The notes under the pieces: generated by a model | Told to the model about the DNA's origin: nothing | What the model saw: only the letters and a program-made list of their open reading frames with translations | Database searches by the model: none | DNA from: Zygnema circumcarinatum SAG 698-1b | Lineage: Eukaryota; Plantae; Zygnematophyceae | Length of the DNA stretch: 64,000 nt | Reading direction: 5' to 3' | Assembly: GCA_037447605.1 (NCBI GenBank) | Contig: CM074813.1 | Span: forward strand, 744,001 to 808,000 | Translations under genes and position numbers: made by a program | Shown: in pieces, positions 1 to 64,000 of the stretch | How positions within the stretch are numbered: position 1 is the first letter of the stretch | Layout of the letters: each line of letters begins with the position of its first letter

Positions 1-1408
1 AATTATGTGACCCAGGAAAATAATGCGAAAAACTTAAAAAACAAAATAATTCTCCCTCATTCTCATCCCTACCCAGTGTCTCTACGCAGCACGTGTACAT
101 GGAACCGTTAGGTTAGCTTGAAATGTGAAGCTAGCCAATAGCGACCAACCTTCGCAAGTGCTACACGAGCCGCACATGCCGTACGGCCCCGTGATTCGTC
201 GGTCCTGCCGTCGCCTTCCGGTCCCCCCAAGTCAACGAGATCAAATCGCAGCCGTCCGATATCCTGATCCGACGGCTCTCCGTGAATTCAGGCCCGTACA
301 GGCATGACGGCCCGCCGACCTACCGCAAGGGCGACCAAGATTGAACATTTGAAACGTCGGTCAAGAAAAAAGTCAAGGTCTGCCCGAAATGTACATTGTG
401 GTCGCGCTGGCGTCCTCGGATTGGTCCAGAGGAGTCGCAGGGCAGGCCTAAAACCTCGGCGGGCAAGCTGCAACGGCTAGCGGCGCCGCTGCCGGAAGGG
501 GTCACGCCACGCGGCAACGGCTCCTGCGCGGAGAAGGGGGGGCGGTACGGGTAGGGGGGAGAGGGGGGAGAGGGGGGAGAGGGAGAGGGAGAGGGGAGAG
601 GGAGAGGGAGAGGGAGAGGGAGAGGGAGGGGGGAGGGAAGGGTGAGGGAGAGGGAGTAGGGCTGGGAAGGGGAGGGAGGGAGAAGAGGAAAGCTGAGAAG
701 GCGGATTTCCAGTAAGGGAAGGCCAGGTATAGGAGGTGTCTGTGAGTGGGAGAAGGAGAAAGAGTGGGAGAGAGAAGGGGAGAGAGAGGGAGTAGACAAT
801 CATGGAGACCTCGTGCGACCTTGTGTTGATGGTTCGAAGGGAGGTCTCATTGGCGCATTAGGAAGCGCCGGATATGGTCTGCAGGAAGCTGCGAGAGTGC
901 AGGGGAGAGAGAGAGAGGGCGAGACGGGAGAGGGAGAAGAGAGGGAGAGGGAGGTGACGCAGAAGGAATACTTTGATTAGATTCGGTGGATACGCGAGAT
1001 GACGTGGCGGAGCTGACGTGGCAGCCGATGAGAGGCGCGAGCATGCCAGCTGGAAGTGGTGTAGTCGATGAGGGCCACGAGGAGCCGGGTTGAGCCCCTC
1101 TGTGAGGTGAGGTGGGAGATGGGAAGGGTGGGAGGGCGAGGGAGGGAGGGAGGGAGGAAGGGAGGGAGGGGAGTAGTGAGTAAGGGAGAGATGGCGAGAG
1201 AGGGGTGACAGGTGAAGGGAGAAGGAGAGATGGGGGAGGGAGACGCGTGAGTGGAGAGAAAAAAAGGAGGCGAGAGAGCTAGGTAGGATTGGGGTGAAGA
1301 CGCTGGCAGGAGAAAAGTGATAGCAGAAGAGAGAGAGGGGAGGTGGGGAGAGTGGAAGAGAGGGAGGGGGTGAGGAAAAAAGGGGTGGGCACGTGGACAG
1401 AGCGAGGT

Positions 1409-1469
<61 letters not shown>

Positions 1470-2295
1470 AGTTGTATTGGTAGAGGAAATATTCCAACGT
1501 TACTTGCACACCCCACCTTCCCCCCTTTCCCCACCTTTTTCGTTGTCTGCGATGAGCTGTGAGGGGAGCGCTTACAATGTGGGCTACTTTCTATCAAGTT
1601 TCTAATGTTAAGTCCTTGTATTCATAAAAAGCCGCCACTTTTATTGTATGACTTTATCACCGATCGCTGTGTTACCACGTGAAAACCGCATTTTTCTTGC
1701 TTCTGCTTGTTTGTCTCTCTCGGTTTCTTGTTGCCTTCCCTTCGTAGCCGAGAGGCAATTCATGCCCTAAGGAATAGGAAAATCGAACTTGAATGACATG
1801 AGAAAACAGAACATTTGTAGTTTCTTACATTATTGCGATCCGGAAACAGAGAACATACTTTTTACTATCATTGTTATTTGTATTATTTTTGCATGCACGT
1901 TTTACTTCAGAGTGATCAGAGCGATCTTCATTTTAACTTCAGATATATGTTGTATGCCTGAATAAAATCTGTTGTCTCTCTCTCCTTTCGTTCTCTTCTC
2001 CTCCCAACCTTATTTCAATGCCCTGTTTGATGAATGCAGGAAGCAGCAGCTCAACATTTCCAGCCACATTCAGACATACCTCCAACTTTTAGCACCAACT
2101 TAGTCTCGCTCTCCCTCTCCCTCCCTCTCACCTCCTCTACCTCTCCCACACCCACATTCCCTCCACCCTCAGTTCCATCCTCTTCTTTTCACCTACTTTT
2201 CAATCCCTTTCCCCTCTATCTTCCGAACCCACTCTAGATTCGTAGGAACTAAAACTCGTAGAATTTTTATTCGAACTTTTAAAAAACTTAAGACC

Positions 2296-5200
2296 ATGGG
2301 ACTGGCCTCGTGCTTAGAAACATGTCTCGAACTCCGCGGGCAGATTACGGAAAACTGTGCCCAAAACTGCAACACAGAGAACGGGTGGTCTGCTCCCCTC
2401 ACTACTGCCGAAACGGCGGTTTATAGTGTGGCCACCGCCCTCCTCGTGGTTCTCACCACAGTGATCGCCTGCATGATGGGGAGCACGCTCGGGATCGACA
2501 TGGCCACACTGCAGGTCCGGGGTTCGAACCCTCATAGCTTCGCAATATCCTCGTAATGAGAGGCTTCACTGAAGCAGCATCTTGCGTGTATATTTGGGCA
2601 ATTTTAGGTTCTGGAGATTGTGGCAAAATAGTGGAAGCAAGGTCAAAGATTGGAAGTGTTCATTTGAAGATTTGAAATGCTGTTTTTTTGTAGAATTGGA
2701 CGGTTAAATGCTGAACATGAGAAGATGTTCTTTTGTGTGTGCGCAGGCGGGCATAGATGGTAACGATTCGGGAGTCCGACGAAAGGTAATTAATTGCTTT
2801 GAAGAACGAATAATGAAAAAAGGCATCGCATAATTTCATGTTCGTCTTTTCTTTTGCTTGAAATGTCGCTGCGCCTCTAACTCTGTGTTGTGGTCGTTGC
2901 TGTTTTACAGTCGCGGCGAGTGGTCCGACTTCGAAGCATTGGAGGAAGTTTGCTGTTTTCTGCTCTTCTCGTTACAACAGTGGCCACACATGTTGCTGTG
3001 GCAGTCATGCTTACAAGTGAGTCATGCATACATACATATATGCATGCATACATACATGCATGCATGCACGCATGCCTTATACTTTTTTCATAAGTTCAGT
3101 CTTCTCAAGTCTCTTTCTCTTCCCTACTTTACTTCCTCCTGCTTTCTATTTTGCACCGAGATTTCCCAGTAAAGCTTCCGTAGTTTCTTTTAAGGGATTC
3201 TGAACCCTTTCCTCTCCATTGCATCCTTCACCCTTGCATTGTTCAAGCGAATGTTGTAAAGAAAAGGTGTTTTCCAGCATATTGACAGAGCCCCAACATA
3301 TGAAAAATCTGCAGAACTGTTGGGAGCAATTGGGGGTCTGCTGGTCGCCTTTGCGCTTATCCTCGTCTTCGCTGAAATTTTGCCTCCGGCATTCTGCTCC
3401 ACACAGTGAGCATTCCTCTCCCTCCCACCCTCTCTCCCTCCCTCGCCACTCCTCTCCCCTTCCTTCTCCTTTTACTCTCTCGCCTCTCTACTTTCTTTTT
3501 CTCTTCTTCTTTTCCCACTCTTCTCTCTCCCATTCTATGGTCCTCCCCTATGTCATCTCCCCTCTCCTGTTTTCTGTCTCTTCAATTCTGTCCCATTGTG
3601 CCTCTCCCCTCCTCGCCTTCCTCTCCTCTCCTTCGTCCCTTCGACTCCTCCTTTTTGACTCCTCTCCTCTCCCCTCGTCATTCCTTCCTTTCCCTCTCTT
3701 CTCTTTCCTTTCTCTCTCCCTGCCTCCCTACTCCCCCCTCCCCTCCTCTCTCCTCGCTCCCCTCTCCCTTCCCATACATCATCCCCTACTCATGTTCCAA
3801 CAATCTCATCCTCCAATTCCTCCCCTTCCATCCTTACCCCATTACTTCCCCCCATCTCTTCCGCATCTCTTCCCTGATTTCTGCTCTGATTTTCCCTATT
3901 TTCTTCCCCCTTTTTTTCCCTTGATCCCTGCCCCAATTTTCCCCTAATTCCTCCCCTACTTTTCCCCTCCTTTTCCCCTAATTTTGTCCCCTAATCTTTT
4001 GTCCCCTTTTGCCCTAATGGTTGTTTTCAGCGCCTTGGAGATCGCGTGGAGCACGGCGTGGTTGGCCTCCCTCCTCCTCGTCCTGCTCTTCCCCGTCGCG
4101 TGGCCCGTCAGCGTCCTCCTCGACAGCCTCATCGTGCACGAGAAGACGCACACCGCCCTGGTACACACTACCACCTCACAATATCGGGATATATCGGGAT
4201 ATATAATGATATGATCTACACAAAGATAGAGTATATGTGTGTATAATAAGCCTTTTGTCTCTCGTTTCGGTCGATGGGTCGAAACGTACGAGAAAAGCTC
4301 GTCGTTGTTGCGAAGGTTTGGGCAGAAAATGTGGAGGAGTTGTTCTGACGAACGTTTTGGTGATGATCTGTGTAAGCATTGGTGAATTTGTGTTTTGTTT
4401 TTTTCTGAGAAAGCAGAGCAGCAGAAACTGAAGTGGTTTTCGCGTGGTTTGTTGCTTGTTGGCAGGCAAGATGGTGCTTTCCGTGCTGCAAAAATTTACA
4501 GCACAGCCCCTCCATGGAAACTATCTCTCCTCAATACAATGCGGAAAACTACTCCGAAGATGACCAGGAGACATATAGTGCTCCTTTTGGAGGTGACATG
4601 ATTCTCCCTCCCTCTCCCACCCTCCTTCCTTTTCCTCCTCGTCTCCCACTCTCTCCCACTCTGTCGTCCCTTCCCCACCCCCCTCCCTTCCTCCCATTCT
4701 CCTCTCACTGTCCTCTCTTGCTCTTTCCTCCTCATCTCCCCCACTCTCAACCACAACCACACCAAAACCTTCAAAAATCCTAATCCTTATCCTATCCTAT
4801 CTTATCTTATCTCATCTTATCCTATTCTTAATCTCAATCTCCGTTTTTTCAAACTCTCTCTTCCTGCAGACTCGGGTAAACTAACCTCTGGGGGAACACC
4901 AAGTATACCCTCTACCACCTCCCCTCCCATTGGCTACCTCCCCCAACATGCAGACCGCTCTACTTTGGCGTCTAGCGGAAAAAGTCAATCCACTTCCAGT
5001 ACACCCCCCATAGCCCAAGTCCTTGACCCCGGTCCGTACCTTCCAGAAACTTCCAATAATAGCGTTGACTCTCGCCCTCCTCCTCCAATTGCTGCTGTAA
5101 TTGACGATTCAAGTGCATCCCCATCAAGGAGAGATGATCCCCATGAGATGACTTTTAAAGACTTAGTTGACCCAAGTGAGTCACAAAAGGATGAGCTTGA

Positions 5201-6128
5201 GAGACTCCCTCAGAGACCCCTACAAGTCTCTCCCAGCCAATGGGAGGCTAGGAGAGGGAGAGAGGAAGCAAGTGATTCGAGCTCTCAGTCACAAGCTCGC
5301 TCTCTCTCTCAGTCACAACGATACTCAGCTATGAGTAGTGCTTCTACCGACTCTACCAGTGCGGGAGAGAGAGTGTCCTCTCGCGAAGCTGTGGTAGTAG
5401 CGGGAGGGGGAGGAGGAGGGGGACCCATGGGGAGAGGGGGGAGGCAGGGAGGAGGAGGGTTAGAAAGGAGGGCTATGAGGGAGAGTCCGGGGGGAGAGGG
5501 AGGGAATCGGACGGCTCGGCAGGTGACAGGTGCGATGGAACGGAGGGCTATGATTGAAAGTCAGAGTCCTGGGGGAGGGAGAGGACCAATGAGAGCCCTG
5601 GAGAGGAGGGTCAGTGTTGAAGGTCAGAGTCCGCAAGGGAGAGAAGGTATCGCCATGGAGGGAGAGGGAGGTTCAAATCGATCATCTCGAAAAGCGGGAG
5701 TTGTGGAAAGAAGGGTCCCTATGGACAGTTTGGGAACGCCATCGCCAAGGCAAGGAGGAGCGGTGAGGGAGAGGATGGAGAGAGGGGGAGTGAGAGAGAG
5801 GGTGGAGAGAGGGGAGGATGAGAGGGGAGGAGTGTGGAGAGGGGGCATTGGGGCAGAGTGGAGGAGTGTGGTACGACAGGGAGAGCTGGAGGAGGAGAGC
5901 ACAGGGGCGAGTGGGGGAGTGGGTGGGAGTGGGAGTGGAGGGGGAGAGGAGGGGCAGAGGATGGAGGAGTCGGAGGTAGAGGAATTCTTGGAAGGTGATA
6001 GGCCCCTTGCTCCCACTTCAAGGTTTGCAGGGGTTCAGGCAGGAAGCATGGGGAGGGCTGCTGGGAGAAGCCCATCTCGCCCCACTGCTGAAGGGGAAGG
6101 ACTCCCAAGGAGTAGGTCCGGCTTCTGA
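2296..6128 (+). CDS. DUF21/CNNM transmembrane-domain protein lacking CBS domains, with long disordered Gly/Arg/Glu/Ser-rich C-tail (7 exons: ~2296-2514, 2747-2785, 2911-3016, 3315-3406, 4031-4160, 4466-4592, 4870-6128)
   Basis: Spliced translation gives ...LLVVLTTVIACMMGSTLGIDMATLQ|AGIDGNDSGVRRK|SRRVVRLR...LLVTTVATHVAVAVMLT|KLLGAIGGLLVAFALILVFAEILPPAFCST|HALEIAWSTAWLASLLLVLLFPVAWPVSVLLDSLI. This matches the CNNM/DUF21 motifs FGEIxPQAxC and PxAWPxSxLLD. All junctions are GT-AG and phase-compatible. Confidence 0.8.
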
Positions 6129-6175
6129 GGGAGAGGTAGGAGTGGAGGAGAGTAGGGAGAGGGAGNNNNNNNNNN

Positions 6176-7478
6176 CCTGCAGACTCGGGTAAACTAACCT
6201 CTGGGGGAACACCAAGTATACCCTCTACCACCTCCCCTCCCATTGGCTACCTCCCCCAACATGCAGACCGCTCTACTTTGGCGTCTAGCGGAAAAAGTCA
6301 ATCCACTTCCAGTACACCCCCCATAGCCCAAGTCCTTGACCCCGGTCCGTACCTTCCAGAAACTTCCAATAATAGCGTTGACTCTCGCCCTCCTCCTCCA
6401 ATTGCTGCTGTAATTGACGATTCAAGTGCATCCCCATCAAGGAGAGATGATCCCCATGAGATGACTTTTAAAGACTTAGTTGACCCAAGTGAGTCACAAA
6501 AGGATGAGCTTGAGAGACTCCCTCAGAGACCCCTACAAGTCTCTCCCAGCCAATGGGAGGCTAGGAGAGGGAGAGAGGAAGCAAGTGATTCGAGCTCTCA
6601 GTCACAAGCTCGCTCTCTCTCTCAGTCACAACGATACTCAGCTATGAGTAGTGCTTCTACCGACTCTACCAGTGCGGGAGAGAGAGTGTCCTCTCGCGAA
6701 GCTGTGGTAGTAGCGGGAGGGGGAGGAGGAGGGGGACCCATGGGGAGAGGGGGGAGGCAGGGAGGAGGAGGGTTAGAAAGGAGGGCTATGAGGGAGAGTC
6801 CGGGGGGAGAGGGAGGGAATCGGACGGCTCGGCAGGTGACAGGTGCGATGGAACGGAGGGCTATGATTGAAAGTCAGAGTCCTGGGGGAGGGAGAGGACC
6901 AATGAGAGCCCTGGAGAGGAGGGTCAGTGTTGAAGGTCAGAGTCCGCAAGGGAGAGAAGGTATCGCCATGGAGGGAGAGGGAGGTTCAAATCGATCATCT
7001 CGAAAAGCGGGAGTTGTGGAAAGAAGGGTCCCTATGGACAGTTTGGGAACGCCATCGCCAAGGCAAGGAGGAGCGGTGAGGGAGAGGATGGAGAGAGGGG
7101 GAGTGAGAGAGAGGGTGGAGAGAGGGGAGGATGAGAGGGGAGGAGTGTGGAGAGGGGGCATTGGGGCAGAGTGGAGGAGTGTGGTACGACAGGGAGAGCT
7201 GGAGGAGGAGAGCACAGGGGCGAGTGGGGGAGTGGGTGGGAGTGGGAGTGGAGGGGGAGAGGAGGGGCAGAGGATGGAGGAGTCGGAGGTAGAGGAATTC
7301 TTGGAAGGTGATAGGCCCCTTGCTCCCACTTCAAGGTTTGCAGGGGTTCAGGCAGGAAGCATGGGGAGGGCTGCTGGGAGAAGCCCATCTCGCCCCACTG
7401 CTGAAGGGGAAGGACTCCCAAGGAGTAGGTCCGGCTTCTGAGGGAGAGGTAGGAGTGGAGGAGAGTAGGGAGAGGGAG
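6176..7478 (+). repeat. Apparently identical tandem copy of 4863-6165 (last exon of the DUF21 gene), bracketed by N-gaps; probable assembly duplication
   Basis: ORFs 4965-6128 and 6278-7441 are identical. Gaps at 6166-6175 and 7479-7488 sit exactly at the copy boundaries. Confidence 0.85.
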
Positions 7479-8048
7479 NNNNNNNNNNGTGGAGGGAGGG
7501 AGGAAGGAGGGAGGAAGGATGGAGAGAGGGAGGGAGAGAGGGAGGGAGAGAGGGAGGGAGGTAGGGAGGGAGGGAGGGAGGACAGTGGTGTAGGGGGGCG
7601 CTGGGTTTGAGAATGAAGCACTGTCTTCAGGTTCGGCGAGGGGGGCTTTGGGGGATTTGTAGGAGCCCAATCTTACGACTACAAATTTAGTGTCCAAAGT
7701 TGACTTTGAGGGTAATCCCTGGGGAGGGAGGGAGGGGTAGGGAGCTGATTTTGACTTCGACGCCTAGATTTTGAGGAATTTAGAACTCGTTTCTATGTAG
7801 GATTTGTTCAGGATTTGTCAGTAGAACTGTAGGACTGCACAGGTTAAATAGAATTTGCTTAAACAGGAAATTCGTTTTTGTAAAAGGCACGCACGATTTG
7901 GGTATTGCATAATTGGTCGTTAGGTCAGGGAGGGAGGGCGGTTAATGGGTGCCACTCTCGAGCTGCTTCTCCTTCTTCCTCTTCTTCTGTGGGAGAGGAG
8001 AGGGTGGCTGCTTTAAGGGGGAGGGGAGGGGGGGGGGGNNNNNNNNNN

Positions 8049-8079
<31 letters not shown>

Positions 8080-8519
8080 CTGCTTCTTGTTCTTTTGTTG
8101 CTGCAAATAATTCCTTTTGGCTCTGCGGAGCTCAACTCGTTCTCTATTGGATGATGAAGTCGGTGAAAATGTCATGTGTTGTGTTTGAACCCATCATGCG
8201 GCGGCGAGGCCCATCATGGCCATCATGCCATGAATGGCCATGGCCATGCATGCCACAAAGTTGTGCACAGCCAATCTAGCACATGCAAAGTCGCCACATT
8301 GTTCCGCGCCCAGAGGTGTTGTGGAGCCTAGAGGCATGCTTTCATGCTCGCATGCATGGCTCCGCCCAACGATTCTGGCGAGGTTGAGGGCCACACTCCA
8401 TGGACGGCCCAGTTTTAAATCTAGTTTTACTCTTTTTCACCATTGAATTTTTCCTCGACATGTCTACATGGTGGATTCGAAGGACTGCGTGTCGAGCAAT
8501 GGATGGGTTTCTACGCTGA

Positions 8520-8870
8520 AAAAAGCAGACCCTAAAAACCCTAAAAACCCTGAAATCCCTGGGCAGTTCATTTCACAAATTTTCGTTCTATGTAAGAACT
8601 GGAACCAAAATTGGAGTCACACGCGTCCACCAGTCAATGCAAACGGAACAAACGGGTCACATGTGGGAGGCTCACAGGCGTTCCCTGCAACCCCACTCGT
8701 GTAACGCAACTGCTTACATGGAACAGGGAGGGCCGCTTAGCCCTTGCAATGGCGGAATGGAAGGTTTGCCCTAAAACGAGGAAACCCTAAATCAGAGCTC
8801 TGAGAGGGCGCCACGTGGCCGCAGCTTAAGCAGTAGGGGAGCGCTCGGTCCCTAGGAAACCTAAACACTT
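8520..8870 (+). promoter_or_regulatory. Telo-box (AAACCCTA) cluster plus palindromic G-box upstream of TRAPPC5
   Basis: accctaaaaaccctaaaaaccctg at ~8528, aaaccctaaa at ~8782, gccacgtggc at ~8810; ATG at 8916. Confidence 0.55.
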
Positions 8871-8915
8871 TCTGCCTCAGCTCTCCCTCTCCTCCGCGAG
8901 GGGCCGCGCGGCAGC

Positions 8916-8997
8916 ATGATGATGGTCACGACGCCTCGAAGCCGGCAGCTGCTCAACATCGTGGATCGGCCCCTCGGGAAGGGCAGAGCAGAGGTGT

Positions 8998-9047
<50 letters not shown>

Positions 9048-11036
9048 CCTGCCCCTGCTCCCAACCCCTCCCCCCTCCGACTCCCCCTCCCCCTCCCCCT
9101 CCCTCTCTTCGCGCTTTTCTCTCCCTCCCTCTTGAAGCCATGGACAATGTATTGCAATCCGCTCGAGCGTATGCGCCTGTCTGGGCAGAATTCTTCGTTC
9201 ATTGGACGACAACTTGACCGAAATGGTTTGACCCGGAATAGTTTCCTGAGCGTTAATATCGCGAAAACGAGTGTTGATTAATGTTCATTTTAGACAGAAC
9301 ACACATTTGCAAATGTGAATTTCACATGAAGTCTGCTTTGCAGGTCAGCCTGAGCGCCTTCTCTTTCCTCTTCTCCGAAGCGGTGCAGTACAGCCAGACG
9401 AAGGTCAACAACATTACTGAACTCGAGCGCAGGTGAGAGCAGCCGCTGTTCTCTCTCTCTCTGGGAGAGGGGGGTGGGGGGGAGGGGGAGCGAGAGGCGG
9501 GAGGGCGGCAGGTGAGCAGGGGCAGAAAGAGAGGAAAGGGAGAGGTGGCGGGGGAAGGAGATAGGAGGAGAAGGAAATGGGGACGGGATGGAAGCAGAGT
9601 GAGAGTTCAGGATTGAGGGAGATAGAGAAGGAAGGGTGAGCTGATGTTTGAAATCTATAATGCCCCCTTTTCCTTATTTACTGGAGGATATATTTGGAGC
9701 AGGCTGGAAGACTTGGGCTATGGAGTCGGCTTGAGGATGTTGGAGCTACTCGTGCATCGAGAGAAGGTGGAATTCCTTATCTTTGTCATTCTTATCCTCA
9801 AATTTCTTCTTCCAGACCTACCAATGTAAAGAAGGAGAAGGGATCTCTTTTTTTATCATCACGTTTTGATCTCTCTCCTTCACACTACATTTCGCTGTCT
9901 AAGTGTAGCTTTTCTACCCATCCTAAGATGGATAGTCCTCTTTTTTATTCTTTGTTGCGAAGATTAATCTGTGTCCTCCAAATGTTGGATGCTGCAGGGC
10001 AATAGGAGGGAGACGCGGTTGATTGGCATTTTGTCTTTTGTACATAGCACTGTGTGGAAGTCTCTGTTTGGGAAGGTGAGGCTGCATTCCTTCTTCATGG
10101 CTGTCAACCTGTCCATTTTCTTGAACATTTCAAAGAGATTGTTAAAGGAAGGGTTTTGAACGTTTCATTTGCATGGCCTTCATCCTTCCCTGCAGGTGGC
10201 GGATTCATTAGAGAAGAGCACAGAGCATGAAGATGAGTACATGATTAGCGAAAGGGAACTCCTCGTTAACAAGTGAGAAAAGAGATTCGTTTCACCCATC
10301 CTGCAATGATTATTCTTCTTTTGTTTCTGCAACAGTAGCTGCTCTAAAGAGACTTCTTTCCTTTAAATGTTTAAATCAAAAGGTCGTTGCAGATTGAGGA
10401 TTCTTCAGGGAAATAAGTTCGACCTGTATAGCGTTTGACCTCTTCGTTTGCATGTTTTAGGTTTATTTCAGTGCCTAAAGACATGGGCAGCTTCAACTGC
10501 GGAGCGTTTGTTGCCGGCATAGTGAAGGTCAGAATCTGATCCCCCCTCCCTTCTGAGCCCATGCATCATGCACGGTTGCAATTGAAATGTTCCTTTCCTA
10601 TTTTTCTGTCTTTGTTTTTGTTTACTTACTTTTGACAAGAGATGTTTCCGAATTCAGGGCGTGTTGGACAGCGCGGGCTTCCCCGCGCGAGTGACGGCAC
10701 ACTATGTGGCGGTGGAGGGCCAGCATCGCCCACGAACTACAATTCTCATTAAATTCACAGCAGAGGTGCCAACCCTAAATTCTCAGAGCTAAGATGTTTC
10801 CTTTGCGTGAAATGTGAACAGTGCAAGTTCCTGTTGCAGGGCATCTCTCTTCCTCTCTCTCTCTTTATTTCTCTCTCTCTCTCTCGCTCTCTCGCCACTC
10901 AGTTCTTCTCACACATACACACGCACATGTTTCTTAGTACGGTTGTGTAGACAGTGGCATACTTTTTTCATACTAATAGGACGAAAAAGTTGCGAACTGT
11001 ATGCAGGTCTTGGCGAGGGAAGCTCGTCTCGGCTGA
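8916..11036 (+). CDS. TRAPPC5: TRAPP complex subunit 5 (Trs31), 8 exons
   Basis: Spliced: ..NIVDRPLGKGRAE|VSLSAFSFLFSEAVQYSQTKVNNITELERR|LEDLGYGVGLRMLELLVHREK|GNRRETRLIGILSFVHSTVWKSLFGK|VADSLEKSTEHEDEYMISERELLVNK|FISVPKDMGSFNCGAFVAGIVK|GVLDSAGFPARVTAHYVAVEGQHRPRTTILIKFTAE|VLAREARLG*. Confidence 0.96.
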
Positions 11037-12074
11037 AGAGGCCTCCGCGGACAGGACAACGTTTGGAGCATTCTCACTCTTCGCCCTCAGCCCCGCCCCC
11101 CCCCTCTCTCTCGCCTCTCCCTCCCTCTGGGAACATAAGAAGGGGCCAGTGCTCGATGGGGGCCCGCACTGATATTTGGAATCATCGATGTGGACAGTGT
11201 GACAGTACACACGTTCACAGTATTGCCTTCCCTTCCTCCTCCCTCTCCTCTATTGCTACCCACCGCCTCGCCCTCTCCCACCCCCCCCCCCCTCTCTCAC
11301 ATCCCCTCTCTCACACCCTCTCTCTCTCACACCCTCTTTCTCACACCCTCTTCCTCTCCCACCCGCACCCTCTCCCCTCCCGCCTCCGTGTACAAGTAGG
11401 ATGTACAGAGCGTAGTTAGCAAAGACTTCAACGCATGGTAGGGTCCTTAGCCCCCCCCCTTTTTTTTTTGGAATGTAAATTGCGATTCATAACTGAAGCG
11501 GAAACAGTTCATAGTTGACAGCGATGCATGTGATGGCATGATGTCCGCCTGTAAAACTGCCACATGCCATGGCTCGGTGCCATGGATGCATGCATGCATG
11601 ACCTCAGCTTCTCGTGGTGCTTGCCAACGACATGGCATGGCATGGCATGGCACGACATTGGACAAAAAGGCACGTGTGTGGTCGGGTCAGGGTACTTTTA
11701 GGGTTTTTAGGGGTTTGGGTTTAAGAGGAGGCCGATAGGTGCACAAGCCAGGTCTGCAGCACCCGCCAATCAGAAGCCGAGGGTTTTTTGGACTTTTAGG
11801 GTTTTAGGTTGCGCCTGTCGGCAGGCCCGGCCGACCACTCGTCTCCTCCCGGCGCTCGATCGAGCCTGAACCCTTCCCTTCCGGCGCTGACGTCAGCCCG
11901 AGGGTTGAGAGTGTCGAGCGCAGGGCGAGGGTTTAGGGTTGTCACGACACGGAGTGCGCGCGCGGACCGGACCAGGTGCTGCCAACAGAGGCGTGTCGGT
12001 GGGACCGTCCAATTAAGCCACTCTGGCGCCTCGAATTGGCTGCCGACCACAGGGACATCGGAGGGACCACCATC

Positions 12075-12745
12075 TTGACCGCACTTGACCGCACTTGCCG
12101 CACTTCCCGCACTTGCCCGCGCTTGACCGCACTTGCCGCACTTGCCGCACTTGACCGCACTTGACCGCACTTGACCGCACTTGACCGCGCTTGACCGCGC
12201 TTGACCGCACTTGACCGCACTTGACCTCGCTTGACCGCGCTTGACCGCACTAGACCGCACTTGCCGCACTTGACCGCACGTCCGCACTCGCCGCACTTGC
12301 CGCACTTGCCGCACTTGACCGCACTTGACCGCACTTGACCGTGCTTGACCGCGCTTGACCGCACTAGACCGCACTTGCCGCACTTGACCGCACGTCCGCA
12401 CTTGCCGCACTTGCCGCACTTGCCGCACTTGACCGCACTTGACCGCACTTGACCGCACTTGACCGTGCTTGACCGCGCTTGACCGCACTAGACCGCACTT
12501 GCCGCACTTGACCGCACGTCCGCACTTGCCGCACTTGCCGCACTTGCCGCACTTGACCGCACGTCCGCACTTGCCGCACTTGCCGCACTTGCCGCACTTG
12601 CCGCACTTGCCGCACTTGCCGCACTTGCCGCACTTGCCGCACTTGCCGCACTTGCCGCACTTGCCGCACTTGCCGCACTTGCCGCACTTGCCGCACTTGC
12701 CGCACTTGCCGCACTTGCCGCACTTGCCGCACTTGACCGCACTTG
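12075..12745. repeat. Compound minisatellite of TTGACCGCAC (10-mer) and TTGCCGCAC (9-mer) units
   Basis: Directly visible tandem array between the convergent TRAPPC5 and dCMP deaminase genes. Confidence 0.95.
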
Positions 12746-12989
12746 AGCGGCTTGACTGCGGCCCAGTTGGACGATTGGACGGCGCAAGACGTTTAACTGC
12801 GCATGGACCTGCTCCCCCTTCCGCATTCTGGCGGTGCGGGGCGGCATGCATGCATGTATCCATGCATGGATGGGTTGCATGCGTGCATGCGCGCTATTGT
12901 TCGGAGACAGAGCGAAGGTTTGACAATGGCATATTTAAACCGCGGTGCCATGTGGCCATGTGGCCATGTTACAAAGCAGAGGTGAGTTG

Positions 12990-16044
<3,055 letters not shown>

Positions 16045-18418
16045 GGCGAAATAGCTCTCTCTCTCTCGCTCTCTCCCTCTCTCACTCTGTTCCTCCCTCT
16101 CTCGCGTCCCCTCCCTCTGTCCCTCTCTCTCTCTGTCTCCCTCTTCCCCTTCCCTCCCTGCCACTCTTCCTTTCTCTCGCTCTTCTGCGCAGCGCTCTCT
16201 CGTTCTCTCTCTCTCACTCTCTCTCCGTCACACCCCGGTGCTTACGTTGTACAGCGCGCTGCTGGGGGATGGAGAGAGGGGAGAGAGAGGGAGAAGAGCA
16301 GAGAGGGCGGGAAGACGCGTTCGAGTTCAAATTTGAATGGCGGAACCCTAAAATGCCCTCTGCGCTGCCCGCCCGACCATGGCTCCCAGAACATGAAGAT
16401 GATGATGATGATGATGGTGTTGCAACTTGTGTCGGCTCACAACAACAAGTTGTTGTTGTAAGAGCGGAGGTGCACACACAAGCACACAACGACATGGGTT
16501 TTTAGGGTTTCTCGCTGCACTCTTCTGAGCCTGTCTAGAACAGCTTGGAACAACAACATTGGCGGCATTTGTGCCTTCACTCTCCACTCCCTTTATTCGA
16601 TGGAAGGTTTTGACTGCGCATGATGATGCGTCAACAAGAGAGAAATTCCCTCCCTTGCGGCATGGCAGTCATAGCATGGGCACTGCGACAACACATGCAT
16701 GCATGCAGGCACGCATGCATGCATGCATGTCATGGCACTTACGGCTCACATCGTCGGCGGTGGGCCCCGCAAACACCCACAAAATTTTAGAGGTTTTTAG
16801 GGTTTTAGGATTTCTAGCTTTGATTTTGATGACATCGCTGACAGAGCACTTCGGTCCACTGAACGCATCTACTTTTTAGGGCTTTAAGAAGGGCCCAATT
16901 CATTTCCTGAACGCTGAACTCATGCGCAACATCTGCCCAATGCAGCCAGTTTCGTGCCTTCACATCTTGGTCTGTGGCCATCACTGGAGGAGTCATGCTC
17001 GTGCTTCATGCCATGCCATGCCATGCCATGCCGTACAGCCAATAGCACTGGACAACATATTAAGGATGCGACTCTGTCAAGCTAATAATGCACTGCACGC
17101 GAGGGGGAATGCTCCCTCTCCCTCTCCCTCTCCCTCTCCCTCTCCCTCTCCGCCAACTGCCTCTACTGTTCGCCATGTAAGGAGAGCCTTCAGAAGACTC
17201 CCTTTCTCCCCACGCTTAGCAGCGCCTCCCTCCCTCCTCCAATCCTTGCAAAGGCACAATCCACTTTTTGAAGAAATTAACACTATTCCAATTCATGCGA
17301 GTAAGAAAATTTGCAGTCAAACAGGAAGCAATGGAGGGCAGAGGAATAAGTCAAAAATGAAAGGGGGAGAGCTCTCATTTCGCCTCTCCTATTCGTAAAT
17401 TGACCGCAAAAGGAAAAAAAGAAGATGAAGAATTTCCACCACCAATCGATTCGTGAAAAACTCCAAAGTCCGGTCATATCCCCCGAACCGAGCACTCAAG
17501 GAGGAGGAGAGTGGGAGGGCGGGAGAGGGGAGAGAGTGGGAGAGGGGGGTGGGAGAAAGAGAGAGGGAGGGAGACGGAGAGGGGAAGAGGGAGACGAGAA
17601 GGAGAGGCAGAGAGAGGGGAAGTGGGAGAAGTGGGCGAGGGACGGGGAAGGGGAGAGAGCGAGGGAGGGGAGAGGAAGAGTAATCGTCATACTCGTTCTG
17701 CAAAGAAGTGAGGGGATAGGGAAGGGTTGAAACTCTCCACTGCTTAAAGAGTTTCTTCTTATCAGATTTGCAAGCAGGTTTCTGAGAATTTTGCGGCAAG
17801 AAAAGAGCTGCTTGCAACCAGTACAGGAGGATTAGAGCGTTTAGGGTTTGAAGACTTATCTCTGAAAACAAAAATGAATGAATGAATGAATGAAGGAAGG
17901 AATAAATGTGAAAGCTTAGTTGAACACTTTCGAGAGGAGGACAAGTTTCAACATTTCCTGCTGCGAAGGTTCAACCCCCCATCCTTGAACTCGCTGCAAA
18001 GCTTCCTCCCGGATCAAGGCCTGCACAACAAGGCCGGGAAAAAATGACTTAGAAAAAACAGTGCAAATATTAGCCATTAACAACTGTAATCAGAGGTAGT
18101 GAAAGCTTCTGCGAATCATCAACATTAATGGTCGAGCCTTGTACAGATGCAGGTAATAAGGGAGCCTCAACACTCTTCCAAAAATGTGGAGTCCAATTCA
18201 TATCGAAAAATATCGGAAATCAAACTGATTTTGGATGTTTTTACGACATCCAATCTCAGTTGGATATCTGCAACTGAATAAAGACATCTTGAAGAGATTG
18301 AATACTATGATTCCGTAGCGGAGAACATAGACATAAGGCAAAGGCAAGTTAGTACGAAAAATCAAGCTAGTAAGAGAAACATTCGCAACAGAGAAAGAGA
18401 GAGAGGGAGAGAGAGAGA

Positions 18419-18478
<60 letters not shown>

Positions 18479-20376
18479 AAGAGAGAGAGAGACTAGTGAT
18501 TCAAGTGAAGAATAGCCCGCTCCATCTCAGTCTGCCTTAGAATGAAACCCCTAAATGTCACATTCTTGAGAGACAAACCAAATTTCTTCTCATAAAGTGC
18601 CTCCTATTTTGAAATAACAAAAATCAATAAAGGACAGGCCAGCACTGTAATCGCCAAACCTCAAAATATAGTTCAGAAAAATAGCAGCTTGTGTCAGAAA
18701 ACTTTGCAAGGAACAGAGGGCCACATCAGTCGACGGTTTTGAGTGAGAAAGAGAAAGAGAGAGAGAGAGGGAGGGAGAGCGAGAGAGAGAGAGAGAGAGA
18801 GAGTGAGAGAGAGAGCTGACCTGGCCAACGGAGGCAGAGGTGTTCCATCGGACTGCAGATGTGTGAACTTTTTAAGAAATATGGAAAATGTGCGGCCTTC
18901 AAGAGCAAGTTTAATTTTTGAAGAATCACTCAAACTTGATTGCCTTCTCTATTCTGAGCAACCTACCGACTGCCAAAGAAAAATTTCGACATAATTTGCT
19001 TTTACTTAATTTATCTACATATATTTTTCACTACCAATCGTTGAGCAGAAACATATATTATATAAAACACTAAACTGAACAATGACGGAAGTTTTTTAAA
19101 ACCATAGAAATCTCTGATAAGCGCATCTATCCTGCAAACCCTAATTTTTTGCGTGTATCTAAAGTAAAGTTTCAATTGAACTGGAATTCCTTAGCCTTCA
19201 AAAAAAAATAAGAATGGAGATAGCATTATCTGCATATTAAAAAAGGGTGTGAAAATTTGTCTCCAAGGGAAGAGAAAAAAACATTTCGCAGACATTAGAA
19301 GCTGAGGTCAAGAAAAGATCGAAGTTGTGAACCCTAAAAGTTGCACCTATGGTTATCAAAAAACTCATCAAACAACAATTTTTTTTAATTTAAAACAACT
19401 TACTGTTGAAAAGATTTCCTGGAACAAATTAGTGTGCAGAAAGAAATGGAAAATAAGATGTAATGTAATTTTTTTCAAAGCTTCTAATTCGCCAAACCAA
19501 ACTAGACCACAAATTAGTTCAGAACGAGCGAAAAACGTCAATGAATGACAGGAATTATCGACCTAAAAGATAAAACATAGAAATCCTGCAAGTTCCCTAA
19601 AGTGGAAATTAAAACTTGTGTCTGCTTCAATTAATTTGACATTAAAATGTCCAAAAGGAGGCGAAAACGAAAGGGCTGCACTTCAAGCTATACACAGCCA
19701 GAGAAAATGAACTGAGCAATTAATTTCAAAGAGATCGAGAGAGAGAGAGAGCGCACATCCTCATAGAATTCAACACTGATGACCAAATATTGGGAGGGAG
19801 GGAGGGAGAGAGAGAGGGAGAGGGAGAGAGAGAGGGAGGGAGAGAGGGAGGGAGAGAGAGAGAGAGAGAGATTATCTGAGCTTCATATCCTAGATTCACA
19901 AATTAGTCAAAACCAACCGATCAGGAAATCAAAATTTTTAGATGCCCTCTCCCTCTCCCTCTCCCCCTCTCTCTCTCTCTCCCTCTCCTCTCCCTCTTCC
20001 TCTCCTCTCCCTCTCCCTCTCCCTCTCCCTCTCCAAGTCCTACATCGCAGATTCGTCGCATATCCTACTCCTCTAACTCTAAGCCTTCAATTGGAGCTCA
20101 TTTACAAAGGAGCTCATTTAGAAGCCTAATCTCAAACCCTACCCACTCTCTCTCAACTTGCCGCAAGTTCAGTAGCCCAAACCAAAAGCCTATAGAACCT
20201 CACATTTCAGCAAATTTCCTCCCCCCCTTTTCCTTCCTACTTCTTCCTCCCTTTCGTCCCTTCATTCTTCCTTTTTCCCTTTCTTTCTCTCTCGCTAACG
20301 CTCTCTCCCTCCCTCCCTCTCCCTCTCCCTCTCCCTCTCCCTCTCCCTCTCCGTCTCTCCCCCTCTCTCGTTATCC

Positions 20377-21698
20377 TCAGTAGGGGCGGTATCCCCCCCC
20401 CTCACGGGGCAAGTGGGCCCGCATCGGCCCGAGCAGGTGCTGCTCTGCGGCGGAAGAGGGAGAGGGAGAGAGAGAGGGAGAGGGAGAGGGAGCCTCCCCC
20501 TGACCTCTCTTCCTCTCCACTCTCACTCTCCTCCCTGATATCACTCTCCCATTCACTCCCGCTATGGCAGCCTCTGCCGCTCTCGCAGACTCCAACGACA
20601 CGAAGCCTGTAAAGAGGTCCAGTTAGAGCCGTGGGAGAGAGGGAGGGAGAGAGAGAGGGAGGGAGGAGGGAGGGAGGGAGGGAGGGAGAGAGGGAGGGAG
20701 GGAGAGAGGGAGGGAGAGAGAGAGGCTGCCGATTAACTACTGCAGCTCCACTCTACACAATCATATATCATAGTATTGATACAATGTATAGTAGTAGGGT
20801 TAGGGTTAAGGCAGCAAGTAGGAGGTACAGGATTGTCAAAAGCAGCGGCAACCCTACAGTATGCGGGAAATTTCAAACCAGAGTCTAAAAATCGCTTCTA
20901 CTTTACTGAGAACAAGGTTAGAACGGACATATGTACTCCAAAGAAGTCCTAAAAATCTCAGCAGATATCAGATACACGTCGCATCTATACCTTTTCACAG
21001 CTCATTCACAAGAGACAGAGATAGACGGAGAGGGAAAGGGAGAGGTAGAGGGAGAGGGAGAGAGGGAGAGAGAGAGAGATTATCTGAGCTTCATATCCTA
21101 GATTCACAAATTAGTCAAAACCAACCGATCAGGAAATCCAAAATTTTAGATGTACAGTCTTCGCCGTAAATGTCTACCCCTCACTAAAACGTCCTTGGAA
21201 ACACAAAACATAAATGAATCCCAAATGAAGCCAAAAACTTCCGCCACTGCCAAACAGTTCAGTGCAGTTCATCACACGAAACAAACCCCATGAAGAAACA
21301 TCGACAAATTGGTAACTTTCTCCGCCACTACCTCCTCAACTCCCTACTCTTATATCAGAAAAATAGACCGAAAAAAATCAGACAAAAAAACTTTCCCATC
21401 AGCAGCCTCCTGCTGCTGCTGCTTGCCCTCTTCATATCCTAAAAACAAAGCAGATAAATTTCCCCTGTGAAGGAGAGCAGAGAATTGAGGAGAGAGAGAT
21501 ATGTTTTCCTCTCACCATAGCCTTTGGAGCGACCTGTCTCCTTGTCCACCCCCACACGTGCGTGCACGACCGTACCGTACGGAGCGAAGAGGCCCGCCAG
21601 CTTTTGGTCGTTGTAGTCGTCCGGGACTCCGAATACGAACAAATTGGCGCCACCTGGCAGAGCCATCCGTACAATATGGGAGGGTTCAAACCCTGAAG

Positions 21699-21763
<65 letters not shown>

Positions 21764-22142
21764 AGAGAGAGAGAGAGAGGGGGGGGGGAGAGAGAGAGAG
21801 AAAGAGGGGGGGAGAGAGAGAGAGGGGGAGAGAGAGAGAGGGAGAGAGGGGCTGTGCCCTGAACTTGAAGAAGCTTGAGGAAAGTTAAAACTTAAAGAAA
21901 CTTGATACTTGAAATATGTTTGTTGAAGGAAGTGAGTTTGTTGAAGAGAGTTTCGATACCTTGCGGCTGCATAGCAGAAGACTGTGCTGCTGTTGGCGGC
22001 TGCTGCTGCTGCTGCTGCGGGTTTTGATGGTTTGGTTGAATCTGCTGCTGGGAGTTTTGGTGACTTTGCTGAATCTGGTTTTGGTGGTTTTGTTGCATTT
22101 GCTGCTGCACTTGTCGTAGTACTTGCACTTGTTGATGTTGTT

Positions 22143-22173
<31 letters not shown>

Positions 22174-22677
22174 CTGCTGCTGTTGGTGTTGTTGCAGTTG
22201 TTGTTGCAGTTGATTCAGTTGCGAATTCTGTTGAAGTTGCTGTTGCTGTTGCTGTTCCTGTTGCTGCTTATTTGGAGCAATATTATTCCTTTGCTGCTGC
22301 TGCTGCTGTTGTTGTTGTGGAGGTAGCATCTGTGACGGCTGTACGGGCACAGCCATCGCCATTTGCGCCACAACCGAAGCCGCCTGCTGCGCCTGTTGTG
22401 CCGCTATGAGCACCTGCGGCCTCTCCCATTGGCTGAGGCCCGTCACAGTGTTGAAGTAAAAGAGCTTGTTGTCCGGTCCCTTGTGCTCCGACCACTCGCT
22501 GCTGCCAGCTGCCACCACCTGATTGGCCGCTGCTTCCACACTGTACGGCTCATCTTTAGGAGCAGCCGAAGGGTAATCCTGGGAGGGCAAATAGGAAGCT
22601 GCCACCTGTCTCCCATAGGCAGGCGTAGGGTCTGTTTGGTATTCAGGGGCAGGGAGAGAAGTTGCAACAGCAGTATC
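20377..22677 (-). CDS. WW domain + poly-Q low-complexity region + CELF/BRUNO RRM3-like domain; 3 exons (22677-21960, 21692-21516, 20606-20377); no own start codon, likely the 3' part of the FLX-like gene
   Basis: WW: WSEHKGPDNKLFYFNTVTGLSQWERP, followed by a long Q tract. RRM: GANLFVFGVPDDYNDQKLAGLFAPYGTVVHARVGVDKETGRSKGYG|FVSLESARAAEAAIAGVNGRVISGRRVRVERKR, ending in RPY*. Splice phases are compatible. Confidence 0.85.
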
Positions 22678-25242
22678 CTGCAGAGAAAGGGTTTTGGGAG
22701 TTGAGATGCAGATAAAATGATGAAGGGAGGAAAATGAAAGGTGTTGCGAGAATGAAAGAAAGGAGGAATTGATGCCTGAGAAGGGATTCTACCCTTGAAG
22801 ATGTGCAGCTTCTTTAAAGAAAAGGGAGACCTAATTCATGGGGTCAAATCTGCTAAGAAATTACACGGTCCAAGTTTGGTATAGAAGTACAACAAGCTGT
22901 AGCAAAAGTAGCCCTAGTACTTTGGCGAATGTTCACATCAAGTACTAAAAAAGGGATGTCAAATCGAAACTAAACTGAAAGGATTACTGGACACATAGTG
23001 CGAACTTCTCCTTCAAGCAGAAATGTGCCAAAAAGTGCGGCAATTCCTGCCTTTCAGAGGGCAGAAAACCCTATAAAACAGCCAACCGTTTTGCCATATT
23101 GGAGCAGAAACTGGCCAACTCTATGCAGTCGTTGTAAAAAGGACTGGTAGTAGTGAAAAGAATTCACAAACAGGAGAAAAATTGCAAAGCAGCAATTTTG
23201 ATAAGATAATCTCCAGCTTTGTGGCAGAATAGCCTAGGCCTATGAATGCCTTCAAATTCCTGAAAAAGGTAGTGATCTGAAGAAATGAATTCACTTCTTT
23301 TTCTACGTTCATCGTTACATTTCGCAGCCATTCTAAGCCACTTCTATACTTCGAATAACTCAAAGGAGTACAAGTCAAACAAAGTATGGACTATGAACTA
23401 CGGACGATTCCAAACAGCTGCATACAATAGAAGGGAAAGTCGTGACCTCAACAGGTTGGTCAGCTAACAGACTAAAAGAATTTCAAAGACATTTGAGATT
23501 CCTTAGACGGCTTGATAGTCTTTTTCGAAAGGAAGCTACTCTGTAAAGCCAATAGTGTAATAGGAACCCATGGCTCAAGATTGTATACTGAAAATGTGAT
23601 GATAGTCCACCCCAACGTTCAGCCAGTCAGACTGTTACACTAACGGTTAGTCATTATACTGACTAATGCAAGAAACAAGGAACAAGAAGTCTGCTGCTTG
23701 ACACAAGGTTCAGTCTTTCTATACTCACTAAGTGCAGGAAAGTTCATTGTTAATCATCCACCGAGCTTTAAACAAGAGAAAAACACTTTAATCTCACTCT
23801 ATTTCAACACGATCAAGAATCGAATACCCGGAATGTAACCTATTAACAGCTAAAGCTTTGACTTTTTCAGGATTGACAGTCCATTTTTTCTGCCACCTGC
23901 CAGCTCTATCTCCCTCAGGAAAGGAGGAAAAATGAGTTGAAGCAGAGAGCAAAACTTCACCTCAGCTCTCTTTTTTTCGTGCGCTGCTTCGACCGTCTTG
24001 CATCACCAATGAGGGCTCCTCAGCTTGACCAAAACCTTGGCCAAACTATGACTGAGGGGAGCTGCTCTCCCTGAGCTCAATAGTGGACCAAGAATGGATC
24101 AAAGTTGAAGAACGTACTGCCTATCACGTGAACTATCATCTGCACCTGCTTCAGAAAACAGTCTAGATACTTTCCTGTGTTGCTAAAATAGGACACTACG
24201 TGTCGAAGAATAAGATAAAAAGGCTTTTCTAGGAGGTTGTTTAATCCCAAGTAAAGCTTAGATCAAGCTTCAATGCATTCAAGAAACTCTAAAAATGCAG
24301 AAAATAAAGCTAATTCTGTTCCATACAGTGATGTCCAGACTACTAGCCTACACTACAAGGTAACAACTGCTCAAACTCTCTACCGCTACCAGTCTATACT
24401 CTGCCTAACCTCACTGTACTCTATCTACACAATGTACCCTACTGAAAGATCTTCAAGTACCAACAGCATCGAATTTAAAATTCAGTACTGCTAGAAAGTT
24501 TTGCTGAACAAGTTATCTCCTCTTAAGGAGATCGAAAAGTAACCTTGATATGGCTTGGAGCATGCTATTCATGGACCTGAAATGTGTCTAAACAAAGTCT
24601 TAAACCCTAAAAAATACCTCGAAAAAAAATGCAGCTTCAAGCTTACTATTCACTCAGTGTGCCAGTTTGTGACCAAACACGTTAGAACCTACTTCCATCT
24701 TTGAGCTATTGGCGGCCAAAATCTGCAACAGCCATTCCAATTCAAATTGCAAAAATGTCTATACCTTTATACAACAACATTCTACAAATGCTCACAAAGC
24801 GCTCGACCTGCGTATGATCCTATTTGGACTGAAAATGGTGAACTACTTACTCTACTAGACAATCTTCAGAGACGACCTCTTCTCTTGTTTTTCTGCCACT
24901 GCAAGTTCCGCTAACAACTGCACAATATCGGAGGCATTGAAGGAGCAAACAGCCCTTGCCTCCCAGCCCTTTTCTTTGAATCCTCCGAGAAACAGTACTC
25001 TTCAGCAAATCTACAAATGACTTTAACAAAAACTACGCAGATCATCTGCAGACGGAGAAAAACCAACTGCGAATCTGACAAACTAGCCCTCCAGGCTCTC
25101 CCAACTTCGTAAACAGTCGTCTACTTCCGCAGCGAATTAACAATCTATCGAATTAAGAGGAAAAGCTGAATAGCTCTAAATAGAAACGACCAGCTTCTCC
25201 CCCACATGTGGACCAAACTCCCCCCTCTACTGCAGCCATACC

Positions 25243-27483
25243 CTACCCATGAAACCTTCTCTTATTGCGAGGACGTACATTGGGAGGACCTCGCGCAACT
25301 TCATAAGGGGCTTGCTGAACCCACTGATTCGCTGCAGCGCCATATGCAAATCCGGGGTCCGTGCCTACCCCAATGGGACCCTGAGCATGGGAGGGAGAGG
25401 GAGAGGGAGAGGGAGAGGGAGGGGGAGAGGGAGAGAAAAAGGAGAGGGAGAGGAGCGGGTGGTGGCGAGGGGAGAGAAAGAGGGAGAGGGAGAGCGGGAG
25501 ATGGAGATGGAGAGAGAGAGAGAGAGTCAAAGTCTAACTCCCAATAAAACGCATGAAGCAGACGAGGAAGAGGGAAAGAGAAAGATTTGAAGTCTACTTC
25601 CAAACTAAAAGCCACGACGAATCAAATGGCATATGCTGGACGGTTTTAGAACAGGCTCTCGGTCCTCCCAAACCTTACATGCAGCTGAGATTACAAATTC
25701 AAATTTCACAACAAAGAAACAACTTGATTTTATTTCTTGTACCTGAACTGCGTAACCATTAGCATATGGGGGTGGCTGAGGGGCTGGTCCGGGCGCATAT
25801 CCTGCATCGGCAACTGCATATCCAGCCACACCATATGGAGCAGGAGCCCCTGCAGATGCGAAGAAAGAAACAAATAAACATACAAGAACTTAAGACTTCA
25901 GATAAGGATAGCATAAAGAGCAAAGAACTGACAAAACCAAACAGGCTCAAATAAGGTGGAGCCAAATTTTTCAATACAAAAGAGACAAGACACAAAGGCT
26001 CCAGAAGGTCTAATTCAAAAAAAACTTCAATTTGAACGTCAATTTTCCTGTTCCGCCAACCTTAATATTCACGTACCCCCAGGCCTCTGCACGTTTGTCA
26101 ACTGAGCCTTCAACTTTTCCACTTCCCGCGCCATAGAAACTAAGTTCGCCTCCATCGCTTGCTTCTGCTCGTGCTGCTCCAAGTGTGCTTTTCTCTCAAA
26201 ATCAACCGCTGACCTGCAGGTTTGTAGGGTTCTGAGGGATTTAGAGTTTGTAATTATTCATGGGTGCTAAGGAGGAAACTACTATGTTAATCTGTTAATC
26301 GCCACAGCTACATATCCTCTCCCAAACACCGCAACATGCGACTCGAGTATTAGAAGGAAACCCGGCTACAACCCGTCTGCAGAGGAAAAAGAGTGGAATT
26401 CCGTATACACTACTCTGCAAATGTGTGCAGAAAGGTATTATTTAATCGTTGTAAGCAATGTGTGAATGCACCTGGCACGTTGCAATTCTTGGCGAAGTCC
26501 CTCCACTTCCGCCTGAAGGGGCCCGAACTTCTGCAGGTCTGCATGCATGATCTGGTTGTCCTGCTGCAGCTGCTGCACCTGCTGGCTCAAAGCAAGTCTT
26601 GCTTGGTCAAGCTCGGTCCTTCGGGCCGCTACATTCTGCAGCTCCATTCGCAGCTGATGGATGTCCACTTTCATCGGTTCTGGCAAGGCTCAAATGCAAG
26701 CAACCACAAAAAAAGACACGGATAAAAGAAGAAAAGAATCAGAAAAGTGACAGAAATTAGGTCAAAGGTTCGGATATTGGATGAGCAATTCAGCTACAAC
26801 AAAACAATCTCTTTGAGCGAACCCTAAAGGAAACCCTCTAGTGCTCTCAGACTCTCACAATAACTAAGAAACACAAAAGATTGTTTGTGCCCAGGCGTAC
26901 CAAAGTTGCTCATTCACCTAGAACCCTTTCTCCTGTTCTATTCAAAGTACAACTGTCATTACGATGAATTTCTTTAAAAAGTTAAAAGGAGAGACGCCTC
27001 CCTCCGTCTACCTCCCCACTCTCCCTCCTCTCACGCCACCCCTATCCCCTCCCCTCTATTCCCCCCCCTCTCCCTCTCCCTCCCTCCCTCCCTCCCACCT
27101 GTCGCCCGCAGGTCCGCCTCCATCTTGGCGCCCTTCTCCACGAGCGCCCTGTTCTCCGCCTGCAGCGCCCCCATGGTCTGCTGCAGCCTCTGCATCTCCG
27201 CCTGCGCCGCTGCGAGCTCCTGCCTCAGCGCCACGTGGGTCGCTGCCAGCCTTTGATTCTCCGTCAACAGACGGTGAATCTCGCCCTGCTGCTGCTGCAG
27301 CTTCTGCTCGAGCTGCGCCGCGTTTATGAGCGGGCCCGAAACCACGAGGGCCGGAGGACCCCCCATGGGAGGAGGGGGTCCGTACGGTCCCCCCGGCCCC
27401 CCCGGGCCTCTCAGAATGGGCGGGCCCTGGGGGCCATGGCCGGGCCGCATGCCCATCTGCGGCATCCTGTTGCGATTCGCCAT
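25243..27483 (-). CDS. FLX-like (FLC EXPRESSOR/FLL family) coiled-coil protein, short isoform, 5 exons
   Basis: [58 protein letters not shown]|[17 protein letters not shown]|[31 protein letters not shown] are characteristic FLX-family segments. Tyr/Gly/Pro-rich tail ends RRFHG*. Confidence 0.92.
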
Positions 27484-28379
27484 AGCGGGAGGGAGGAGGG
27501 AGGGAGGGAGAGAGGGAGGGCGGGAGGGAGGGAGGGAGGGAGGGAGAGTGGGAGAGGCAGAGGGAGGGAGAGATGGAGAGGCGAAGAGAGCGATGAAGAG
27601 GGAGAGGGAGGGGGAGGGAGAGGGAGAGAGGAGCAACGTGGTAAATGTGTTCACAGTCACTGTGACTGTCACGCATAGATTTCAAAATTTTGAACAAAAT
27701 CTTCGAACTGCTCGACATGCGACCGTTGAGTTCGGATGGATCCGATACGAGCCAATATAAATCGATACTGTATCATACGATATATCGTAAATATCGAGGT
27801 GACAAAATGTGGACCTATTGGAGGCTTGAGGGCGTGGGCCTATTGAGCACCTCCAATAAGACCTTGCCACGTGTACAAACGTGCCTATGTGGCTTGTCGC
27901 TATTGGGCGATGCTCGGCTCCATAGTTAACAAAAGGAGAGAGAACTTCCTGAGGCGCTGAGTTTGTGGGGACGAGGGACGAGGAGGACGAGGGCCGCCAT
28001 GGATTCATTGGAGGGTAAGCTCTCGCGTCCCTGATGAAACTTCTTGACTCAGATGGGCGCCCTTCTCTCCTTCTCCCAGTCGCTATGCCTCTGCTCCGTT
28101 ATTCCCTGGCCAACTCTCTCTCCTCTCTCTCGTTCTGAGTTTCTCTCGCCTTCCCTCCGCGGCCCCCGCCTTCGGGATTACATATCAGATAAAGAGCGGC
28201 TATTGTTGCTATTTCGATTGTTTTGTGAGGCTATCAATAGTGTCGGAACATGCTGAAAGCTCGGGCTGACAGCTGGATTTGTCAGGAGTAGGGTTGAGGG
28301 AAGAGTCAGGGGAAAAAGGAGCGGCTAGGATTAGAGCCAGGTTTGGATGAGGCTTTGCCTCTCTATTTTAGGTGGAGGT

Positions 28380-28970
28380 AGGGCTAATGTAGGGTTTCAA
28401 GGGTTAGGGTTGGGGTTGGGTTATTGCAGGTTAAGGGTCTAGCTTGGGCCACGATAGGGAATGAAGACTGGTCCCTTATTACGAGGTTGGGATAGGGTTA
28501 GGGTCAGGGTTAGGATTTACAGTTGGGCTAGAGATAGGGCCATTAGGGTTAGGGTTAAGGCTAGGGTTAGGGTTAGGTTTAGGGTTAGGTTTAGGGTTAG
28601 GGTTAAAACCAGGGTTAAAGGTTGGTTTATGGTTTAGGTTAAGGTTTAAAATTAGAATTAGGGTGAAGGCTAGGTTTAGTGGGTTAGGGTTCTGTTTAGA
28701 GTTAGGTAGAGCGTGAGTCAGGGTAAGTGAAAGGTTTGGGTCATGGTCAATGTTAGGGTTAACGTTAGAGTGACTAGGGTCAGTAGGGATAGCGTCATTG
28801 CTAGTGTTAGGGTTTGGGTTAGGGTGATAATGTGAGGATTACGGTTATGGTTAGGTTCAGGTTTAGGGTTTAGGGTTAGGGTTATGATTGGTGTTAGCCC
28901 TGGGATTAGTTTAAGATTAAATGTTGGATTAAGGTTGGCAAGTGTTAGGGTCAGTGTGAGGGTTAGGGCT
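28380..28970 (+). repeat. Degenerate interstitial telomere-like array (TTAGGG/TTTAGGG variants)
   Basis: For example agggttagggttaaggctagggttagggttaggtttagggttaggtttagggttagggtta at 28545-28606. Confidence 0.85.
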
Positions 28971-29659
28971 GCGACCATGAGTATTTTGTAAGGTTGAATT
29001 CAATTTCAAGTGCTGAAAGGAGCGAATGAAATACTCCCTATGATATGGCTTAGAGCGCTTACTTTGAATGTTTCAGGTCTTCTTAAACAAGACGAACTTA
29101 CTTTGAGCAATTAATCGACTAGAAAGTAAATTTGCACAAATTCTCTCGATTTTAAGCAGTATAAAGAAGTATCACTAGAATCCGGGTATCCTCAACTTGT
29201 CACAATCGCCGTGAACTATGAATTTTCTATGGTGGAGTTTCCACCTTAATAAGCGGAAAGACCCAAACTATTTTCCTTGTACACTTCTTTGTTGCCTCAG
29301 TTAGTGTGTTCTCTTTTACGAGAAAGAGATTTTTTTTTTTTTTAGGTCATGAAGAACTGAAAGAGAAAATCCACGTATGGTTCATTGCAATGAACTGAAC
29401 GGCGAGGGTGGGTAGTTCCATGCTGCTCTTTTGACTGTATAACGATGTCTCGGAAGTCGTCACTTTGGAACTTTTCCAGGAATGGAGGAATAAGTAGGAG
29501 GGCGATGAAAATGGGCGGTGACATCGAGGAGGAAAATAATGTTCGGAGACGAGAGATATTGCCAAATAAGGCAATTGGTGCTGAGGTGGCAAACCGGGAT
29601 TGGTGGAGGTGAAGCCAACGTAGTGACGACGCACAAGGAGAGTGAAAGGAGGGGCGGAA

Positions 29660-31747
29660 ATGCCTCGGAAAGATCGGGTTGCGTATTTCTACGACGGTAT
29701 GCAAAAACCCTAAAAATCTTAAAAACTCTAAAAACTCTAAAGCCCTAAAACCCTAGACTTCAATCATACAAACCTCAAAACTGTTCACTTCTTGTAATTT
29801 GATAAAATTTGTGTTCCCCAACCAAATATGGCTAAGTTCGTCCAAGTTTGATCGAGGCTGACGTGGATTGACCCCGTCTGACCTGATTGACCGAGTCTGA
29901 CCCACTTTTACCCTTGTTTGAGCTAATTGATTAGCTCAAGCTCGATTTAAGTTGAGTTGAGTTGACCTTGTCTGACACTCATCTATTTTGATCTAATCTA
30001 GATTTCTCTTGTTTGTCCTGACCTGTTTTGGCTCGTTGTGGCTTGTTTTCACTGACTTGACCTTGATCTACTTCGTTTTGTCTAACCTTGTTTGACTTAT
30101 TTTGACCAAGTTTGACCTTATGGAGGACATGTGATGGCACGTTTTTGTTGCAGGAGATGTGGGGAGTGTGTATTATGGCCCCAATCACCCCATGAAACCA
30201 CATAGACTGTGCATGACTCATAGCCTTGTACTCGCATACGGACTGCACAAGAAGCTTGAGATCTTTGTGAGCAGCATGCCCTGCTGTTCCGTTAACTGAG
30301 AGGGGATTTGGAGAGGGAGGAGGGAGGGAAGGAGGGAGGGAGGGAGGGAGGGAGGTGAAGGTGAGAGAGTGAGGAGAGTTGCCAAGTGACCAGCAGAAAA
30401 GGAGGATTCGATTCTTTAAGGGATTTCTGGTTTTGCAATCACTTATTCTGCCCTTGTATGCAATTTATATTTGCCTGTTACTTGGTGTGATCTTATTTTT
30501 CTATAGAAGTGGCTTTGAAGTAAAGCATTGGTGAGTATTGGCAGAGGCCCCACAAAGCGTACCCTGTGGAGTTGGCTCAGTTTCACAGCACCGACTATGT
30601 GGAGTTTCTGCACCGCATTACGCCCAATATGCAGCATCAATACCTTAAAGAGATGAAGAGATGTATTGTTGTCTTTCCTCTCTTTACCGACTTTTTCTCT
30701 CCTCCTTTCGCTCTCCCTTTAGTACTCAACCTTTGCATTTCGTCTCCCATTTCCTTTTCTCTCGCCTCTGTCTTCCTTTTGCTTTAGTCGTTTTCTGTCT
30801 CACGTACTCCTTTGCTTTCTTTCCCTACCGTCTTTCTCCCTCTGTATTCCCAGCTTAATCTGCATTTGACTTCTGCACTTTTTAAAGCTATTTGGGTTCT
30901 TTGGGATGAAACTTTCGCAGATAATATGGGAGAGGACTGTCCTGTATTTCATGACTTATTTGAATTCTGTCGGATTTATGCTGGCGGGACCATCGGTAAG
31001 TCTCAATTGTTACTGCTTTGCGTCGTCTCTCTCTCTCTCATCCCTTTCCTGATTCCCAAATTTGTTGTGTAAGGCTCTCCCTCCCACATCTTCCCATCCA
31101 CATCGTCCTCCCCTCTTCTCCGCTCTCATGCCCTCCTTTCCGCTTTTCCCAATCTCTTCCTACTCCTCCTGCCACACTCCCTCTTTCACCTGCTTCCCAC
31201 TGCCACCATGCAAGCCCTCCCCATATCCTTTCCTTCGGCCCTCCTTCAATCTTTCAACCTTGGTCTCCTTTTCCTTTCCCCCTCTCCCTCCTCCCCCCTC
31301 CGATACAGCCTCATTCCTCCCTCTTCCCCCGTCCCGTTTCTTTCCCTCTTACCTCCCCCTTCCGTCCGCCTATCACCCCTCCTTCCGCTCCTCCCCTCCC
31401 TCTCATTCCACACCTCTCTTTCGCCCTTCCATCCACCCTGCCTCCCTCATCGCTCCTCCCCTTCCCTTCCCCCTTCTTCCCCCCCTCCCTTTCTCTCACA
31501 CTTTCTTCGACTCTCCCCCCCTTTCTCCTCCCTCCTACTCACCTCTCCCTTCCCCCCTTCCCCCCCCCCCCCCTTCCAATCACCCTCCTTCCTCCCACTT
31601 TCCCCCTTCCCTATCTTTCCCGCTTGCCTCCCACCTCCGCTCACCCCCTCCTCCCCTCACTCTCTCTCTAACCTTCCCCTCTCTCTCTCTCTCTCTCTCT
31701 AACCTTCCCCTCTCTCTCTTTCTAACCTTCCCTCCTCTCTCTCTGTA

Positions 31748-31788
<41 letters not shown>

Positions 31789-32615
31789 TCCCTCTNNNNN
31801 NNNNNGGCGCATGGGTATGTTTGAAATGGGTTACAGATTTAGTATGGGTGTCTATGTGGCTTTCTGCATTGCTGATTAAAGCAATGCTTTGTTTTTCCAT
31901 TTCGTCTCCCCCAGAGTTATGACAGTCAGTTTTCACAAATATGGCGATTTTTTTTTCCCAGGCACTGGTGATGTGAAGGTACTTCTTCTCGCTTTTCCTG
32001 ACCCAAAAGAAGAAAACGGCCCTTTTAAAAGTAATAGTTAGACTCTTTTAAAAGCTAAAAGGGTAAGGTGTGCATGGTAACCCTAAAAACTTGAGTCTTA
32101 GGAAAAAAAAAAAATCCTCCTTTAGTTGTTCTTTCGCATTCTATAGTTCTCTTGGTTGAATTCAATCGTTCTCCATTATCGTTTTTCAGTCATACCTTCT
32201 TTTTGGTCCTCGCCTGCAAGGAAAATAGTAATTTTTATGTGTGTGTGTGTATATATATATATATACAATGTCTCGCGCAATGTCATAGTTCGTAAGGTAA
32301 TGTTCACGTTTGTTTGCAAGGGGGGTTCAGGATTTGGGGGAGAAAGATGGAAAGTATTATGCAGTGAATGTTCCGTTCAAAGATGGAATCGATGATACTC
32401 AATTTCTTCGCATGTTTAAGCCGGTACGCCACGCATTGCATTGCATCCTCAGTTTCCTATTTGTATTTCATGTTTCTTTTTTTTTTTCTGAAAAAGGGGA
32501 CAAAGAGAGGGGCCTTGTAGAAGGGGCATGTAAGAGATAGACCGAGGAAATGGAGGGAAGCGAGAGCGAGAGCGAGAGCGAGAGAGAGCGAGAGCGAGAG
32601 CGAGAGAGAGAGAGA

Positions 32616-32686
<71 letters not shown>

Positions 32687-35525
32687 AGAGAGAGAGGAAG
32701 TAGACGAAAAAGAGATAGACGACAGAGGAGGGTCAAATTAATTGAGTGCAGAGAAAGCACTGCGACGATATCTGTACAGATATCGTCGCAGTGCTACGAA
32801 CAGGTCCCAATGTGAAATTGTTTTTGCTTGCTTGCTTCTTTTTTGCAGATTATCAGCAAAGTGATGGAGATATATCGACCCGGAGCAGTGGTCCTGCAAT
32901 GCGGGGCGGACTCTCTTGCAGGAGACCGGCTCGGATGCTTCAACCTCTCTCTCGATGGTGCCTCTACCCTCTATCTCTCACTGATCACACAAGTGCTTTC
33001 GAATCAGTATCCCGATTCATAAACTGAGATACTTTTAAGACCTGTATTGCTTTTTTTCTTCTTTTTAAGGGCTCGTTTGGATAAGGCTTCTGCACCGGTC
33101 TACGGTCTTTCGTAGACTTTTTGGTCTTTTTATGGTGTTTGGGTTGTGAAGAGTGTAGGGATACAACTTGTTGGAATTTTAGGGTTTCTGAGGTTTCTCG
33201 GGTTCGTTGAAACTTTCTTTGGTTTGGAGTCCTCTGGAGTTCTCTTGAAAGGAGATGGGAAATTTTTTATTGCTGTAAACTTTCAAATATATACCCCGGT
33301 TATGTCATGCTCTTGAACTCTTGCTTTTGAGAAATTTTGGGACTAACTTAAAAATTATTGTTTTGGGCAGGCCACTCGGAATGTGTCGCGTTCATGAAGA
33401 AGTTTAACGTTCCGCTTTTGGTAAGAATATGTGGTATGCAGTTTCCGCTGTAACAGTTCCATGTGAACAAACTCAGTTACAGTTCCTTTGAACTGTAACT
33501 GAGTTGAGCTGAACTATGAGAGTTTATGTCCAACTTATTGGAATTTTAGGGTTCCTGAAGTTTCTGGTTCGTTGAAAACTTCTTTGGTTGGGAGTCTGCT
33601 GCTGTAATCCATTTACGGTGAACCCAACTGAATCCGTTCAACGGTGATCCATGTCGTTCAGTGAAGGCCAGTTGAGATCTAATGATTGCCCTGATTGGAG
33701 ATTTGGAGAAAGGTCCAGATAGTTCTGCAGATTGGCTGTTCCATGTAACTGATTCTGTGCCGTTATCCGTTGCAGGTTACGGGCGGGGGCGGGTACACGA
33801 AACAAAACGTTGCCCGCTGTTGGGCGGTCGAAACGGGTGTGCTTGTAGATACTGAATTACCCAATGGTAGGATGCCACCTGGCGCAGAAAAAATAGTCCA
33901 AATTTATGCCTTGCTCTGAAGATAATAGATAGTTCGCAAGCAATACTTTTTTTTTCGAACTTTTCCTAATTTTTTTGTCAGCTTGTTTGCCTCTGTTCTG
34001 TCTTTCGTGGTTGGATTAATTTAATCTTTGTCGAGATGATGTTTCTGTTGGCTGTGCAGATATACCTCATAACGACTATTACGAATATTTCAAGCCGGAT
34101 TTTATGCTCAAAATTCCCAACCCTAATCCTGTGGTACGGATTCAGGAGGGCCTCTTGTTCTTTGGGATTGTTTGAAGGAAAGGGCCAAATGTCGACGGCG
34201 TTCTCAAATGTGATGCAGCGCATGATGTTACATCACGGTGGCATGCCTGGGCGCGATGTGATGTGATGTGATGTGATGTGATGCAATGTGATGTGATGTG
34301 ATGCAATGTGATGTGATGTGATGCAATGTGATGTGATGTGATGCAATGTGATGTGATGTGATGCAATGTGATGTGATGTGATGCAATGTGATGTGATGTG
34401 ATGTGATGTGATGTGATGTGATGTGATGTGATGCAATGTGATGTGATGTGATGCAATGTGATGTGATGTGATGTGATGTGATGTGATGTGATGCAATGTG
34501 ATGTGATGCAACGTGATGTGATGTGATGCAACGTGATGTGATGTGATGCAATGTGATGTGATGTGATGCAATGTCATGTGATGTGATGCAATGTCATGTG
34601 ATGTGATGCAATGTGATGTGATGTGATGCAATGTGATGTGATGTGATGCAACGTGATGTGATGTGATGCAATGTGATGTGATGTGATGCAATGTGATGTG
34701 ATGTGATGTGATGTGATGTGATGTGTGATGTGATGCAATGTGATGTGATGTGATGCAATGTGATGTGATGTGATGCAATGTGATGTGATGTGATGCAATG
34801 TGATGTGATGTGATGCAATGTGATGTGATGTGATGCAATGTGATGTGATGTGATGTGATGCAATGTGATGTGATGTGATGCAATGTGATGTGATGTGATG
34901 TGATGTAATGTGATGTAATGTATGGCCGGATGTGGCATGACGTTGCATGGCAGGAGAACATGAACGGCAAGGCGTACTTGAGCGGAGTGAAGGTCGCGGT
35001 CATGGAGAACCTCCGCAACATCATCCACGCGCCGAGCGTGCAGATGCATGAGGTCATGACCCTGCACTGCTGCGCGCATACTCCTTATTATAGCTGCTAT
35101 TGTTCTGTGTCTTTCTGAAGCAACCCTGCAGCGGAGAATACACATTCAGATAGGAGCATTTCCTGACACTACTTTCTTCGTTTCTCTCTCTCTCTCTCTC
35201 TCTCCCTTCCCCCCCCCCCCCTCTCTCCTGCAGCTCCCCCCCGATGTCTACGTTCCGGATTACGATGAAGACGAGGCCAACCCTGACGAGCGAATGGACC
35301 GTACGCCCTGCTCCTCCCTAACCCTACCCAGACCCTTCGTCTCTATGTCATCCCTTTCTATGATTAGTTCCCGTTTCCGTTCCGTTGGAGTTTAACGGAT
35401 TCCTGTGTTTCCATGTGCCCCCTCCCCCCCCCCCTTCCTTTGCAGAGCACTTGCAGGACCGGCTGGTCGAGAAGGATGGCGAGTACTACGAGGACGACCG
35501 CGACAACGACCACGGGGGGGGCTAG
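29660..35525 (+). CDS. HDA9: Class I (RPD3-family) histone deacetylase, HDA9/HDAC3 type; central exons missing at gap 31796-31805
   Basis: [13 protein letters not shown]|[31 protein letters not shown]|[22 protein letters not shown]|[24 protein letters not shown] [gap] [21 protein letters not shown]|..[20 protein letters not shown]|[16 protein letters not shown]|..HAPSVQMHE|[22 protein letters not shown]|..[14 protein letters not shown]. Confidence 0.96.
34257..34920 (+). repeat. (TGATG)n/(CAATG) pentanucleotide satellite filling most of an HDA9 intron
   Basis: Directly visible; ends ~35 nt before the acceptor at 34953. Confidence 0.95.
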
Positions 35526-37561
35526 GCTGGCAGGCAATGCACTGGAAAATAAAAAAGAAAAAAATAAATAAACAATAGGAAATTAGCATTTTCTTTCTAT
35601 CGAATGTGGCCCTTTTATTCTATTTTTCAAAAAAAAAAAAAAAAAAAGGGAGGGAAAGGGGGGCGGTTTGGATCTGTGTTGCTGTTTTCTGGGATTGTTC
35701 ACAGTTCCGTTTGCCAGTTCGCCGTTGTATGGAGGCAAAGGTCTTGCAGAATTGGCCCGCCGAAGGAATTTTCTGGAATTAAACTTCTGCCCGTGTTACC
35801 TGCCCGTTTCGTACGGTCAGGGCAGGAGGGCTGTAATTTTTTTTTTCCTCCCAGTAATCCGGTCAGCACGGAAAACAAATGAACTTCTGGCGGCCCTTTG
35901 CCGACGCCCTACCGACCGACACCCCGAACCCTTAAAATTGAGAAAAAAAAACGAAAAAAATAAATCCGGTCCTTTTTGGAATGTCTGAAAATTTGGAACG
36001 GCGGGTTTTTTTGTGAACGTTGGAGGAATTCCGAAACTCGATATCTCCCAACGATAGTTTCGTACGGAATAAGTACGAAACCTTACGGGCCATACTAACC
36101 GTACGGACCAACGAAATGACAGCCGCGACAGGTGACGCGCCGAAGCCGTTGTGGACTTTCTCGGAACCTTCGTCGAGCCTAGAAACCCCTAGGTGGACAA
36201 ATCGACCAATGGGCGACAACCATGTGGCACCCATCGTACGGATAGCTGCTATCCGTACGGCCACGCGTGGCCGTATGCGGGGCCGCGTCGGAGCGCGGGC
36301 CTGGCGGAGAGCGTGACGTGACAACGCGACATGCGTGACGTGACGGTGTCCTCCACGTCCGAAGGTTGGAGGAAAAGGGCATGACGTCAGTGACACGCAA
36401 CTGCCGGCCAGCCGAATTCCGGCTGGCAGTTTTTCAGTTGTTGGCCGGCAAAATGTTATCTTCAGCTAATAAGAGTTATTTCATTTAAACTTTTTAGTCC
36501 ATTACGAGTCGTCCGTCGGGCAGCCATTCCATGAAAGGAAAGTGTGGTGGTCAAGTACAAAACATGGGAAGAAATCGTTTTGCCCGCCCTGCCCGGAACA
36601 ACTGAACACACCAAACATCTTCCATTGCCGAAAACAAACTACAAAATTGGTCCCTTTTCCAATCAGCTGTCAAACTGCCAACGGCAACGGCCGACCGGCC
36701 GGCAGTTGGCTGCCGTCAGCCGTCCGGCCGGCTTGCCGCCCGCCCGCCCGCCCGTGGCGCCCCCTCCTCCCCCCCTCCTCCTTGGGCGGGCGGGCCTGCG
36801 TCAGCACGGAGGTGGAGCCCTGGCAGGGAGAAGCAGGAGCAGGAGCAGGAGGAGGAGGGGAATTCGAGCACAAGGAGCTTAGTCAGAAGCACGCTTGGAG
36901 CTTAGTTTGGGCCTGGAGGGTACTTGCTGTGATCAATAGGCTCCAGTTTGTGGGAATTTGGAGGCGTTTGAAGGGTATTTGGAGGGTATTTGGAGGGTGT
37001 TTGGAGGTTTGGAAGGGTTTTGAACAGGGTTAGAGTGAATTTTTGGAGGGAGGGGGAGAGAAGTGAGTGGCATATACGTGCTGTGATTGATGCAGTGTTT
37101 TTTAAGGGAGGCGTTGATGCATTGGAACGGAAATTGGAACGGAGGTTTGAAGCGGTCTGAAGGGATTTGAAGCCTGTTGCTGCAAGCTCTTGGAGGCAGA
37201 TAAGCGGGAGGGCAAGGAAGTGACTTCCTGCGGCGTTTGGAAGTTTATTTGAAGGAGGATTTTTGTCAGCTTTGATGCGGAAAAGCGCAGGTTAAGGGAC
37301 CTGCAAGGTGTTGGGAGTGAGGGTGAGAGTGTTCCATAAGGAAAGGACGTGGAAGGGAATTGACAAGAGGTGATTTTGACGAACAAGAAAGGAACCTAAG
37401 CAGAATTGGTGCTTTAGGAGTGGCGAGAAGAGATTGTAAGGCTTTCGTGGTGTATTTGGAGGCGCTTGGAGGGGGTCGTCGGGCGTAGAGCGCAGGAATT
37501 GAAAGAGCCTTTGTTGAGGATATCATTCGATCATCCTTTTTTGTCCTCCTATTGTCAGTGG

Positions 37562-40500
37562 ATGGGTACTGGTTTACCGAATCCGGAGAAGAGCAGCACC
37601 TGGAAGGGCAATTGTGCTGCTGAGCCCTATCCTCTTCCATCTTCGTCCCTGGCTGAATCTGAAGTCGAGAGAGCTCCCTTGCTTCTCAAAATGGAAGCTC
37701 CGGTTACGGAAGCTTCCTCTATCTCTTCCTCCACTTCATCTTCATCATATAATCATCAAACAGCTGTCGGAGATGCCACTGTAATCCGCGTTGAATCCGA
37801 CTTTCCAGAACCTTTGCAGCCATCTCCTCCTTCCCAGTCGCCTTCATTCCTTCCTCTGCCAGCCATGTCCTTCCCTTCTCCCGCGTCCCTCAGCACTTCA
37901 ATCTCCCTCCAGACCTCGTCCTCCTACCCATCGACCCCAGCTTCAGTCTCAGTTTCAGTATCAGTATCAAACTCAGCGTCCCTCCCTGGTTCAGCTTCAG
38001 AAATTGATGAAGGTGAAGCTTCAGCGGGAAGGTCGAGCCCAGAGTTGCAGCTATCTGGAAACAGACAGAGGACGAATCCTTTTAACTCTAATTTATGGCT
38101 GTCTTTGGAGCTCTCCATTACGCTCGCACAGGTTATTGCAGCAGCCATAGTTCTGGCGATATCAGGAGACGAGAAGCCGCAGGTGCCATTAGGTCTATGG
38201 CTTGCAGGGTATGCGGCAGGCTGCGTAGCTACTTTGCCCCTGCTCTATTGGCGCTACACACACAGATTCATCCGGTACCGGCAAAATGCGGCCAGCGATG
38301 AGTTTCCTGCAAGTTACGAGAGGAGACGTCTTGGAGAAAATGTGGCAGGAGTTGAGGAGGGGGAGGTGGGCGGTAGGACAGGTGGCAGCGGTAGAGGGAT
38401 GAGAGGGAATGGAGGGACAGAGGAGGGAGGCAGGATGAGAGTGAGGGCGGGGTCAGCAGAAAGTATAGAAAGGCGGATGCTTCGCGCTGCATATGACGAC
38501 ACAAGGTATTGGTCATTGGTCCTTTTTATTCGTCAGCATCTCTCTTGTTCCCTCTCGCCATCCCTTTTTCCCTCCTCCTGGTCACATTTTTCCCGCTATT
38601 TTTTTAAAAACCGTTTCCCTGTCGTCTTTTTCCTTCCTGGATTTCTGTCCTCCGCTTTCGCTCTGTCATCCTGCCCTCCTATGCTTTCTACCTCAAGAAT
38701 CTCTTGTCAATGTCTACGACTCATTCCCCCTTGTCCCAACCCCCTCCATCGCCCCCCTCCTCCCGCCCCTGCTTTCCACGCTTCTCTTTCCCGTCCGTTT
38801 CTCCCTTTCCTCTCTTCTTTTCCCTTTCCCACTTCCCAACTTTCCCCTTCTTAAGCCCTTTGTGTCTCTCCACTTCAAGCAGACCGTGAACTACCCTTTT
38901 CTCTGCTCCTTGTTTTCTCCTTCCCGCTCTCTGCTGTCCTTCCAGTCTCTGCCCCTCGCTTTGCCTCACTCCCATCGACCCTTTCACTCTTTTCCCATTT
39001 TTCTTGTGTTCTTTCTGGTGCTCTGTCAACTTTTATTCTCCCGACCTCCTCACTCTTATTTATCTCCTATCTGTATTTGTCCCAGACCCCCCTTCCGCCA
39101 CATTGCCTCTCCATCCCCTGTTCCTTGTCCTCAAATCGAACCTTTGTCTCTCTTGTTCCCTTTCCTTCTCTCCTTTCAACCTCTTCTGATCACTCTTCCC
39201 AGTTTCTTTCCCGTCTCCTACCTTATCCTCTAGTTTATCTGTCAGTCCTGACTGTCCCCTCCGTTGCACCCCTTCACTCGCCCCCTTTGGCTCTATTTCC
39301 TCTGACGTGTCCATGGTGCATGCTAATGAGTGTATAGCGGTATAAACGAAGCCCTAACTTGATGTGTTCTCGTCTCTTGTACTTGTAGAATGGTTATTTT
39401 GGTAGAGCGCTTTAAAATCGCTCTCGACTGTTTTTTCGCCGTCTGGTTTGTAGTCGGGAACGTTTGGATTTTTGGAGGTCACGCTTCTCCTTCAGATGCT
39501 CCAAATCTGTATAGGTAAGCCTGATCAAAAACAGAACCTTGAATCCTCAATGTACGAAGACACTAAGACTCCGTGTAACCCTAGACAATGAACTGATTGG
39601 CAAAATCTTCCACTGTTCTATCCATCCTCCTTCTCACTCGTCCATGTGTTCATGCATTTGTCGCTTCAACCATCAAACGATGTATGCATTTTGCCCCTAT
39701 TATAACTAACACTTTTCTGTTCCTTTTTTCGTTCCTTCGGTTTGCAGGCTTTGCGTTGTCTTTTTGACCTTCAGCTGTGTCAGCTATGCCATTCCACTAC
39801 TCCTCTGTGCAACTATCTGCTGCTGCCTTCCATGCATTATTGCCTTTATGGGATTTGCGGAAGAGCCAGTAATGCAGGGTAAGGGGGCTCCGGAAGATGT
39901 GATATCCGCCCTCCCCACCTGCAAATACCAGGTGCAGGGAGGAGCAAAGGATAATGCGCCGGAGGGAGGCAGGAGTGGAGGAATTGACTGTACCGCTAAA
40001 ACTGGCGAAGGCCATAGTAATAGAAACAGTGGTGACGAAAGTAAGGGGGAGGATAATAGAGGGAAGAATGTGGCGGAGGTGGAGAATGGAGGAGCGGCTG
40101 TGGCGGGGCTCCTTTGGGCAGGGACGGAGCAGGAGAGACTTGTGTCTGGAGAAGATGCGGTAAGGGGGAGGAGGGGGTGTGGGGAGGGTTTTTTGGGGGG
40201 GGGGGGGGGGGNNNNNNNNNNGGGGGGTTTGGGGGGGAGGGAAATTCGCAAATTTTCTTCAACTTTCGTTACCTCAACTTCAAGGTTAACTTCAAATCCG
40301 TTCCTAGAACATGGACATTTGCCTCTGATTTGGGCCTCCGATTCTAATAGTAGTTTTTGCCCCATTTGAGTGTCTGGCAGCTCTGCTGTATCTGCCTCGC
40401 ACCGTACTCCCACGGAGACGAGCTCCGAGAGCTGCCCTGCTCGCATCATTTCCATGTCAGTTGTGTGGACACGTGGCTGCGCATCAACGCCTCCTGCCCA

Positions 40501-40770
40501 CTCTGCAAACACGAGCTCAGTGATGGAGATCAGAACACGCCAGGTACGTAAACATTTCCCTGAAGGCCTAGATCTGTAAATGTTAAACCTCGTGTTCGAG
40601 GTGCAACAAATGACAAACTTGGAAGTTTACCCTAGAACCATAGAAACGTAAACTTTGGAGAGCTAAGCTGTACTTCACTTATATCCCTTTTGTACTTGAA
40701 CAGTGGAGTGAAAGAAACGTGAAAGCCATAACCAACTGGACAGTTCTCGTTATTTGTTTCTCTCTCTCTC

Positions 40771-40806
<36 letters not shown>

Positions 40807-41159
40807 CTCTTTTGTTTCTCCCCCACCCGCCTTCCCTCTCGTTCACCCCGTCCGCGCCCCCCTTCTGTCGTTTTTTCCGTTTCTCTGCACTGCCTTTCTC
40901 CCGTCTCCTTTCCTTTGCCATGATGAATTCCTATCCTGCTGCTACCATCCGCAGACTTTCTACGCACATAGAGACGCTTCTTGTTGGAGTCTGGAACTAT
41001 TGAAACTTATCTTCGTGGAGACCTAAAAAATTGACTGATGCAGTAGCCGTTCCACTCCTTGCTTTGTTTCTGAAGCCATAAAGCACTGCTTCGCTTTATC
41101 TGTTTCCTTGTGTACTAAAATCAGGACCGTCATTTTGGGTCGGGCGGTGCTGCTGGTAG
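37562..41159 (+). CDS. Transmembrane RING-H2 E3 ubiquitin ligase (At1g63170/At1g12760-like family), 5 exons
   Basis: NPFNSNLWLSLELSITLAQVIAAAIVLAISGDEKPQVPLGLWLAGYAAGCVATLPLLYWRY; FKIALDCFFAVWFVVGNVWIFGGHASPSDAPNLYR|LCVVFLTFSCVSYAIPLLLCATICCCLPCII; RING-H2 CCICLAPYSHGDELRELPCSHHFHVSCVDTWLRINASCPLCK. The last exon (41125-41159) is less certain. Confidence 0.93.
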
Positions 41160-42645
41160 CAGGAACTCGGACACAGGAAAGAAACTCAACTCAGTTGCCC
41201 GTTTAACGGCTGCTAGAGGTGTTCCGTTCCCTGCCATGAATTCTCCAGTTTACATTAGACGCCCATATGTTTATTTTGTTTAATTCGGTCTTCCGATGTG
41301 CGGGTTTCCAGCTTTGGTCAGCTTTCTAAAATAAAATTCTTTGCCGATTGAGGGTGAGACCAATCACCAAAAACTCGAAAGCAAGGTCTTTTTGTTTCTT
41401 TTTCTTTCCTTCTTCCGTTTTTTTTTTTTTTTTTTACTGTTAGGGCCCTACTGTCGGTGCCCTCTGCTTATAAGGTTGGACCTCCAAGAGATCAGGAGGG
41501 GCGCTGAAAGTAGTGGAAACCTAGAACTGGGTTCCTACCAATCACTATGTATGCTGCCGACTTGTGCAAAGCTTTGTACCATGTGTTCCGCTTCACGCCC
41601 TTCTCTCTCACTCTCCCTCCCCCCTTCCCCTTCCCTCTTCCCCCTTCCCCCTTCCCCCTTCCCCTCAGCTGTCCCTGTCATCTCCTTTTGCCTCCCCCCC
41701 TTCCTCTCCCCCCCTCGCTCCCTCCCTCCCTGCCTCCTCCCCCCCTCCGTCCCTCCCTCCCTCCCTCCCTCCCTCCCCCCATGCAAACTCTATCCCCTTC
41801 TATCCCCTTGTGAGGGACTGATCTTCTCCATGGTAGTTGGAGAATCAAATCATCGTTTCTCAAGTGCTTCTCAATTTTTTGAATCACAATTTCCATCTCC
41901 CTTCCCTCCCCTAATTTGTTACAGATTTTTCGTTTTCCTCAAAATGGATTCATCCAATCAGGCTTCACGATTCCAATTCCATCCCGAAGCTTTGAAGGGG
42001 CTCGCAACAAAACGAAACTAGCAATGAAACTTCACATACAACATGTGAAGTTTTACAGTTTTAAAAACTAGTATAAAATCTGTATATAAGCAGCTGAGTT
42101 ACCGCGATATGGAACAGTACGACGACGTACCGCCTCTTATCGGTCGCATGTAATCGACTAAATGCCACCCTGTTCATTCATTAACTACCATTTGCCTCCA
42201 TTTTTGTCCGCAATCAATCATCATCTCTATTTCCCTGAGGGAATCTCCTTCTCTCCCCACTCTCTCCCGCTCTCTCCGTCCCCTTCCCTCTCCTCCTTCC
42301 CTCCCTTTCTCCCCTCCTCTCCCCCAGGCCCACTCATCCTCGCTTCCCCTATTCTGCAACTCCTCTCCCCGTCCTCTCCATCTACTCTCACTTCTCTTCA
42401 CCTCACCCTCTCCCTCCCCTTCCCTCCCCTCCCCTCCCCTCCCTCCCTCTCCCTCTCCTTCTCATACATCTTTTCCACAAACCTTGACATTTACAATCAC
42501 TACAGAGAGGGACTCGAATACCATTATTTGACAAAGATGATTCTATAAATACAAAAACAGCGCCAAAACCTCCTCTACACAATGCCCTATCGGCACCCAA
42601 AAACAGTTTAACAATCTCCCAGTGCAGCCCTTTCTATGTAAAGGA

Positions 42646-44848
42646 TTATATATCTGATTTGCTCCGAAGCAGCAAATTTCCGCGGACGTAAAAATAGCAG
42701 CAGGCTACGAACATGGCACACCCTAACTGACCAAAGTAGTTGGCGAAAACTAACTCCCAACCGGAGCAGGCACATAGAACGAGGGCTCTCAACGGGCCTT
42801 CCCCATGGAGAATGACATTAAACGACAACGGATTTACATATTTCAACACATGGAAATCGGCGAGAGTTGCGGATAAAGCGAGGCCCATGGAAGCTCCAAC
42901 AAGATAGAGAGTGTCGAGACTCTGAAACTCGTCAAAGAAGGTGCTGGAATAGACATTTTCCACGAAAAAAAGAATGGGTGCGGAAATTAAACCGATAAAT
43001 AAAGACGTGTTCGCCAAAAATGAAACAATAGAAAGCCCGCCTTCAGATTCTGCAAAACCACAAAGCCACACAGACTTTTACTTTATACGCCAATAACTAC
43101 ATGACATGAAACAGAGCGTTGATAACAGAATAATAGGTACTTAGTACTTAGAACTTTTTTATGAACATGAAAAAGTTTGATAGAAGTGGACTTCAGCTTT
43201 GCTATCCCCCACCTCTCCCTCTCAAATGATGTGCCCTATTGGCTTTCCATTCACCTCCCACTTTTGCCTCTCTCACCTTCGCTCAGGCTTCAACCATCTC
43301 CTCCTGCTCCCTCTTTCTTCACGTCTCCCTCGCTCCCCCCCTCCCCTCTCTCACTATCCCTCTCTCCACGTCTCCATGCCTCTCCCCTTTCCTGTGCTGT
43401 TTCACTCACTTTCTAAAACTGACATTTTCGGGTTCTCAGTTTTTGAAAAAGAAACCTTCAAAGCCCTCAAAACCGTCCGACATGTTGACGGCACGAATCC
43501 CCTTAACAGCCTGAATTACGCTCAGTCCCTCATTACACATAGCCTTCTATTAGCAATAAGTAATTCAAGAGGGGTACCTGGGGCCTTGACGAAATTCCAT
43601 GCGATGATGAGCATCGCCGACTTCGTAAGAAGGAGCCCATGTACAACCAAAAATCCAAAAACATCTCGGGTCCATACAGCCATGCTATTCAAAAATTCCC
43701 ATAAAATAAGAGGGGCGAGAGGGGCCAGAGCTTCTAGAGGCTCCGTATGATTGGCCATGAATCTGTCCCCCCACAAGACGGTAGCGATGAATACGTGAAA
43801 ATGATATAGGGCAAAGTGAATGGAGGAAGAAGGAGTGGGCAGGGTTTGATCATGGCATAACATTCCTTGAAGCCCACTTCGGAAAATAGGAATACAAAGG
43901 GAGAGGAACAGGAAAGCGTAGGGAGGTGGGGACAGACTGGAAGAGACTGGNNNNNNNNNNAGAGGGGAGAGGGTAGAGGGGAGAGGGGAGATGGGAGACA
44001 GAGAGGGGAGAGGGGAGAGGGGAGAGGGGAGAGGGGAGAGGAAGAAGGGAAAGAAAGTGAGGTGTGGCAGAATGCAGAAAGAGTAAAGGTGGAGGAAGGG
44101 ATGCAGAAAGGCAAAAGGCCGGTGAAGAGAAGAATAGCAGGAGGGAGAGGAGAGAGAGAGGGGAAGCGAGCATATGCATGCGTTACCTTAATAGAAGAAG
44201 CGTTACCAAAATGCAGTTTCCTGTTGTGTCCAACGGAGTAGTTGCCGCTATATCCGGAGCCCACATTGTCATTAGAGCGTTCAAAAGTACCAAAAGAATA
44301 TATTTCCGTAGAGTTTTTCTAGTTTTTTGAGAATGCCCAGACGAAAAAAAGTCCAGTTTTGAACCTAACATGCGTAAAGCCCCCCTGGAAATCGCCCCAA
44401 TAAAAATTTGCTGGATTGCCCATAGGAACATCGGTGGGGGGTTAATCGGAGTTTTACTGAATACGTCACTTAGCCAGCTTACGCCTCCAAGCGAACACCA
44501 TCTCCATGCAAGTACGGAGAGCGTAACATTCAACAGTCTGACAGGTGTCAGCGCGTGTTTGGCCGCCGCTATTGGGACGAGTCGCACGAGCCTTTTTCCA
44601 AAGAGCAGTTTTTTGGTGGAGTCAAATCTGAAAAAGGTCTCATTTTGTAATAGTTTTGGCTTCCAGATTTGTTCCGTCTTTGCTAATTTTGGCGGCTCTC
44701 GAACTCCGAGCTTCATGTCGACCACGCTGAGTTTGCTGCTGTTGCTGTACCTCTCGTCGTAGCTCTCCTGCTTGTCATGAAACGGATGAAATTCACCTCT
44801 CTCTAAAGCGGAAGTATCCATGGAAAGAGACGACTGTCCAGACTGCAT
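42646..44848 (-). CDS. Divergent nucleotide-sugar/triose-phosphate transporter family (DMT superfamily) membrane protein, 3 exons (~44848-44187, 43762-43578, 43049-42646)
   Basis: Phase-compatible GT-AG exons with many hydrophobic helices. LKYVNPLSFNV resembles the TSPLTFNV motif, and LSIVSFLANTSLFIGLISAPILFFVE resembles the NST/TPT helix ending in E. Confidence 0.65.
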
Positions 44849-45679
44849 TTTTCAAAACGTCCGTTTGCTTTACACCTTTTTTCTTGTCTCTGAAACGCCT
44901 GCAACGGCAGATAGATTGATTGATAGATTGTTGATATCAGGTTTTCCACCACTCTCTTCATGCGAATGGCATACATAAACAAAGGCCACGTTGAAGATTG
45001 ACACTCACACACGCAGGCATGCATGATAGGGCCAACTGCTGTTGACAATGATATATGGCTCATATGTGGGCTCATGCATGGGGGTATGCTTGACAGGCAA
45101 CACACGCATGCATGCATATGGCTGCACCTGCACAAGAAATGTGTTCAGAGATATATTCGTACCAGACATGGGTTTTATGCAGAAACTGGGCGCATGCATG
45201 CAGGCGCATGCATGCACATGCCCGTAAAGACGATGCATGCATGCATGCATGCATGCTTGATCTTGCATGTCCTCGCATGCGGCACATTCACAAGTCAGGA
45301 AATGAATTTACTTGTTTAAACACAATGGAAACAAGGGCACTCTGTTCCTCTCCTTGCCTTCCACTTGTCACGTCGCGCTCACAACTCAAGCTCCAGAAAA
45401 CTGCTGCTGACGCGACACGTGCATGGATATATGCATGTGCGGACCCGTCATGCATGCATGCATGCATGGATGTGTCCCGAGGTGCTCATTGAAACAAAAC
45501 AAAACACGCGTACGCGCACAAGAAGAGCCATTGGAGAGTCCACCTTTCTGTGGCTATCGCTCCGTTTTAGGGTTTCCACCGCCGCCGCGCCCGCGGGGTG
45601 ACCATCAGAGGGGGACAGGTGGCAGGGAGAAGGGCTCCTCTAGAAAAACGCAATGCCGGGGAGGGAGAGTGGCTGTCTC

Positions 45680-46045
45680 TCTTCTCTCACTCCCTCCCTC
45701 TCTCTCTCCCTCTCCCTCGCCCACTCCCTCTTCCTCTTCCTCTCCCTCTCCCTCCCTCTCCCTCTCCCTCCCTCTCCCTCTCCTCTCCCTCTCCCTCTCC
45801 TCTCCCTCTCCCTCCCTCTCCCTCTCCCTCCCTCTCCCTCTCCCTCCCTCTCCCTCTCCCTCTCCCTCCCTCTCCCTCCCTCTCCCTCTCCCTCCCTCTC
45901 CCTCTCCCTCTCCTTCTACCTGACCCTCTCCCTCTCCCTCGCCCACTCCCTCTTCCTCTTCCTCTCCCTCTCCCTCTCCCTCTCCCTCTCCCTCTCCCTC
46001 TCCCTCTCCCTCTCCCTCTCCCTCTCCCTCTCCCTCCCTCTCTCT
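45680..46045. repeat. (CTCTCC)n polypyrimidine tract
   Basis: Directly visible. Confidence 0.9.
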
Positions 46046-47629
46046 TCTTCCCCCCGTCACTCCCTTCCCAGCGTCGTCCCCACGTTCCCCAACCAACCGC
46101 CACAGCCGCATGGGCCCCTCCAGCGGCCTCACATTGATAATATTTCTCCATGGCCCCACATTTCAAGAATTCCCCCTCTCCTCCCTCCTCCGCCTCACAG
46201 CGGAATATTCCTGCGCGCGTGCAGGGCCGTACGGACGGAGGGCGCCATGGCGGGCCGGGCCTGAGGAGGGGCGGAGAGGGAGGGAGGAAGGGCGGGCGGG
46301 CGAGTGCGCATATTCGGCGCCCGCCAATATGCGCATAATTACTGCTGCAAGGGCCGGCGGGGGTTAGGGCTAAGGGCCAAACAGGGAAGGGAAGGGGGAG
46401 TTGGGGGGAGTTTTAGGGCTAAAATTAGGGTTGCGGTTGGCGGGCTGCCCGAAAAAAGTCATGTTGTTTTTTAGAGAAAGAAATGGGAAAAAAAAGGTTA
46501 TTGTTACTTATAGCTCCGTATTATACACTTTGAGGTGGGCTGCTTCTAGTGCCGTGTTGTTGCGCCTAGAAGTTGATTTCCGTTTCAAGGCTTTCTCTTG
46601 GTCCTTATGTCCGTTGTGACCGCTTCTTTTGGTTCCTTATGTTGATTTTCTCCATGTACATTTGATGGCTTTGCCATCGTGAGTTCAATCAAACATCATT
46701 TCTCCTTTGAGGCTCGATACAATGTATAATACAGTATTAATACTGTATTATACACTGTATAATACCTTAACGCAACTGTTAACAGCCGTACAATCGAAAC
46801 ATAGATACGTACGGAAATTATGTACGGAAGGGGTGTACCAACATGTACGGACCAAGTCACACGTGTTGAGTGTTGGCAAGTGACGTGACTTGGCAAGTGC
46901 TGGAATTTCAATATTATAATCAATCTTTGTTCAACTAAGCACGAAATAAAAAAAATACGTTAAATACATTAAAAATACACTGTATTTTTAAATGTTGTAT
47001 AATACGCATGTATTATACAGAAGAAATGATGTATTATACAGTGTATTAATACACGCGTTTGATACATACGGAGCTTTATTGTTACTCCATAATAATGTCG
47101 ACATTCATAGTCCGAATGGAAAATTTGTCAGAATTAAAATATGTTTCGGACGGTCGCTGGATAAAAGATTCCGTCCGAATTTTTTTCGGACATTTTTTTT
47201 GGCCGTGTCAGTGAAGCTTCACGGACTTGCCTGGCGCCGTACACTTTTCTGTGGCTACAGTACTGTACAGTACAGTACTCGATTCGGTACAGGTGCATTT
47301 TTGTCGCACGTGGCACCACTCCCTGATTGGTCGTCGAGCGGTCCCGGCCCTCTGATTGGCCGAACCACCGGCTGGGCTGTGCGCGTAGGTGCGGGGGCGC
47401 TCGCCGAGCGGGGCAAAGGCACGTGGCCACCACGTGTTGGCTGTCTGCCGTGGCGCCCTGCGGCCAAGTGGCGCCCTCGTGCTTCTGGATTGGACCACGT
47501 GGCGGTAAGTGCACGAGGCGCTTCTCGTGGTTTCTTTCCATTGGATTGCGGTGCTCTTTTTTTGAGATAATTCTGAAAGAGATGTAGAGCCACCGCTGAA
47601 TTTTTAGACAAACAAAAGTGCATGTTACG

Positions 47630-48062
47630 GGCGGGAGGGAGGGGAGGGGGGAGGGGGAGGGGAGGGAGGGAGGGAGGGAGGGAGGGAGGGAGGGGAGGGG
47701 GAGGGGAGGGAGGGAGGGAGGGAGGGAGGGAGGGAGGGAGGGAGGAGGGAGGGAGGAGGGAGGGAGGGAGGGAGGGAGGGAGGGGAGGGGGAGGGGAGGG
47801 AGGGGAGGGGGAGGGGAGGGGAGGGGGAGGGGAGGGAGGGAGGAGGGAGGGAGGGAGGGAGGGAGGGAGGGAGGGAGGGAGAGGGAGGGAGGGAGGGAGG
47901 GAGGAGGGAGGGAGGGAGGGGAGGGGGAGGGGAGGGAGGGAGGGAGGGAGGGAGGGAGGGAGGGAGGGAGGGAGGGAGGGAGGGAGGGAGGGGAGGGGGA
48001 GGGGAGGGGAGGGGGGAGGGGGAGGGGGAGGAGGGAGGGAGGGAGGGAGGGAGAGGGAGGGA
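47630..48062. repeat. (GGGA)n/(GGGGA)n polypurine tract
   Basis: Directly visible, ~430 bp almost entirely G/A. Confidence 0.9.
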
Positions 48063-49056
48063 AAGAGCGCATCGCATTAGGATATCATCCGCCTTTGTAA
48101 ACGAAGTCTAGAAAAAAAAAAAAAAGAGATGAAACCGACAAGGATTTTATTTCGGACAAAATTAGTAAGAAATCCTTACAATCTCTGCACGGGTAAAAAC
48201 CAAGTTTTCTAACCAAGTTGTCAACCAAACCAAACCAACTAACTAAACCAAGTTGCACTAGAGAGCCGGATCGCCAGAACTTGCAAACGAAAGACTAGAA
48301 TAAGCTGAACGATGGTTGAACGGTTTTCGTTTTTAATCTCTCTCGTCCTCGATCTCCCTCTCCCTCTCCCTCTCCCTCGTCGCTTCACCCCCCTCCCTCC
48401 CTCCGTCTCCACTCCTCTCCCTCCTCCGTCCTCCCTCCCTCCCTGTCTGTTACTCCAGTACTGACCCAGCACTAATTTTTTCTATGGTTTGAGCGTTCAT
48501 GCTTTCTACCATTTCCAGCACCTTGCTAACGAAATTGGGGTGTTCACAAAAAGGTCCCTTCATTAGCAAACTTTCAGAAAAAAAAAAAAGGAAGGGCGCT
48601 TGAGATGGGAGATTCTCCCCAGCACATAATGGCAGTGTTCCGAGGAAACCAAGTTTTGGGGTCTTTCGAGTGTGCCATTTACTTAGAGCCTCAACGGATT
48701 TGAGTCAAACCTCGTTTGATTTTGATCCCTGCGAACTCCGCCCACCCTCCCCCCCACACCAAAAAGGAGGATGTTTCATTCAAAAGTCTCTCTCATTCTC
48801 CCCCTCCCTCTTCACTTCACCCCCTCCCTCGCCACTGCCCCCATTCCCTCCTCCCTCCCTCTCCCTTCCTCTACTCCTCCCCATCCCACTTTACTTCACC
48901 CCCTCCGTCGCCACTCCCCCCATTCCCTCCTCCCTCCCTCTCCCTTCCTCTCCTTCTCCCCCCCTTCCCCACTCCATCAAAAGTCAAACCCCAACAACTT
49001 CACCTCCTTCCTCCTCCCTCTCCCCATACGATGTGTTCATTCTGCACATAGAACAG

Positions 49057-51159
<2,103 letters not shown>

Positions 51160-52040
51160 GGCTCAGGGGGAGCCCTAAGGGCAGGGAACAGGGAAGCCCT
51201 GAAGGGCCCAATCCGTAAATGCATTTGAAAAATAAATAATTATTAAACTTGGTTCAACCGGTTGAAGCGCCAACGGGCGTTGCAAACCGAGGCGGGGAAG
51301 TTTGCAACTTCCGAACTTGAGTTTTCCAACTTCGGCGCTGCGGCGTGTCCGGATGCGACGTCGGCGTGTTGGATGCCACGTCGGCGTGTTAGGATGCCAC
51401 GTTGGCGTCTCGAATGCCACGTGGTGTGTTCAGATGTCAGGTCGGCGTCTTCGGATAAAACGCGCAGTACAAAGTGAGATCACATCATCCAATCGCGCGT
51501 TGCCACGTGACATCCATGGATAAATCATGACGCCACGTGTGAATATGGTGCCACGTCGGTGCCAGCCCTCTCCGCGCAGCGACTTGGCGGCAGTGGCGGC
51601 CAAGTTCGTCTTAGGCCACAATTTGGGAAATGTTGCATGTTGCACATGTGCGGCACAAGGGTCATAATGGCTCATAGAATACAACATGGTCAAAATATAG
51701 AATTACAAAACACCAACACTCACATCGATTGTGCATCCTCTCACTGCCCTTTATATGTACGATACTAGAACCCTTTGTCGCGGCACACCCCTCTTGCATG
51801 CATGCATGCATGCTATTGGAGCGCTATACTTGCCCCAAAGGCTATGCACGGTAGATTCTAAGGTCATGACCCCCTCAAGCCTTACACGCCACGCCGTACA
51901 GCCATTGAGTGGAACCCGACCCCCCAAGCGTATTTCAAGCCAGATAAACAAACATCCAAACAGCATCAAACGAAGCGAAAAACGGTGCAACGGGAAGAAA
52001 GCAAAACAAACACTCCAGAGCAATTTCGCGGGCAAAGGGC

Positions 52041-53627
52041 TCAACGTGGCGGGGGGGGGCCTTGGCGAGGGGGGGGAGGGGCTCGACGAGGGGGAGGAGG
52101 AGGCTCGGGTCGAGGGGGAGGAGGAGGCCGTCTGAGTGGAGGAGGAGGCCGTCTGAGTGGAGGAGGAGGCCGTCTGAGTGGAGGAGGAGGCCGTCTGAGT
52201 GGAGGAGGAGGCCGTCTGAGTGGAGGAGGAGGCCTTCTTAATGGAGGAGGAGGAGGCCTTCTTAATGGAGGAGGAGGCCTTCTTAGCAGTGGGGGAGGCG
52301 ATTTCAAAACAGCAGGAGGGGCCATCTTCCCATCTGCAATTAGAAACAGAACAAAATCATAAAAACAAAACCTCGCTTACCAAAGTGACCCAGAGGAAGT
52401 GAAAGGTAGAGCGAAAACCACCGGTGAAGTGAGAGGTCAAGCAGGAGAGGGTGCGAAGGAGGAGGAGGAGAGAGAGCCGTACAGCGCGGGCACTTTTTGG
52501 TGTACCAAAACTGCGAGTAGGAGGGGTCCGGGCGGCGCGTCTTGTAGTTGGGCGCGGCCGCGAGGCAGAGGCACGTGCTGTCGGAGTACAGGACAAAGCC
52601 GAAGTAGTCCGCGAGGCTACAGCAGTCGTAGCAGCGGGGGGCGGGGCCGTAGCAGGTCTCGTAGCCGCTGCCGCCCAGGTCGAAGTCGTCGAAGGTCACC
52701 CCCTCGAAGTAGAAGAACCCCGAGGGGTCGGTGCTGTTTGGGGCCACCGCACAGGCTGCGTGCGGCACAACACAAGGCAACGCTTTAGTTTTTGCATGCA
52801 ATAAATTGGAGAGATCAATTGAAAAAGCAAATGCAAAAGGGTTCAAAAACCTAACAAGATAATATGGGGTTTGTATAATATATGAGTTTTTTCTTAAATG
52901 AGGGTTTTGGGTCGTCGTTACATTGGAGAAGGGGACATTTTTTTGTGTACCAATCCTCCGTCTCCTCAAAACGGGGCGAGGAGTAGTCCGGATTGGACTC
53001 GAGGCATTTGCAGTCCCATGTGCCCGTATCGTAGTCTGTCACCTTTACGAAGCCGTACGTTGTGGCCCTAACGCCGCACTTCGTCGCACACATCGTTTCG
53101 GACACATCGGACGCGTACGTCGCCACCTTCCTCGACCTCGCCGGAAATCGGTAGAACCGGAAAAAGAAGAAGCCTTCGGGGTGGGTGCTGTTAGCGGCGT
53201 ACGGGCACACTACAACGGAGCAGGGCACAAGGAAATCGGTTAGGGTTTGAGGCGATAGGGGCACAGCTTAAAATGACTTGTATGTACCTCCCTTTGCCTC
53301 TCCAACCCCCTCTCCCTCTCCCTCTCTCTTTCCATCCCCATCTTCCACTCCGTCCTCCCTCTCCCTCTCCCTCTCCCTCTCCCTCNNNNNNNNNNCCTCT
53401 CCCTCTCCCTCTCCCTCTCCCTCTCCCTCTTCCTCTCCTTCTCCCTCTCCCTCTCCCTCATCCCGCTCCCAACTCTCCTTCTGTTTCCCTCTCTCACCTT
53501 CACTCGCCCCTGACGCCACGTCCGCCATGGCCACCAGGAGGAAAAACGAAACCCAGAAGAAAGACCTCTCCGAAACAAGCCCTCTATTGAAAATGCCACG
53601 TGGCGCCCTCTGAAGCGCCATGGCCAT
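52041..53627 (-). CDS. Secreted protein: signal peptide, two homologous Cys-rich domains, (LRRPPPP)n extensin-like tail; exons 53627-53498, 53209-52922, 52755-52483, 52333-52041
   Basis: Hydrophobic FFWVSFFLLVAMADVASG. Domains CPYAANSTHPEGFFFF..YGFV..CKCLESNPDY..WYTKKCP and CAVAPNSTDPSGFFYF..FGFV..CLCLAAAPNY..WYTKKCP. All introns are phase 1 GT-AG. Confidence 0.82.
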
Positions 53628-55227
53628 GGCTCCCTCACCCGCGCCCTCTCACCGCCGTCTTCTCGAATGCTTCGAAAGGTCCTATCTAACAGCGGGCATG
53701 TGTCCGTACATGTACGAATTACAATCCATCCTTTGTCGTTTAGTGTAGTGTATCATGCGTTGTGCCGCTAGTCTTGCTAGGGTACAAGTACGGCCCCTAA
53801 CGACACGTCGGAAACTTGGAGAGTCAGCAAGGCACGCCAGCCAACCAAGGGTTGTTCGTGGCCGGCATATTTGTCGCTTTAGTGAAGTATCGAGATAGCT
53901 GACGATATATTTATTGACCATGCGCAACAAGACTTGTCGTTTAGTGGCCTCCACCGTACCCTGCCGTGCGCGACAACCGGGTCGTACACAGCCGAGCTTG
54001 CTGCGCCAGCTCGCTTTGTCCGATTTGGTGAAGTACGGCGGCAATCTGACAATACCGTACGCTTTTTCCTCGAGGACAAGCTCCCATAGTATCGTACTGT
54101 ACCAGTCCTCACGGTTGTTGGCCCCTGATTGGCTGCAGGACCACTGCTGACGCTCCGCCGAGTTTTTGTCGTGGCACTAATGCGATTTTTCTTGTTGTCA
54201 GTTTCCTCATATTATTAGGCGGGCGGTATGATGTTAGAGTCCGCCCCGATCGACTGTGCTGACGAGCCATCAGTTGTCGGTGGCTCCTGATTGTTCGCAG
54301 CATTTTCAGATGACGTCATCAACGTGCGCATTGTATTTCATCGACGTGCCGTTTAGAGATCCAAAAGTTAACCGCACACCTCATGGAGTTTAAGATAACG
54401 ACAAAACCGCCCTTGCTGAGTTTACTACAGTAGTTTGCTAAACTTCCCAAACCGTACGCCATGACGTAATCTACGTCATAAGCTGACGTCATCATAAACA
54501 ACCCGCATACGTCATCTGTTGGAAACCGAGATTTTCAGTTTGCCACCGACATTTGTACCCCAACGGATGAGCCGTGGCAGGAAAATTTGATTTGGTTGAA
54601 TTGCGTTGACCCTGTTCCAAGGATCCATGACACAGTTCCAGCACCGCGCAACGGAACTGCCCCCCCTTTTCATGGACAATGAAGGGTTTGCACAAGCACC
54701 GTCCCCTGCAACTCGTTGCTCCCTGCCGGTCGGAGCTCATACAACTGTCTCTTGCACAAGCATTGGCTGCTGAAGAGGGAGAGAGCATGGCAGAGGCGGG
54801 CGCTGACTGCACGCCGCGGGCTTTAATAAGAGTAAAAAGAGACTGTACAGCCTTCTCATAATTCCTCTCATTACGGATCGTAATAACCTCGCTCTTTCTC
54901 TCTCTCTCTCTCGCACTCACACACACTCGCTCACTCCCGTCACAGTCGCTATGCTCGCTTGGGCTCGCTCTCTTCTCCTTTCCTCGCCCTCTCTCTCTCT
55001 CTCTCCCTCTCGCTTTCTCTCTCTCTCTCTCCCTCTCGCTTTCTCTCTCTCTCTCTCCCCCCCGCTCTCACTCTCCTCCTAAGCAAGATGAAGCGGCTGT
55101 TTAGCCACTCGTCCTCACTGAAGTCGAGGGCGCCGGTTGGCCCCAACGACTACGTGCATTTGACAGCCGCGAAGCTCGCAGCCGTCATCTCCAATAAGGA
55201 CCCCAAGGAGCAAAGGTCCTTCTCCCA

Positions 55228-55279
<52 letters not shown>

Positions 55280-57479
55280 CTCTTTCTCTCTCGCTCTCTC
55301 CTTCGCCCCCAATGCTAAGTACACATGAACCCCTTTTCCATAAAATGCCGTGAAGTAAGTATATCAATAGATGGTTATTCCCCACAGTTGCTAAAGCTTC
55401 TTCCGCCTTTTTCCAAACGCTTGTAGCTTGCATTGTGGGAAAGCCACTTTATTCAAAATCCCTAAAAATATAAAATACACAATATAAACTATACAACCAT
55501 GACAAGTTGAAAACTGGTTTTCTCTCGACAAGCCTTTCTTAGTTCGCAATTTGTTTATTGAGCAAGGGGGCAACTAAAGAGCGATCCCCTTAGCTGTTTG
55601 CAAAAATACACTCAATCTATACCCGAAAAAAAAAGAGAGAGAGAGAGAGAAAGCAACCCTAAATAAAGGTGCAATTGAATGCTTGATTGGATGACGACAA
55701 TTATCCTCGCCCATATATGCTTCCTCTGTTGAACCCTTAACTAGCATGGGGAACCGAAAGCAGGGCAGTTCAATGGTATACTTCCACGTGGCAACTTGAC
55801 CCAAAAGATTAGGTGAGGCAATATCGTATGGATTGCACCGTGATGTGATGTATTATTGTATAGTGACATATTATCGTATAGCGATGTATAGGCTGATCTT
55901 GTATGCAAAGTGTAAGGATTGTTTGTTGGTCGGTTTGTATTAATAGTAACCTGTAATTGTACAAATAATTGGTAGTTTCTAAAAGGGGACCCGTAGGTCC
56001 AAAGAGCGTTACCGACCATATTAAAATGGTCCAAAAAAAAAACAAACATTTTTCAATTCTCAAACATTCCTTACTTTCTCGCAGTGCTGAAAGTGGCCAG
56101 AGGCCTTAAACTGAAACTTTATATAGTAATGACGAGCGTGCGGGAAATCGCGGCATGTCACTTGTCTGTTTCACCCTCCCATGCAAGATTAGCTCTCTCT
56201 ATCCCTCTTTTCTTTCTCTCTCTTTGTCTAAAATGCTGTATCTTTGCACTTTTTTTGTATGACTTGAATCTATGCAAAATCTACAACCTTGAAAGAAGCC
56301 AAGGCCCCACTCACTGGTCCTTTCTCTCAATATGATGATGTCCTCGTTGTCATCGTCTACTCTTTCTTTTGCCTCTATGACTTCCACTCTCTCTGTAGTG
56401 TCCTTTTTATCGTAAGATTTGTAAGGAGGATGACGCAATTGTCATCGCTTTCTTCAGTGTTCTTTCTCTCGCGCTCATCTTTGTTCTCTCTTTTTGCAAC
56501 TATTTTCTCTTTCAAGTCTTCACTGTTGTTGTTGCTACTGGTGAGACGTGGTGTCTTCTTGCTTCCATATAACTCTTCTTCTCAAACCCTTTTCGTTCCT
56601 AAAGCTCCCGGTGTCTTCTTCCCCTACTCCTCATTGCTCTTGCTGTTATTGTTGAGGCGTGGTGTCTTCTTGCTTCTACAATAATCCTCTTTTCGAACCT
56701 TTTTATTTCCCATGGATCCCTTCGTTAATTGTTTCTCCATGTCCCTCACTCGCAGGACCTTTACTCTAAAAGCAAAGCTTTTGCAGCTGCCGATGAGAGG
56801 TCCCTTACTGTGAAAGCACAACTTTTGCAGCTGCTAATGAGAGAACCCCCCCGCCATATAGAGTCCCAAAGACCAGATTGCAGTGGGAACGACTCTGTAT
56901 AAAAAACAATTCTATCATTCTCCAAACCACTTCTCGAACGCCACATGTCTGGACACGATGACGGTTCAACCGGTAGAACTGTGCTTTTGGAGAGGCCAAA
57001 CGCAGCACGTGGCGTGCTTTTGAAAGCGCCAGAGTGCACTGACACAATAACGACCTTTTCTTAGAAATTTCATTCTACGCGACGACGTTTTCTGGTTGAT
57101 GGGGGCGTACGTATGGGCTTGATCGACAATATTAGAGATCGGACAACTGAAATAACGCTAGTGGCCACAAATTTGGTCGACGAGTCATCCGGGCTATCTG
57201 TGTAGTAAGACTATCTGTGTAGTCAGACAGATCTTGTCACAGGTGGAGCTTAAAAAGGAAGCCGAGCCTTAACTATCACCAAAAATGACACATTTAAATT
57301 ATTCAATGCCAAAATTTGGCATTTTCTAGCCTTTCTTTACATTCTTCCTCCTCTCACCCAAGAGTTGAGCCAACAACCATGCAGAATACTTTCGAACGTT
57401 GGCCTCTCCTCCTTGGTCGACAATATTTGAAAAATTAAATCCTTTGCATGGTTTAACACCTTTTCCCACTGCGGCTCGT

Positions 57480-58640
57480 TAAAGGGCCCCTAACCTTGGC
57501 CGAGGAAGTCGCCCCCCAACAGCCCGTAGATCAAACGTCCGCAAGCATTCCGTACGCCTTATCCCACGCGACCTCAGGCGCCATATACATAGGAGTCCCG
57601 CAAACGTTGCCATAAACCTCACTCCCTTGCTCGAGTCCGAGCGATAACCCGAAGTCGGCAATTTTAATGTACTCTAACTTTTCCCCTAAGTCCTTCACTA
57701 AAATGTTCTAGAGCTTCAAATCTTTATGCAAGAGATTCCTCGAGTGCATTACTACCATGCCTTTGCAAACCTGTTAGAATACTTCGGCTGCTTTCTATTC
57801 AGGAAAGCATCCTCCCTACTCGTTGAGTTGGTCGAGGAGGGACCCCCCCTTCACACAATTCCATCACGAAATATACATTGGAACCGTCTTGGAACACTTG
57901 CCTCAGTTCGACAAAGTGTTGATTGTCTTGTAGGCGCCACATGGTGAATGCCTCTACCTCCAATGCCTCCACGTCAGCAGTCGCCTTTACCATACATTTG
58001 CATACAACAACTTTCGATATCGCGTGATCGCGACACACCCAGACTGCCCCGAAGCCTCCCTCGCCCAACTTGTGGAGGAAGTCGAATCGCTGGAAGGGGT
58101 CGAACAGCTCGAACTGTGGAAAGAAAGGGGAGGAAGGCTCCTCTCGGCCTTCTCCAAAAACGTCGGAGTAAAGGGACCCCAAACAGACTCGCGCCTCCGC
58201 TGAAGGGATCTTCGCATCCCTCAAAGATGGATCTTTGGCCTCCCCAATGTCAAAGATGTTGGACTAGAGCTTGTCGAGGCATGCCCGCGCATCACACAAA
58301 TGAACCTCTTCCTCCTCCGCACTCCCACTCGTCTCACTCTCAGCTTGCCTCTCACTATGTCCAAATCCCTCCTTGTCTCCCAAACCCATCTCCTCTCCCA
58401 ATCCCAGTCCCTCTCCTTGTCCCGCTTCCTCTCCTCCATCCTCTACCTCTACCTCATCCTCTCCCTCATCCTCTACCTCTTCGTCTTCCGATCTCTCTTC
58501 CCCTCCCTCTTTCTCTCCCTCCTCCTCTACCTTGGCCTCATCCTCTCTCTCGCCATATAACACTTTCTCTGCCTCTCCCTCTCCCTCCCTCGTGACCTTG
58601 GTTGATGTTTCTCAATTGTCTCCTTTCTTTTCAAAGACTT
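57480..58640 (-). pseudogene. Intronless Ser/Thr kinase pseudogene (CDPK/CAMK-like domain, acidic N-terminal region), copy 1
   Basis: LGEGGFGAVWVC, VMELCEGG, then loss of frame. HKDLKL*NIL, KIADFGLS, CGTPMYMAPEV, ADV*STG contain in-frame stops. Confidence 0.88.
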
Positions 58641-59068
58641 AGTAGAGTGAACTGTCGTATGGCATGTTCACCGTCGAACCCTTGCTTAGTGCAAGGTTTG
58701 AACCTAAGACTTTTTGGTACCGAGGTGAGGATACTAAGATAGAGTATGTCCCAAGTACGCTTCTTTTAGGTGACTGTAATATTTTGCTACAGTTTGTGAG
58801 AGGGGCAGAGGGATGAGAAGCAAATTCACCTTCCACCCTTTCTCCCTCTTCACTGTCCATGGAAACTTCCCTCCTGGTGCCCGCAGCACTCTCACTCATT
58901 TTTCACTCACGTGCATACACAACACACGAGAGGCGGAATAGAAAAACGTAGGAGAAAGCTCCCAGCCTAAAACTCCTTTATGATGACAAGCTTTCCAACT
59001 CAAGCCCCCATAAGCCTAGTCAAGCTTTCACCACATGATCACTTCACCTTCACGTGAGNNNNNNNNNN

Positions 59069-60204
59069 GAAGTCGCCCCCCAACAGCCCGTAGATCAAAC
59101 GTCCGCAAGCATTCCGTACGCCTTATCCCACGCGACCTCAGGCGCCATATACATAGGAGTCCCGCAAACGTTGCCATAAACCTCACTCCCTTGCTCGAGT
59201 CCGAGCGATAACCCGAAGTCGGCAATTTTAATGTACTCTAACTTTTCCCCTAAGTCCTTCACTAAAATGTTCTAGAGCTTCAAATCTTTATGCAAGAGAT
59301 TCCTCGAGTGCATTACTACCATGCCTTTGCAAACCTGTTAGAATACTTCGGCTGCTTTCTATTCAGGAAAGCATCCTCCCTACTCGTTGAGTTGGTCGAG
59401 GAGGGACCCCCCCTTCACACAATTCCATCACGAAATATACATTGGAACCGTCTTGGAACACTTGCCTCAGTTCGACAAAGTGTTGATTGTCTTGTAGGCG
59501 CCACATGGTGAATGCCTCTACCTCCAATGCCTCCACGTCAGCAGTCGCCTTTACCATACATTTGCATACAACAACTTTCGATATCGCGTGATCGCGACAC
59601 ACCCAGACTGCCCCGAAGCCTCCCTCGCCCAACTTGTGGAGGAAGTCGAATCGCTGGAAGGGGTCGAACAGCTCGAACTGTGGAAAGAAAGGGGAGGAAG
59701 GCTCCTCTCGGCCTTCTCCAAAAACGTCGGAGTAAAGGGACCCCAAACAGACTCGCGCCTCCGCTGAAGGGATCTTCGCATCCCTCAAAGATGGATCTTT
59801 GGCCTCCCCAATGTCAAAGATGTTGGACTAGAGCTTGTCGAGGCATGCCCGCGCATCACACAAATGAACCTCTTCCTCCTCCGCACTCCCACTCGTCTCA
59901 CTCTCAGCTTGCCTCTCACTATGTCCAAATCCCTCCTTGTCTCCCAAACCCATCTCCTCTCCCAATCCCAGTCCCTCTCCTTGTCCCGCTTCCTCTCCTC
60001 CATCCTCTACCTCTACCTCATCCTCTCCCTCATCCTCTACCTCTTCGTCTTCCGATCTCTCTTCCCCTCCCTCTTTCTCTCCCTCCTCCTCTACCTTGGC
60101 CTCATCCTCTCTCTCGCCATATAACACTTTCTCTGCCTCTCCCTCTCCCTCCCTCGTGACCTTGGTTGATGTTTCTCAATTGTCTCCTTTCTTTTCAAAG
60201 ACTT
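59069..60204 (-). pseudogene. Kinase pseudogene copy 2, part of a near-identical duplication 57505-59058 / 59069-~60620 split by an N-gap
   Basis: ORF track entries are identical with a 1564-bp offset; gap at 59059-59068. Confidence 0.8.
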
Positions 60205-60359
60205 AGTAGAGTGAACTGTCGTATGGCATGTTCACCGTCGAACCCTTGCTTAGTGCAAGGTTTGAACCTAAGACTTTTTGGTACCGAGGTGAGGATACTA
60301 AGATAGAGTATGTCCCAAGTACGCTTCTTTTAGGTGACTGTAATATTTTGCTACAGTTT

Positions 60360-61237
60360 GTGAGAGGGGCAGAGGGATGAGAAGCAAATTCACCTTCCAC
60401 CCTTTCTCCCTCTTCACTGTCCATGGAAACTTCCCTCCTGGTGCCCGCAGCACTCTCACTCATTTTTCACTCACGTGCATACACAACACACGAGAGGCGG
60501 AATAGAAAAACGTAGGAGAAAGCTCCCAGCCTAAAACTCCTTTATGATGACAAGCTTTCCAACTCAAGCCCCCATAAGCCTAGTCAAGCTTTCACCACAT
60601 GATCACTTCACCTTCCGCGTGAAGCTGACTCTCCACACCACGGAGACTCCTCACAAAGGTCCACCTCCTCTGCCAAAGCCATGCCTTCAAACTGCCATAG
60701 CCTTGCAATGCATATCAAGAAGGTTTCTAACTTACACACCCACTCTCACTATATAGTATGGGGCTGTGACGTGACCATGTCACGTCACACACGCCGGGAC
60801 CATGCATGCAACAACCTTATTCAAACAACCTAAATAATCTACTTAGTGTCTTGCTATGCTTAGTACACCCAGCCTGGCAACGTACCAACACCACCGCTCT
60901 AACCCAGATGGCCATGTACTCTACCGCCGAGCTGAACTTCCCGCCGTCACCCACAAGGACTATCTTCCGTATGCAAAGTACGCTCCGCCGCCTCCACCGA
61001 CTCCGCCGTCTTCCGCCGCCGCATCATTCCTCGATTCCATACTCAAGGACCGATTCCTCGGCGCGGTACCAAATGTCGGACTCCCGGCCGTACTGTCCGT
61101 ACTGTCCGTACGGTCCGTACGGTCCATACTATCCGTACGGTTGCGCGGTCGGTCTCGCCGCCGCGCGCACGCTGAAGTAAGTCCGTCCCCATACATGTCA
61201 CACCTAGAAGCACACCCCTAGGAACTAAGCGCCAACA
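60360..61237 (-). mobile_element. Diverged (solo or partial) LTR related to the copia LTR at 61828, inverted orientation
   Basis: Minus strand starts TGTTGG and shares ordered blocks with the + LTR: ctagg.gt.gtgcttctag; gtacggac repeats; gtgacgtgacat..gtcacgtcac..ccata.tatatagtg; ataaaggagttttag..gagctttctcctac. The 3' boundary is uncertain. Confidence 0.65.
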
Positions 61238-61827
61238 CAAACATGCTAATCTGAACTAACTATGTACACTAACACAGTTTGCATATTGTTATGTATTGAG
61301 TCTGCAACTCCAATATACCTAATGTCCATTATGGCAATAAAGTGGAAGAAATAAAGGAGTGGTTTAAGACACGTACGTGGTTTAAGAGAAGCATGCATAG
61401 CAAGGATTGGCAATACCATGAAATTTTTGCCAAGGTCAATTTCAACATAAAAAACTATTTTTGTACTTGGCAAGGGAATTTGTAGGGTAAATCTCTCAAT
61501 TATCTACAGACATTCATTTTTCAATTTGTCGTTCTGGCAATATTAAGTTTTACAGCTCATTGAAAAAAAATTGTTTACAAAGGTCTAACCTTGCATTTTA
61601 TTGAGAGTCTTGCATTCGCCTCGCGCCAAGTGTAAATCAACCGCGACCAACAGGTGAAATACATACTTCTTTTTATTCATTTTTTTCATTTACTTTCTTT
61701 ACAAGTTTATAAGACAAAATAAATTTGTTTGTTCATGCCGACCTTTTGCTTGCTCAAAAACTTGTTAGTGTTAGTGTATGATAGTTAGACATTACATTGG
61801 ACACACTAACTTGTTGTGGTACTCAGT

Positions 61828-64000
61828 TGTTGAACATGAGATCTGCTAGGCGTAGTGCTTCTAGATTTAGTGATGTCGGTGTTCTGACTTAGGCGAGTGC
61901 GCCGCGAGTGCGCGGAGTTCGAACGAGCGGCGATGATTGGTCGCGGCGCTGACGCGAGTGCGCGACGTACGGACGCGCTACTTTGATTGGTCGAGGCGCG
62001 GACGCGGATTCGCAGAGTCAGGACGCGCGCGACTCTGATTGGTCGCGGCGCGGGCGCAAAACGCGGAGCGGAAAGTTGCGGCGCGAAAACGACATGGGAG
62101 ATACTTGGCGGCGAATCGGAATGCGCCACGTGGACCACTCGTGATGTGGGTCCGCTGGTTCGTATGTACGGCCGAAGTGTCGGCGGGCGAAGATCGCTAA
62201 GGAAGGCTGGCGAAACGGCGGAACTGTACGGACGACTGTACGGACAGACAAGAACTAGGTCGGTGTCGTTGTAGGTTTACGAGGCCACTCTCTGGTCGCT
62301 ATTCCTGAGTGCGCCCACTGAAACTCGGTGCATGGGTTTGCAATGGCGGACGTGACGTGACATGTGTGTCACGTCACGGGCGCCATATTATATAGTGCAT
62401 AGTTTTACTATGGGAAAATAACCATACTAGTTCTGTCTCTTATTCTGTGCCTGCTCGTGCTGTCAGGCTGCCTTCACTTGTGTCGTGAGGTAGTGAGTAA
62501 GAGGGACTTACCTTGTAGTGGTGGGAGAACTTCATGTGGGAGGACATTTTATTATAAAGGAGTTTTAGAGCCGTGAGCTTTCTCCTACACTTCTCTCGAT
62601 TGATTTCCGTTGTGCTTATCTCTGGTGTTCATTCTGTGAGTTATGGGCGATGAGTGAATTGAGATAGAGCCTTGAGAGTGAAAGAGTGGGAATGTCTACA
62701 TCGGTGGGAACACGAGTTCTTGTGGAGGGTGACACACGAGGTGTTGCCGGGAGCAGCGGGGATCAGTCCCCCACTCCAACAAGTGGTATCAGAGCCCATG
62801 GTGGCGAGGAGGACCACGTGAAGTTCAGCATCCCAGCGTTCGACGGCCAGGACTACAAGGGGTGGAGATGGCGGCTGGTCCCCTTGCTCGTGGGCAAGGG
62901 GTTACTCGGCTACGTTGACGGCACCATCAAGGCACCGGTGCTGCCGGAGGGAGCCACGGCGGAGCAGCAGTCGGAGTTCGACACGGCGCTCGTACAAGGC
63001 CCTTACCCAGATCGTCATGAGTGTGAGGGGAAGTCCCTCGTCTATGCTGTATGATCTCAGGACCTCACATGCTATGTGGAGGTGCTTAGAAGAGATGTAT
63101 GATGTAAAGGATAACGTGACGATTGTCACCCTTTACACGCAGCTAGGAAAGATGAAGATGTCCTCATATGAGAAACTAGGGGAATATATGGTCAGATTTG
63201 ACACTCTAATGGAGAGGTTCATAGCCTTGCAGAAACCGTTAGAGGGGGACCATAAGATCAGCCAGTTTCTAGGGGGACTGCCTGGTCGGTTTGATGTGGC
63301 AGTTGCGGCTCTTAGGACAGTACGAACGAACTCCATGATGACCCTTGAGCAAGTGAAGCGAAGGATCAAGGAGGAGGATACAGTCCAAGACGTTGGCGGC
63401 ACCGAAGAGAGGGTGCTGGCGCTGCACTCGCGTCAAGACCGAAGAGGAGGCGCGTTGAAGACAGACCGAGGTGAACGCCCCTCGGGAGCGTGCTACACGT
63501 GTGGCAAGACTGGCCACTACTCGGCGGACTGCTTCAAGAACAAGAGCACCCCAGATCGGGGAGGAGGAGCTTCGTCATCCGGCAAGAAGGGGTTCAAGGG
63601 AATCTGCTTCAAGTGCAAGAAGAGAGGCCACAAGACTGCAGATTGCAGAGTGGCAGTGGAGACGAATCTCATGCTCACTGAAAATTCTGACTTTGTTGGG
63701 AAGATCCAGGTTCAGGATCTGAAGCGGCCATGGCTGATTGACTCTGGCGCTTCCACACACATGTGTGGCGACAAGCAGATGTTCTCCACGTTGGTTACGT
63801 TGGAGAGGACCCGATCTGTTCACTCGGCAACCGGAGAGGGAGTGACAGTCACGAAGGGAGGAGTAGTCAAGATGCGACTCGGAGACGGCTCAATCATCTA
63901 CGAAGAAAGAAGAGAAGAGCGTCTGTGCATCGGTGATGTTCTTCACACCCCTGAGCTGAAACAGAACTTCATGTCTGTTAGCCAAGTGTGTAAGAAGGGG
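61828..64000 (+). mobile_element. Ty1/copia LTR retrotransposon, 5' part: LTR 61828-62781, PBS, degenerate gag-protease
   Basis: LTR TGTTG...CAACA; PBS TGGTATCAGAGC (tRNA-iMet) at 62784. Gag IPAFDGQDYKGWRWRL..GLLGYVDGT; zinc knuckles CYTCGKTGHYSADC and CFKCKKRGHKTADC; protease WLIDSGASTHMCG. The frame is interrupted. Confidence 0.95.

Follow-up and report, generated by a model that had tools for sequence, protein, structure and literature searches.

A Zygnema FLX coiled-coil gene with a probably FCA-derived WW, glutamine-rich and RRM tail, and its unnamed relatives in Chara and ferns

The window, a 64,000-nt stretch of Zygnema circumcarinatum SAG 698-1b, carries an eight-exon gene on its minus strand. 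Exon 1 (27099..27483) contains the start codon, a Gly/Pro-rich leader and the first half of an FLX coiled coil, and ends with a phase-1 donor. The coiled coil continues through exon 2 (26472..26679), whose phase-2 donor at the A/R boundary is common to fern and lycophyte genes, and ends in exon 3 (26077..26213), whose phase-1 donor has a counterpart in both groups. Exon 4 (25743..25849) encodes a low-complexity linker of Gly, Tyr and Pro that contains a single PPPY motif, and exon 5 (25279..25380) encodes further linker. The donor of exon 5 is the switch point of the gene: the transcript is either spliced to 22677 or reads on through 11 codons with a basic cluster to a stop (25243..25278), which would result in a 324-aa FLX-only protein. 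Intron 5 (22678..25278; 2,601 nt, GT-AG, 41% GC, CpG-poor) is the longest of the gene and is partly transcribed. Exon 6 (21960..22677) consists of a linker, a WW domain (about 22410-22495) and a poly-Gln/prion-like tract, followed by a phase-1 donor. The N-terminal half of an RRM is encoded by exon 7 (21516..21692), the C-terminal half together with the tail by exon 8 (20377..20606), which closes with a PY-NLS-like RPY-stop at 20379-20377. Intron 7 is a phase-1 intron inside the RNP1 Gly codon, a position it shares with the fern genes. Exon 7 has two in-frame acceptors, at 21692 and 21653, and we infer that 21653 is used. Joined in silico, the eight exons form a frame that is open from end to end, with no internal stop and a product of 674 or 687 aa.

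A previous sequence-only reading had placed the coiled-coil exons 1-3, phase-0 donors at 25742 and 25278, the acceptor at 22677, the WW, the Gln linker, the RRM and the RPY stop on the minus strand exactly where they are found. Its phase-0 acceptor and the lack of an ATG ahead of the WW domain were likewise confirmed in the sequence, with an in-frame stop just upstream of the acceptor (22678/22677). Exon-by-exon Pfam analysis identified the WW domain (PF00397, E 4e-9) and both parts of the RRM (PF00076, E 9.7e-9 and 0.0095); altogether, a single WW and zero FF domains were detected. Both Trp residues, the aromatic row and the Pro of the WW are kept, and the linker between WW and RRM comprises 152 aa with 51% Gln. 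Pfam holds no FLX model, and exons 1-3 matched generic coiled-coil entries only. An Rfam scan of 19500-29500 gave no match, and the Protein Atlas had no entry matching the whole protein and, for the RRM domain, just generic RRM clusters. In the AlphaFold model of a homologue, a long helix and folded WW and RRM domains are predicted, connected by disordered linkers.

Spliced contigs from two runs of two studies contained the GT-AG junction 25279->22677, which puts the FLX coiled coil and the WW on one transcript, as had been proposed. The size of the transcript contig agrees with exons 1-5 preceded by 56 nt of 5' UTR, and exon 5 was the sole 5' partner of 22677 found in both runs. Of the two donors suggested for the WW exon, 25278 is thus in use, whereas the junction 25743->22677, though in frame, was absent from the transcript contigs, which drop rare variants; the 25743 donor joins exon 5 instead, with loose contig ends at 25384. 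The transcript stretch was picked to avoid a 148-nt AG repeat, and the exon 6->7 and 7->8 joins lie outside the contig evidence. The locus was absent from runs X8 and X9. In both positive runs, contigs also continued from exon 5 into intron 5; they would encode the 324-aa form, and this intronic RNA may represent either a 3'-extended short form or unspliced pre-mRNA. A separate WW-RRM gene was rejected, since intron 5 contains neither an ATG exon nor a CpG-rich promoter-like stretch.

The search for this architecture in streptophytes, which the sequence-only reading had recommended, revealed the FLX-WW-Q-rich-RRM-PY chain in Chara, Psilotum, Pteridium, Ceratopteris and Adiantum, in all cases unnamed. 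Altogether, 14 other full fusions and three FLX-WW proteins were retrieved (Chara, Psilotum, Pteridium, Ceratopteris, Adiantum, Diphasiastrum), the lycophyte version being an FLX-WW chain without RRM. The sequence-only reading did not recognise the architecture from land-plant FLX proteins, but it is present in ferns and Psilotum, under names such as 'hypothetical protein'. The Chara fusion is a single contiguous intronless genomic ORF, and 34 public contigs carry a fern-type fusion as an uninterrupted ORF, which rules out an artefact of gene modelling. The fern fusion genes have four to five intron sites in common with the Zygnema gene, and together with domain order and a monophyletic RRM they place it in one FLX-WW-RRM streptophyte lineage. 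Searching for homologues with the Chara coiled coil as query gave six proteins from a swamped output and so is no measure of how widely the family occurs, and a Closterium FLX locus had no tail within 6 kb. Both RNP motifs are kept in the Zygnema and Chara RRMs; they have drifted in one fern subclade, which, together with the RRM-less lycophyte copies, indicates that RNA binding is not essential everywhere. In the literature covered, which excluded subscription journals, we found no description of an FLX-WW-RRM fusion or of an FCA RRM3.

In Arabidopsis, FLX and FLL4 join a FRIGIDA-type complex, and the tie between FLL2 and FCA came from genetics. With the exon 1 piece as query, 216 FLX-family matches were obtained, including proteins named FLX-like 1, 2 and 3, and the homologous N-terminal coiled coil assigns the fusion to the FLX/FLL family. 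The likeness to FLL2 in particular did not hold, as the tree assigns the fusion to an algal FLX clade (98) and Iris FLX-like 2 to another. Judged from these sequences, its coiled coil is likely a pre-duplication co-orthologue. Across the FLX tree, proteins with and without the tail are mixed, with five changes.

The RRM had been compared to RRM3 of CELF/BRUNO proteins, but identity and trees make it better read as the third RRM of Chara and bryophyte FCA. FCA of Chara, Sphagnum, Riccia, Calypogeia, Ceratodon and Physcomitrium has the order RRM-RRM-WW-RRM3, and the Zygnema fusion RRM is 50-54% identical to FCA RRM3 versus 37-46% to CELF RRM3. In the tree, which sampled CELF RRM3s and left out land-plant BRN RRM3, the fusion RRMs form one clade (97/88) adjoining FCA RRM3. 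This grouping reached 95/92 without the distant outgroup, and a grouping with animal CELF RRM3 was rejected (p-AU 0.01); when RRM1/2 serve as outgroup, a different rooting stays acceptable (p-AU 0.32). The fusion WW is 42-54% identical to the FCA WW, is likewise embedded in Gln-rich/prion-like sequence and conserves the binding-site aromatics for a putative ligand such as the PPLP motif of FY. Within the WW/RRM module, introns lie at other sites than in FCA genes, the nearest being shifted by 1 nt in the RNP1 Gly codon, and instead of two N-terminal RRMs there is one C-terminal RRM. Since Chara and bryophyte FCA carry RRM3 after the WW and the fusion RRM groups with it, the tail probably represents the C-terminal half of an ancestral three-RRM FCA (WW, Gln-rich region, RRM3, PY end), and more FCA-like than first thought. 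The idea of a one-gene FLL2-FCA analogue is supported in part, by a transcript that joins coiled coil and WW and by the conserved architecture; as RRM1-2, from which FCA builds its core oligomer (PMC11962161), are missing, the protein is not a complete FCA plus FLL2.

The WW of FCA is an FY-binding domain that drives FCA pre-mRNA towards proximal polyadenylation (PMC2874999), and FLL2 promotes large FCA condensates (PMC11962161). Starting from the splice, the domains and their conservation, which are observed, we give slightly better than even chances to an old unnamed FLX plus FCA-tail lineage, in which the coiled coil provides a scaffold, optionally extended by an FCA-type WW/prion-like/RRM tail, that acts in nuclear 3'-end processing and is switched at intron 5. 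The long form would oligomerise via the coiled coil and so display several WW domains, prion-like tracts and RRMs at once. It would enter the nucleus by its PY end, bind RNA weakly through the RRM and Pro-rich ligands through the WW (FY/WDR33, by analogy with FCA), and help to concentrate 3'-end-processing factors together with FCA. Read-through at the exon-5 donor would yield the short scaffold, FLX only, whose basic tail resembles that of algal FLX-only proteins, and the choice at intron 5 would set the ratio of long to short form, possibly by FCA-type proximal polyadenylation. Points against this reading are the acceptable alternative rooting, the WW/RRM intron sites unlike FCA, the missing RRM1-2, the drifted or lost RRM of some fern and lycophyte copies, the mix of tailed and tail-less FLX in the tree, the tail-less Closterium locus and a WW that, taken alone, scores 33 bits against PRP40A WW1, about as high as against FCA WWs (30-37 bits). 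A more tentative and on the whole doubtful extension is that the ancestral streptophyte FLX gene had an FCA-derived optional tail. FCA/FY-type proximal polyadenylation at a single long intron would have toggled the locus between the scaffold on its own, in the role of FLL2, and a hub in which scaffold, WW, prion and RRM parts are covalently joined; seed plants would have kept the short form only and lost the FCA RRM3, leaving the non-covalent FLL2-FCA partnership as a relic.

The strongest competitor, unlikely in our view, also accepts an FCA-derived fusion and sees in it a transcription or splicing adaptor, with the coiled coil in a FRIGIDA-type complex and the WW on Pro-rich splicing or polymerase-associated proteins, as in PRP40/TCERG1. 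The coiled coil lies outside the FLL2 clade, FCA and FLL2 are mostly in separate foci (PMC11962161), and among solved structures the WW is matched best by PRP40A, TCERG1 and WBP4. However, no plant FCA WW is among these matches, so the ranking cannot favour PRP40. Furthermore, the WW is not in tandem, is free of FF repeats and lies in a Gln-rich region ahead of an FCA-type RRM3 and an FCA-type end.

A CELF/BRUNO-like gene, or some generic WW-RRM donor, as the source of the tail, with a convergent likeness to FLL2-FCA, is improbable. The resemblance to CELF RRM3 in solved structures, the acceptable alternative rooting, the intron sites unlike FCA and a WW+RRM3 protein in Chromera are in agreement with such a donor, but identity and tree are both nearer to FCA RRM3, the order WW, Gln-rich, RRM, PY is that of Chara FCA, and the sampled CELFs have no WW. 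Even less probable is a decoy role, in which the long form, devoid of RRM1-2, would titrate FY or FCA and oppose proximal polyadenylation while the short form does the usual scaffolding: FCA depends on RRM2 for its function and has its oligomer core in the RRM half (PMC11962161), and fern and lycophyte copies have a decayed or lost RRM beside an intact WW, yet Zygnema and Chara retain both RNP motifs. Two neighbouring genes with occasional read-through splicing, as the length of intron 5 and the complete short ORF ending at 25243 might suggest, are scarcely credible given the single 5' partner of 22677, the missing first exon and promoter-like stretch, and a fusion that is constitutive elsewhere, even in an intronless gene.

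The favoured scaffold with an optional FCA-type tail would mean that a natural, conserved union of an FLX coiled coil with the WW/prion-like half of FCA provides independent evolutionary support for the FLL2-FCA link, dates it to before land plants and points to FCA's C-terminal half as the part that counts beside the coiled coil. Its occurrence in Chara and ferns hints that FLL2 and FCA, condensate partners in flowering plants, were linked long before flowers arose. Fusion-bearing Ceratopteris and algae are ready test systems.

Among known systems, FCA of Chara and bryophytes has its WW inside a Gln-rich region, followed by RRM3 and usually a PY end, all of which recur in the fusion. The fusion differs in carrying the FLX coiled coil in place of RRM1-2, a WW ahead of the longest Gln tract and other intron sites; Arabidopsis FCA, by contrast, reads RRM1-RRM2-prion-like-WW, without the third RRM. 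With CELF/BRUNO RRM3 the fusion RRM shares the superfamily branch, a similar domain start and a PY-type end, whereas identity is lower, the RRM falls outside the sampled CELF clade and CELFs have an RRM1-RRM2-linker-RRM3 layout with neither WW nor coiled coil. The tandem WW and FF repeats of PRP40/TCERG1 are missing. Arabidopsis FLL2 and FLX/FLL1-4 have the homologous coiled coil with the family motifs kept, and intron sites are in common with other FLX-domain genes; unlike the fusion, the named seed-plant FLX members retrieved have no WW and no RRM. Identical in architecture and monophyletic in the RRM are the unnamed fern and Chara proteins (GBG78372.1, KAH7279964.1, GOP47_0016919, GOP47_0022655), annotated as hypothetical or WW-domain protein only. 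The fern genes lack an exon-5 equivalent and the long read-through tail, and the Chara gene is intronless. Architecture, RRM and the introns common to the Zygnema and fern genes identify all of them as the same family.

The FLX-WW-RRM fusion is a real and conserved gene. It comprises eight GT-AG exons on the minus strand, beginning with the ATG at 27483 and ending with the stop codon at 20377, and has an open frame of 687 aa (674 aa if the inner exon-7 acceptor is used). The coiled coil is encoded by exons 1-3. The WW domain (E 4e-9) lies in exon 6 together with a linker of 152 aa, 51% of which are Gln, and exons 7-8 supply a single RRM. As the sequence-only reading had proposed, the WW exon starts in phase 0 and has no ATG ahead of the WW domain; an in-frame stop also lies directly 5' of it. 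Intron 5 (25278-22678, minus strand, 2,601 nt) is CpG-poor with 41% GC, in contrast to the GC/CpG-rich gene start. Upstream of the gene, about 20 scattered AACCCT hexamers form a degenerate telomere-like tract (28300-29300), and ORF pieces with motifs that we take to be class I histone deacetylase-like (~30800-33000, plus strand) are arranged head-to-head with the fusion gene.

Splicing of the FLX exons onto the WW exon (25279 to 22677) was confirmed in contigs from two sequencing runs of separate studies, X1 and X2, both with precise removal of intron 5. The library kind is unrecorded for both runs, and we infer an RNA source because the contigs are spliced. Of the two donors suggested for the WW exon, the one at 25278 holds, whereas the exon-4 donor is joined to exon 5 in X1 and X2 contigs. 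One X1 contig matches exons 1-5 plus 56 nt in length, and no alternative 5' partner for 22677 was seen in the contigs of either run. The X1 WW contig overhangs the exon-6 donor by 139 nt, which is exactly the length of exon 7 spliced at acceptor 21653 with one shared base added. It may also be a retained intron stopping in an AG repeat, but 21653 is favoured as a fern intron site directly precedes the RRM, and is presumably the acceptor in use.

Other contigs in both runs, whose depth is not usable for expression level, continue past exon 5 into intron 5 (to 24369 and 23211) and may represent either a polyadenylated isoform or unspliced RNA. In this read-through the frame stops at 25243, resulting in a 324-aa product whose basic tail resembles those of algal FLX-only proteins. 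Intron 5 also contains a 221-nt AG/GT-bounded, frameshifting segment with stops (23962-24182, minus strand), a possible poison exon. A separate low-depth contig (23960-24189) has nearly the same extent, and a low-depth X2 contig at 22868-23234 carries 31 letters upstream of AG 23235/23234 without a match in the window.

The proposed architecture recurs in full in Chara and ferns. Homologues were searched exon by exon and not with the joined model: the exon-1 query matched 216 clusters, the best 150 of which included six FLX+WW+RRM and three FLX+WW proteins, and a second search added eight full fusions. Where a source is named, the full fusions come from Chara braunii, Psilotum, Pteridium, Ceratopteris and Adiantum, and the FLX+WW form from the lycophyte Diphasiastrum; these non-exhaustive searches revealed no seed-plant or bryophyte fusion. 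All of these fusion proteins carry only hypothetical or generic names, and no description of the fusion was found in the searchable literature. In Chara the gene consists of one ORF without introns; for another member, 34 public contigs carry the ORF uninterrupted. Fern and window genes share a phase-2 intron at A|R, a phase-1 intron 3' of the coiled coil, a phase-0 intron ahead of the WW exon and a phase-1 intron within RNP1; the fern phase-1 intron at the RRM start matches the window site with an offset of one codon. In the lycophyte gene, two phase-0 introns resemble introns 4 and 5, and its annotation includes an isoform with FLX alone that is produced via a different donor. In one fern subclade the coiled coil is internally duplicated and RNP1/RNP2 have drifted, which suggests a loss of RNA binding.

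The window coiled coil groups with proteins of Chara, Coleochaete, Netrium and Closterium in an algal clade (98) that is separate from the FLX-like 1, 2 and 3 clades. The fusion is placed in an as yet unnamed subfamily of FLX and belongs to neither FCA nor CELF. Fused and unfused proteins are intermixed in this tree (five changes), a pattern that, together with a single RRM clade, agrees with a tail that is optional or has been lost repeatedly; some apparently FLX-only entries may be short isoforms or fragments. No tail was found near the one Closterium FLX locus examined; at L013:10001-14600 this locus has its coding exons repeated in tandem as many degenerate copies. Coleochaete FLX has two transcripts differing only in the C terminus, one resembling the donor read-through; this looks like alternative processing at the same gene end as in the window fusion.

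WW and RNP residues are intact in the window protein, and a homologue structure model predicts a long helix, folded WW and RRM domains and disordered linkers. The PY and basic ends resemble nuclear import signals. The long form would work in the nucleus alongside FCA as a multivalent hub that gathers FY-type factors and RNA, with intron 5 tuning its ratio to the plain scaffold. Alternatively, the protein could be a FRIGIDA or splicing adaptor, or a decoy. In the known system, FCA contacts FY through its WW domain, which also promotes proximal polyadenylation in FCA's own pre-mRNA (PMC2874999); FLL2 promotes large FCA condensates, and the RRM half of FCA forms its core oligomer (PMC11962161).

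The tail was probably derived from FCA. FCA-type proteins of Chara, Sphagnum, Riccia, Calypogeia, Ceratodon and Physcomitrium (the latter labelled FCA in RefSeq) have the order RRM-RRM-WW-RRM3, and several end in PY. All 15 RRMs of the fusions fall into a single clade (97/88; order Chara, window, ferns) adjoining FCA RRM3 (88/90 with an RRM1/2 outgroup, 95/92 without), and a root separating FCA RRM3 from everything else was not rejected (p 0.32). The earlier assignment to the CELF/BRUNO RRM3 type is not favoured: grouping with animal CELF RRM3 was rejected (p-AU 0.01) in trees built without BRN. A convergent, CELF-derived tail is a less likely alternative. Introns of the WW-RRM3 module differ between FCA genes and the fusion, a difference that a retrocopied origin or subsequent turnover of introns could explain. 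A Chromera velia protein (RRM-WW-RRM3-like, PY end) suggests that the module may predate plants. No paper describing the FCA RRM3 of Chara, mosses and liverworts was found in the literature searched. Arabidopsis FCA, with two RRMs and a WW domain flanked by prion-like regions (PMC11962161), is described without RRM3, whereas the FCA proteins of Chara, mosses and liverworts carry a highly conserved one.
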